64,000 bases of DNA, from contig CM059432.1 of NCBI GenBank assembly GCA_030390025.1, positions 51,896,001 to 51,960,000 of the forward strand, given 5' to 3'. How positions within the stretch are numbered: position 1 is the stretch's first letter; every line of letters starts with the position of its first letter. The notes beneath the pieces were generated by a model that did no database searches, was not told where the DNA came from, and worked only from the letters and a program-made list of their open reading frames with translations. This DNA comes from Squalus acanthias (lineage: Eukaryota). This document shows positions 1-64,000 of the stretch, in pieces. The position numbers were made by a program, and so were the translations under genes.

Positions 1-419
1 ATTGGGCTTGTGGCGAGATCCAATGGAATAATTTTCAAAAAGTTATAATTTAGTACAGACAATCAAAATGTAATTCTGATTTACAGTTAGTTTATGAGAG
101 GAACTATACTAAAGCATGCCTCAATCCATTGATTCATGACTTGGTCTGAGTCACAATCTGGTTAAGACGTGGTAAGTGCCAGTCCAGCAAAGGCTATGAC
201 TGTCATTGCACTGTTTGCGTACTACGATCATGAAGCCTGACTATTTTATCTGTTCAAATTCTATACATTTACTGGTTTGAATCCCTGACGGAACTTATAA
301 CTCAGCTGCCCTAATTTGAAAAATACTAATGTTTCAATAACATTTGAGATATCATTGATTTCTGTCAAGAAACTAAATTGCTTCAAATAAGAGTGGAAAT
401 CACTTTCAAAAGTATTTTC

Positions 420-609
420 TCATTGTCTTGGCTGTGCTCTTAGTGTGTCTTTGATGTAGGGAAAGATTTGAATACATTTTTTCTGTGTCTATATTGTGAA
501 TTCTGGGAGATTCTCTCACAGCTACTCTACCTGAGGAAGGGGCGACAGCTCCGAAAGCTTGTAATTTTAAATAAATCTGTTGGACTATAACCTGGTGTTG
601 TGCGACTTC
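420..609 (+). mobile_element. Penelope-like element terminal fragment with hammerhead-like core
   Basis: CTGAGGA-A-GGGGC-gaca-GCTCC-GAAAGCTT at 531-560, then AATAAA..GTTGGACTATAACCTGGTGTTGTG. Flanked by a 14-bp direct repeat TCAAAAGTATTTTC (406-419, 610-623). Confidence 0.65.
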
Positions 610-1744
610 TCAAAAGTATTTTCAGCAGTGGTGTATTCCTTAAACAATACATACAGTGTAAACTATTTATTATTATGGCTCCATCCAATCTAATGGTTAT
701 CTATATTACTCAGTTCCTGTCTCTAACAGGCACTTTTCCCCAGTACTGACCTCAATTTATTCTAATGGAAAAAAACTTGGGATAAGCTCGGTATAAGCCG
801 TTAAACCTACTTATTAATAATAGCTTTATTAAGGCAAAAGGTTTCTGTTACTGAGGAGTTGGGTTGCCTTAGATGGCCTTAATTTTGTATTTAGTTGTTA
901 TTAATCCAAGCTCCTCTTGCTTTCTTCAGAACAACCTGATAAATTAACGGATGAATTCCAAGCAGCTGCTTCATTCACGTTAACATATGACTAGACTGGA
1001 AAGCAAGTTGCTAAAAGCTTTGAACTGAATTCAATTTTGTCAACAGATTTCATTTTAAAATGCTAAATACATGCTGCAGTGTATGCGTCACTTCCAGTCT
1101 CTGACAGAGATTAATTATGTTCATTTTACATAATCCATCTCTTGAGGTTTTTGTCTTGCTGTTTATTTTAAATTTCTAATATTGTATTAGTGTTTATTTT
1201 TGAATTAGTAATTTGAATTATTAATTTTAACTATTAGGAGATTGACATTTGCATTGAGTTTTCAAACTGAAAGTGATGACATTCTCCGGAACAAAATCTC
1301 AGAATAGAAAATATTCAATTGAATGAAGACTAATTAAATGCTATTGCCTTGCGTCAATAGTGGCAAAGAGTGAATGAGTAAGATGACTAAAATTATTGTC
1401 GCTCTTAAAAATCCGCCTTCATTTTTGATGTTCACCCATTCGGATCTTATTCGATTAATGATGACTTACATTGGAAACTAAAATAAGACACAACAATACT
1501 GGAGGCTGCTTTTCATGCACCTTGTGATGAAGGATAATGGGTCAAGATTTAAGGTAGCTGCTTCCCTCATTTATAAATCATTTTCACTCACCTCATTAAG
1601 TCCTTCATTTAAAAACACCACACACCATTCGCTCAGCGAGAACAGCCAATGGGTAAGAATGCAACACGTTAACTTGCCTTCTGTTGATTGTTTCCTTCTT
1701 CCTTTCCTCTAAGAAAGTAAGGATTCTGGTGAATCTGTGAACAT

Positions 1745-2260
1745 TTGCGATCGGAGGCTTCCTGCGGGCGGATGCCTCTGACCTGTAAAATATCTACACA
1801 TTTACCTGGTGGCCCGGGAGATCTTGCGATCCTGGGCCTCTCCGGATACGCGCGGGCAAAGGCCTCCGTATCCCAGGGGCGCAGGCGGTTCGCAAGCGCC
1901 CCTGGGATCACGTGGGCCGGCCCAACCAATAAAAGAAGGGAATCCCCATTCCTATTTATGGGAGTTCCGTACGTACGGAAACCCCATAAGTAGGAATGGG
2001 GATTACTTAAAAAATACACAAACACATTTTAAAAAATTAAAAAATAAAAATTACATATTTAAAATTAATTAAAATGCCATTTAATTAAATATTTTAAACA
2101 AAAATTTAATGTTTTGGAAAAAAAATGATATGTTTTAACAGGGCTAAAAATAAAATTACCTTATTGGACAGGGCTTTTAATGTATAAATGAGTGATAACA
2201 TTTTATTTTTCTATTTTTTAAAACTCTTATGCTGGTAAAAGCAGGCCTTACGCCGTTTCA
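1745..2260 (-). mobile_element. Partial Harbinger-type MITE, relative of 12997-13760
   Basis: Reverse complement shares GGCCCACGTGATCCCAGGGG and GAGGCCCAGGA with 13571-13660. Has a 64-bp palindrome at 1941-2004 and an AT-rich segment. Ends not resolved. Confidence 0.6.
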
Positions 2261-2999
2261 TTTCCAATAACCTGAGAACATATTGAAGTGGCGGCTGAGC
2301 GTAACTAAATGTATATTTTGATACAAAATGCAGATGGTACATATTTGATTGTACATTGAGATTAGTTTGTTTAGTGCTGCTGGCTACTTTTGCTCTTGGT
2401 GCATTGCACTGCAGCTGTCCCCGTCTACTCATTGCCCTATTTCAATTTCTTCTATTTAGCTAATAGTTCAATCATCAATTTGAACACAGAAGCACATGGG
2501 AAGAAAAGAACCACAAATAAGCAGAAAAGAACAAGGAGTCGGGGAACCCGGGCAAAGGTAATTAGGTTTTCACTACTAGAGGAGGGCTGATTAAAAAATG
2601 TAAAATATGTTTAGAAATTGAAATTACTGTTATGCTGCTAAAAATTCAATCTATGTGTGAAAATCAAAATGCTAGTAAAATCTGAATTAAAAAACAGTAA
2701 AATTACTATGATACTTCACTGCCTAAAGCATGCTTTTTATGTGGATCTAGCTCAACCAGTGGCCTTTCACAGATTGGATTGTATTAAGACATCCAGAGCC
2801 CCGTACTGGACCTTAATATAATTATAGTATCAGCATAGTGACATCTGAGCAGCGCTGAATAAAATGTAAAAAATGCAGCACACCTCCTTTTACTGTTTAT
2901 TAGATTACGGCATACCATGTACCAGGTAATGGGCACCGTACACGTGGGTACACCTTTTAAAAGGAAATATTTGCTCAGACAATGAAGGTATTTGTCTTC

Positions 3000-3536
3000 T
3001 GCCTACCACCCCATTCATGCTGGAAAATGGGATGGTACGCAGACTCATTTTTTTTTAAGCCTACCACCCACTGGTCCCCCAAGGCCCACGCAACTAGGTT
3101 TTTGAACTGAATGTTGAACAGCTGAATTAACGATCCTTAAAGGGACCCAAACACTTAAAAAAAAAAGAAGCCTGTGATGTTGATTTTTGTGGGACCACAG
3201 TCAGCAGGAATCCTGCTGACCCCACAAAATAGTTCTGCTCCACTGCCAGTCCCTCCGTGCTTCCTCCCTCCCACCCTCCACTCCCCGCCGGGATGACTTC
3301 CCCCGCTTTATGAACCGGGTTCCTGCTTAGCAGAGGTACTGCTGGATTTCCCACTCCCCCCTTCTCTAATCAGTGAGCTGCTTGTCAGCTTTTTGAGCGC
3401 TGGCACCTCACCGAAATCTGCAGATGAGGCCCATCCATTAATATGTTTCAGGCCACCCACTGGTGCCGTTGGGTGAGCCTAGCGGACTCCCATTCACCAC
3501 CCACCTGATTTACACCACAGTTTAAAATCGCCCCCT
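3000..3536. mobile_element. Degraded GC-rich MITE-like element (probably Harbinger-derived)
   Basis: GC-rich island ending TTAAAATCGCCCC. Contains CCTTAAAGGGACC, as in other Harbinger-type elements here. Confidence 0.35.
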
Positions 3537-5206
3537 CTGATTCATTTTCCACTTGACTGAATGGAAAAACAGTTGGTTTTCATGAACAGTACAGTTTGTG
3601 CACTGAAGCAATTCTAAGCAAATTTATTTCAGTACTTTAGACAAAATCAATAGTCAGAGTCTCATTTGTATGTAGTACGTCAAGCACTAAGATTCTATCT
3701 GATGGGTGCTAATTAGTGTTTTCATAAACAGAAAAAGATAATGCTAGCATGGTTTAGAATATCTTGAGGTGAATGTTGCAAGGCTCATGCTACGGTCAGC
3801 GTCTCATACATAGCCAGTGTATATTGCTCACCATTTTCCAACATGTATTCGCTGTGTGTGAGGTTGTGTTGCTAGCATGGGCCGAACAAAATTTACCCTC
3901 TTGTGTAAATTCCTGTCATGCTCAGCCAGAGCCTAAATCCAAACGTCAATTTTAAACTCCTTAATCACATTTCTTTTAAAATTGAGAAACCAGGTGAAAG
4001 GACATAGCCTATAATGTACAACATTTGGAATGTTCAGGTAAATTCACTATTCCCACGTTTCCAGCAGGGAGCTCGCTGCAAGTGAAGGGAGCATGGATCA
4101 GAGATAGGAGTACAACACTGTAGCGCCAATTCTGTGGCCCATGCTCTCTTTGAGTACAACTTCCCACTGGGAACATGAGATTAGTGGATTTATCCATATG
4201 CGTGCAGATTGGACAGCCTACCTTCAAAAGTACATGAATGTGTTTGGAGAGTTCAGAGAAGAGTGACAAGAGAGATTCCAGGTTTAGGGCTCTTATGAAA
4301 AGAATTTCAGTGAAGCGAAGACTGAAAGAGGAAATGGTCCTAGTTTTTAACATGCCGAGGAAGATGGATGATGTAGTTGCAGACAATTTATTTAACTTGG
4401 ACTGTGAGCTCAATGATAAAGGACATCAGCATAAAATTAACAAACCTGCAGCAGGATTTGAGATTAGAAAGATCAAGCGGAAGTTCTCCCTTTGTCTAAC
4501 ATGTTTTACACGGAAGCCAATATTTTAACTTACTGCCCTCCTTGTCCGCATATTCACTTCTAAATCAGCACAGAGCCAAGTTCAAGCTGCAATCATTCAT
4601 GTTTCCAAGCTTCTATGCCCTTTCCAGAGAAACATCTCAGTTTTTAATGTACTTGAGCTGCCACATCATGTGGTTCTCAAGCTCAGTCGAACTGGAGGGG
4701 TCCTGGTAGAGAGGGAGTTAATGAAGAGCTCCAAATCAGAAGACCCCGTTTTAACCCCCAGGATTAATGATAATTACGTGAATCAAGAAATGATTGTTCC
4801 GGTTTTGATGCTTTGAAAGGACAGCAGGGTTGATACCCAAATGAATGCCCAGGAAAGCATCCTGCCTTTCATCAGCAGGAGCTTTGGCACATAATGAGAT
4901 TTAATGGCAATAGGGGTTGAGTAATATGTTGTGAAAAAAAATGTAATTCCTTGAAGTATCTACATATAATTACACGTTGCAACCCTTGCTGTTTTATCAC
5001 TTACAGTATGCCTTGCCATATTATTTATTGCACATAAGAACATTTTTTTAAATAATGTTGGAATTTTATTTATTTATTTATTGCATTAAGAGTGAAGATG
5101 CAGGACATGCTAACTCTGTCGTGATTTATGCAATGACTTTTTCTTAAAGCTGTACTGTAGTTACTGTGGAAAATTCATTCAAACTTAAAATCTTGAAAAT
5201 TACACT

Positions 5207-5381
5207 GGAGTAGGTTTTGACTGTGCGATAGTGTGAAACGGATGAAAGCAAATCGGCAGCCCATTTACATCTCTCCCAATTTTTCTTTCCACAATGGAAA
5301 TAAAAATCAGAAAAGATGTAAAATGGGCTGCCAATTCGCTATCACTGTTTTACACTATTACACAAAGTCAAAATCTACCCC
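5207..5381. mobile_element. Short foldback (palindromic) MITE
   Basis: Whole unit is an imperfect inverted repeat (GGAGTAGGTTTTGACT...AGTCAAAATCTACCCC), flanks ACT/AAT. Partial relatives at about 39467-39560, 53085-53210, 55610-55705 and 62977-63100. Confidence 0.7.
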
Positions 5382-5383
5382 AA

Positions 5384-5550
5384 TGTGTGATATTATTGTA
5401 CAAACATTTAACACATTTGTATCAAATTCCTCTGAGAACTATTTTAACTGAGACATTATCCATTTGTTTTAAATGGGCTACTACCTCCATTAATAAAAGC
5501 AAAGAAAGTTGATACAAATGCATTAAGAGTTTGTATGATAATATTGCATA
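5384..5550. repeat. AT-rich inverted-repeat element (MITE-like)
   Basis: Imperfect inverted arms of about 45 bp (TGTGATATTATTGTACAAAC...ATTTGTATCAA / TTGATACAAATG...GTTTGTATGATAATATTGCA). Confidence 0.5.
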
Positions 5551-5576
5551 GTGTGATACCTAGGCTAAAAGTTGTG

Positions 5577-6150
5577 GGGGTAAAAATTGGGTTGCTTTGC
5601 GCAAAGCAACTAGCGCCCGGGCGCGGCGCCACCCACGCCTCCCGCAAAATTCAGCGGGAGGATAGCGGCGGTGCTAACCGGTAGCGCCCCCAGCGCTGCG
5701 CCGCCGGCGATGATGTTATCGCTGTGCGCAGTGCCTCGCTCGCGCCCCGGCCGCGATCTTCGGAGGCGCCCCCTGACTACCGCCGGACGCTATGTTCGAC
5801 GGGGTCAGGGGGGCCTACCTGCAGCTGGGGAGGCGCTATTTAAAGGCGAGGTGCGGGGCGGCCATTTTTGTTGCTGGCCACCTGCCAGCATCTGCCTGCG
5901 CTCCCATCCCTGGCCTCCTGGCCTGCTCCCCCCCCCCCGCCCCCGTGGAGTGCCAGTTGCGCTCCAAGAGCCCGGCACTTCCCTTGAGTGCCGGGCTCTT
6001 TTGCCAGCATTCCCTATCCCCGGGGGACCCAGCTGGGCACCGGGATCGCGCTGCGCAAGGCCCCTCCCCTTTAAGAAGGGGAGGAAGGCCTGCAATACTG
6101 CGGCACGTCGCGCCACGATATTGACTCGCAGCGCCCCAAGCGGGATGCGG
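5577..6150 (+). mobile_element. GC-rich Harbinger-type MITE family A, left part (split by CR1 insertion)
   Basis: Terminus GGGGTAAAAATTG. Collinear with 59605-60285 and with the reverse complement of 22319-23075. Continues at 11645. Confidence 0.8.
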
Positions 6151-7316
6151 ATTTGATGGAATCTGGAACTGTACCCATGGATTGGAGGGTAGCTAATGTT
6201 ACCCCACTATTCAAAAAGGGTGGTAGAGAGAAAGCGGGGAATTACAGACCGGTAAGCCTGACGTCGGTAGTGGGGAAAATGCTAGAGTCCATTATAAAGG
6301 ATGTAATAGCTGAGCACTTGAAAAACAGTGACAGGATCGGACAAAGTCAACATGGATTTACAAAAGGTAAATCATGCTGGACTAATCTACTGGAATCTTT
6401 TGAGGATGTAACTGAGAAAATAGATAAGGGAGAACCAGTAGATGTGGTGTATTTGGACTCAAAAGGCTTTCGATAAGGTCCCGCATAAGAGATTAGCGTG
6501 TAAAGTTAAGGCACATGGGATTGGGGGCAAGGCATTGACTTGGATAGAGAACTGGTTGGCGGACAGAAAGCAGAGAGTAGGAATTAATGGGTCTTTTTTC
6601 TGAGTGGCAAGCAGTGACTAGTGGGGTACTGCAGGGATCGGTCCTTGGACCCCAGCTATTCACAATATATATTAATGATCTAGATAAGGGAACTAAATGT
6701 AATATCTCCAAGTTTGCAGATGACACAAAGCTGGGTGGGAGTGTGTGCTGCGAGGAGGATACCGAGAAACTCCAGGATGATTTGGACAGGTTGGGTAAGT
6801 GGGCAGAAGCATGGCAGATGCAATATAACGTGAATAAATGCGAGGTTATCCACTTTGGTGTCAAAAACAGAAAGGCAGACTATTATCTGAATGGCAATAG
6901 ATTGGGAGAAGAGGAAGTGCAACGAGACCTGGGTGTCCTTGTGCACCAGTCGCTGAAGGTAAGCATGCAGGTGCAGCAGGCGGTGAAGAAGGCAAATGGT
7001 ATGTTGGCCTTCAGAGCGAAAGGGTTTGCGTATAGGAACAGGGATGTCCTGCTGCAGTTGTACAGGGCCTTGGTGAGACCACACCTTGAGTACTGTGTGC
7101 AGTTTTGGTCGCCTTATCTGAGGAAGGAGGTTCTTGCCATGGAAGGAGTTCAGCGAAGATTCACAAGGCTGATACCTGGGATGGCAGGAATGACATATGA
7201 GGAGAGATTGGGTCGATTGGGCTTATACTCGCTGGAGTATAGAAGAATGAGAGGGGATCTCATCGAAACATATAAAATTCTGACAGGTTTGGACAAACTA
7301 GATGCAGGAAGAATGT
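6151..7316 (+). mobile_element. 5'-truncated CR1 LINE (host copy), ORF2 RT region with frameshifts
   Basis: NYRPVSLTS, QHGF, GVLQGSVLGP, FADDTKL and RPHLEYCVQFW motifs. Breaks after DAGRM and resumes at 11308. Confidence 0.95.
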
Positions 7317-8222
7317 GCCATGTGGGAAACCAGGGACACTTCCAGTGTCCCTGACAACTACGTGTGCGGGAAGTGTGTCCAGCTGCAGCTCCTGACAGCC
7401 CGCATGGCGGTGCTGGAGCTGCGGGTGGACTCACTCTGGAGCATGCACGATGCCGAGAACTCGGTGAATCGCTCATTTAGTGAGTTGTCCACACCGCAGG
7501 TAAAGGCTAGGACAGACAGTGTATGGGTGACCAAGAAGCAGGGCAATATCAGGAAGGTAGTGCAGGAGTCTCCTGTGGTCATCTCCCTCCAAAACAGGTA
7601 TGCCGCTTTGGATACTGTTGGGGGAGATGGCCTACCAGGGGAAGGCACCAGCAGCCAGGTTCAAGGCACCATGGCTGGCTCTGCTGCACAGCAGGGCGGG
7701 AAAAAGAGTGGTAGGGCTATAGTGATAGGGGACTCAATTGTAAGGGGAATAGACAGGAGTTTCTGTGGCCGTAACCGAGATTCCAGGATGGTATGTTGCC
7801 TCCCTGGTGCAAGGGTCAAGGATGTCTCGGAGTGGCTGCAGAACATTCTGAAGAGGGAGGGTGAACAGCCAGCTGTCGTGGTGCATGTAGGTACCAACGA
7901 TATAGGTAAAAAGCGGGAAGAGGTCCTACAAGCAGAATTTAGGGAGCTAGGAGCTAAATTAAAAAGTAGGACCTCTAAGGTAGTAATCTCTGGATTGCTA
8001 CCAGGGCCACGAGCTAATCAGAATAGAGAGAACAGGATAGTGAGATTGAATACGTGGCTTGAGCAGTGGTGCAGGAGGGAGGGATTCAAATTCCTGAGGC
8101 ATTGGAACCAGTTCTGGGGGAAGTGGGACCTGTACAAAAGGGACGGTCTGCACTTGGGCAGGACTGGAACCGATGTCCTCGGGGTAATATTTGCTAAAGC
8201 AGTTCGGGAGGATTTAAACTAA
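7302..8222 (+). CDS. CR1 ORF1 protein: partial Cys-rich N-terminus, coiled coil, SGNH/GDSL esterase domain (first 5 codons come from the host CR1)
   Basis: GDSIVRG, VHVGTND and DGLHL blocks. CGKC followed by heptad-like LQLLTARMAVLELRVDSL. Confidence 0.9.
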   Translation: MQEECAMWETRDTSSVPDNYVCGKCVQLQLLTARMAVLELRVDSLWSMHDAENSVNRSFSELSTPQVKARTDSVWVTKKQGNIRKVVQESPVVISLQNRYAALDTVGGDGLPGEGTSSQVQGTMAGSAAQQGGKKSGRAIVIGDSIVRGIDRSFCGRNRDSRMVCCLPGARVKDVSEWLQNILKREGEQPAVVVHVGTNDIGKKREEVLQAEFRELGAKLKSRTSKVVISGLLPGPRANQNRENRIVRLNTWLEQWCRREGFKFLRHWNQFWGKWDLYKRDGLHLGRTGTDVLGVIFAKAVREDLN

Positions 8223-11200
8223 TATGGCAGGGGAAGGGGAACCTATGTAGTGAAACAGGGGGAAGTAATATGCAGTCAGAAACAAATGTTAGAAGGGTGA
8301 GAAACAATAGGGGAAGGCCGAGTAAACAAAGGCAAGAAACACAAAGGGCCATACTAAATCATAAGTCTAAAAGGACAAAGGATGTTAATAAAACAAGCCT
8401 AAAGGCTCTGTGTCTTAATGCAAGGAGTATCCGTAATAAGGTGGATGAATTGACTGTGCAAATAGATGTTAACGGATACAATGTGATTGGGATTACAGAG
8501 ACGTGGCTCCAGAACAATCAAGGCTGGGAACTGAACATCCAGGGGTATTCAACATTCAGAAAGGATAGAATAAAAGGAAAAGGGGGTGGGGTAGCATTGC
8601 TGGTTAAAGAGGAGATTAATGCAATAGCTAGGAAGGACATCAGCTTGGAGGATGTGGAATCAATATGGGTTGAGCTGCAGAACACCAAAGGGCAGAAAAC
8701 GTTAGTGGGAGTTGTGTACAGACCTCCAAACAGCAGTGGTGAGGTGGGGGAGGGTATGAAACAGGAAATCAGAGGTGCGTGCAAAAAAGGCACGGCAGTT
8801 ATCATGGGTGACTTTAATATGCATATAGATTGGGCTACTCAAACTGGAAGCAATACGGTGGAGGAGGATTTCCTGGAGTGTTTAAGGGATGGTTTCCTAA
8901 ACCAATATGTTGAGGAACCAACTCGAGGGGAGGCCATCCTGGACTGGGTGTTGTGTAATGAGGAAGGACTAATCAGCAATCTTGTGGTACGAGGCCCCCT
9001 GGGGAAGAGTGACCATAGTATGGTGGAGTTCTACATTAGGATGGAGAAGGAAACAGTTAAGTCAGAGACCATGGTCCATTACTTAAATAAGGGCAACTTT
9101 GATGGTATGAGGCGTGAATTGGCGAGGTTAAATTGGCAAGCGATATTTAAGGGGCTATCAGTGGAAGGGCAATGGCAGACATTTAGAGATCGCATGGATG
9201 AACTACAACAATTGTACATCCCGGTCTGGCGTAAAAATAAAAAAGGGATGGTGGCTCAACCATGGCTAACAAGGGAAATCAGGGATAGTATTAAAACCAA
9301 GGAAGTTGCATACAAATTGGCCAGAAGTAGCAGCAAACCCGGGGACTGGGAGAACTTCAAAACTCAGCAAAGGAGGACGAAGGGTTTGATTAGGGCAGGG
9401 AAAATAAAATATGAAAGGAAGCTTGCAGAGAACATTAAAATGGACTGCAAAAGCTTCTATAAATATGTAAAAAGAAAGAGGTTAGTAAAAACAAACGTAG
9501 GTCCCCTGCAGTCGGAAACAGGGCAAGTCGTAATGGGGAACAAGGAAATGGCAGATCAATTGAACAAGTACTTTGGTTCGGTGTTTACTGTGGAGGACAC
9601 ACACAACCTGCCGGAAATAAAAGGGGTCAGAGGATCCGGTAAGAGGGAGGAGCTGAGGGAAATCCTTATTAGTCGGGAAAAGGTATTGGGGAAATTGATG
9701 GGACTGAAGGCTGAAAAATCCCCGGGGCCTGATGGTCTGCATCCCAGAGTACTTAAGGAGGTGGCCTTGGAAATAGTGGATGCATTGACGATCATTTTCC
9801 AACATTCCTTAGACTCTGGATCAGTTCCGATGGAGTGGAGGGTGGCCAATGTAACCCCTCTTTTTAAAAAAGGAGGGAGGGAGAAAGCAGGGAATTATAG
9901 ACCGGTCAGCCTGACATCGGTCGTGGGTAAAATGATGGAAGCAATTATTAAAGATGTCATAACAGACCATTTGGAAAGTGGCGACATGATAGGTCCAAGT
10001 CAGCATGGATTTGTGAAAGGGAAATCATGCTTGACAAATCTTCTGGAATTTTTTGAGGATGTTTCCAATAGGGTGGACAGGGGGGAACCAGTAGATGTGG
10101 TGTATTTGGACTTTCAGAAGGCCTTCGACAAGGTCCCACACAAGAGATTGGTGAGCAAAGTTAAAGCACATGGGATTGGGGGTAATGTGTTGACGTGGAT
10201 TGAGAACTGGTTGGCACACAGGAAACAAAGAGTAGGAGTAAATGGGTACTTTTCAGAATGGCAGGCAGTGACCAGCGGGGTACCGCAGGGTTCGGTGCTG
10301 GGACCCCAGCTGTTTACATTATATATTAATGATTTGGACGAAGGGATTAAATGTAATATCTCCAAATTTGCGGATGACACTAAATTGGGAGGCAGTGTGA
10401 ACAATGAGGAGGATGCTAGGAGGCTACAGAGTGACTTGGACAGGTTGGGTGAATGGGCAAATGTATGGCAGATGAAGTACAATGTGGATAAATGTGAGGT
10501 TATCCACTTTGGTGGTAAAAATAGAGAGGCGGACTATTACCTGAATGGTGGCAGATTAGGGAAAGGGGAGGTGCAACGAGACCTGGGCGTCATGGTACAT
10601 CAGTCACTGAAGGTGGGAATGCAAGTGCAGCAGGCAGTCAAGAAAGCAAACGGAATGATGGCCTTCATAGTAAGGGGATTTGAGTACAGGAGTAGGGAGG
10701 TGATGCTGCAGTTGTACAGGGCCTTGGTGAGGCCACACCTGGAGTATTGTGCGCAGTTTTGGTCTCCTAACTTAAGGAAGGACATTCTTGCTATTGAGGG
10801 AGTGCAGCGAAGGTTCACTAGATTGATTCCTGGGATGGCCGGACTGACATATCAAGAAAGATTGGGTCAACTGAACTTGTATCCTCTGGAGTTCAGAAGA
10901 ATGAGGGGGGATCTTATAGAGACATTTAAAATCCTGACTGGTTTAGACAAATTAGATGCGGGCAGAATGTTCCCAATGTTAGGGAAAACTAGAACCAGGG
11001 GTCACAGTCTAAGGATTAAGGGGAAGCCATTTAAGACTGAGCTGAGGAGGAACTTCTTCACCCAGAGAGTGGTGAATCTATGGAATTCTCTTCCACAGAA
11101 GGTTGTTGAGGCCAGTTCGCTAAATATATTCAAAAGGGAGTTAGATATAACACTCACAACTAGGGGGATCAAGGGGTATGGCGAGAAAGCAGGAATGGGG

Positions 11201-11307
11201 TACTGAGGTAGCATGTTCAGCCATGAACGCATTGAATGGCGGTGCAGGCTCGAAGGACCGAATGGTCTACTCCTGTACCTATTTTCTATGTTTCTATGTT
11301 TCTATGT
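7317..11307 (+). mobile_element. Young, near full-length CR1 LINE nested in an older CR1
   Basis: ORF1 (5'-truncated), intact ORF2, 3' UTR and (TTTCTATG)n tail. ATGT at both junctions (7313-7316, 11304-11307). Confidence 0.95.
8270..11206 (+). CDS. CR1 ORF2: APE endonuclease plus reverse transcriptase, uninterrupted 978 aa (frame is also open upstream through 8213)
   Basis: LNARS, GITETW, VYRPP, GDFN, LDWV, SDH (APE); GPDG, YRPVSLTS, DFQKAFDKV, GVPQGSVLGP, FADD (RT). Confidence 0.97.
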   Translation: MQSETNVRRVRNNRGRPSKQRQETQRAILNHKSKRTKDVNKTSLKALCLNARSIRNKVDELTVQIDVNGYNVIGITETWLQNNQGWELNIQGYSTFRKDRIKGKGGGVALLVKEEINAIARKDISLEDVESIWVELQNTKGQKTLVGVVYRPPNSSGEVGEGMKQEIRGACKKGTAVIMGDFNMHIDWATQTGSNTVEEDFLECLRDGFLNQYVEEPTRGEAILDWVLCNEEGLISNLVVRGPLGKSDHSMVEFYIRMEKETVKSETMVHYLNKGNFDGMRRELARLNWQAIFKGLSVEGQWQTFRDRMDELQQLYIPVWRKNKKGMVAQPWLTREIRDSIKTKEVAYKLARSSSKPGDWENFKTQQRRTKGLIRAGKIKYERKLAENIKMDCKSFYKYVKRKRLVKTNVGPLQSETGQVVMGNKEMADQLNKYFGSVFTVEDTHNLPEIKGVRGSGKREELREILISREKVLGKLMGLKAEKSPGPDGLHPRVLKEVALEIVDALTIIFQHSLDSGSVPMEWRVANVTPLFKKGGREKAGNYRPVSLTSVVGKMMEAIIKDVITDHLESGDMIGPSQHGFVKGKSCLTNLLEFFEDVSNRVDRGEPVDVVYLDFQKAFDKVPHKRLVSKVKAHGIGGNVLTWIENWLAHRKQRVGVNGYFSEWQAVTSGVPQGSVLGPQLFTLYINDLDEGIKCNISKFADDTKLGGSVNNEEDARRLQSDLDRLGEWANVWQMKYNVDKCEVIHFGGKNREADYYLNGGRLGKGEVQRDLGVMVHQSLKVGMQVQQAVKKANGMMAFIVRGFEYRSREVMLQLYRALVRPHLEYCAQFWSPNLRKDILAIEGVQRRFTRLIPGMAGLTYQERLGQLNLYPLEFRRMRGDLIETFKILTGLDKLDAGRMFPMLGKTRTRGHSLRIKGKPFKTELRRNFFTQRVVNLWNSLPQKVVEASSLNIFKRELDITLTTRGIKGYGEKAGMGY

Positions 11308-11644
11308 TCCTGATGGTCGGAGAGTCCAGAACCAGGGGTCATAATCTAAGGATAAGGGGTAAGCCATTTAGGACAGAAATGAGGAAGAATTTCTTCACCC
11401 AGAGAGTGGTGAACCTGTGGAATTCTCTACCACAGAAGGTAGTTGAGGCCAATTCATTAAATATATTCAAGAATGAGTTAGATATATTTCTTAAAGCTAA
11501 AGGTATCAAGGGATATGGGGAGAAGGCAGATACAGGGTACTGAGTTTGGATGATCAGCCATGATCTCATCGAATGGCGGAGCAGGCTTGAGGGGCCGAAT
11601 GGCCTACTCCTGCTCCTAACTTCTATGTTTCTATGCTTCTATGT
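11308..11644 (+). mobile_element. 3' end of the host CR1 (continuation of 6151-7316)
   Basis: Resumes FLMVGESRTRGH...FFTQRVVNLWNSLP, then 3' UTR and TTCTATG tail. Confidence 0.93.
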
Positions 11645-11746
11645 TTGGGGCGCAACCACTCAATTTCCGGCGCGGGGCGCTAATTTTTCCAGGGTGCTAA
11701 AAGTAGCGCCCTGGCGAAGTTAGCGGGCACTACTCAATTTTTGCCC
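11645..11746 (+). mobile_element. MITE family A, right end (continuation of 5577-6150)
   Basis: Matches 60171-60285. Ends CTCAATTTTTGCCC, the inverse of the left terminus. Confidence 0.8.
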
Positions 11747-12996
11747 ATAATCTCCAAATTGGTCCATCCACTAAAGAGCTAACAGAAAAATAATTCTCCT
11801 TGTGAAATATATATTTTGCAGAAACAATTTTATTTGTTTAGATTTGCTAATGTGCAATCTCTAAATCGGAACCAGTGCTGAGGGCAGGATATGGCAAAGA
11901 TTGGACCAGTGTTGTCCAATGCATTAGCCACGAGTCACACGTGGTGAATTGGGAATCCAGATTTGGCTAATTGCATTTCAGATTATTAAATAAAATGAGT
12001 TCTATTCACCAATGTTGAGCATGTGCTCTCAATACTCATATTCACACGCTATTGTATGTGTGCTTTAAACTTTTTGTGCATTTGTTGGTAAAACAGTAAG
12101 ATGAAAAGCAGTCTGCCTGAATTTTTTTTTAATTGTTCAGTGCTTTACTTCCTTCGTGGTAGATGTTTGTCAAGTAAATATGCACATGTGAAGTACATTT
12201 ATCTGTGAGCATATGTAAGGCGTTTTCTACTAAAATTAGTGCGTGTGACTAAAACAGTGCCGCGTAGCCACGCCTAGTTTTGAATTTTCACAGAAAAACT
12301 AACAAAGTGGAATGCAATCCCCAAACACTGGTAAAAATCCTTGAATCCCAAGTAATAAAAACAGAATGTGACTTATTCAGTCACCATAAAGCAATGGCCC
12401 TGATAATTGAGAATAACAGCCCTTTGTACATTATAGTAAGGTCACTGGTTTTATAGTTACATGGAAAAACAGACAGAATCACAGAACATTATCAAAAAAA
12501 TGCAGGTAAAAATTACAGAATTAAATAAAATAAAAATGGAATTTTACATATTCAGCCAGCATAAACCAGTGACCCTGATTATCATTTCACTAATGTTTAT
12601 TCAGACAATATGAATAAATTGTGCACTTTTACTCATCCTGTTGTCTCATTTTGTATCCCTTCTACTGCCTGGACTCAAATGTTTTACATCTAAATATTTG
12701 TCATCTCTTAAAGTCATAACATCACTGAAATGCTTTGGTTACCATAGAGTGAACTACAAACTAATGGAAAATACATCAAATGAAGCATCAAGCTCAAACC
12801 AAACCACCTTATAAAATAAATCTTGTGATTTCAGTGTTCAAATTCCCTTCAGAAATGTCTAAAATTTGCCACCATTGCAGACAATACTTTCACGTACTTC
12901 TACTTTTTTTCTGCTTGTATGATGATGGAATGATGGGTATACTAGCAGCTTAAGTTATGACAAGCTGGTATCCCATGGCATTTTCAGTATAACAAT

Positions 12997-13760
12997 GGGA
13001 CAGAAATTAGGCTCGCCACAGGTGAGTACGCACTATGTACTCACCCGTGGACGGAACGAAAGTGCTGGTTTCTTGCATGCACTGCGCATGCGCGGGAAAC
13101 CGGCACTTCCGTTCCCCTGAAGGAAGGGGTTCAGAGGTCGAACGCGCACGCCGGAGGGCCAGCGCGTTCGCCTCGCACTTCGGGTTTTTTTACAGGTTCC
13201 TCCTTGAGGGTAAACATGGAGAAGATGCACATTGAAAAAGGAGGCACAAGGCCTTCTTTTAACAAGGTAAGTGTTGATTTTATTAAAATTTAAACATTTT
13301 TTCACAGATTTATCTTTTTTAATTACTTTAAAGAAAGGTAAGTTTAGTTTTAGCCCTTTTAAAAAGTTTAATTAATTTTTTCAAAAATTTAAATTTTTGT
13401 TTAAAATAGTTAATTAATGTAATTTATAGTTATTTTAAAAATGTGATGTTTTTTTCAAATTTATTTGCAGTTTTAGGGATGTTTTGGGGCCGATCTGTAT
13501 TCATAGATTTGACAGGCCTTCCTGTCAAATCTATGAATGAAAGATGGTCTGCTGCCATTGGCTCTCCATGGCCCACGTGATCCCAGGGGACGCATCGCAC
13601 TAACTACGCCCCTGGGATACGCAAGCACTGCGCGCCGGCAGTTGGAGGAGGCCCAGGACCGGAATCCCCCGTGGGCCCAGGGGTCAATGGCAGGTGCGGT
13701 AGGTAGGTGCGCGCGCGATCCTTGCACCCGCGGGAAGCCAGGGAGCCTAATTTCTGGCCC
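12997..13760 (+). mobile_element. Complete Harbinger-type MITE (family B), 764 bp
   Basis: TIRs GGGACAGAAATTAGGCTC / GAGCCTAATTTCTGGCCC. Perfect 3-bp TSD AAT (12994-12996, 13761-13763). Several internal hairpins. Confidence 0.88.
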
Positions 13761-13924
13761 AATGTGTTTTCACAAGTCAGAAGGCTGTGTTCAGGGCTGC
13801 TTTTGAGTTGTATGTTTTTTGAAGGTTGTACCATTTTTTTGAAACTGTTGATCAACTTTTGCTAGTTTTCTAGATTGGCACGAATGTGTAAATAGAAGGA
13901 ATTCATCCTTTTGAAGCGAAATAC

Positions 13925-15024
13925 ATAATAGACTAATGAATAAGGTCAGAGAATGTGGGGTCAAGGGACAAGGAACAGAATGGATAGCTAGCTGGCTTCA
14001 AGACAGAAAGCAGAGAGTAGGGGTAAAGGGTAGCTATTCACAGTGGCAGAAGGTGGGTAGTGGTGTTCCACAAGGATCAGTGCTGAGACCACATTTTTTC
14101 ACAATTTATATTAATGATTTAGACTTTGGAATCAAAAACACAGTTTCTAAATTTACGATGACACTAAATTGGGGGGGGATAGTCAATACTGAGGAGGACT
14201 GCAACAAATTACAGGAAGACATTAATAAACTTGCAGAATGGGCATATAATTGGCAAATGAATTTCAACACAGATAAATGTGAGGTATTACACTTTGGCAG
14301 GAAGAATAGGGAGGTCACATATTACTTGGAGGGTGCGAGTCTGGGTGGGGTAGAGGAGCAAAGGGATCTCAGAGTACAAATCACTAAAAGTAATGAAACA
14401 GGTTAACAAGGCCATAAAAAAAGCAAACAAAGCACTAGGGTTTATTTCTGGAGGGATAGAATTGAAAAGTAGGGAAGTTATGCTAAACTTGTATCGAACC
14501 TTGGTTAGACCACACTTGGAGTACTGCGTACAATTCTGGTTGCCATATTAAGGATATAGAGGCACTGGAGAGGATGCAGAGAAGATTTACAAGGATGATA
14601 CCAGAAATGTGAGGGTATACCTATCAGGAAATGCTGAACAGGCTGGGTCTCCTTTCTCTTGAAAAGAGAAGGCTGAGGGGTGACCTAATAGAAGTCTTTA
14701 AAATTATGAAACGTTTTGATAGAGTAGATAAAGAAAGAGTGTTTCCAAGTGTTCGGAAGAGCAAAAAGGGAGCCCATCAATATAAGATAGTCACGAAGAA
14801 ATCAAATAGGGAATTCAGAAGAAACTTCTTTACCCAGAGAGTGGTGAGAATGTGGAACTCGCTACCACAGGGAGTGGTTGAAGTGAATAGCATAGATGCA
14901 TTTAAGGGGTGGTTAGATAAGCATATGAGGGAGAAGGGAATAGAGGGTTATGCTGATAGAGTTAGATGAGGAAAGACTGGAGGAGGCTTGAGTGGAGGCC
15001 AAATGTCCTGTTTCTGTGCTGTAA
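13925..15024 (+). mobile_element. 5'-truncated degraded CR1 LINE
   Basis: GVPQGSVL, RPHLEYC and FFTQRVVRMWNSLP remnants. Tail appears to resume at about 16347-16363 (TCCTATGTCATCCTATG). Confidence 0.9.
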
Positions 15025-16346
15025 CCATGAAACTATCGGATTGTCATAAAAACCCATCTGGTTCACTAATGTCCTTTAGGGAAGGAAATCTGCCGTCCTT
15101 ATCTGGTCTGGCCTATATGTGACTCCAGACCCACAGCAATGTGGTTAACTCTTAACTGCCCTCTGAAATGGCCTAGCAAGCCACTCAGTTGTAACAAACT
15201 GCTACGAAACACAATAATAAGAATAAAATGGGACGGATCACCTGGCATCGACCTCGGCTCCGGCTACGGACACGGCAACGGCAAACCCAGCCCAGTCGAC
15301 CCTGCAAAGTCCTCCTCACCAACATCTGGGGATTTGTGCCAAAATTGGGAGAGTTGTCCCACAGACTAGTCAAGCAACAGCCTGACATAGTCATACTCAC
15401 AGAATCATAACTTTCAGCCAATGTCGTAAAGTCCTCCATCACCATCCCTGGGTATGTCCTCTTCCACCGGCAGCACAGACCCACCAGAGGTGGTGGCACA
15501 GTGGTATACAGTCGGGAAGGAGTGGCCCTGGGAGTCCTCAACATTGACTCCGGACCCCATGAAGTCTCACGGCTTCAGGTCAAGCATGGGCAAGGAAACC
15601 TCCTGCTGATTAACACCTATCGCTCTCCCTCAGCTGATAAATCAGTACTCCTCCATGTTGAACACCACTTGGAAGAAGCACTGAGGGTAGCAAGGGCACA
15701 GAATGTACTCTGGGTGGGGGACTTCAATGCCCATCACCAAGAGTGGCTCGGTAACACCACTACTAACTGGCCGAGTCCTGAAGGACATAGCTGCTAGTCT
15801 GGGCCTGCGACAGTTGGTGAGAGAACCAACACAAGGGAAAAACCTACTTGACCTCATCCTCACCAATCTACCTGTCGCAGATGCATCTGTCCATGACAGC
15901 ATTGGTAGCAGTGACCACCGCACAGTCATTGTGGAGACAAAGTCCCGTCTTCACACTGAGGACACCCTCCATCGTGTTGTGTGGCACTACCACCGTGCTA
16001 AATGGGATAGATTCAGAACAGATCTAGCAGCTCAAAACTGGGCATCCATGAGGCGCTGTGGGCCATCAGCAGCAGCAGAATTGTATTCCACCACAATCTG
16101 TAACCTCAAGTTCCCCTCCAAGTCACACACCATCCTGACTTGGAAGTATATCGCCGATCCTTCATCGTCGCTGGGTCAAAATCCTGGAACTCCCTACCTA
16201 ACAGCACTGTGGGCGTACCATCACCACACGGACTGCAGTGGTTCAAGAAGGCGGCTCACCACCACCTTCTCAAGGGCAATTAGGGATGGGCAATAAATGC
16301 TGGCCTTGCCAGCGACGCCCACATCCCATAAACGAATTTTAAAAAA
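15025..16346 (+). mobile_element. Internally deleted LINE of a second CR1/L2-type family (5' region and APE joined to the 3' end)
   Basis: APE motifs ILTES, GGG, GDFNAHH, LDLILTN and GSSDH, then an abrupt jump at about 16107 to the 3' end (SWNSLPN-like sequence, GCCCACATCCC tail). Confidence 0.8.
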
Positions 16347-17569
16347 TCCTATGTCATCCTATGAAATGACAGCAAAATATCCTAACATTGAAACCTAGGG
16401 CCCTGATGAGACATTGCTTTAGTGTCAGCCACTAATCAACTGCTAGTGAAGAGACAAACAAACGTGAAGGAAGGGAGAGATAGAAATGAAAGTGGGAGAG
16501 AGAGAGAGAATTGAAAATAAAGCAGAAGCAAGAAAGAGCAGGAGAGACGAAAATGAAGAGAACCAGAAGTGAAAGAGTGAATTAATGAAAGAGAAACTAA
16601 GGAGAGACCAACTTCTGAACTGGCGCCAAATGATGCTCAACTTGCCCGCCTCCCATCTGTTTGAATCTGACAAGAGGAGAACAAGGGAGGAATCCATTAA
16701 AAACAGTTGGCAGTCTGAGTAGGCTGAAATGGGAAGGAGAGAATTCGATTGGCCCTGTGCATAGAGTTAATCCCCCCAGAGCTGGTTGTGCCATGACAGT
16801 TAAAATAAATGACAATTTTGGAGCAACAGGCAGGAAAGAAGCAGTCAGCAGAGAAGAAATAAAGATTGTTATTGGGTTCATTGGAGATTGTTGTCTGAAA
16901 AGGGAGTAGTCCGAAAAGGGATAATGATGAATTAGTAAGCCAGAGACATTAAAAAACAAAAGAGGAATAAAATGCGATTTTATAAAGAATACAAGAAGGT
17001 CTGTAACTGGCAGGAATAATGCAAATTAGATTTGTATGGGAGAAAATTATAATTAAAAAAATGGGGGACTTGGTGAACAGAACAAAGACAAGGAACTAAT
17101 ATATTCTTTTGCTACTACTAGATTATCACAAAATATATGATTCACCATGACATTTACACCAAAATCCCAGAGAATGTACCAAACTATACAAAAATAAATC
17201 TGTATTTCCCAGGCATGTACCCAGAGCCTCAAAGATTAGAAAATAAATTTAATTGAGTGCAAGAGGCTATAGGATGCAGATGCAGACACCATTTCCTCCT
17301 GGACTGAACAACCTTTGAACAATTCCAGGAAATATAAATTAATTCTACACACCTCTCCACAACACTATCGCTGAAAATGAATGCATACTCTTGTCACCAT
17401 ACTAATATGGCATACAAGTGTCAACCATACTTTCTGTAAGTGAACTGGGTCCCTTAAAACTGAAACTATGGTCTTTCGTTTCCACTGTGTATGAGCCAAC
17501 ATGGTCCAGATTTAACAATTAACCTCGATTTGTGATAAATCGCTTACTGGAAAATACATGGGATGCCCA

Positions 17570-17870
17570 TCACATTCTTGGATATTTTTTTAATGGTGAG
17601 AGACCAGGAGCTGTAGGAAAGCAAAGTAATTTAGGTGTCTATGTACACAAATCACTAAAAGTTAGTGCACAGGTACAAAAGGTAATCAAAAAGGCTACTG
17701 GAATGTTGGTCTTTATCTCAAGAGGGATAGAATACAAAGGGGAGGAAGTGAAGCTTCAGTTTTAGTTTTAGTTTTAGTCAGACCGCATTAGGAATACAGC
17801 GTTCAATTTTGGGCACCACACCTCAGGAAAAGTATATTGGCCTTGGAGTGGGTATGGCGCAGATTCACTC
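17570..17870 (+). mobile_element. Old CR1 fragment (host), continues at 21744
   Basis: LGVYVHKSLK, SRGIEYK and QFWAPHLRK remnants. Confidence 0.85.
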
Positions 17871-20800
17871 TGACACATAAGGGAGGGGGAGCATTATCTG
17901 GACAGTTTGCTCCAGACCTCACTCACACCTCGTAGAGAGGTGTAGGTTCAGAACGGGGTTGGTGTGACCGATAGTGTACAGAGTAGGGGGAACCCAGGTA
18001 AGATAGGGAATGAGAATCCACAGAAACTGATCCTATCCAACAGGTACAATGTACTTGTTACCTGTGAGGATAAGGATAAAGACTGTCGGAAGGACAGCCA
18101 GAATGCAGACCATGGCACCTTGGAGCAGGAGGCTGTCCTAAGGGGGGAGGAAGAGGAGGAGGAAGAGGAGGAGAGGAAGTGTAGTGTGCTAGTTGTAGGG
18201 GATTCTATAATTAGGGGGACAGATAGCATTCTTTGTAAGCAAGATCGAGAGTCCCACATGGTATGTTGGCTACCTGGTGCCAGGGTGAGGGATATCTCGA
18301 ATCAGCTTGAAAGGATATTGGAGAGGGAGGGAGAGGATCTAGTCGTTGTGGTCCATGTTGGGACAAACAACATAGGGAAAAGTAGGCAAGAGGTCCCATT
18401 TGGGGAGTACCAGGAACTAGGAGCTAAATTAAAGAACAGGACCTCAAGGGTTAAAATCTCTGGATTATTACCTAAGCCACATGCAAATTGGTGTAGGGAT
18501 AAGCAGATTAGGGAGGTGAACACGTGGCTGAAGGAGTGGTGTGGGAAAGAGGGGTTCCATTTCATGGGGCACTGGCACCAGTATTGGGACAGGAAGGAAC
18601 TGTACTGTTGGGACGGACTTCATCTGAACCGGTCTGGACCAGGGTCCTAGCAGAACAGATAAATAGGGTGGTCACAAGGACTTTAAACTAGTAAATGGGG
18701 GGAGGGGGAGGGGGAAATTGTAGTACAAATAGTAGTTCAAAAACAAATGAAAGGGAAGAGAGTAGAGTAACAGCCAGCAATTGTGCTTTAGGCACTACAG
18801 GTAAAGGGAAAACTAAAAGATGTAAAGTGATTAAACCAGGAGAGAGAAATAAGAAACATGTGAGTAAACATTAGAGCTGAAGAACAGGCTAGAGTGTGTG
18901 GCCCAAATAAGCGTTCTTTATAAAAACGCATGGTGTATAAGGAATGAATTGAATGAACTGCAGGCACAAATTCAACTTGAAGTGTATGACATGGCAGCCA
19001 TTACTGAGACATGGCTGCAAGACAGTCAGGACTGGGAACTAAATATACCAGAAGCTCTACAGGAAAGATAGGGAAAATGGTAGAGGGGGAGGAGTAGCCT
19101 TAGTGATTAAGGATGAAATCACTTCAATAATAAGAGAGGATATAACGAGAGGTAAGCAGGCAGTGGAGACTTTATAGGTAGAAATAAGAGATAGGAAAGG
19201 ATTTAAGATTGTAGTGGAAGTTGTGGATAGGCCCCCTGGTAGCAGCTGTGAAGTGCTAGATTGTATAAATGCAGAGATTAGACAAGCATTTAGCAAAGGC
19301 AAAGTGGTTTTAATGGGGGATTTTAACTTTCATATAGATTGGGATAAGCAGACTAGCACCTGTCAGAAAGGTAGTGAATTTCTTGAGCGTGTCCAGGACA
19401 ATATGTCCTAGAACCAACAAGGGGGCATGCCATATTAGATTTAGTAATGAGTAATGAGCCAGATTTAGTTAACAGCCTAACGGCGCGTGAACATTTATCT
19501 AATAGCGATCATAACATGATCGAGTTCAACGTAGTGTTTGAAAGGGAGAAACACGAAACAGCTACTAAGGTAAGGCCAACTTCAGTGGGATGAGACAGAG
19601 ACAGTCCACAGTAAACTGGGCAAATCTGTTAATGGGTAAAATGACAGAAGATCAGTGGGAGGTGTTCAAAAAATAATTTAATGTGATACAAAACCAGTTT
19701 ATACCCCCACGGGGCAAGAGCTCTACTTGCCAAAAAAAACAGCCATGGACGACTAAAGAGGTAGGAGGCAACATAAAACTAAAAGAAAAAGCATACAAAA
19801 ATGCAAAAAATAGCACAGATCCTGGCAAAATGGGAAAAATACAAAGAACAGCAAAGGGTCACAAAAGAGATAGTACGAGCTACAAAAATGGAGTATGAAA
19901 AGAAACTTGCAAGGAATATCAAAATCAACATGAACATTTTTTACAATTATATTTCGAAAAAGAGGGTGGTCAGAAGTAATGTTGGCCCCTTGAAAACTGT
20001 TATTGGTGATATTGTCAATGATAAGGAAATGACAGACATGTTGAATCATTTCTTTGCATCAGCATTTACAGTAGAGTAAGAGGATAGCATGAAGGAAATA
20101 CCAAGGAAACTAATATTAAATCAGGGACAGGGACTCAATAAAATTAACGTAAGCAAAATAACAATAATGAAGAAAATAATGGCACTAAAGAGTGACAAAT
20201 CCCCAGGACCAGATGGTTTCCATCCCAGGGTTTTAAAGGAAGTAGGTGAGCATATTGCAGATGCCCTAACTATAATCTTCCAAAGTTCTCTCGATTCAGG
20301 GACCATTCCTTTAGATTGGAAAATTGCGCATGTCACTCCACTATTTAAGAATGGCGAGAGAGGGAAACCAGGGAATTATAGACCAGTTAGCCTAACATCT
20401 GTTGTCAAGAAATTGCTAGAGTCTATAATTAAGGATAGGGTGACTGAACACCTTGAACATTTTCAGCTGATCAGAGAGAACCAGCATGGATTTGTGAAAG
20501 GTAGGTCATGCCTGACAAACCTGATTGAATTTTTTGAGAAGGTGATTAAATTAGTGAACAGAAGAATGTCTATGGATGTTATTTATATGGACTTCCAGAA
20601 GGTATTTGATAAAGTCCCTCATAAGAGACTGTTAACTAAGGTAGAAGCCCATGGAATTGAAGGCAGATTATTGACCTGGTTAGGAAATTGGCTAAGTGGC
20701 AGGAGACAGAGAGTAGGGATTATGGGCAGGTAATCTAATTGGCAGGATGTGACTTGTGGTGTCCCGCAGGGATCTGTGTTGGAACCTTAACTATTCACAG

Positions 20801-21746
20801 TATTTATTAACGACCAGATGATGGCATAGAAAGCCACATATCCAAACTTGCCGATGACACAAAGATAGGCAGCATTGTAGGCAGTGTAGATGAAAGCATA
20901 AAATTACAAAGGGATATTGACAGATTAAGTGAATGGGCAAAACTGTGGCAAATGGATTTCAATGCAGACAAATGTGAGGTTATCCACTTTGGACCTAAAA
21001 AGGATAGAACAGGGTACTTCCTAAATGGTGAAAAGCTAAAAACAGTGGAGGTACAAAGAGACTTGGGAGTCTAGGTACATATTTCATTAAAATGTCATGA
21101 ACAGGTACAGAAAATAATCAAAAAGGCTAATGGAATTCTGTCCTTTATATCTAGAGGACTAGAATACAAGGGGGTAGAAGTTATGCTGCAGCTATACAAA
21201 ACCCTGGTTAGACCACACCTGGTGAGCAGGAAGGATATATTGGCCTTGGAGGTAGTGCAGTGCAGGATTACCAGAATGATACCCGGAATTCAAGGGGTAA
21301 ATTACAAGGAGAGATTACACAAATTAGAGTTGTATTCCCTAGAATTTAGAAGGTTAAGGGGTGATTTGATCGAAGTTTTCAAGATATTAAAGGGAACAGA
21401 TAGAGTAGATAGAGAGAAACTATTTCTGCTGGTTGGGGATTCTAGGACTAGGGGGCATAGTCTAAAATTTAGAGCCAGATCTTTCAGGAGTGAAATTAGG
21501 AAACACTTCTACACACAAAGGGTGGTAGAAGTTTGGAACTCTGTTCCGCAAACGGCAATTGCTGCTAGATCAATTGTTAATTTTAAGTCTCAGATTGATA
21601 GATTTTTGTTAACCAAAGGTATTAAGGGATATGGGCCAAAGGCGGGTATATGGAGCTAGGTCGCAGATCAGCCATGATCTTATTGAATGGCGGACGGAAC
21701 AGACTTGAGGGGCTAAATGGCCTACTCCTGTTCCTACAATCCTATG
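17871..21746 (+). mobile_element. Long degraded CR1 LINE (ORF1 plus ORF2 pseudogene) nested in an older CR1
   Basis: SGNH ORF1 remnant. APE/RT fragments with stops and frameshifts. 3' UTR ending CCTATG. Confidence 0.93.
17964..18691 (+). pseudogene. CR1 ORF1 SGNH esterase remnant (frameshifted near its end)
   Basis: GDSIIRG, VHVGTNN and DGLHL. Ends ACT TTA AAC TAG. Confidence 0.88.
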
Positions 21747-22202
21747 AGACCAGGGCTTAAAGGGTTAAATTGTGAGGTCAGGTTGCATAAATTGGATTTG
21801 TATTCCCTTTCGTTTAGAAGGTTGAGGGGTTATCTAATCAAGATATTTAAAATGAATCCAATAGCATAGATACAGAGAAACAATTCCCTCTGGTGGAGGA
21901 ATCCAGAACAAGAGGGTACAATCTTAAAATTAAGAACCAGGTCATTAAGGAGTTGAATCAGGAAGCACTATTTCACACAACAGGTAGTGGAAATCTGGAA
22001 CTCTCTTCCCAAAACGTTGTGGATGCTGGGTCAGTTGAAATTTTTATGACTCAGATCAATAGATTTTTGTTAGTTAAGGGTATCAAGGTATATGGAGCAA
22101 AAACAGGTAAATGGAGTTGAGGTACGGATTACCCATGAACTAATTGAATGGTGGAACAGGATTGACAAGCTGAATGGCTAACTCCTGTTCCTAGCTTCCT
22201 AT
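21744..22202 (+). mobile_element. 3' end of the old host CR1
   Basis: Resumes PGLKGLN..., ESRTRGYNLKI, then 3' UTR. Confidence 0.85.
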
Positions 22203-22318
22203 TTTCCCATCATCTCAGAAGGTGACAAAAAACACACCACTAGACCACTGCGTACATGTGAAACTACTTGGTCACAATCATTTATAGATAAAAGAGCATA
22301 TCGAAGTAAAAAGACATA

Positions 22319-23075
22319 GGGGGAAAAGTTGAGTCGGGACCCCTTTGGGGCGCTAACTTCGTCGTAGCGCCCCGAAAAAATTAGCACCCCGCAGCCGAAA
22401 TTCATCGGTAGTGCCCCAAGAGGGAAGCGGGGCACTACTGGAAGCGCCCTGCCTCCCTCTTGGGGCGCTGCAAGTGAATATCGCGGCGCTACGTGCAACA
22501 GCACCACGAGCTGCGGCACGTCGCGCCGTGGTACTGCAGGCCTTCCTCCCCTTCTTAAAGGGGAGGGGCCTAGCGCAGCGTGACCCGGGGCCCAGTTGGG
22601 CCACCAGGGATCGGAGTGCCGGCAAAAGAGCCCGGCACTCAAGAGAAGTGCCGGGCTCACGGAGCGCAGCTGGCACTCCGCGGGGGGGCTGAATTGGAGA
22701 CCGGGGACGGCAACAGGGGCAGGTGCTGGCAGGAGACCAGCAACAAAAATGGCCGCCCGGCACCTCACTTTTAATTAGCGCTGCCCCGGCCACAGGTAGG
22801 CCCCCCTGACCCCGTCGGACATAGCGTCTGGCAGTAACTCAGGGGGCGCTACCGAAGATCAGCTGGGGCGCGAGCGAGGCGCTGCGCACGGCGATGACGT
22901 CATCGCCGGCAGCGCAGCAACGCGGGGCGCTAACAGTTACCACCACCTCTAACCTCCCGCTGAATTTCGCAGGAGGCGTTGGCGGTGCCGCGCCCGGGCA
23001 CTAGTTGCTTTGCGCCCCGTTAGCGCCCTCTTAGGGCACTAACGGGAGGCACAAAGCAACTGAATTTTTCCCCCA
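22319..23075 (-). mobile_element. Complete Harbinger-type MITE family A, 757 bp
   Basis: TIRs GGGGGAAAAGTTGA / TGAATTTTTCCCCC, 3-bp TSD ATA, many TAGCGCCC/GGGCGCTA motifs. Confidence 0.88.
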
Positions 23076-23376
23076 TAGTTACATAGCAATAGAGCAGAAT
23101 TTTCAAACTTGAATAGAAAATAAATTTGTCAGTTGGTTAAAATTAAAAAAGGACAGAATCTGGAATGCTTGCAGTTTTTCTCAGCATGTTCTTGGAAACA
23201 CTCTCCAGTAATAATTAATAGAACGATTCCTCACAGACCCCCTATAGGCATGTATTATCGCCAAGGGCAGTAGAGAACTCGAAGAGGGCTTTGGGTTATA
23301 AAAATGTTGTATCTTTGAAGTAAAAGCAAATATTTTGAAGAATTGTTCTTAACAAACCCACATCACAGTGAACCAT

Positions 23377-23850
23377 GGGGTAGAAATTGCACCTCGTAGC
23401 GAACATTTTGCATGTGTAAAACAGGCAAACGAGGTCCAATTTCAGGAAGCGATGTCCAACGCTCCAGGAACACCTGAAAAACATCCAACCTGCAATCGAG
23501 TTGGACCATTTTTCAGACATGTCTGGTGGCCGCCTAAAAATGGCGTTAGGTGCCTTAAATATGTAAATAACGTGCGTCGGGCCTGCCCCCGCTCAGAATT
23601 CTTAAGCAGCAGCCGTCAACTAAAGGTAAGGTTAGTTTTTTTTAATAAAAACTTACTGTGGAGCCAGAAGGAGCAGGAACACTCTCTCAACTCCACAGTT
23701 GTCGTGATTTCACCCTCCCCCTTCTCCTCTCCAACCCATCTCCCAGACTTACCTTCAGGCCATTCCAGCGAGGCAAGTGATCCAGCGTTCATTCTCCTCA
23801 AATGTGAGAGCTGCCCGTGGAAGTGCAACAGGCATCGGAATTTTGCGCAT
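23377..23850. mobile_element. Degraded Harbinger-type MITE
   Basis: Starts GGGGTAGAAATTG. Shares TGTGGAGCCAGRAGGAGCAGGA with about 58357. Right end unclear. Confidence 0.5.
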
Positions 23851-24050
23851 TAAATGTTAATGAGCTGATTCTAACTGTGCAGTTTTTTTAGTCGGCTGAG
23901 GCACCCACCAGAGGCAGGCAGGAGCCTCATGAATACATGCAAATCAGGGTTCAACATGCAATTAGGACACCAATGCCATTTTAATTCAAAATCTCAGCAG
24001 TCTGGCCCAGCACCCAACCTGCCAAAAAACCTAGTGTGATTGGTCACAGA

Positions 24051-25979
24051 GGGGGGAGTTTTTCGGGGGGTCAGCGGACGCCTTTCATGGCGGGTCGGGT
24101 GGGGGAAAAATATTTTTTGACAGCGGGCACGAAACCCGCTGTCAACCCGCTGCCATGCGTTGAGTATATTCAAGACAGAGATCAATAGATTTTTGGCTAT
24201 TCAGGGAATCAAGGGATATGGGATAGTGCAGGAAAGTGGAGATGAGGTAGAAGATCAGCCATGATCTTGTTGAATGGTGGAGCAGGCTCGAGGGGCCGAT
24301 TGGCCTACTCCTGCTCCTACTTCTTATGTTCTTATGCTAGTTTCCCAGATGTCGGGTCTGTCAACGCTGAACAGACCCAACACCAAGTGGCATGGGAGGC
24401 AATTTAGGTGATTAAGAGCTTGTTATCAGCCTGTTAAAGAGAATTTTGAGCTTAATTTAGCATTTTACGAAGTAGCCCACGGGTTCCATGCTGCTCGGGG
24501 ATCACGCCAGGTAAGGAGGTCGGGAGTTGTATCACCATGAAATGATCTCTTTACTTGACAGCTGCAAATGTGCTATAAAGCTCCCATCTCACAGCTGTTC
24601 ACTTTTCAAGCTTACTGCATTTGGAAGACAGATTGAGCTTTACGCAGGTTGCAAATGTTTGGTGTAAACTCTGTATCCAGTGTCACCTCATTGGAACAAC
24701 CTCTCTCACCACTGACAGATCGCTTCTGTCATTTCAAGTTCACCTGCCATCTATTACATCAGCATCGGTGCCCTTGAAACTATCTCACCTTGGTCCTCAG
24801 AATCCCACCACGATCAGCCCCAACACCAGCATCACCAGGAACACCAGCAACACCAACAACAACAACAACCTTCTCCACAATCAATTGGTGCTGCACAGGA
24901 CAGAGGGCATCAGCACCTGACCACATTGCTGCCTGGGATGCCAGGGATGGCATCACCTTGGCTAGATTTACTTCACTTGACGCTGTACACCCTGGCTGTC
25001 ACATGATGCACCAGGTTGGCACTACCCTACACCAACACCATAAAGCATCCCTACAATGCCCAAGCCACTCCTTTCACACTCATCACCATTACGGGGGGTG
25101 CTGTTATGTCTCACCATTTACTGCAACTCACTAAGCCACTTCCAAAGATGCACACAAATCTGTCCAAGAATGCAAAGTGTTGAAAATAAAGATTTCATTG
25201 TTTGACAGCACATTAACAGAAACTTCACATGAACATTGGCTAAAACACACAAGTGCCTACCCTTGTGTGTTGTTAGTTGTTATGATTGGACTAGGATGAG
25301 GGTGAGTGAGGGGTGGCTGGTGAGATGAGGAAGTGATAATGTAGAAAGAGAGGAATGGGTGGAGGTGCAAGGTAAGTGGTGTGAGTAAGGATGTGCAGGA
25401 GTAGGGTAGGGAAGCCAGAGTGATGGGGATGTAATGAGTGGCACAGCAGGATGAGGTTGAGTGTGGCTTTGCAATAACGTTTCGTGATCTACTGAGATCA
25501 TTGAAAGGTTCATGCCACTGCAGCCTGGTCCTCCTGACAACATCCCTGCTTGTGCCCTCCTGTGCAATGTGCAACCAGGCTGCGCTGATCTCCTGGGGAG
25601 GTTCTCTTCCGCCCATTGGAAGGGAAGAGAACCTCCCTGCGTGATGTGACTCCCTCCATGGGAGAGCCTGGGTGCAGCCGTGCACCTCTGTGCAGTGCTT
25701 GTTAGTGTTTGCAGCACCTCAATGCTATGGAACACTGACAGCACAACTGTCAAAATAAATTTACGCATGGTCCCTTTAAGGAAACCGGCTGATGACGTGT
25801 CATCAAATGATGTCATCAGACCCACTTCCTTCAATTGGCTGGCAAACGTGCTGGGCAAGCTTAACAAACCCAATCAATGTAAAATCACTTTGGACAGCGG
25901 GCTGCAGCCAGCAGAGAGGTTGGGACTCGCTGTCAACCCCAACAGCACCGAACCTGCCGAGGTCGGGGAAATCACGGCC
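24051..25979 (-). mobile_element. Non-autonomous Harbinger element carrying a Myb/SANT remnant (inverted relative of 40115-41877), interrupted by a CR1 tail
   Basis: Collinear reverse complement of 40115-41877. Terminus GGGAAATCACGGCC. Peptide AWLHIAQEGTSRDVVRRTRLQWHEPFNDLSRS. Confidence 0.85.
24159..24336 (+). mobile_element. CR1 3'-end fragment
   Basis: IFKTEINRFL..GIKGYG, 3' UTR and TTCTTATG tail. ATGC at both junctions. Confidence 0.9.
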
Positions 25980-26004
25980 CGAACCACTGAAGCAGTGAGA
26001 GAGC

Positions 26005-26120
26005 GGGAATATGGTATTGAGATAGAGGATCAGCCATGATCAGATTGAATGGCGGAGCAGGCTCGAAGGGCCGAATGTCCTACTCCTGTTCCTATTTTTC
26101 TATGTTCTATGTTTCTATGT
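26005..26120 (+). mobile_element. CR1 3' UTR/tail fragment
   Basis: GATCAGCCATGATC..GAATGGCGGAGCAGGCTCGAAGGGCCGAAT..(TTCTATGT)n. Confidence 0.88.
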
Positions 26121-26976
26121 TAAAGGGACACTCACCTGCCAGTTTGGAGTGCCAGGAGAGTTTTCAAATTACAGTTCGCTTCTTTCTCACATTTTGTGCC
26201 TTACCCTCGGTAATCTTTGTGCTTATCATGGGTACTATTAGTGCCACTTTCATTTGGCTGGAGGAACATTTTGAGGAAGAGGAGCAGCAACAGCAGTTGC
26301 AGCTGGACCTACTACATGACAGCAGGTGGGAGGTGGGTGCATGTAGGAGGTCATACCCAAGACACTGATTGTACAGGCCGAGAGTCAGTTTCTGTATCTA
26401 TCTGAAGAGCAGTACATCAGGAGGCTGTGCTTCTCAAAGTAGGATGTTGCAAACCTCTGCAGCCTCCTGCAACCGGAGCTTCTGTCTGCTGGACCAGGGA
26501 CCCGTAGGATTGGTCCCCGGCAGTCAGATCTGGAGAAGATCATCAATCAGGGGTGGGGGGGGGGGGGCGGTGCGGTTTCAGTGCGATTGGGGGGCGGGGG
26601 ACAGGGCTGGAGTTGTCCAAGGACTCCTTGTGGGATCTAGGGGGTGCACTCCTGCTCCTCCTGGACCACAAGGAGTTCAAACAAAACATTTCTCAAGCTA
26701 ACCTTGGCCTCTTCTGGCCAGTTGACTCCTCCTGTCGTGGTTGACAGTGCGGGAATGCCCCCTGGCTTGACGTTAATATTACGTCGCGCGCCAATTACGT
26801 CAACAACCTGCGACTCTTGCATGTTAAGTAGGCCCATGCCTACCTTTAGTGGGAGCCACATCGATGGCTTGAATCACAGCCATTAATATTACGGCGTCTG
26901 GAGGCGATTTTCAAGATTTTAACCCCTCGCCCGACTCTTTCCTGCCCATCGAGGGAGGGAGTTAAAATCGAGGCCT
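26121..26976 (+). mobile_element. Harbinger-derived element with transposase N-terminal remnant
   Basis: Across frameshifts reads RRSYPRH..LYRPRVSF..LSEEQYIRRLCFSK, resembling the N-terminus of HARBI1-type transposases. Ends TTAAAATCGAGGCC. Confidence 0.6.
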
Positions 26977-26979
26977 CTG

Positions 26980-27380
26980 ACTACATTGAGGCCAGGTCCT
27001 GGGGGTGATGCTGTTGGGACTGACCCTGTCAGCCACCTCTGTCCAGGCCTGCAAAAGTGTGGTGCTGGGGATGCTCCTGCAGGTGGTGGGGACGAGTAGC
27101 TCCTTCCTTGCTTTGACCTCCATGCGGACCATCAAGGAGGCATCAGAAAATCTGGGGGTAACCTTGTGACTGCAAAGTTAATTCTCTCCACACTGTTAAA
27201 AAGAAATCTAGCATCAAGGATTACAACCTTACTTTCAGAGGTCCATTAAATAGGGCCTCAGGAAGCCCACCAAAAATTGCACCGCAAAAATGGGTGGGCT
27301 GCCCGTTTCCTGACATGAGAGTGAGCGGACAGCCCGTCAATCATATTAAAATGAGGCCCGTGTGTTAAAATTGCCCAGTC
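26980..27380 (-). mobile_element. Harbinger Myb/SANT gene remnant
   Basis: Minus strand at about 27090-27160 reads PRFSDASLMVRMEVKARKELL, similar to the start of the Myb remnant at about 40410. Confidence 0.5.
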
Positions 27381-28721
27381 TTCATGCTGGCGATGTCATG
27401 GGGGCTTCTGTTCCCATTGCAGTGGTGCTCTGAATTGGTCCATTTTTGGTCTTTTCACACAAGCCTCAAGTGGCTGACTCAGATTACTTCAGATCCAGTT
27501 TTGCTTTGCACTCTTCCGTAATGACTAGACTATGTGCTCATATATAACACATTGCCGATAATCAGGAACAGCCTTAGTAATTTCAATATTGTTCAAAGGA
27601 ACATTTAAATGAACGTAAAGGTAAGCTCACCAGAGATGTTTCCATCAAGGGACTAGAGACGTTTCCACTAGAAATGTTTCCATCGATGGGACTTCCTAAT
27701 CACAAAAATGCAACCACCTTTGACAAAACAAATGGAGCAACCTTAGTTTATGGGAAGGTTTGCATTCAATACTACTACTGAAAGAACTGATAAATACTAA
27801 TGCATTTTGCAATAACCCTGCCATCTGTTTTTCATGTGTATAATTAGTCTCACAGTTGTCAATTATTTGTTGCACTGCTGCTGTGAGCTACCTGCTTCCA
27901 GCGAAGCAAGCTGACAACAATTTCTCTTTGCTATTGTTCCTTAGTGTTACTAAGTACAATAGGAAAATGGAAGTCTGCCCCACACGTCCACTATACTCAT
28001 TTTTGTCCACCCCAGTCCAACACCGGCATCTCCGCATCATGACCACTATACTGTGGGGGAGGGAGCTTTTCCAAGCAATAATCTTGTGAATTTTGTACTT
28101 GTGTTCTCTAGTCCTACGCTCAAGTTAAATAGCTCGTTTAATTCAATCTCATCGATACTTTTCAGACAAGATGCTGAGCAGTGGAGGTGTACCGACTCCT
28201 CATGGCCATATGTGGTCCCTACCGATTGGGTGCAGACCAGGCAAGCAGACGTGACCCCCCCAAAGACCTTTCAATTTACTTTTAACAATTGCAAATCAGT
28301 CACATTTTTCAGTGGGCTGAAGTTAATATGGCTGGGGTTGGGAAGGCTGGGCAACCTTCACCCCCACACTCCCTCTTGGCAGGAAGGAGCCAATTAATGA
28401 GCAAGCAGGTATTGGAGATGTGCCTGAATTGGTGGGTTAAACTCGCTTGGCCCATGCAGTTGAGGTGCATGCTGGCTCTGCAAAGTCCAGCAGGGTGAAT
28501 GCTGGGAAGGACTGTTGGGTGCAATCCCAGGATAACGTCCTGGTTCACAACCAAAGAAATCTGGGAGCCATTATGTAGATATTTGCTAAACCTTGTTTTG
28601 TCAATGCTATTTTTAATCTACTGTATTTTTTGATACATTTGAAGTTTTTAAGAGAGTTATGGGACAAAGGTATCCGTATAGTTTGATACTGGATGATTGC
28701 TTGGCACTGTGCAAGTTGTTT

Positions 28722-28982
28722 TTATTCATTCATGGGATGTTGGCATTACTGACAAGGCCAGCAACATTTATTGCCCATCCCTAATTGCCCTTGAGAAGGT
28801 GGTGGTGAGCCGCCTTCTTGAACCGCTGCAGTCCGTGTGGTGAAGGTACTCCCACAGTGCTGTTAGGGAGGGAGTTCCAGGATTTTGACCCAGCAACGAT
28901 GGAGGAACAGCGATATATTTCCAAGTCAGGATGGTGTGTGACTTGGAGGTGGTGGTGTTCCCATGTGCCTGCTGCCCTTGTC
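28722..28982 (-). mobile_element. 3' end of second-family LINE (continues at about 31466)
   Basis: Reverse complement matches 16110-16340 (SKSWNSLPNSTVGVPSPHGLQRFKKAAHHHLLKGN). Confidence 0.85.
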
Positions 28983-31340
28983 AATCGCAGATAAGGCCAT
29001 CTCTGACCACTTCCTCGTATCGCTCTCCACCCACATCACCCTTCCACAGACCCCCGCTCCCCCCAACCCTACTTCATTCTGTGTCCGCCCTGGAAAAAAC
29101 TCTCTCCCAACTCTCTTACAACTGCACTTATGAAATCCCCACTGTCCAGCCTTTGGTCCTCCATTCACCATGATATTTCTACAGCTACCGATCTGCTCAA
29201 CCACACCCTCACCACCTCCTTTGATGCCCTAGTCCCTATTAAAACAATTATCCTCTCTCAACCTGGCCATTCCCCCTGGTATGGCCCTCATCTTCGCTTC
29301 CTTAAGTCCAAGGGACGCAGACTAGAACGGATATGGCGGACAACTGGTTTAGCCATTCACCGCCAGATCTGATAAAACATTATCGGGCCCTGCTCTTGTC
29401 TGCCAAAATTGCTCACTATTCCAGTATCATTCTGGAATGCAAAGATAAACCCCAGGCTCCTATTCTCTACTGCTAACGATCTTCTTAAACCCTTCTCCCC
29501 TGTCTCCTCCACCCTCACCTCCGACAACAAGTGTGAGGAACTCATGGACTTCTTTGTCTCTAAGATTGAGACCATTCATTCAGCTGCCTCTGCCACTTCC
29601 CTTTCTTCCCCTAGCCCACCGGGCCAAACTTCCTCTAAGGTTCCTCCCTGCTCTAGCCCTGAACTCACAACTTTCTCCAGTTTCTCTCCGATCTCCCCTC
29701 ATGACCTCTCCGTGCTCATCTTGTCCATGAGACCTATTTCCTGCTCCCTCGACCCTATTCCTACCAAACTGCTGACCACCCAACTTCCTTTTCTGGCTCC
29801 CATGTTAGCTGATATTGTTAATGGTTCTCTCTCCTCAGGTACTGTCCCCCTCTCCCTCAAATTTGTCATCATCACCCTCTCCTCATAAAAACAACCCTTG
29901 ATCCCTCCATCCTTGCAAACTACCGCCCCATCTCCAACCTCCCTTTCCTCTCCAAAGTCCTTGAACATGTTGTCGCCTCCCAAATCCGTGCCCATCTTTC
30001 CCGCAATTCCATGTTTGAATCCCTCCAATCAGGTCTCTGCCCTTGCCACAGTACCAAAACGGCTCTCATCAAAGTCACAAATGACATCCTTTGTGACTGT
30101 AACAAAGGTAAACTGTCCCTCCTCGTCCTTCTTGACCTGTCTGCAGCTTTTGACACGATTGACCACTACATCCTTCTCCAACGCCTCTCCACCGTCATCC
30201 AGCTGGGTGGGACTGCACTCGCCTGGTTCCATTCTTATCTATCTAATCGTAGCCAGAGAATCACCTGCAACAGCTTCTCTTCCCGCTCCCGCATCGTTAC
30301 TTCTGGTGTTCCCAAAGGATCTATCCTTGGCCCCCTCCTATTTCTCATCTACATGTTGCCCCTTGGCGACATCATCTGAAAACACAGCGTCAGTTTCCAC
30401 ATGTACGCTGACGACACCCAGCTCTACCTCACTACCACTTCTCTTGACCCCTCCACAGTCTCTAAATTGTCAGACTGCTTGTCCGACATCCAGTTCTGGA
30501 TGAGCAGAAATTTTCTCCAATTAAATATTGGGAAAACCGAAGCCATTGTTTTCAGTCCCCGCCACAAACTCTGTTTCCCTAGCCACTGACTCCATCCCTC
30601 TCCCTAACATCTGTCTGAGGCTGAACCACACTGTTCACAGCCTTGGTGTCATATTTGACCCTGAAATGAGCTTCCAACCACAATCCGCTGCATAACTAAG
30701 ACTGCCTATTTCCACCTCCGTAACATTGCCCATCTCCGCCCTTGCCTCAGCTCATCCGCTGCTGAAACCCTCATCCATGCCTTTGTTACCTCTAGACTTG
30801 ACTATTCCAACGCACTCCTGGCTGGCCTCCCACATTCTACCCCACGTAAACTTGAGGTGATCCAAAACTTGGCTGCCCGTGTCCTAACTCGCACCAAGTC
30901 CCGTTCGCCCATCACCCCTGTGCTCGCTGACCTACATTGGCTCCCAGTTAAGCAGCGCCTCGATTTCAAAATTCTCATCCTTGTTTTCAAATCCCTCCAT
31001 GGCCTCGCCCCTCCCTATCTCTGTAATCTCCTCCAGCCCCACAACCCCCCGAGATATCTGCGCTCCTCTAATTCTGCCCTCTTGAGCATCGCTGATTATA
31101 ATCGCTCAACCTTTGGTGGCCGTGCCTTCTGTTGCCTTGGCCCTAAGCTCTGGAATTCCCTGCCTAAAACTCTCCGCCTTGCTAACTCCCTTTCCTCTTC
31201 GACTAAGCTTTTGGTCACCTGCCCTAATTTCTCCTTATGTGGCTCAGTGTCAAATTTTTTGTCTTTTAATACTCCTGTGAAGCACCTTGGGACATTTTAT
31301 TACATTAAAGGCGCTATATAAATATAAGTTGTTGTTGTTT
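28983..31340 (+). mobile_element. 5'-truncated L2 LINE (ORF2 pseudogene) inserted in the second-family LINE
   Basis: LDPIPT, NYRPISNL, LDLSAAFDT, GVPKGSILGP, YADDTQLY and LHWLPV motifs. Tail AAAGGCGCTATATAAAT(GTT)n. Confidence 0.93.
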
Positions 31341-31344
31341 CCAA

Positions 31345-31452
31345 CAGAAAGACTTGCATTTATATAGCACCCTTCACGACCAACCGGACATCTCAAGGCG
31401 CTTTACAGCCAATTAAGTACTTTTGGAGTGTAGTCCCTGTTGTAATGTGAGA
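31345..31452 (-). mobile_element. Deu-type SINE 3' tail fragment
   Basis: AGACTTGCATTTATATAGC...CTTTACAGCCAAT matches the reverse complement of 38020-38125. Confidence 0.75.
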
Positions 31453-31465
31453 AGGTAATTGAAGG

Positions 31466-32350
31466 TCTAGGTGGTAGAGGTCACGGGTTTGGGAGGTGCT
31501 GTCAAAGAAGCCTTGGCGAGTTGCTGCAGTGTTGGAGGGAGTGAGTGTTTAAGGTGGTGGATAGGGTGCCAATCAAGCAGGCTGCTTTGTCCTGGATGGT
31601 GTCGAGCTTCTTGAGTGTTGTTGGAGCTGCACTCATCCAGGCAAGTGGAGAGTATTTCATCACACCCCTGACTTGTGCCTTGTGGATGGTGGAGAGGCTT
31701 TGGGGAGTCAGGAGGTTAGACACTCACCACAGAACACCCAGCCTCTGACCTGCTCTTGTAGCCACAGTATTTATGTGGCTGGTCCAGTTAAGTTTCTGGT
31801 CAATGGTGACACCCCCCCCCAGGTTGTTGATGATAGGGATTCAACGATGGTGATGCTGTTGAATGTCAAGGGGCAGTGGTTAGACTCTCGCTTGTTGGAG
31901 ATAGTCATTGCCTGGCACTTGTGTGGCGCAAATGTTACTTGCCACTCATCAACCCAAGCCACTCATCGTCCAGGTCTTGCTGCATGCGGGCACTGACTGC
32001 TTCATTATCTGAGGAGTTGTGAATGGAACTGAACACTGTGCAGTCGTCAGTGAATATCCCCACTTCTGACCCTATGGTGGTGGGAAGGTCATTGATGAAG
32101 CAGCTGAAGATGGTTGGCCCTAGGATACTGCCCTGAGGAACTCCTGCAGTGATGTCCTGGGGCTGAGATGATTGGCCTCCAACAACCACAACCATTCTTG
32201 TGATGTTGTTCATCCACTCGACACTTCTTGCTGAAGATGGTTGCAAACACTTCAGCCTTGTCTTTTGCTCTGCCATCATTGAGGATGGGGATGTTCATGG
32301 AGCCACCTTCTCCTGTTAGTTGTTTAATTGTCCACCACCATTCACGATTG
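31466..32350 (-). mobile_element. Second-family LINE RT region (degraded, internally deleted)
   Basis: GVPQGSILGPTIFSCFINDLP, FTDD, WQVTFAPHKCQ and YSPLAWM motifs. Confidence 0.85.
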
Positions 32351-33769
32351 ATGCTGTACATATTTTTGGCTATTATAAAAGAATTTTTATAACAGCTAAA
32401 GCAAGATCTGCTGTTGATGGTATAGACCCACTGAATCATGCCCCTCAACTGACTGCACTCCTTCCTAGGCACAACTTCACACTGCATTTTGATGTCATTT
32501 CCTGGAACTATTTGTTGTATTCCATAACATCTTATCACAATCCAATTGCTGGAACTATTTTACCGTCAAGAATTTCTTTGACAAGTATTCAATACAAAAT
32601 TATTTCCCGAATTCACAGAGCACATCATGGCTCTATAGGATAGGCGTACCAGGAGATGAACATGCTGCAGGTTTAGAGTGGAAATGGGAATGCTGACATG
32701 CCAGCTCCAAGATTGAAAGGTACTGGAAGGAGTGAAGGAGAACATTTTTGCTAAGCTTCTCTATCATAATGACAGTGACCCCATTCTTCAGTGTAAGATC
32801 TATCTGATACTGGCACTATTGAGTTTAATCAAGAGCGCCAGTCTCTTGCATTGGAAAAAGAGAGATTCAGAGGGTGGAGTCACATGATGTGCAGGTTGGT
32901 CATGTTGGCACAGAGCTCCTCAATTTTTCCCTAATAGAATGAACCAAATAGCTGTTATTGGCTGGAGTCCAGAACAGTTTCTTTTACTCTATATTGTTTC
33001 TTTAAATAACACCTAGACAGTTAAGTGTTTACTTTTAGCTATTTTCCATTATGCCAAAATCCAGTATAGTTTTTAGAACAGAGTGCAAGCTTCAAATGAT
33101 CTGGGACTCATAACTATCATTAAAATGATCCTTTATTTTTAGGTATGGCTCCTACTATAACATTAAGCACCTTGTTAAGTCAATCCAATTTGCCTTGTTC
33201 TGCTCCAAGTCATTACACATGCAAATTATCAGGTTAAAAGTATTTATTTGTCCCTGTGCCATGCACCAAGAGGATGAGCAGGCAGCTCACTCTTACAGTA
33301 ATGCCAAACCCATCGTCTCTTAAATCTCTTAAAAATCATGAGATTTGGTAAGAAATTATGAGTTGCTATTTTTTCAAACATAAACCAATATACAGTTGGT
33401 TTATAAACCTCATTAGTGGCTTTATTTAATCTCGAACAGGTCACAGCTCTTTACAAAACTATATCACAGTATCTGAAAATGCTTTACAAAAAACTTTTTA
33501 AAAATCCTACCCGTTATCACCATGCTGCCATGCATCTCAGTTTAAGGTTATGATGACTAACATAAATTAGTTATACAATTAAGCATATATATTTATGGCG
33601 TGGGTAGCTTGGGCAACCTGCCAGCAGGAAGAGGCAAGCATTCCGCCCACTGCCCACGTGTTTGATGCCTGATGTTAAAATCAAGCCTCAACTCTCCTGT
33701 GAACCAAAACCAAAACCTACGCTACTATACATGCTGTGTCTGAGATAGTCCAGAAGTAACAATATGGTT

Positions 33770-34400
33770 TATCATTGTTTTTGGCCACCACCATAAACTC
33801 TAGTCCTTGTCACTGACTCCATCCTCCTCCCCAGCCACTCATTCGGTCCGAAACCTTGACCTCTGTTTGATCCAGAGCTGAGCTCCAAACACCACATCCT
33901 ACCTATCACCACAACTTCTGGTTTCCATCTCTGCCTGTTTCTGCTCCGACCTCAACTCCTGCACTGCTGGAACCCTTTATCCATGCTTTTGTCACCTACA
34001 GAATATTTTTCCCCAATCCCCTCTTTCTGGCTCTGACTCTCCATAATTTCTGACTTGTCCAAAACTTAGCCACTCTTATTCTTTTCTGCACTCAGTCCTG
34101 TTCACCCATTATCCCCATTTTCACAAACTAGCTATGGCTGTGTGTCCCCCAACACTTTTTAAATTTAGAATCTTTGTCGGTATCTTCAAATCCCTTCACA
34201 ACCTCAACCCAACTTTCTGCAACCTCCTCCAGTTTTATACCCCTTCCTGCATCCTTTAGTCTTTTGACTCTGGCATTCCCAGTCCCCTCGCCTCACCATT
34301 TGTGGCAGAACCTTTAGCTGCCTTGTCTCTTTCTCTGGAATTCCCACTCTAAACCCCCCCACCTCTTGCTTCTCTCCCCACTTTGAGAAACCAGCTCAAT
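33770..34400 (+). mobile_element. Highly degraded L2 3' fragment
   Basis: Collinear with 30545-31180 (ATCCATGCTTTTGTCACCT, TTCAAATCCCT, CTCTGGAATTCCC). Confidence 0.7.
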
Positions 34401-34699
34401 ACACTGTGCAATTTCAGCCAAAATAAAGTGAAGACAACTTAAGCAAATTAATGTCTGATACCTTTGAACTGAGAGATTCCACATTAGAATGTTTCAATAC
34501 AATATTTCTTATATAACTGTGGCGTTTGTGCAGGATTTAGTGTTCATATTTCCCACACCTACCTTCATAAATTGTTTTCCCCCTTTTGCTACAACTCCTC
34601 TCACAGCTTAGTTTCTGGATTTCACACACGGATTAAAGGAAGCCTTCTGTTGCACAACTCGTAGTATTGTAGCAGTTAGCCCCGCCCCCTCCCCCCAGA

Positions 34700-34969
34700 T
34701 CATCCTGCAGTGCGCATCAGTCAGTGTCTTACTGGCACGGTCACGCCTCCTTTATGCTTTGCGGGCGGAGGGTCTCCAAAAAGCGGAACTATCCGCCCGC
34801 AGAGGCCCTTCTCCAGGGCAGCCGGAGGATCTGTCAAGCCCATTCTTGACAGATCGGAAATGCCGGTTTTCAGCGCATGCGCTGTGCATGCCTGAAACTG
34901 GCATTTCCGATGTCCCTACGGGTGGGTACACAGCACGTACCCACCCGTAGGGATCGGATTATCTGGGCC
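34700..34969 (-). mobile_element. Terminal part of a family-B-related MITE with three tandem hairpins
   Basis: Ends ATTATCTGGGCC. Architecture matches the left end of 12997-13760. Confidence 0.7.
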
Positions 34970-35249
34970 ATTATATTTTAATCCTGAAAATTAATATTGA
35001 ATATATGGCTGGGAATCTCTTTCTGAAGTTCAGCAACATTAGTTGTAGGAGATATAAAACATTGTTAGACCTTTACTGAGTATCAAAACAGCAAGCTGTA
35101 TACATAGGGACAAATAAATTGTGAGTTTGGATGAAAAAATATAACAAAATGCTGATATATGAAATTAGTCCAAGTACCAGTTTAATTAAATATTTTAAAA
35201 GTTTTAAAAAGTTTTAAGAATGTAATTTCAATGGAAGAGACTGAGAGAA

Positions 35250-35468
35250 GTTTCTGTGGGCGTGGCTTAGTTTTGACAGCTTTTGTGGGCGTGTCTTCCC
35301 TTACGCATAGGCTGTACGCTGCGCTGCTGGTCTTCGTGATGTTATACGCTGCGCACAACTCTGCAGCGCTGAAGAGGAATTCTGGGCCTCGCACAAGGTA
35401 AGTACGTATTCTTTTCGTAGGTTGGTGACGTATTCCGTAGCTATGCCGCCGACCGCAATTTTGGGGCC
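35250..35468. mobile_element. Partial CpG-rich Harbinger-type MITE
   Basis: Ends CAATTTTGGGGCC, has repeated TACGC motifs and AAGGTAAGT. Confidence 0.5.
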
Positions 35469-35526
35469 ATAATTCAACACCATTCACCATTCATTGTTAT
35501 TAATTTTATCTTATTTTTCTAATGTG

Positions 35527-36390
35527 GCTATCCTGATGGCTTAGTGGGCAAATTCCCCGATTGAACCTGTGGCATAATCACTTATAGTATGGTGGAGCTG
35601 AATAGCATGCTTATGAATAAACAGCATGTGGTATTGAGTCATACAGATCAGGAAGATCCTGATTAAACCCTAGTCAATGCTGAGATAGCTTGTATCAACT
35701 AGGGCTTCTGCAAGGGGGCTACCGCTAACCTCTGTGTCTTTGGGCTACAGAGCAGAAAATTCAGCCAGTGTTCTGACTCCTGATCACTGTCCAATGACGC
35801 TTGCTAAAATGTGAACATTAGGAAATATGAAATAACAACAGAAAGCGCTGGAAAAACTCAGCAGGCCAGGCAACATCCATGGAGAGAGAAACAGAGTTAA
35901 CGTTTCAGGTCGAAGACCCTTCGTCAAAACTGAGAAAAAAGCAGGAAATGAAACAGATGAAAAAGCAAGTTGGAGGCTGGGGGAAGGAATAAAAGAACAA
36001 AAGGGAGAAGTAGAGACATTAAGAGATGCTCAAGACGAGACGAGATGGTAATAGGACAGGTTAAGAAACAAAAGAGGGCTCAGAAGTGTGAAATGCGCTG
36101 GCAGAATGAAAGACAGCTGCCGTGTGGGAGAGAGAAAAAAAAGGAAAAAGGCACAAACCAAAAGTGTGGATAAAAAAATATATATATATATATGGTAGGG
36201 GGCTGAGGTTATGATCTGAAATTGTTGAACTCAATATTGAGTCCGGAAGGCTGTAAAGTGCCTAATCGGAAGATGAGGTGCTGTTCCTCAAGGAAATAGG
36301 AATCAGATCGGGCTTGGCTATGATATCCCTCAATGTCAAATAACCTGTTGACAATTACTGTTGAGGCTCACACATGAAAATTAGCCACTA
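35527..36390 (+). mobile_element. tRNA-derived SINE-like repeat interrupted by a Penelope fragment; other copies at about 54755-55065 and 56960-57215
   Basis: Shared blocks CCTGATCAYTRTCCARTGA and GCTCACACATG(TG)AA between the copies. Confidence 0.55.
35832..36290 (-). mobile_element. Penelope-like element 3' fragment (ORF C-terminus plus hammerhead-like motif)
   Basis: Minus strand encodes EEQHLIFRLGTLQPSGLNIEFNNFRS*, followed by TTGACGAAGGGTC-TTC-GACCTGAAACGTT. Near-perfect 12-bp flanking repeat AGGAAATA(T/G)GAA. Confidence 0.82.
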
Positions 36391-36996
36391 TTCTAGGTTG
36401 CTCGAAGGCAGCCATTGCCAGGAGATCCTTCGCATTACAAACTGTCTTCAGGAGATATGGAAGAGGGAAGAAAATTGCTTTTTTTCCCCACATGATTTTA
36501 AGGTACAGAATCATGCCTGCTGTTAATTGCCTGGGATGATCCCAATGGTAAGGGATGGTGCCACAAATCAGTTTTAATTTGGGGATAAGCCAATTGCACA
36601 AGTTTTCACCTACAGCAAAATGCAATTTACATTGATCCAGGAGATGGAAAATGTGATCAAAAGTTGTACTGATATTCTTCCTTGGAGCATTCACTATTTA
36701 AATACAGAATAATTAATATTCCTAAATTGTAATTATTCTAGTCAGTAAGAACCATATTGAAAAGCTTTGAGAGTCCACTGAGGAATTTTAATTATTGGCT
36801 CTGTTAGACATCAGTCTATAGCCTTAATGTAATGCCAAATTCTCTTGTTTTTTATGAATCAACAGTCAGCAGTTCTTTTCACCAACTATTTATCTGAACA
36901 ATTCTCTCTAGTGAAATGAAAAGCACATCACACTGGAAAGCCGCTCCACTTAATTGGAAAAGGAAAGAATGAGAATAAGAAGAAATAAGAAACAAA

Positions 36997-37743
36997 GGGG
37001 GAAAACTTCGTTAGCGACCATTTTGGGTCGCTAACATCGCCTGGGCGCTAAATTTAGCATCCAGCGAAAAATAGCGCTAGCAATCGCTAATTTCAGTTTT
37101 AGCGCTCCAAGAGGGAGGTGGAGCACTAATTCAAGCGCTCCATTTCCTGCTTAGAGCACTAACCCCAAATATCGGGGCGGTGCGTTCTGCAGCGCTTCGC
37201 ACTGGGCCACGTAGCGCTGCCACATGGAAGGGTTCTTCCCCTCATTAAAGGGGAGGGCCCAAGCCCACAACTCTGCGGGGCCCTACCTGGACCACCGGGG
37301 AGCGGGGTGCCAGGCCAGCAGCCCAGCACACACGAGGAGTGCCAGGCTGCCAGATCACGGCACGGACCCCGCGTTCAAAGAGGCAACGGGCCACGACAAG
37401 TAAGTTGGCTGATTTATTTTTTCCCCGCCCACCACCTCCCCTTTACTTATCGCCCCGCAAGCCTCCTGCCGCTCTGTTCCTGCCCCCTGAATTGGTCGCT
37501 GTCATCGCCGGCGCAGATTCAGGGGGCGTTGGTCAATTTTGCAGGTGGGGCGAAAATGGGGAGCTGTGCATAATGATGATGTCATCATCGCTTCTGCAGG
37601 GGAGTGGGGCGCTACCGGTTACCGCCGCCGCTAAACTCCCGCTGAATTTAGCGGGAGTCGTTAGCGGCGCCGCGCCCAGGCGAAAAATCGTTTGTGCCCC
37701 GTTAGCACTAACGAGAGGTGCAAATGCATCGAATTTCTAGCCC
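36997..37743 (-). mobile_element. Harbinger-type MITE related to family A (different core)
   Basis: Termini GGGGGAAAACTTCG / CGAATTTCTAGCCC. Subterminal TAGCGC/GCGCTA repeats. Right arm matches 22890-23075. Confidence 0.75.
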
Positions 37744-37789
37744 ATTGGATTTACTATCAATAATTGTATTCAGGCTATTGTACTATTAA

Positions 37790-38129
37790 CAGTGTGTGAT
37801 ATCTTTCAGATGAGACATTAAATCGAGGCCCCGTCTGCTCTCTCAGGTGGACGTAAAAGATCCCATGGTACTATTTCGAAGAAGAGCAGGGGAGTTACCC
37901 CAGTGTTCTGGCCAATATTTATCCCTCAATCAACATCACTAAAAAAAAGAGATTATCTCATCATTTATCACATTGCTGTTTGTGGGAGCTTGCTGTGCGC
38001 AACTTGGCTGCCACGTTTCCTACATTACAACAGTGACTACACTTCAGAGAGTACTTCATTGGTTGTAAAGCGCTTTAGGACATTCTGAGGTCATGAAAGG
38101 CGCTATATAAATGCAAGTCTTTCTTTCTT
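37790..38129 (+). mobile_element. Deu-domain SINE (5'-truncated) with L2-like tail
   Basis: CAGATGAGACATTAAA..CAGGTGGACGTAAAAGATCCCATGG..GAAGAGCAGGGGAG..AAAGGCGCTATATAAATGCAAG. Confidence 0.85.
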
Positions 38130-38199
38130 TACATACTGAAATACATAACACACAAACGGCAGATCACAATTGCATGTGCCTAGTCCGCCACAGCTTTTA

Positions 38200-38386
38200 T
38201 AAACAATCACCTGAAATTTCCACGGTGGTTCTCCTGATCGCTCAGATTTCTTGTCAGCGGAAGGTTGGTGGAAAAGCTGCAGAAACAGTGGAAAACATCC
38301 ATTTATGCCAATGCCCGGGGTTTTTTCCTGATCGTCTGCCAAAATTACGGCAGGAGATCGGGAGAACCTCCCAGAAATTCTCCCCC
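38200..38386. mobile_element. Short MITE-like foldback
   Basis: GGTTCTCCTGATC ... GATCGGGAGAACC inverted arms. Ends GAAATTCTCCCC. Confidence 0.5.
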
Positions 38387-38709
38387 ATTGTGTTTAGTAG
38401 CCATTGGCTTCAACTCTTAGGATGGCGTTTTCCTGGAAAAAGCTGCCCAAATTCAGGCAGTACAGAGGCAGTGTTGCAAAGGACATGGGGTAGTAAAGCC
38501 TTCCGCTGACAACTCACTCCAAAAAATGGGCACCATTATTTTCCTGTGGTGACCCCATGTAGCCCACATGTAGATAAAGGTCACTGAATCCAGCAGTCTT
38601 GCATATTGGAAGTGACTTCCATTAAACCACAATGGTAAGTTGTCAGGATTTAAAGGTATCGCTGCTATTTCCAAAGAATTTAAATTTAGAACAGCATTAT
38701 AAATAGATA

Positions 38710-39465
38710 ATGCATTTCCCTTTTGGGATTCCATTGTTTCTATGCATGGAGAAAGAGGAGGATGAGGGCACAGAGGAGAGGTGGAGGGAAGCTAAAAGAA
38801 TCTATCATCATGCACACCTGACACATGGGTACCCAAGCAGAGGGCTTTCAGACCCAGGAGATCATATATGGATTTCTCCCAAAGGCAGTGTGTAGGAAGG
38901 CTACAGTCAGTGAGTTATGCCATCTGTTGGCACCAGAAGCACAGTCTCTTTCTACCAAGAGCACAGACATAGGTAACAACAGCTCTAAATTTTTATGCTG
39001 CCAGATGTTTCCAGGCTACCTCGAAAATCTGCAGTGGATTATTCTAGTCACTTATGAAGTGGCGGGATTTCCCCCCCCAAGTACAAGGTGTTATTGATGC
39101 CACCCATGTGGCATTAAGGCCTTGAGTGAACACGCCCTAATTTGCATTAATAGAAAAGGTGTTCATCCTTTGAATATGCAGTTTATGAGTGATGCGCCAC
39201 ATCAATCTGCATGTGACCCCATGCTACCCTAAAAGCTGCCATGATTCTTTCATTCTCTGGCATTTGAAGATAACTGTATTGTTCAGCCACAGCAGTTTGT
39301 CAGCAATAACAACAGAAAACGCTGGAAAAACTCAGCAGGCCAGGCAGCATCCGTGGAGTTTGTCAGCAATCCTGGTTGGAGACCAGGATTGGCCACTTCA
39401 ACTGTGGCTGATGACATCATTCCTTAATCCGAGGACCAAGAGTAACAACGGGTTCAATGAAACCT
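38710..39465 (+). pseudogene. Decayed PIF/Harbinger (HARBI1-like, DDE_Tnp_4) transposase
   Basis: In order across frameshifts: AGFP-QVQGVIDATHVAL, NRKGVHPLNMQ, YPKSCHDSFIL, LVGDQDWPLQLWLMT. These match the GAIDxTH, NRKG, GSxHD and GDxGYPL motifs. Confidence 0.88.
39308..39356 (-). mobile_element. 49-bp Penelope-like end fragment inside the Harbinger transposase
   Basis: Near-identical to 35835-35883. Perfect 14-bp flanking repeat AGTTTGTCAGCAAT. Confidence 0.85.
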
Positions 39466-40114
39466 TGGGGGTCATTTTGATTTTGGGTGATAGTGTAAAA
39501 CGGATGATATTGATTCAGCCACCCGTTATACATTTTACCTGATTCTCATTTCCATTGAAGATGCAAATTTTTCTGCGTGGTTAAAGAGAACTGAAAGGCA
39601 TTGAGTAGGGCTAGGCTGGAGGAGACTTGATGGAACTGAGGAAATATGTGGAAAGATGACTGGGCCTGGGTACATTGAAGATGCAGCCAGGAGTGAAGTA
39701 ACTGGTACCAGTATTTGATGTCTGTAAGAGAATGAAAGTACTTCTTCTTTTATTATTTGAAAATTTTTGAAAAAATTCTGTGCGAATTTGTTTTGTAGGT
39801 TTCATTCAGTTTCGATGAGCTTTCTCATTTGGGGAAAGTGACACTTACTTCATTTAATTGACTGAGTTAATTAGACCAGGAAAATCAGTTTGTTGGTACC
39901 AAGTCAAAGTTTCAATTTGAAATTAATTTTATTTCTTTGAAAAGAAACAAATTATTTTTTATTTTCATTTTTTAAGACATTTTTTAAAAATTAAACAGTG
40001 GAACCAAATGTATTCAAATTCAGGAAGCACGGTATTCATAAACAAGACTTTAATAAAAGGGGTAAAGCCAAATTGTTACAAAATTATTTCCTCAGTTTGG
40101 AGTATAGTGATGAT

Positions 40115-41877
40115 GGCCGTGATTTTCCCTACCTTGGCGGGCGACGTTGGTGGCGGGTCTCCACCCAGCTGTTGGCTCCATCCCGGCCTCCGACATGACT
40201 TTCCCCTGATTGGGCTTGTTAAGCCCGCCCAACGAGTTTCCCGGCAAATTGAAGGAAGCGGGTCTAATGATGTCATTTATGACGCGTCATCAGCCGGTTT
40301 CCTTAAAGGGACCATGCGCAAATTTACTTTGACATTTGTGCTGTCAGTGTTCTACAGCATTGAGGTGCTGCAAACACTGACAAGCAATGCACAGAGGTGC
40401 ATGGCTACACCCAGGCTCTCCCATGACTCCCTCCATATGATTATGGAGGGAGTCACAGCACGTAGGGTGGTTCTCTCCCCTTCCAATGGGTGGAAGAGAC
40501 CTCCCCAGGACACCAACACAGCCTGGTTGCACATTGCACAGCAGGACACAAGCAGGGATGTTGTCAGGAGGACCAGGCTGCAGTGGCGCAAACCTTTCAA
40601 TGATCTCAGCAGATCACGAAACGTTACTGCAAAGCTACACGCAACCTCATCCTGCTGTGCCTCTCATCACATCCCCATCACTCAGCCTTCCCTACCCTAC
40701 TCCTCCTCATCCTTACTCACACCAACTTACCTTGCACATCCACCCATCATCCCTCTCTATCTACATCATCACTTCTCCATCTCACTAGCCACCCCTCACA
40801 TTTACCCTCATCCTAGTCCAATCATACCAACTAACAACACACAAGGGTAGGCACTTGGGTGTTTTAGCCAATGTTCATGTGAAGTTTCTGTTAATGTGCT
40901 GTCAAACATTGAAATCTTGATTTTCAACACTTTGTTTTCTTGCACAGATTTGTGTGCACCTTTGGAAGTGGCTTAGTGAGTTGCAGCGAATGGTGAGACA
41001 TAATGGTAGCCCCTGCAATGGTGATGAGTGTGAAAGGAATGGCTTGGACAGTATAGGGATGCTTTATGGTGTTGGTGTGGGGTGGTGCCAACGTGGTGCA
41101 TTATGTGGCAGCCAGGGTGTACAGCGTCAAGTGAAGTAAATCTGGCCATGGTGAGGCCATCCCTGGCATCCCGGGCAGCAATGTAGACAGGTACTGATGC
41201 CCTCTATCCTGTGCAGCATCAAGTGATTGCAGAGAAGGTTGGTGTGGTTGTTGGTGCTGCTGGTGTGCCTGGTGATGCTGGTGTTGGGACTGATCGTGGT
41301 GGGATTCTGAGGACCAAGGTGAGAGAGTATAAAGTGCACCCATGCTGATGGAATAGATAGCAGGCGAAGTAGAGATGACAGAAGTGATCTGTCAATGGTG
41401 GGCAAGGTAATGAGGTCAGACTGGGTGGAGACTTGTGTAAGGACTTGCAGCATCCTGAATCTATAGTGGAAATGCAGTTTAGAGATGCTAGTGCTTAAAG
41501 GAAGATATCTGAATCAGCTGGGAGCTTTGCGTTGACATTTGAAGCTGTCAACTCATCAGCTGATTCAATGGCCACTGAACTCCCCCCTCAGCTTCACTGA
41601 TGAGGTCTAGGCACAGCGGGAAACCCATGGGAGATCTGTGAAAGTTAAAAAGCTGGGGTAAAAAGCATTGTTAAGTGGCTGTAAACAAGCCACTAATGAT
41701 TTGAATTGGGTCCCCTGCCGCTGCCTGTCGGGTCTGCTCAGCGCTGGCATACCCGACATCGGGAAATACAGGTGTGCGTGTTTTGACAGTGGTTTCCCGA
41801 TCCGCTGTCAGTCATTTTAAATTTCACAGCTGACCCGCCACCAATCGGGTGCACTGAGCACTGGCAAAATCACCGTC
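40115..41877 (+). mobile_element. Complete non-autonomous Harbinger element (1763 bp) with Myb/SANT remnant
   Basis: TIRs GGCCGTGATTTTCC / GCAAAATCACCGTC and 3-bp TSD GAT on both sides. Confidence 0.9.
40401..40622 (+). pseudogene. Myb/SANT-like (trihelix) DNA-binding domain remnant of Harbinger
   Basis: PRLSHDSLHMIMEGVTARRVVL...AWLHIAQQDTSRDVVRRTRLQWRKPFNDL fits the W-xx-I-A ... R-T-xx-Q-xRKxxNDL pattern. Confidence 0.75.
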
Positions 41878-42002
41878 GATGTCTCATGCATATTGTTACA
41901 GCATGTTAGTGGTTAAAGAAGAATTCATTATCAGCACTCAATCCTTGCACCCTAGAAAACTTTTTGTAAACTTTGTCCCAGTTCTTTCTCGCGCTGCTCC
42001 TC

Positions 42003-42380
42003 CAACAACAACAACTTGTATTTATATAGCACCTTTACGTAGTAAAACATCCCAAGGCACTTCACAGGAACTTTATCAAACAAAATTTGACACTGAGCCA
42101 TATAAGAGGATATTAGGACAGATGACCAAAAAGAGGTAGGTTTTAAGAAGCATCTTAAAGGAGGAAAGAGAGATAGGGAGGCAGAGAGATTAAGGGACCG
42201 AATTCAAGAGCTTAGGGCCTCGGCAGCTGAAGCCACAGCTGGCAACGGTGGAACAATTAAAATCAGGGATGCACAAGAGGCCAGAATTGGAGGAGTGCAG
42301 ATATCTCAGCGGGTTTTTGGGGCTGGAGGAGGTTACAGAGATAGGGAGGGCCAAGGAGGGATTTGAAAACAAGGATGATT
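42003..42380 (-). mobile_element. L2 3' fragment
   Basis: (AAC)n-TTGTATTTATATAGC tail. Peptide PLRYLHSSNSGLL..GPKLLNSVP. Confidence 0.82.
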
Positions 42381-42569
42381 GTGAAATTCCCAATATTTTT
42401 TCCTCCTGCCTGAGTACTGTATTGTTAGTAATAAGAGCAGCGAGGTTTCATAAATGTAGTACAGTTGAATGTTCAGAACTAATTGATGTCAGATTTTCCT
42501 TTTAGCTGAAAACCCGGTTAGAATGAATATGTACATTTTTGACTTTCAGGAAACATTGTTAAAGATATT

Positions 42570-43290
42570 GGGCCAGAATTTACTACAAAATAACAGTGAG
42601 GCTAATGGTGTCATCATTATTGATGCGCAAATAGCACAGTAACTTCAGGTGACAGGCAGATGTGTGGTTAAACTCAAAAATCCAAAAGTTGCTGTCCGAG
42701 TTGCGCCGCTCCACCATTAGCTTCACGAAAACAGCATCTCGCTGTCTAGGTTCATCATTGAAATGCATTGAATGCCATGAAGTTGCTGTATTTGCACGGT
42801 AGATATGAACTAAACTCGCCACAGAAAGTTAAATCAAGTCATATCAAGTCTAAGTACTTCTTTAACCATGTGCTAAGTGTTAATTACTGTCAATTAACTT
42901 CTCTGGCACTGAAAATTAACTATTATAAATATGGAGTCTTATTCTTTCAGGTTTCAATTGTTGTTGGAGATTTTTAAAATGTAATTTTTTTAAGTTAATT
43001 TTCCTTTATGCCTCTTTTATCTCTCTCTCTTAATTCAATCTTTCTTTCCCTCTCTTTTGCTTTCTGTACCTGATTTGACATTGAATTTACTATTCTAATT
43101 TACACTTCCTGGTTCAGACTCTGCGCTGTTCAATCTTCAATTCTTCAATCTGATTGGTTAAGGAGATAGACAGTTACTTGCCCTGTTCACACAGGTCCCA
43201 GATGCTCTGTAGAGGGCGCCACGCCATTTCAATCTCCTATTTACAGCAACTTGCAGTGCAGTCTCATGGAAATTAAACTCGTCTGTGCTG
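42570..43290. mobile_element. Old MITE-like element
   Basis: Starts GGGCCAGAATTT, like other Harbinger-type termini. Right end not identified. Confidence 0.35.
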
Positions 43291-43324
43291 AGATTTACAG
43301 CATATTTAAATCATAATATTTATG

Positions 43325-43545
43325 GGGCCATGAATATAAGATAGTCACTAATAAAGCCAGGAGGGAATTAACGAGAAATTCCTTTACCCATAGGGTAGTG
43401 AGAATGTGGAACTCGCCACCACAAGGAGCAGTTGAGGTGACTAGCATAGGGAAGCCACATGAGGGAGAAAGGAATGGGAGGATATGTTGATAGGGTGAAT
43501 TGAAGTAGGGTGGGTGTGGAGCATAAACACTGGCAGAGATAGGTT
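43325..43545 (+). mobile_element. CR1 3' fragment
   Basis: GTAGTGAGAATGTGGAACTCGC, similar to 14775-14990. Confidence 0.75.
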
Positions 43546-44869
43546 TAAAAATTAAAATAACAGATTTGAAACCTAATTCCCAAAAATTCAGTGCTGACTC
43601 AATAGTAGCTTATATAAAAGCTACACATAAATCTGTTCTTAGATTTTTTTTAAATGAGTGAGGCAGTGAATAAAATCTAAGTGCAGTGTTAGCAGCCACC
43701 ATTGTTGCCCCTGACACCTCCAAACAATCTAAGACATTGTGCAACCGAATTTCCTTGACCATTTTGATGGACTCCTGTCGTAACTCCAGTGGGAAAATAG
43801 TGGAATGGCTCTGAGGTAAGCCAGGACCCAAATACAGCTGGTCCCAACCTAAGCTGGGATTTTCTGCTTGGCCTCAAAGGGGTGGAGCCTTTGCAGTTTT
43901 TCAGGTGCTGAGTTTTTAATTCTATTGAATGTATCAGCCTGAGTGTCTGGAGGCAGTTTTTTTGTTATATTACGCTTTCTGAAATAATAACATTATGAAA
44001 AACTATTCCTGGGAAGAGTGTCAAAATGAGAATGACCAAAATGGCAGCATCCCGGACGGGGACAGGAACGGGGCAGGAACGGGGCTGCTCTGATGTTTTA
44101 AATGCCCTCCCGACCTGTTCCTGCCCAGCACAGGGGATGAAAATCGGCCTCTTTACTTTAATAACCCAACATCTAAATGTAATTCTATTCCAAATCCTTT
44201 CTGTGAAAATATAGTCATAAATCCTAAAACATGACAGATGACTAGTGTGTGAAATGGAAACATTCACACTGGAAAGTAGTGGGTGCTTTTCTGAGATTAG
44301 AGCAAAGTCACATTTTCGGTACAAAGGAGAGGGAGCTTTATTGTACATCTGACTGTGCTATACCTAACCTCAGAGTATTCGGTTTTGACTAGAGAGCCTT
44401 GCCTCCAAACAATGCCTGAAAAATGGGTGCAATGCAGAGAGAAAATGGTCACTAATCCTTTGCTCCCATTTTGCTTCTGAACAGCACTGCATCCGAAGTT
44501 CCTTTGTGGCTTTTCCGGTGTCTGCACCTGAAGAGAGAGCAGCAATGTCAATTTCATGCAAATCAATGTCAGAGGAATTTGCATCCACATTTCCTCTAAT
44601 AGTGCCAGTGTAGTTCAGAGGAAAACTGCCCCCTTAAAAATCTGGCATGACTGATTCCTGAGCTGCTGTTTAGTTGCTTTTAATCTTAAGGGATAGCTGT
44701 CAAGAGAGGTTTTTTATTAACTTTTTGAATAAAAAGTAGTTTTACTGCTTTCGGACCTGTTGGAGAATGTTTGTAGTATTTTTACTTACTGATAGAGGCC
44801 ATGTTCAGTACTCTTTTACAGCTCTCCCTTTTTATAATTTGGTTTATTTGCAGACAAACAAAGGGAAAC

Positions 44870-47800
44870 AAAGGGGATGATTTAAATTAGCTTGGCAGGG
44901 GGATGGGAACCTGAGTGTAGATTCAGAAGGGAGAGAAGCAAAGCTGGAAATGGAAGGTAGAAAATTAGTAAGTGAGTTTGGAAAGCAGAGGAAACAAAGG
45001 CTAGAAAATAGACAACAAGGGAGTTTGGCAATGCTTAATGGTATATACTTAAATGGAAGGAATAAGGCAGATGAGCTGAGGGCACAGATAGACACGTGGA
45101 ATCATGTGGAATCATAGTTATTTCTGAAACATGGCTTAAAGTAGGGCAAGAATGGCAACTCAACATTCCTGTTTTCAGACGAGATAGAGAGGGGGATAAA
45201 AAAGGAGGGGGGGTCCCAATATTGGTTAAAGAAACAATTACAGTTGTGAGGAGGGATGCTATGTTAGAAGGATCATCATATGGGTTGAACGGAAGAACAA
45301 AAAAGGGACAACCACACTGCTGGGACTGTACTATAAACCCCCAAATAATCAGAGGGAGACAGAAGAGCAAATATGTAGGCAAATTTCTGAGAAGTGCAAA
45401 AACAATAGGGCAGTAATAGTAGGGGATTTCAACTACCCTAATATTAACTGTGATAGAATCATGTGTAAAGGTATAGAGTGCGCAGAATTCTTAAAATGCA
45501 TTCAGGAGAACCTTTTTAGCCAGTACGTAGCAAGCCCAACAAGAGAGGAGACAGTTCTAGACTTAGTTTTCGGGAATGAAGCTGGCCAAATGGAAGGAGT
45601 ATCAGTAGGAGAGCATTTTGGTGGTAGTGATCATAATTCAGTTAGATTTAGCGTAGTTATGGAAAAGGATAAAGATAGACCAGGAGTAAAAGTTCTCAAC
45701 TGGGGAAAGGCCAATTTCACTAAGCTGAGAGGTGACTAAGCAAAAGTGGACTGGAAACAGATACTTGAAGATAAATCAGTGTTAGAGCAGTGGGAGGTAT
45801 CCAAGTAGGAGACAGTGAGGGTTCAGAGCAAATATGTACCCACAAAGAAAAATGGTGGGACTCCCAAATCTAGAGCTCCCTGGATGTCGAGGTGTATACA
45901 GGGTAGGAAAAGGAAAAAAAGCTTTTGTCAGATACCGTGAGCTAAATACTACAGAAAGCCGAGAGGAGTATAGAAAGTGCAGGGGTGAAATTAAAAAGGA
46001 AATTAGGAAAGCAAAGAGAGGGCATGAAAAAATATTGGCAACTAAAATCAAGCAAACCCCAAAGATGTTCTAAAAATATATAAAGAGCAAGAGGATAACT
46101 AAGGAAAGAGTAGGGCTTATTAGAAACCAAAAAGGTAACCTGTGTGTGGAGGCGGAAGACGTGGGGATGGTTCTTAATGAATGCTTTGTGTCTATCTTCA
46201 CAAAAGAGAGGGACGATGCAGACATTGTAGTTAAGGAGGAGGAGTGTGAAAAAGTAGATGAGATAAACATAGTGAGAGAGGAAATATTAAGGGGTTTATC
46301 ATCTTTGAAAGTAGATAAATCGGCAGGCCCGGATGAAATGTATCCCAGGCTGGAAGAGAAGCAAGAGAGGAAATAAGGGAAGCTCTGACCATCATTTTCC
46401 AATCCTCTCTGGCTACAGGCATGGTGCCGGAGGGCTGGAGAACTGCTAAAGTTGTGCTAAAAAGGGAGAAAAGGATAGCCCGAGTAATTACAGGCCAGTC
46501 AGCCTAACCTCAATGGTGGGCAAATTATTGGAAAAAATTCTGAGGGTTAGTATTGTCATTTAGAAAGGCACAGATTAATCAAGGACAGTCAGCATGGGTT
46601 TGTTAAGGGAAGCTTGTATCTGACTAACCTGATTGAATTTTTTGAGGAGGTAACAAGAAGGGTCGATGGGGGTAGCACATTTACATGGATTTTAGCAAGG
46701 CTTTTGGCAAGGTCCCATATGGTAGACTGGTCAGAAAAGTAAAAGCCCATGGGATCCAAGGGAAAGTTCTTATGTTCTTAAAGTGGCAAGTTGGATCCAA
46801 AATTAGCTCAGTGGCAGGAAGCAAAGGGTAATGCTCGACGGGTGTTTTTGTGACTGGAAGGCTGTTTCCAGTGGGGTTCCGCAAGGTTCAGCACGAGGTT
46901 CCTTGCTTTTTGTGGTATATATCAATGATTTAGACTTCAATGTAGGGGGCATGATTAAGAAGTTTGCAGATGATGCAAAAATTGCCATGTGGTTGATAGT
47001 GAGGTAAAAAGCTGTAGACTGCAGGAAGGTATCAATGGACTGGTCAGGTGGGCAGAAAAGTGGCAAATAGAATTCAATCTGGAAAAGTCTGAGGTAATGC
47101 ATTTGGGGAGGGCTAACAAGGCAAGGGAATACACAATAAATGGCCAGATACTGAGAAGTGTTGAGAACAGGGGGATCTTAGAGTGAATGTCCACAGATCC
47201 CTGAAGATAGTAGGACAGGTAGATAAGGTGGTTAAGAAAGCATACAGGATACTTTCCTTTATTAGCTGAGGCATAGAATATAAGAGCAGGGAGGTTATGC
47301 TGGAACTGTATAAAACACTAGTTAGGCCACAGCTAGAGTACTGCGTACAGTTCTATTCACCACATTACAGGAAAGAGAGAGGGTACAGAGGAGATTTACG
47401 AGGATGTTGGCAGGACTGGAGAATTTTAGCCAGGAGGAAAGATTGGATAGGCTTGGGTTGTTTTCTTTGGAACAGCGGAGGCTGAGGGGAGATTTAATTG
47501 AAGTGTATAAAATTATAAGGGGCCTAGATAGAGTGGATAGGAAGGACTTATTTCCCTTAGCAGAGAGGTCAATAACCAGGGGGCATAGATTTAAAATAAT
47601 TGGTAGAAGGATTAGAGGGGAGTTGAGGAGAACTTTTTTTACCCAGAGGGTGGTGGGGATCTGGAGCTCACTGCTTGAAAGGGTGGTAGAGGCAGAAACC
47701 CTCATCAAATTTAAAAAGTGCTTGGATGTGCACTTGAACTGCCCTAACCTACAAGGCTATGGACCAAGAGCAGGAAAGTGGGATTCGGCTGGATAGCTCT

Positions 47801-47875
47801 TTTTCAGCCGGCACAGACACAATGGGCTGAATGGCCTCCTTCTGTGCCATAAACTCCTATGATTCTATGATTCTA
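44870..47875 (+). mobile_element. Long degraded CR1 LINE (end of ORF1 plus ORF2 pseudogene)
   Basis: ISETW, GDFN, GSDHN, GPDEMYPR, RPQLEYC and FFTQRVV motifs. Tail CTATGATTCTATGATTCTA. Confidence 0.92.
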
Positions 47876-47909
47876 ACTAAAAGCCCCTTGACAGCCCCTG
47901 AAGTAACGA

Positions 47910-48360
47910 GAAAATGACTTGCATTTATATAGCACTTCTCTCGATCTGAAGATTTCCCAACGTGCTTCACAGCCAATGAAGTACTTTTGAAGTGTCATTA
48001 CTTTTGTAATGTAAGGAAATGCAGCAGCCACTTTGAGCACAGCACGATCCCACAAACAGCAATGAGATAAATGAGCAAATAATCTGTTTTGGTTGAGAGA
48101 TAAATGTTGGTCAGGATAGTTTTAGGAGACCAGGAGAACTCCCCTGCTCATTTTCAAATAATGCCATGGGATCTTTTATGACCACCTGAGAGGGCGGACG
48201 GGACATCAGTTTAACGTCTCATCCAAAAGAATCTGGCAATCCAGCAGTCCCTCAGTGCTGCACTGAATTGTCAGCCTAGATTGTGTGCTCATGTCTCTGG
48301 AGTGGGCCTTAAACCTGTGACATTCTAATCCAGAGGCGCGAGTGCTACCAATGAGCCAAA
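47910..48360 (-). mobile_element. Deu-domain SINE
   Basis: Reverse complement of the 37790-38129 family plus a tRNA-like head. Confidence 0.8.
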
Positions 48361-48535
48361 GCAATTTGCGGAGCTCTTCTGAGCAACTATCAAGCTTTCC
48401 CCATCAGAGAGTAGGAAACCATCCCCCCCCCCACTACCCCGCCGCCCCACCACCCCTCACCTCCACCCTTGCCCTAACTGTACAACTTCTTCATGCCATC
48501 TGGAATCACGTCGGACAAGAGGTAGGTACCCTACC

Positions 48536-49038
48536 TCTTGCTCAGGCCAACATCCCCAGCATCGAAGCTTTGACCACGCTCGATCAGCTCCGATGGATGG
48601 GCCACATCGTCCGCATGCCCGATACGTGACCCCCAAAACAGGCGCTCTACTCGGAGCTCTGACACGGCAAGAGAGCCCCAGGTGGGCAGAGGAAACACTT
48701 CAAGGACACCCTCAAAGCCTCCTTGAAAAAGTGCAACATCCCCACCGACACCTGGGAATCCCTGGCCCAAGACCGAACAAAGTGGAGGAGAAGCATCCGG
48801 GAAGGTGCCGAACACCTCGAGTCTCTTCGCCGGGAGCAAGCGGAAGCCAAGCGCAAACAGCGGGAGGAGCGCACGTCAACCCAAGCACCCCGCCCACCTG
48901 TCCCTTCAACTACCGTCTGGCCCACCTGTGACAGAGACTGTAGGTCCCGCATTGGACTCATCAGTCACCTGAGAACTCATTTTTAGTGTGGAAGCAAGTC
49001 ATCCTCGGTTCCGAGGGACTGCCTAAGAAGAAGAGAAG
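48536..49038 (+). mobile_element. RTE-clade LINE 3' fragment
   Basis: QLRWMGHIVRM, WESLAQDRTKWR and terminal xPTC...GLISHLRTH. (AAG)n tail. Confidence 0.92.
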
Positions 49039-49293
49039 ACCCTGTAATATAAGTCGATGCCAATGTGGTCTTCTGGACTAGTTTTGATCGTCTAAAGGGG
49101 TCGAAGAGGAATTTCAACCCCCTCCCCCCCAAATGCACTGGGCTTTAATCTGTTTTTTTGCTTCTCCCATGAGATTACATGACTCCAGGTGGGTCAGGCG
49201 TGTCTGTGCATAAGGCATAATGACTGTAAGGGACAAGCTTTTCCTGTCCAACATTTTTGTATGTTCCTATGGATACATCATAACCTACTAGGA

Positions 49294-49432
49294 CCCCTCC
49301 AAGTCACGCACCATCCCGACTTGGACACATATCGCCAATCCTTCATCGTCGCTGGGTCAAAAGTCTGGAACTCCCTACCTAACAGCACTGTGGGAGTACC
49401 TTCACCACATGGACTGCAGCAGTTGCCCACAC
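49294..49432 (+). mobile_element. Second-family LINE 3' fragment
   Basis: SFIVAGSKVWNSLPNSTVGVPSPHGLQ. Confidence 0.8.
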
Positions 49433-50439
49433 CCTGAGAATAAATATTTTAAAAATAAACATAATTCTCATTGAATATCACAGTTATCTTGCAAAGTTGC
49501 TCTTTTAAAAAAAATATGTTATCTTACCCTTTGAAAAGTGTTCTCAAAATCTCTAAATTTAATATTGATAATAAACGATTACATTGCATCTCTTTCACAA
49601 ATACTATCATGAGTACCTCACTTTACCAGATTTTAGGTACTGAATCTAACTTAGCAGAGAATTTATTTTTCATTTAACTCCTGATTTAATACTACAATTA
49701 GAACTTAAGAAAAGTCATGGATGGGAAGGGGCCATTCAGCATATTAAACTCATCCCCTAGTATTTCAACTTATCCAGCCTATTAACTAGCTGCATTCTGG
49801 ACTGAACTAATGTCTTCAATTCCATTACCTTAACAAAAACAATTCGATGGAACGTTAAAAGAAAGTGTAATATTGGCATGACTATTTTTGAAGACAAAAC
49901 TGCTTTTCCTCCATGTTATATTTGGTACTTATGATAATTTCTCACTTTACCTTCATAGTATCACTGGCAAGTGTAAAAACAGCAACGACCTTACTAGGAG
50001 GGAGTGGAATAACTGCATGGCACTTTCTTTTGAAGTGGTAACATCTGTATGGTTCATTTCCAATGTGATATTGTGAGATAGTGGGACAATAAAATAAAAA
50101 AACAACTCTAATTTATGTGTTCTAGTCATTGTAATGAGTCACCAATTAACTGAGCAAAACATTAATCAGACATTATTTTTAATAGTAGTTGTATAACAGA
50201 GAAGGCAACAAGACTGTGGTTGTCTACAGATTATGCCTGTGAGTAATAACTGGTGATGTTATTTGTGGCCGATTGAGCAGCAGTATGTGCATAACTATAC
50301 TAACTATGGCAACCCACAGATGATATCAGTGCCCACTCAGTAACGAGATTTAAGGAGAAGAACCAAATGTTGCAGTCTTGGGACAGGTACTGTATCATGG
50401 ACAAAAATATATTAGGTTCCAGCTATGGTGTGCCTCAAA

Positions 50440-50904
50440 GGAAAGAAAGACATGCATTTATATAGCGTCTTTCATGACCTCAGGATGTCCCAAAGTGCTT
50501 TACAGCGCTTTAATTAAGTACTTTTGAAGTGGAGTCACTCTTGTAATGTAGGAAACAGGGCAGCCAATTTCCGCACAGCAAAGTTGCACAAACAGCAATG
50601 TGATAATGATCAGATAATCTGTTTTAGTGATCTCGGTTGAGGGGTAAATATTAGCCAGGACACCGGGGATCACTCCCCTGCTCTTCTTTGACATAGTGCC
50701 ATGGGATCTTTTACGTCCACCTGAGACGGCAGACTCCGTTTAACATCTCATCCGTAAGATGGCATCTCCGACAGTGCAGCACTTCCTCAGTACTGCACTG
50801 GAGTGTCAGCCTGGATTTTGTGCTCAAGTCTCTGGAATGCAACTTGAACCCAAAACCTTCTGACGTAGAGGTGAAGGTGCTGCCCACTGAGCCACGACTG
50901 ACAC
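50440..50904 (-). mobile_element. Near full-length Deu-domain SINE
   Basis: Minus strand has GTGGCTCAGTGG (A box), GGTTCAAGT (B box), the Deu core and an L2-like tail. Confidence 0.87.
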
Positions 50905-51224
50905 CTCAGGTCCTGTAACTGAAAAAGTGTGCAGTTATTTTTCTATTTTTTGAATTTCCCCCCTTCCCCCACAAGTTTTTCCCTCCTCTCTCACAGGCAC
51001 TAAGGGTGAATTAAGTCATGGGAAAAGAAAAATTGGGTGGGTGTAAAACTGGCTGGCAAATCATTATTGCCTGTTTTACACTTCTGCCGAAGGCCAATTT
51101 CACCGCCACTGACATTTGCTGGCATACAATTTGATAAGCATTGGCTTCCCTCCAGTACCTCTTCCATTGGGCATTTTTCAGCATAAGCTTAAACAGTGAG
51201 GGTTGACAGGTTATTTCATTAAGA

Positions 51225-51375
51225 AAGATAAGAACTTGCATTTATATATTGGCTTTTATGACCTCAGGACATCCCAAAGCACTTCACAATAAAGTACGTT
51301 TTAATTATAGTCATGGTTGTAATGTAGGGAAATACAGCCAACAACTTGCAGACAGCAGGGTTCCTCAAACAACAA
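51225..51375 (-). mobile_element. Deu-type SINE tail fragment
   Basis: ACTTGCATTTATAT..ATGACCTCAGGACATCCCAAAGC. Confidence 0.7.
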
Positions 51376-53324
51376 GGGCCAACATAAATGAACTTGTTCT
51401 CTTTTTCACAAATGCTCACATGCTCAGACTTTCCAGCAAGGGGTCTCAGAGGCCATATCTGATTTTATTTTTAACCTCCCCTTATCCAGAATCACCGAGG
51501 TCAACAGTCGTGCCTCAGTTATCTCCCCACCTGAGATCAGCCAACTAAGCACAATCCAGGAATCAAACCTGGCACCTTCCTGCTCTTTATACCTCACTTC
51601 CATATTGGGCAATACATTTACCAGCTGTGCTATCTGTAATCTACCCTGTGTTTATACAGCATTCTGACACGTAGGCTGAGTTCTCATCTTCGGAATGGAG
51701 TTTCGGCAGGGTGGGGCGTTCACACACCCCTCAAAGCCCCCCCACCCCCAACTCATTTCCATGGGTCGGGGGTCATTTCTGATGCAGAGTAGGTTGTCCA
51801 CCACCAAGAGGGAGTCCGCCAGTGCAAAGAGGAAAAACTTGTGGTGCTGCAGCAGGGATGCCACTGCAGCACAAGAAGAGATGATAAGGGACCTTAGAGG
51901 GACAGAAGAGCACTTCAACATCCCACTGAAGGCATGGCCATGACAAGACATTAAACAGGTAAGTGCTGGGTCAGAATTGGAGAGAAAGGAGGCCTCTACA
52001 AGGCATTCTCCTTCCATTCCTTGACATCAGGGTCATTACCATCGTTTCCCAGGGCCTATTGCCATTTTCAACATGGCAACCTCAGGAAGTTATAGTAAGT
52101 GGGACGGACACAAGGAAAATCTACCGGGGACCTGGAACCCACCCACACCGCTATTTACATGTGGGGATTAAGTGGTCAGCGGTGTTCCCGACAGAGGTGG
52201 GGGAAGAGATTCAAGTTGGGGTGGTGGCAAAACCATAGGCCTCAACACCCGAATTTTCCCTCATTCTCTGGCGTGGAGGAGAATCCAGCCTGTAAATTCC
52301 TAAAAAGATGTTAGAGTTTGCAGATCTTTATGAATCTGCCTAAGAGTTCCTGATGTTTTTATATGTGTTCCATTGAGTTAAGCTTGTCACCTTTTCTTTC
52401 TCCACACTCGTAAGCAATGAAAGATAGAGCCATGCTGCACAGATGAATGATACCGGGATGAATTCTGTTCTTTATGTACAATAGAACACAATGCTTATAT
52501 TTCACAATGAGTGCAATTTGTCACAAAGCAAATGATTTGTTCAATCCCCTCTCATTAGCTGTAGCCTCAAAGAAAAGGGTGGAAATGGCATGAATACAGC
52601 ACCTCTGTATATTTTTCATTCATTGTTCGGATGTGGGCTTCACTGGCTGGCAAGGTTGGCATTTATTGCCTATTCCTAGTTTCCCACATACTGAACGAGG
52701 CTATGATTGCTGGGTCGGGAGGCTGGGGGTTTTCTGGGTCTATCCCCCTCTCCCACCAGTAAGAGGAGAGATATGACCCCTCAGCTCCTGTTGTAAGGGG
52801 GCTGAGATGTTTGAAAAAATTGACTCCTCTTCTAGGCTCCAGACTACAAGCCAGGCCTGGGCTCGCAGTTCAGCCCTACTCCCACCCTTCAGTGGGCCGG
52901 TACATCTGGTCTCACCTGGCTACTGCAAGATTGAGGAATGGGAACTTCCATTGTTAGAAGTCCCCATCCAAAGCCCTCGCCCCTCCTATTCCACTGGCCT
53001 TGCTTGGGGCATATGGAAGTTCTGTTCTTTACGAGGCCCCATGTAATCCCTGATGTAAGACTGGGACATGGCATATCAGGGCCCCAATTTCATTTCCACC
53101 GTACGCCCACCAGAGTTACAAATGGAATAGAAAATCATTCGTAGTGTAAACCGGCTGCCAATTCGCTATCGTCCGTTTTGCGCTACCACCCAGGGCAACT
53201 TTCACCCCCCAGCATCTTTAGGGAGGCGAAATCTCATCTCCAGGCTAAGAGGATTGCGGAGACAATGGGATGCTTATGGCTCTCTATTGATGTCTTCTCA
53301 GGGAGCATGAATGGTAAGCTGTGC

Positions 53325-53629
53325 AGTGGGGTTGAAAGTGAGGTCCTGACTAATTCCTAGCCATGTGCTTTGTTGTGGCACCAGGCCACAATCATTTCGG
53401 TCTGAGCTGCACAGTAATAGTGTCCAAAATTTAGGCGGCTGAGTTGCCCATCTGGTTTTAGGAGCTGGAGGCATTTGAGACATTTTTGCAGCTTCTTGCA
53501 GCTGGGGCAATATTTAAAGTTCACTTGTTATCAGGCCCCAGAACTTATTTTTTGACAAAATCAGGTAGTTCACACTAGATCTTCCCCCTCAGTCTCCACC
53601 ATTAAGACATTCTCTCCTTCTCTCAGAAT
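53325..53629 (+). repeat. 305-bp direct repeat, copy 1 (flanks RTE)
   Basis: Ungapped match to 54429-54733, about 16 substitutions by manual count. Confidence 0.95.
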
Positions 53630-54433
53630 CTTCTTCTTAGGCAGTCCCTCGGAACGGAGGATGACTTGCTACCACACTAAAAATTAGTTCTCAGGTGACT
53701 GATGAGTTCAATGCGGGACCTACAGTCTCTGTCACAGGTGGGCCAGACGGTGGTTGAAGGGGCAGGTGGGTGGGATGCTTGGGTTGACGTGCGCTCCTTC
53801 TGCTGTTTGCGCTTGGCTTCCGCTTGCTCCCGGCGAAGAGACTCGAGGTGTTCGGCACCTTCCCGGATGCTTCTCCTCCACTTTGTGCGGTCTTGGGCCA
53901 GGGATTCCCAGGTGCCGGTGGGGATGTTGCACTTTTTCAAGGAGGCTTTGAGGGTGTCCTTGAAGCGTTTCCTCTGCCCACCTGGGGCTCTCTTGCCGTG
54001 TCAGAGCTCCGAGTAGAGCGCCTGTTTTGGGGGTCTCGTATCGGGCATGTGGACAATGTGGCCCATCCATCGGAGCTGATCGAGCGTGGTCAAAGCTTCG
54101 ATGCTGGGGATGTTGGCCTGAGCGAGAACATTGACATTGGTGCGCCTATCCTGCCAATGGATTTGCAGGATCTTGCAGAGGCAGCGTTGGTGGTACCTCT
54201 CCAGTGTTTTGAGGTGCCTGCTGTACATGGTCCATGTCTCTGAAGCATACAGGAGGGCAGATATCACTACTGCTCTGTAGACCATGAGCTTGGTGCTGGG
54301 TTTGAGGTCCTGGTCTTCAAACACTCTCTTCCTCAGGCGACCGAAGGCTGCACTGGCACACTGAAGGCGATGTTGGACTCTGTCATCGACGTCTGCCCTT
54401 GTTGACAGTAGGCTCCCGAGGTATGGAAAGTGG
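53630..54433 (-). mobile_element. RTE-clade LINE 3' fragment (about 800 bp)
   Basis: HFPYLGS, YRAVVISALLYASETW, QLRWMGHIVHM and C-terminal ..SHLRT. (AAG)n tail at 53630. Confidence 0.94.
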
Positions 54434-54733
54434 GGTTGAAAGTGAGGTCCTGACTAATTCCTAGCCATGTGCTTTGTTGTGGCACCAGGCCACAATCATT
54501 TAGGTCTGGGCTGCACAGTAAAAGTGTTCAAAACTTAGGAGGCTGAGTTGCCCATCTGATTTTAAGAGCTGGAGGCATTTGAGACATTTTTGCAGCTTCT
54601 TGCAGCTGGGGTAATGTTTAAAGTTCACTTGTTATCAGGTCCTAGAAATTATGTTTTGACATATTCAGGTAGTTCACACTAGATCTTCCCCCTCAGTCTC
54701 CACCATTAAGACATTCTCTCCTTCTCTCAGAAT
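54429..54733 (+). repeat. 305-bp direct repeat, copy 2
   Basis: Ungapped match to 53325-53629. Confidence 0.95.
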
Positions 54734-55077
54734 AGCACAGAGCTAAGCTGATATAGCTCAATAGTTAAATGCCTAAATAGTATGATACTGAGCCTTACAG
54801 GCCAAAAATGCCATGGTTCAATTTCTGATCTGCATTGAATTAGCTCATCTGAGCCAGTAGAATAGTGAGGATTATACAAATCGTTTCAGCATCTCTAAAT
54901 GGGAGAGAATCAGCCAAGGTTACATGCCTGATCATTATCCAGTGAACCCTGGTGGAAAGGAAGTCTTCACTGACATCGAGTGATAGCAGGTTCAGGTTCA
55001 GCTATGGGGCCATTTACAGTTGAATAGCCTGCTCACACTCACGGTAGGTCACATGTGAAGAAAGTACCAGAGTGCTG

Positions 55078-55608
55078 TCATAGGAACAGGAGTAAGCCAT
55101 TCTGCCCCTTGAGCCTATTCCGCCATTCAATTAGATCATGGCTGACCTTATCTTAAATTCATCTACCTGCTTGGCTATGTAACCCTTAATACCCTTGCCT
55201 AACAAAAATCTATCAATCTCAGTTTGAAATTTTCAGTTGACCTAGCTTTTTGGGAGAGTTCCAGATTTCCACTACCCTTTGTGTGAAGAAGTGCTTTCTG
55301 ATATCACCCCTGAATGGGTTAGCTCTAGTCCTGGACTCTCCCACCAGAGGACAGAGTTTCTCTCTATCTACCCTATCAAATCCTTATCTACCCTATCAAA
55401 TCCTTTAATCATCTTGAACACCTCAATTAGATCACCGCTTAACCTTCTATATTCAAAGGAATACTAGTCTATGCAACCTGTCCTCATAATTTAACCCTTT
55501 TAGCCCCGGGATCATTCTGGTGAATCTGCACTGCACCCCCTGCAAAGCCAGTATATCCTTCCTGAGGTGCGGTGCCCAGAACTGAATGGAGTACTCCAAA
55601 TGGGGTCC
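55078..55608 (-). mobile_element. CR1 3' fragment
   Basis: PHLEYSIQFWAPHLRKDILAL..RFTRMIPGL, plus 3' UTR at about 55080-55150. Confidence 0.88.
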
Positions 55609-57269
55609 AACTTCAATGGAAATAAAAATCAGGAGAGATGTAGAACAGGGCTGCCGATTCACTATCACCTATTTTACACCAGCACACAAAGTCAAAATCT
55701 AACCCAAGGAGAATTGATACCATGGCAATTAATAATTTCACCTGCCTCTGAGTGGCTCCTTTGGCCGGCCTGTGTTCATGAGCTGAGGTTTGCTATGAGA
55801 CAGCAAGCTGAGATGTCATGCTACTTTAATTTATTTGATTGGTTCATTATATTACCAAGCAATTCTATTTGTCAGGTTCAATTGAGCTGTGTGGGTGGAG
55901 GTTACATAGTGCAGTTTCTGAGAAAACTAAATTTATTTCATGTAGCCATTTATAGCTTACAAAAGACAAAACCTTAACTATCCAGTATATGCTGAAAATG
56001 TGAGGTACGCTTACATTGCACTTGGACAACCTAATCTAATCTAAAATGAGCAAAACAAATCAAGACTGTGGTCTAGTCCAGATATGCAGAGTTAATTGCT
56101 GTGTATTTCAGAGGAGAAACTCCCAACTTTTAGGTCTGGCCAGTGAAACAGAGATTTGAATTAGGCATGTAGTAGAAATACTGGAGGCTTCCCTCCTGTT
56201 GAGTTATGTGACAGACCTGATGACCATGTGCTGAGCTGCCACTTCAACTCTTCCCAAAGTATGAACCATATCTGGACAACCTTCAGAGTTTGAGCAGATT
56301 ACTGTACTGCATATAAATAGGGAGTTGGAAAGCATCTCACCTTACAGCAGATGGTGTCTCAGACTGCAGCAGCCAGAGACTTAACAAATTAATACTTGTC
56401 TATTTATATACTCAGGCTGTAACTATTTTATACACAGGTACATAACCTAGTTACATTGTTTGGAATTCTCCAGAACATGCATTTTTATAGTTCCACAATG
56501 CCTCTGGAACATCAGTATTCATTGGAGATTTGCAAAAGATTGAATTTCTCAGATATGCCAAGTAACAATCATTTGATATATGAACTTATTTTGATGTGAA
56601 TATATATATGTTAGAAATGACTGTTGGTGATAATAATGAATTAGTATATTTGTATAACACTCCTCTGCCTGTTGCAATAAATGGGTTAAATCCTGAATTA
56701 AAGTAGCAGACAAAGGCATGTCATACAAAGTGATTAAATGTCCCCCCACTGTTAGTGTCAGCAGTAATATCTAGCCTATGCTCAATCTTGATGTATGTGA
56801 TTCTTAAAAATAACCATAACTCCAAATGTTCAAATAAGTATGCAGTCTGTTTTATTTTTGCTAATCATAAATCTTACTCCCAAGATCTCTCCACAGCTCA
56901 CAGTTCTAAATTGTCCTCTCACCAAAGCCCCAATGGTTCTGTGAGTTTATCCAGTGAGTTGCTGAGACCAGGAAAACATCAAGTTCAATTCCTGGTATGT
57001 GCTTAGTTGGCTGAGGTCAGATGTAGCATTAGTAGGAGTGCTACAATTGAGTTCCATGCCACTGTGTCATGGGAGAGAAAATTAGACAGGATTGCTGCTC
57101 CTGATCACTATCCAATGACCCTGCTGGAAATGCACATGTGTGGATGTCATGTGAGAACAGGATTTGGCTCAGTTGTGATACCCGATGCAGTTGAATAACT
57201 TACTGATGCTCATTCCCATGAACAATGGCAACAAATTGGAGGACGACTGATGTCCTTGGAACCATGTGC

Positions 57270-57590
57270 AAAACCTTGAATGGGCTGCGCAGCCCGTTAA
57301 AGGGACCACCCACCCAAATTTAAAATTAGGGCAAACATTGACGCAGCCATTGCCGTTTTTATGGCGGGGGATATCGGGGCGTCCAAATGTCCTGCCGTGG
57401 AGGGAGGGGCACTTCATTAACATATTTAAATCGGGCTCCCTCAGTGCAATTGGGATTCAGATTTAAAATCCACTGCTGCTGCGCGGGATTCCCAGGGGTT
57501 GGGAAACTCGGAAATGAAAGGGAGACGGGAGCCGCCAGCTACTTAAGGTAAGTGCCTTTTCCAGCACTCCTTGTGGGCCGGGGGGAACCA
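57270..57590. mobile_element. Partial GC-rich Harbinger-type MITE
   Basis: TTAAAGGGACC and AAGGTAAGTG..CACTCCTTGTGGGCC motifs shared with other MITEs in the window. Confidence 0.45.
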
Positions 57591-58017
57591 GAGGACACCC
57601 TTTGGTCTGGCTTCTACCTTTTGACCTATCTGGCTTAAGTGACCCTACCAGGATTAACTAAATTTCAAAGAATAAGAACACTAATAAAGCGTATAGCCCT
57701 GTCTTGGTTAGACAATTGCTTTTGATTCATCTCAGCCTTGAAACAGACAAAGGCTTGCACAGGCTTAGTCACCACTAGTCTTACAATAAAATGCCTAGAC
57801 CTTTCTTGCCTTTCTCTCAGCAGGTCATCCTGACTGACTTCTGCATTTAGGTCTTTATTGTCTCCTTCCTTCTGGACAGGAAATTAGAAGATGACCTCTG
57901 ACCCTGCCCCTGTCCAGGAATTGGCCACTGGGACTGCCAATTAAAATAGCTACTGCATGTCTCCCCCACCCCCTCCTCCACCTTGGGTGTCGGTCCCTAG
58001 AAACCATCTTGACATTA

Positions 58018-58676
58018 CGGGGAGAAATTCAACTCACGGTCATCCAATTTGCTCCTGAAAAACAGATGGCCAGGAGTTGAAAACCTGTGGTGGGGGGAGG
58101 AGAAGGGAGCACTTTAGCTGCCTCTTTGATGCCCCAGGCCTGCCTGATGTCATACTTAGGTGGGCCTCTAATGACCGAGTAGCCCGCTCGCCTGAAACAG
58201 GCATATAGCTACTTTACTATGCAAATCACGGTCCTATGCTGGTTGTAAGACATAGTGCAAAATTCTAGTATAAATGCTCTGCCTAGTTGTACCAGGTCTT
58301 GAGCAACCTAACCAGCTCAAAAAACGTCCACAAAATTTTTCCAAACTTATATTTTTGTGGAGCCAGGAGGAGCAGGAGTGCTCTTCCTGTATCCACAAAA
58401 TTACTGTGGGCCGCTGCCGGCCCAGGCTCACTCCATTCGGCTTCATCTACCCTCTGCCAGGGCCTACCTGTGGGCAAACTCGCCGTTGGAGTCAGGTGGA
58501 ATTCATCAGGCCCCAACAGACGAGCTGCATCAGGAGGCCCATTTAGCGCCTGCAGCTTCCATTCAATGAGGCCCAGTGCTGAATTTGGCTTGGGCCTCAG
58601 GCTGGCATGAACCACCGCTTGGAACAATCGCTCTTGGCTTGTCACCTTTTTTGGCCACAAGTCAAATTTCTCCCTC
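58018..58676. mobile_element. Harbinger-type MITE (about 660 bp)
   Basis: Termini GGGGAGAAATTCAAC / GTCAAATTTCTCCCTC. TSD not preserved. Confidence 0.65.
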
Positions 58677-59604
58677 AAAGAGTTTGGGAGAAGTCAGTGA
58701 CTCTTGCTGTCTCAGTTCAAAGTGATATATGAGCAGCAACCTTCCACATCTGCTCTGCTCTGTCTAGCTTTAAATCACACTGCCTTCCCATCCTCTGGCT
58801 GCTGTAATAATTGTAATCCATTGAGATCTGGATTTAACTTAAAGGTAACATTTTTAATATAAATCACACCAAAATCTATTCCATGGAAAAATAGTCACAA
58901 TTCCCGAATCCTGACAGGGACTCCACAGCAATAAGTGTCCAATTATCACAGTAATTCAAATTGTATTGTTCATTATAATATACAGCTGTATCTGCAAATT
59001 AGTTTTACAGAAGGTTAAATTTCTGTTTATTTTCTTGATATGTATTTTTTTAAATAAAGGAGAAAACAAATCAAATGTTATGCACCTTCCATTCACTGTG
59101 GTCAGACAGATTGATTACATGTACTCCCCTCTTTCAAATTCTATCTGATTGAAGTCTAGTTTTTCTTCCTTCCTCCTTCTGATTCATGCTTATTTACTCA
59201 ACATGAGCCGTCATGTAGCAGTTGAGACACGCTGTACTGGTTAACTTAAGACGACAGATGAAAGTGATTCAACAACAGTCCTAATGGCATTGATGATAAC
59301 AGTAACAATTTCTAGCAGACAGTAGGATGTGTATGTCTCAGTGTGGTGCACCAACATTGATAACTATAGTCAGTATCATTAAACTCAAGCAGATCAAATA
59401 AAATGCCTTGAAATCCTTTCCCCTTTCATCAGTGGTCTACATAATATCTGGAAAGAATGATGATCTTACTAGCAGCCTCTCATGGTTTACTATTACTGTT
59501 TTTGCAAGTAGCAGTAACTCAGATATCTATCTGCTGAAGAAAATTGTTTGGCCATTATTTCTTACAAAACTATCCTATGTGAGGTTTGTGAGGAAGCAAT
59601 GACT

Positions 59605-60285
59605 GGGGCTATAAGAGGGCGCTAACGGGAGGCGCAAAGCAACTAGCGCCTGGGCACAGCGCCGCCAACGCCTCCCGTGAAATTCAGCGGGAGGCTAGCG
59701 GCGGCGGTAACCGTTAGCGCTCCACGGCGCTGCGCCGCCACCGATGACGTCATCGCCGTGTGCAGCGCCCCGCTCGCGCCCCGGCCGCGATCTTTGGTAG
59801 CCCCCCCGGACTTACTGCCAGACGCTATGTCCAATGGGGTCAGGGATACCTACCTGCGGCTGGGGCGGCGCAAATTAAAGGGGCGGTGCCGGGCGGCCAT
59901 TTTTGTTGCTGGCTGCCTGCCAGCATCTGCCCCCGTTGCCGTCCCCGGCCTCCTCTTCAGCACCCCCATGGAGTCCCAGCTTCACTCTGTGAGCCCAGCA
60001 CTTCTCTTGCGTGCCGGGCTCTTTTGCCGGCACTCCAATCCCTGGTGGCCTAGCTGGGCCCCGGGTCACGCTGCGCAAGGTCCCTCCCCTTTAAGAAGAC
60101 GTGCCGTGATATTCCCTCGCAGTGCCCCAAGAGGGAAGCGGGGCGCTACTGGAAGCGCCCCGCTTCCCTCTTGGGGCGCTACCGATGAATTTCGGCCGCA
60201 GGGGTGCTAATTTTTTCAGGGCGCTAAAAGTAGCGCCCTGGTGAAGTTAGTGCCCCAAAGGGGGCGCGACTCAATTTTCCCCCCC
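59605..60285 (+). mobile_element. MITE family A copy (left terminus partly deleted)
   Basis: Collinear with the reverse complement of 22319-23075. Ends CTCAATTTTCCCCCC. Confidence 0.85.
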
Positions 60286-60879
60286 AAGCCTCTTCTAATC
60301 ATGGGAATGATAGACTTTTTAAAAATCTATATGAGAATGATGGTGTCTTCAAGTCTGGGGAAAAAGTATTAAAGGTTGACAGTAGAAAGAAAAAAACATG
60401 CTACACATCAATGGAATCTTTCACATTCTTGATGCCATGAGATGTGTTAGAGCCCTCAGAAGCTATGGCAAGGTCAGTGATGGGAAGGTGAAAGAGCAAA
60501 GTGGTTTTCTTTAGAGATCTGTATTATGGATCACTGCAGAACTGTCAACTCATTCGGAATCTCAGTGGTTAAAATTCTAGTTGCTCTAAAGGCAGACCAT
60601 GTCAGTCACATTTAGAAACCATTAGCTCAAAGCACTGTATGCCTCATGTACGCATTTTAACACCTATTCCTTTGGTTAAATAGTGCAGCTAAGAGTTTTC
60701 TTAAGTACAGGTTTTCAGTGTTTTATGCTGTATTAATGTTGCACTGCTTCTTAAAAAGGGATCTCCAGAGGCAACAATACAATACAAGCAAAGAGAACCC
60801 GTTATGATTTCTAGCCACCTGTGGGTTGAGCATCACTACAGGTTGGCAGTGCAGTTTGCCATTGCTGACCTTCTACAGC

Positions 60880-61086
60880 CTCTGGATCAGCACTCAATCC
60901 AGCAGCTTAAACGTCCATTCACTCCACCACCAACAGACTGCGAGTGCAGTGTATATTATCTATAAATGCACGGCAGCAACTCAACAAGGCTTCTTTGGCA
61001 GCACCTCTCAGACCCATGACCTCTACCGCCCAGAAGGACAAGGCCAGCAGGGGCATTGGAACACTATCACCTCTAAGTTCCCCTCC
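60880..61086 (+). mobile_element. Second-family LINE fragment (continues at about 62652-62875)
   Basis: Ends AAGTTCCCCTCC. The expected continuation GTCACACAC...AAAATCCTGGAACTCCCTACC is at 62653 onward. Confidence 0.75.
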
Positions 61087-61935
61087 GTTGTTTTGAGCAT
61101 TTTTTTAAAGGAAGTGGGATGGGAAGATAGGGGATATTTTATATGGAATACAATAATATGTTTTTGAAATCTTTTAAATCTCTCCCTAGGTTTTATAAGG
61201 GGGGTGTAGAGACTTGGACCCAATTTTTAAAAAGTGTGCATTTTATGCCCAAGGGTGCTGAGGAGTTTTTAGAACAGCCCTTATTTTTAAACAGATGGAT
61301 AAACATTGAAAGAACAATATTATTTAATCAAGCTCTTTTAAAAGCTGGTATTATATACATGAAAAATGTATTATATGAGGTTATTCCAGGTTGGTTGCCG
61401 GAAGCGGTCATGAGGGACATGGTCTGGGAGGAGGATCAGGAGGTACAGGAAAAAGCAATAGGGGTCATGTATGAGAAGTTTGTGAGGGAAATGCCACAGG
61501 ATTGGGTGGAAGAAATAAATGCGCAACTCTCCAGAGGAAGTAAAATGTGTCCTGCTTTTCCAAGCTTTCAGCTGGAGAAAGGGGAGGAGTTGGTCCAATT
61601 TGACAACTGCAATACTTGAGATTTTTATGGGGTATTTGGAGAATGGAGATTCAAGACACCAACTGGTCAGGCATTTTGGCAGCGTATATACCCACAGCTG
61701 GACTTCAACAGGATTTGAAAAGGAGTGTGGACAAATTTTAAATGTCAAGAGTGGATTGATTGGATTTTAAATTGGCTCATAACCGTACTTTTACCATGAC
61801 TGTAAGATTGGGCGAGTGGAGGTGGCAACATGCCCAGTGTGTGGGACACGGGATGAGACTCTGTCCTATTTACTGGTGTTATGTCCGCAGTTAAATGGTG
61901 AGAAACTATTAAATGTTGGTGTTCGGAGGGATTTA
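61087..61935 (+). mobile_element. L1/Tx1-type LINE ORF2 C-terminal fragment
   Basis: FY..W..EQPLFLN..AGI region, then DFKLAHN and CPVCG..ETL..LL..C (degenerate CCHC knuckle). Confidence 0.6.
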
Positions 61936-62646
61936 GGTGTCTTCCTACAAGGAAACAGAGAAAGTTAGCATGCAGGTACAGCAAGCAATTAGGAAGGCAA
62001 ATGGCATGTTGCCTTTATTGCAAGGGGGTTGGAGTACAAGAGTAAGGAAGTCTTACTACAATTGTACAGGGCTTTGATGAGACCACACCTGGAGTACTGT
62101 GCACAATTTTGGTCTCCTTATCTGAGAAAGGACATACATGCCTTAGAGACGGTGCAACAAAGATTCACTAGATTGATCTCTGGGAAGATGAGGGTTGTCC
62201 TATGAGGAGAGATCAAGTAGACTGGGCCTATACTCTCTGGAGTTTAGAAGAATGAGAGGTGATCTCATTGAAACATACAAGATTCTGAGGAGGATTGACA
62301 GGGTAGATGCTGAGAAGTTGTTTCCCCTGGCTGGAGTGTCTAAAACTAGGGGGCATAGTCTCAGGATAAGGGGTCAGCCATTTCCGACTGAGATGAGGAG
62401 GAATTTCTTCACTCAGAGGGTTGTGAATCTTGGGAATTCTCTACCCCAAAGGGCTGTGAAGGCTGAGTTGTTGAGTATATTCAAGACTGAGAGATAGATT
62501 TTTGGACTCTAGGGGAATCAAGGGATATGGGGATCGGGCGGGAAAGTGGAGTTGAGGTTGAAGATCATCCATGAGCTTATTGAATGGCGGAGCAGGCTCA
62601 AAGGGCCAAATGGCCTACTCCTGCTCCTAATTCTTATGTTCTTATA
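61936..62646 (+). mobile_element. CR1 3' fragment
   Basis: RPHLEYCAQFW, RRMRGDLIETYK and FFTQRVVNL. TTCTTATG tail. Confidence 0.92.
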
Positions 62647-63314
62647 TTCCGTGTCACACACAATCCCAACTTGGACATACATCGCCGTTCCTTAATCCTT
62701 GCTTAGTCAAAATCCTGGAACTCCCTACCCAACAGCCTTGTGGTAGTACCTTCACCACATGGACTGCAGCAGTTCAAAAAGAAAGCCCAACACAACCTTG
62801 TCAAAAGAAAATAGGATTGGGCAATAGATGCCGGCCTTGCTAGCAATGTCCACATCCAGACAATAAATAAAAAAAGAGAACAGTCCCATTCTTAAACAAT
62901 GACAGCACTAACTTCAATGCCTTTTGAAGCTACAATTTGCTCTTTCAGCAATAAATGGTGCAAGTATTTTACACTATGGGGTAGATTTTTATCTTCATCC
63001 CCTGGGTGGTAATCTGGTAGACCGGATCACCCACCCATTATAGAATCCGTCCAATCTTCATTTCATTGATTTCAATGGAATGAAAATAGGGCGGGTTTTA
63101 CATTTTCGTTCCATTGTCTCTTCTTGAATTGCTGCAGTCCATGTGGTAAAAGTACTCAGTGGTTTTATATAACTGAATGGCTTGCTAGACCAAGTCAGAG
63201 GGCAGTTAAGAGTCAAATTTTGGTGGCATGCGTGAACTCACAAATATTGTTTTGTGGAACAACAAAAATTATCCTTAAAAATAGGCTACATGCACTATGG
63301 TGAAAATGCAAATT

Positions 63315-63540
63315 CACCCAGAGGGTGGTGGGGGTCTGGAACTCACTGCCTGAAAGGGTGGTAGAGGCAGAAACCCTCACCACATTTAAAAAGTACTTGG
63401 ATGTGCACTTGAAGTGCTGTAACCTAGGGGCTACAGACCAAGAGCTAGAAAGTGGGATTAGGCTGGATAGCTTTGTCGGCCGGCGCGGACACGATGGGCC
63501 GAAATAGCCTCCTTCCGTGCTGTAACTTTCTATGATTCTA
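63315..63540 (+). mobile_element. CR1 3'-end fragment (same subfamily as 44870-47875)
   Basis: VVGVWNSLPERVVEAETL and tail TTCTATGATTCTA. Confidence 0.88.
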
Positions 63541-63812
63541 AGCTGCAAGACAGAGGCACCCAACTGATCTTGAATTTCAAGGTGTATATAAGCTGTGTGG
63601 ACATCAAAGTGCAAGATGAGTTATAAGAGATTGTGACAAAATATGTATAAATACATAGAAAATGCTCTTTTAACCAAGTGTTTTGATATTTGTGTGAATG
63701 GATATGATTTGAAAATGAATCAAGGCATTCGAGATGTCATGTCAGATAATCTTCTCTAGGCTTCAATGTAAAAATAACCATGAGTGCACACTCCATCATG
63801 GTAAAACAGTAA

Positions 63813-64000
63813 GGGGGCGAAATCTCCAGTGGGAGGCGCTAAAGGGGCGCAAATGGCTTTTCGCCTCCTGCGAGGCTCTCGCTAAATTCCACAGGAGGTT
63901 AGCGGCAGCGCCACCGGGTATCGGCCCGATTTTTTGTGCCCGGAGATCATGACGTCATCTCCAGGCGCAGCGCCCCGGTAGCGCCTCAGGAGAAAAATTC
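63813..64000. mobile_element. Short or partial family-A-like MITE at the window edge
   Basis: GGGGGCGAAAT terminus, GGCGCTA/TAGCGC motifs and ATGACGTCAT. Confidence 0.65.

Follow-up and report, generated by a model that had tools for sequence, protein, structure and literature searches.

How the second ORF of a bicistronic LINE message is translated is a long-standing question, to which the answers so far have mostly been reinitiation models proposed for L1 and SART1, and the same problem is posed by CR1. The layouts differ: the two ORFs of L1 are separated by a spacer and those of SART1 meet at an overlapping stop and start, whereas in CR1 the overlap of the two ORFs lies at a slippery heptamer and its phase is always −1. 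In this respect CR1 resembles retroviral gag-pol and coronavirus ORF1a/1b, with which it shares the class of heptamer, its phase and the overlapping −1 ORF (PMC5009743, PMC7939443), and in which a structural or chaperone gene is fused to a polymerase gene, as is proposed here for CR1. Unlike retroviruses and coronaviruses, CR1 is a non-LTR LINE, its 0-frame stop adjoins the heptamer, and no stem-loop was detected 5–10 nt downstream. The frameshift idea is not new for LINEs, because a −1 frameshift is stated, in the figure legend of a review, to be required for ORF2 translation in TRE5-A and TRE3-A of Dictyostelium (PMC5911963). HeT-A is cited among the non-LTR frameshift cases (PMC5009743). 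The TRE elements are also APE-type LINEs, but they belong to a different clade and a different host; the CR1 shift site is conserved across jawed vertebrates. A further parallel is the −2/−1 slippery site in nsp2 of the arterivirus PRRSV, where shifting is stimulated by proteins and which has no predicted structure and instead a conserved single-stranded, homopolymer-rich motif 11 nt downstream (PMC7939443). CR1 would be like PRRSV in layout only, a G run beginning at the 11th base after its heptamer; the C-rich PRRSV motif is a binding site of PCBP and nsp1-beta (PMC7939443), whereas its CR1 counterpart is G-rich and any binding to it hypothetical.

No report of frameshifting in CR1 was found among the papers listed by the literature searches, a body of work to which the original 1997 CR1 papers do not belong. 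Those papers reportedly place the ORFs close together or overlapping, and may have raised frameshifting. The name CR1 was not found by term look-up in the 300,000 characters covered, of 449,034, of a 2016 review of frameshifting (PMC5009743), a term look-up did not find "frameshift" in the covered text of a 2026 survey of CR1-group elements in vertebrates (PMC13343379) or of a survey of ORF1 proteins (PMC4120745), and frameshifting of CR1 is not proposed in the covered parts of three further papers (PMC11835228, PMC4255032, PMC3708506).

The CR1 copy studied here occupies positions 7318–11306 of the forward strand of the window, by which we mean the whole 64-kb stretch of DNA analysed, taken from a genome of 3.7 Gb. 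Its ORF1 (7318–8222) is of the SGNH/GDSL esterase type, matching Lipase_GDSL_2 (PF13472; E 3e-13, over the Pfam cut-off) and the ORF1 esterase of PDB 4C1B (E 4e-32), and ends in Leu-Asn-stop. The copy is truncated at about 7318, so that the start of ORF1 is missing, and is inserted within an older CR1 that resumes near 11304 (ORF2 residues 924–1002 at 11304–11540 by tblastn); both the truncation and the nesting had been overlooked in the earlier note on this DNA. A full N-terminus is present in 11 of 29 family copies, and in ten of these 11 the match to the window begins only at about 7319. Downstream lie the intact ORF2 body with its APE endonuclease and reverse transcriptase (8411–11206; Pfam Exo_endo_phos and RVT_1, and translation) and a 3' UTR (11207–11306) that ends in the short tandem repeats typical of CR1. 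Together with the dispersed 5'-truncated copies, these are the features of the class, and the element is a CR1-clade LINE with an esterase, or type IV, ORF1, a name taken from the domain layout, the tail and the label already given to it in the earlier note; type IV ORF1 proteins of this clade are described in PMC4120745. The family is young, 40 of 40 scored matches being 99–100% identical across the junction, and in 29 of 29 family copies examined the junction is identical to that of the window copy.

As the earlier note had it, ORF1 ends in GAT (from 8211) TTA AAC TAA, so that the heptamer T-TTA-AAC (8213–8219), the predicted −1 shift site, lies in 0-frame phase with the ORF1 stop (8220–8222; TAA here, TAA or TAG elsewhere) directly 3' of it. 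The −1 frame is closed by a stop at 8195–8197, six codons 5' of the heptamer, opens at 8198 and runs to 11206, giving 1002 open codons from stop to stop, 997 of them counted from the heptamer. A −1 frame stop was found two to six codons upstream of the heptamer in nine of the ten elements examined, which leaves little other room for a shift. Two further CR1 copies lie in the window: a decayed member of a distant family (18682–18710, forward strand), with an ORF1 44% identical to that of the first copy, has the same heptamer, TAG and a G run, its cluster keeping heptamer and TAG in 18 of 18 hits, and a third copy near 44885 reads T-TTA-AAT followed by TAG. The 9-mer at the junction is not rare by itself, as two occurrences were found in the window against 0.92 expected and 24 of 100 shuffles also reached two; the evidence is positional, both matches standing at CR1 ORF1 ends, and it was for this reason that position and conservation were tested instead.

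Junctions were gathered through a search with a Pfam model that does not reach as far as the end of ORF1 and 30 of whose 150 matches were taken as loci, through protein and DNA searches, from 80 evenly spaced 10-kb stretches, and from metagenome contigs, with ORF1 ends placed by a profile that omits the last four codons. The metagenome contigs were found with an alignment of squamate and turtle type, similarity to which is the sole basis for calling them amniote-type, and their 13 junctions constitute the DNA evidence from outside this genome. Heptamer and TAA or TAG stood in register in 133 of 153 sequence-unique junctions of the genome itself and in 9 of 13 metagenome junctions; among the evenly spaced stretches the figure was 8/10, and 10/10 when displacement by up to 5 nt was allowed. 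A few families dominate these counts, so one copy per cluster was used for the codon test. From 26 clusters this gave 21 representatives, each a real copy (11 from this genome, 10 amniote-type from metagenomes), selected for a stop at the expected codon; the five clusters dropped comprise three with a 1-nt indel upstream and an intact heptamer, one with TGG in place of the stop and one that is decayed. Pairwise identity among the representatives over 66 upstream bases is 29–98% (mean 53%), and the rows share ancestry and are not independent, L134 and L235 being of one family and one copy having a deletion after the stop.

Among these representatives the base before the Leu codon is T in 21/21, across seven different amino acids, against a background of 23% T at third positions. 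The Leu codon is TTA in all 21 (14% in the rest of ORF1) and the Asn codon AAC in 19/19 (background 40 AAC to 44 AAT), the other two copies carrying point changes. Free synonymous variation at these two codons, which according to the earlier note would speak against a frameshift, is thus absent. For the conserved upstream residues Asp, Gly, Leu, Gly, Leu and Ala, these rows each show two to five codons per residue, a conserved His (CAC in 14/15) being the exception among these controls. Because the controls vary while the Leu-Asn bases are fixed, the constraint acts on the bases and spans exactly the heptamer. Judged by this comparison of sequences, conservation of the nucleotides at the heptamer goes beyond what the protein needs, and the junction is a real and deeply conserved feature.

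The same frame relation extends into the linker that joins the heptamer to the endonuclease (8213–8410 in the window copy, 66 codons in the −1 frame). With the first endonuclease motif as a second anchor, the distance from the heptamer was a multiple of three in 130 of the 150 hits at junctions (a count that retains duplicates), while linker length ranges across lineages from 37 to 88 codons. Over 843 linker codons, taken from the 16 of 21 groups with an in-frame modal length (the five out-of-frame groups being left out), the −1 frame has 9 stops, of which a single decayed copy accounts for six; the remaining two frames have 76 and 74. No AUG is conserved. The earlier note correctly gave the −1 frame as open for 19 codons from 8213 to an ATG at 8270, which is in frame in 31 of 31 hits of the window family; overall the first linker Met falls anywhere from codon 4 to codon 58 or is absent, as in the L144 family (0/47 hits) and the L186 family (0/9). 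In three members of the latter (L279, L280 and L219) the frame is open over 983 codons counted from the heptamer, with the first in-frame Met at codon 256 and endonuclease motifs at codons 55, 82, 185 and 252. Since all of these precede that Met, initiation at an AUG there would yield an enzyme without its endonuclease. L279–L281 are 99.8–99.9% identical and have unrelated flanks, so this AUG-less family moved recently, although it could move in trans. Between families the endonuclease dN/dS is approximately 0.08; within the AUG-less family one nonsynonymous and three synonymous endonuclease changes are too few for the ratio, as are the changes in the 19 codons before the ATG of the window family. 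The 2A, or StopGo, motif D-x-E-x-N-P-G-P described in LINEs (PMC3708506) was not seen by eye at the ORF2 N-terminus in the linker translations.

The main alternative is termination followed by reinitiation, in which ribosomes would restart near the ORF1 stop, either at an AUG or at some other codon, as happens in L1, with the conserved bases serving as the restart signal and ORF2p made as a separate protein. Reinitiation is known for SART1 (PMC3708506) and is AUG-independent in L1, whose ORF2 tolerates loss of its AUG (PMC1965478); it is also in keeping with the ATG of the window family, with an ATG at linker codon 5 in several amniote-type copies, with near-cognate codons in the AUG-less linker and with the lack of a detected stem-loop stimulator. 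Against it, CR1 has no overlapping in-frame stop and start, the ATG that shark families carry 4 nt past the ORF1 stop being out of frame, and the first Met shifts its position or is lost. Moreover, reinitiation leaves unexplained both why an exact X_XXY_YYZ should be kept at synonymous sites and why the −1 frame should be free of stops all the way between the heptamer and a remote AUG, and we consider it unlikely as the account of the junction. The two routes, frameshifting and reinitiation, could nevertheless coexist in the families that have an ATG. A conserved ORF2 ATG preceded by frequent in-frame stops, the other pattern that the earlier note had set against its proposal of an ORF1–ORF2 fusion, does not occur, whole families being without the ATG and linker stops being concentrated in the two other frames, and as far as sequence can tell its reading as a fusion finds support.

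The expectation in that note of a stimulator 5–9 nt downstream was not borne out with respect to a classical stem-loop: in 12 folds the region 3' of the heptamer folded no better than shuffled sequence (z −1.5 to +1.7, pseudoknots being outside the model), and when the 24 nt that follow the stop were scanned for duplexes with the remaining sequence of 15 junctions, no long-range partner recurred. The stem-loop of the canonical −1 frameshift class was thus not detected in CR1 by these folds. The G-rich tract placed about 6 nt downstream does begin with GG at 8226, 6 nt after the heptamer, but its conserved part is 8230–8233, 10 nt after it, within a candidate stimulator (8230–8239) made up of this G run and a weaker second one. 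A GGG at this 10-nt offset is shared by 16 of 17 representatives, whereas its downstream frequency is 2.9% per position, and the first G of the run, a synonymous third position, is G in 17/17; the other four of the 21 representatives were left out of this count for their short downstream DNA. In L037, one of the 17, the G run matches by coincidence, this copy having a deletion 3' of the stop. Two-tier quadruplex patterns occur in 10/17 and three-tier patterns in 0/17, a quadruplex being the best predicted fold in 4/17, among which the window copy is not found. Rather than a stem-loop, the stimulator is probably the neighboring stop combined with a G run in single-stranded form, which is the least certain part of the proposal, and the G run may act as a protein-binding site or as a weak G-quadruplex.

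The bases around the stop have also to be considered as an RNA-processing signal, for example a branch point and splice acceptor, from which a separate or spliced ORF2 message would arise. The stop is TAG in 14 of the 21 representatives, and AG often precedes the G run; but the other seven have TAA (TGA in none), which removes the AG, an A precedes the G run in only 13/20, and the region is purine-rich and has no pyrimidine tract. Splicing would, besides, neither supply the missing AUG nor need a −1 frame open from the heptamer onwards, and we regard this explanation as very improbable. Contigs of four sequencing runs that cover the junction show no joint or indel there, an observation that can neither demonstrate expression nor exclude splicing.

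At the protein level, Leu-Asn is the C-terminus of 99 of 120 ORF1 homologs, almost always at a distance of 26 residues from the final esterase motif. The named hosts of these proteins are sharks, rays, coelacanth, teleosts, frogs, turtles, lizards and a snake, with the closest named homologs in a sawshark (71–74%), which points to a cartilaginous fish as the source of the window. The residue that precedes Leu-Asn is any of 13 different amino acids among the 99, and is Glu, whose codon cannot supply the U at heptamer position 1, in three of them. A depletion of Glu, Lys, Gln, Met and Trp at this position (3/99) was dropped as evidence, positions −6 and −7 showing the same. A search for longer ORF1 homologs gave nine hits, mostly single-member chimeras or predictions, and two ray proteins whose sequence continues across the junction in the −1 frame (P0123 and P0034) were excluded as evidence for being single-member gene predictions. 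No relative was found in the viral contigs searched, and the prokaryote genome contigs searched gave a single match, to an unrelated bacterial esterase. That Leu-Asn is merely needed at the esterase C-terminus, its codons and the frame being inherited by shared descent, is hardly credible: its invariance in a 63-sequence ORF1 alignment, the relatedness of the lineages and the apparent swapping of ORF1 modules between families would suit such an account, but in the very rows in which the third positions of Leu-Asn are constant, those of other invariant residues vary, the fixed T sits in the codon of a free amino acid, and L2-type esterase ORF1 relatives (P0128, P0131) lack the Leu-Asn terminus.

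We therefore return to programmed frameshifting, for which the junction offers canonical features: an X_XXY_YYZ heptamer in 0-frame phase, an overlapping −1 ORF that is open downstream and is required for function, and the nucleotide conservation described above. U_UUA_AAC is among the heptamers most prone to shift on mammalian ribosomes (PMC5009743). From the sequences we infer that, probably, a fraction of ribosomes slip by −1 at the end of ORF1 to produce an ORF1–ORF2 fusion. Ribosomes would reach Leu-Asn with the stop next to it, and most would terminate there and release ORF1p. A minority, presumably through tandem slippage of tRNA-Leu and tRNA-Asn, would move one base back and continue into the linker, the endonuclease and the reverse transcriptase, with the G run perhaps favoring the shift. 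The product would carry, in order, the esterase, a flexible linker, the endonuclease and the reverse transcriptase, and the rate of slippage would set a ratio of ORF1p to fusion similar to that of Gag to Gag-Pol.

We also put forward, much more tentatively and as a possibility that may well prove wrong, that a single −1 frameshift cassette has served vertebrate CR1 ever since jawed vertebrates arose and that it would work without a folded stimulator, by means of the heptamer, the stop that adjoins it and, at a constant 10 nt, a single-stranded G run, this run being bound by a host G-run-binding protein or by ORF1p so that ORF2 output would be regulated in trans, as in arteriviruses. Because a cassette of 30 nt is defined, the question of how CR1 ORF2 is translated becomes directly testable. 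If frameshifting is confirmed, CR1 ORF2 proteins annotated from their first Met would be wrong or truncated, the native junction would be needed in CR1 constructs, and vertebrates would possess a conserved nuclear −1 frameshift that operates without a classical stimulator. Should the cassette reading also hold, the enzyme to which sharks, reptiles and birds owe most of their interspersed repeats would be a fusion of esterase, endonuclease and reverse transcriptase.

The heptamer T-TTA-AAC that precedes the ORF1 stop of the young CR1 element (window 8213-8219) has relatives that depart from it. In three ORF1 protein homologs (P0006, P0090 and P0111) the terminal Leu-Asn is preceded by Glu, which implies, as read from the protein sequences, that their heptamer would begin with a purine; a passage of PMC5009743 mentions that equine arteritis virus has a G_UU(A) variant. 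A decayed CR1 at window 44875-47775, truncated just upstream of the junction, carries the variant T-TTA-AAT followed by TAG, and the same G run is kept. The ORF1 stop itself is TAA or TAG in the 21 representative copies, which were picked for having a stop there, and TGA was found in none of them, despite the codon in the -1 frame being Leu in either case.

Two junction copies break right past the ORF1 stop: L037, which lies at the same place as L136, jumps into the endonuclease, and L147 continues as unrelated DNA. Another homolog, P0010, is a shark-type CR1 ORF1 protein whose NCBI entry, on a 4.2-kb contig, stands under Pseudomonas aeruginosa, which is probably contamination.

The young element (window 7318-11306, forward strand) interrupts, at ORF2 residue 924, an older CR1 ORF2 with approximately 80% amino-acid identity (window 6156-7317 and 11304-11540), whose frame picks up again past the younger 3' tail; at both joins the two share a few bases.

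Between window 7710-9020 and L279, from the sister family lacking the linker Met, the synonymous distance is 0.47 at the ORF1 end vs 1.9 in the endonuclease, and this difference suggests that ORF1-plus-linker modules were exchanged among CR1 families, with a break near the endonuclease start.
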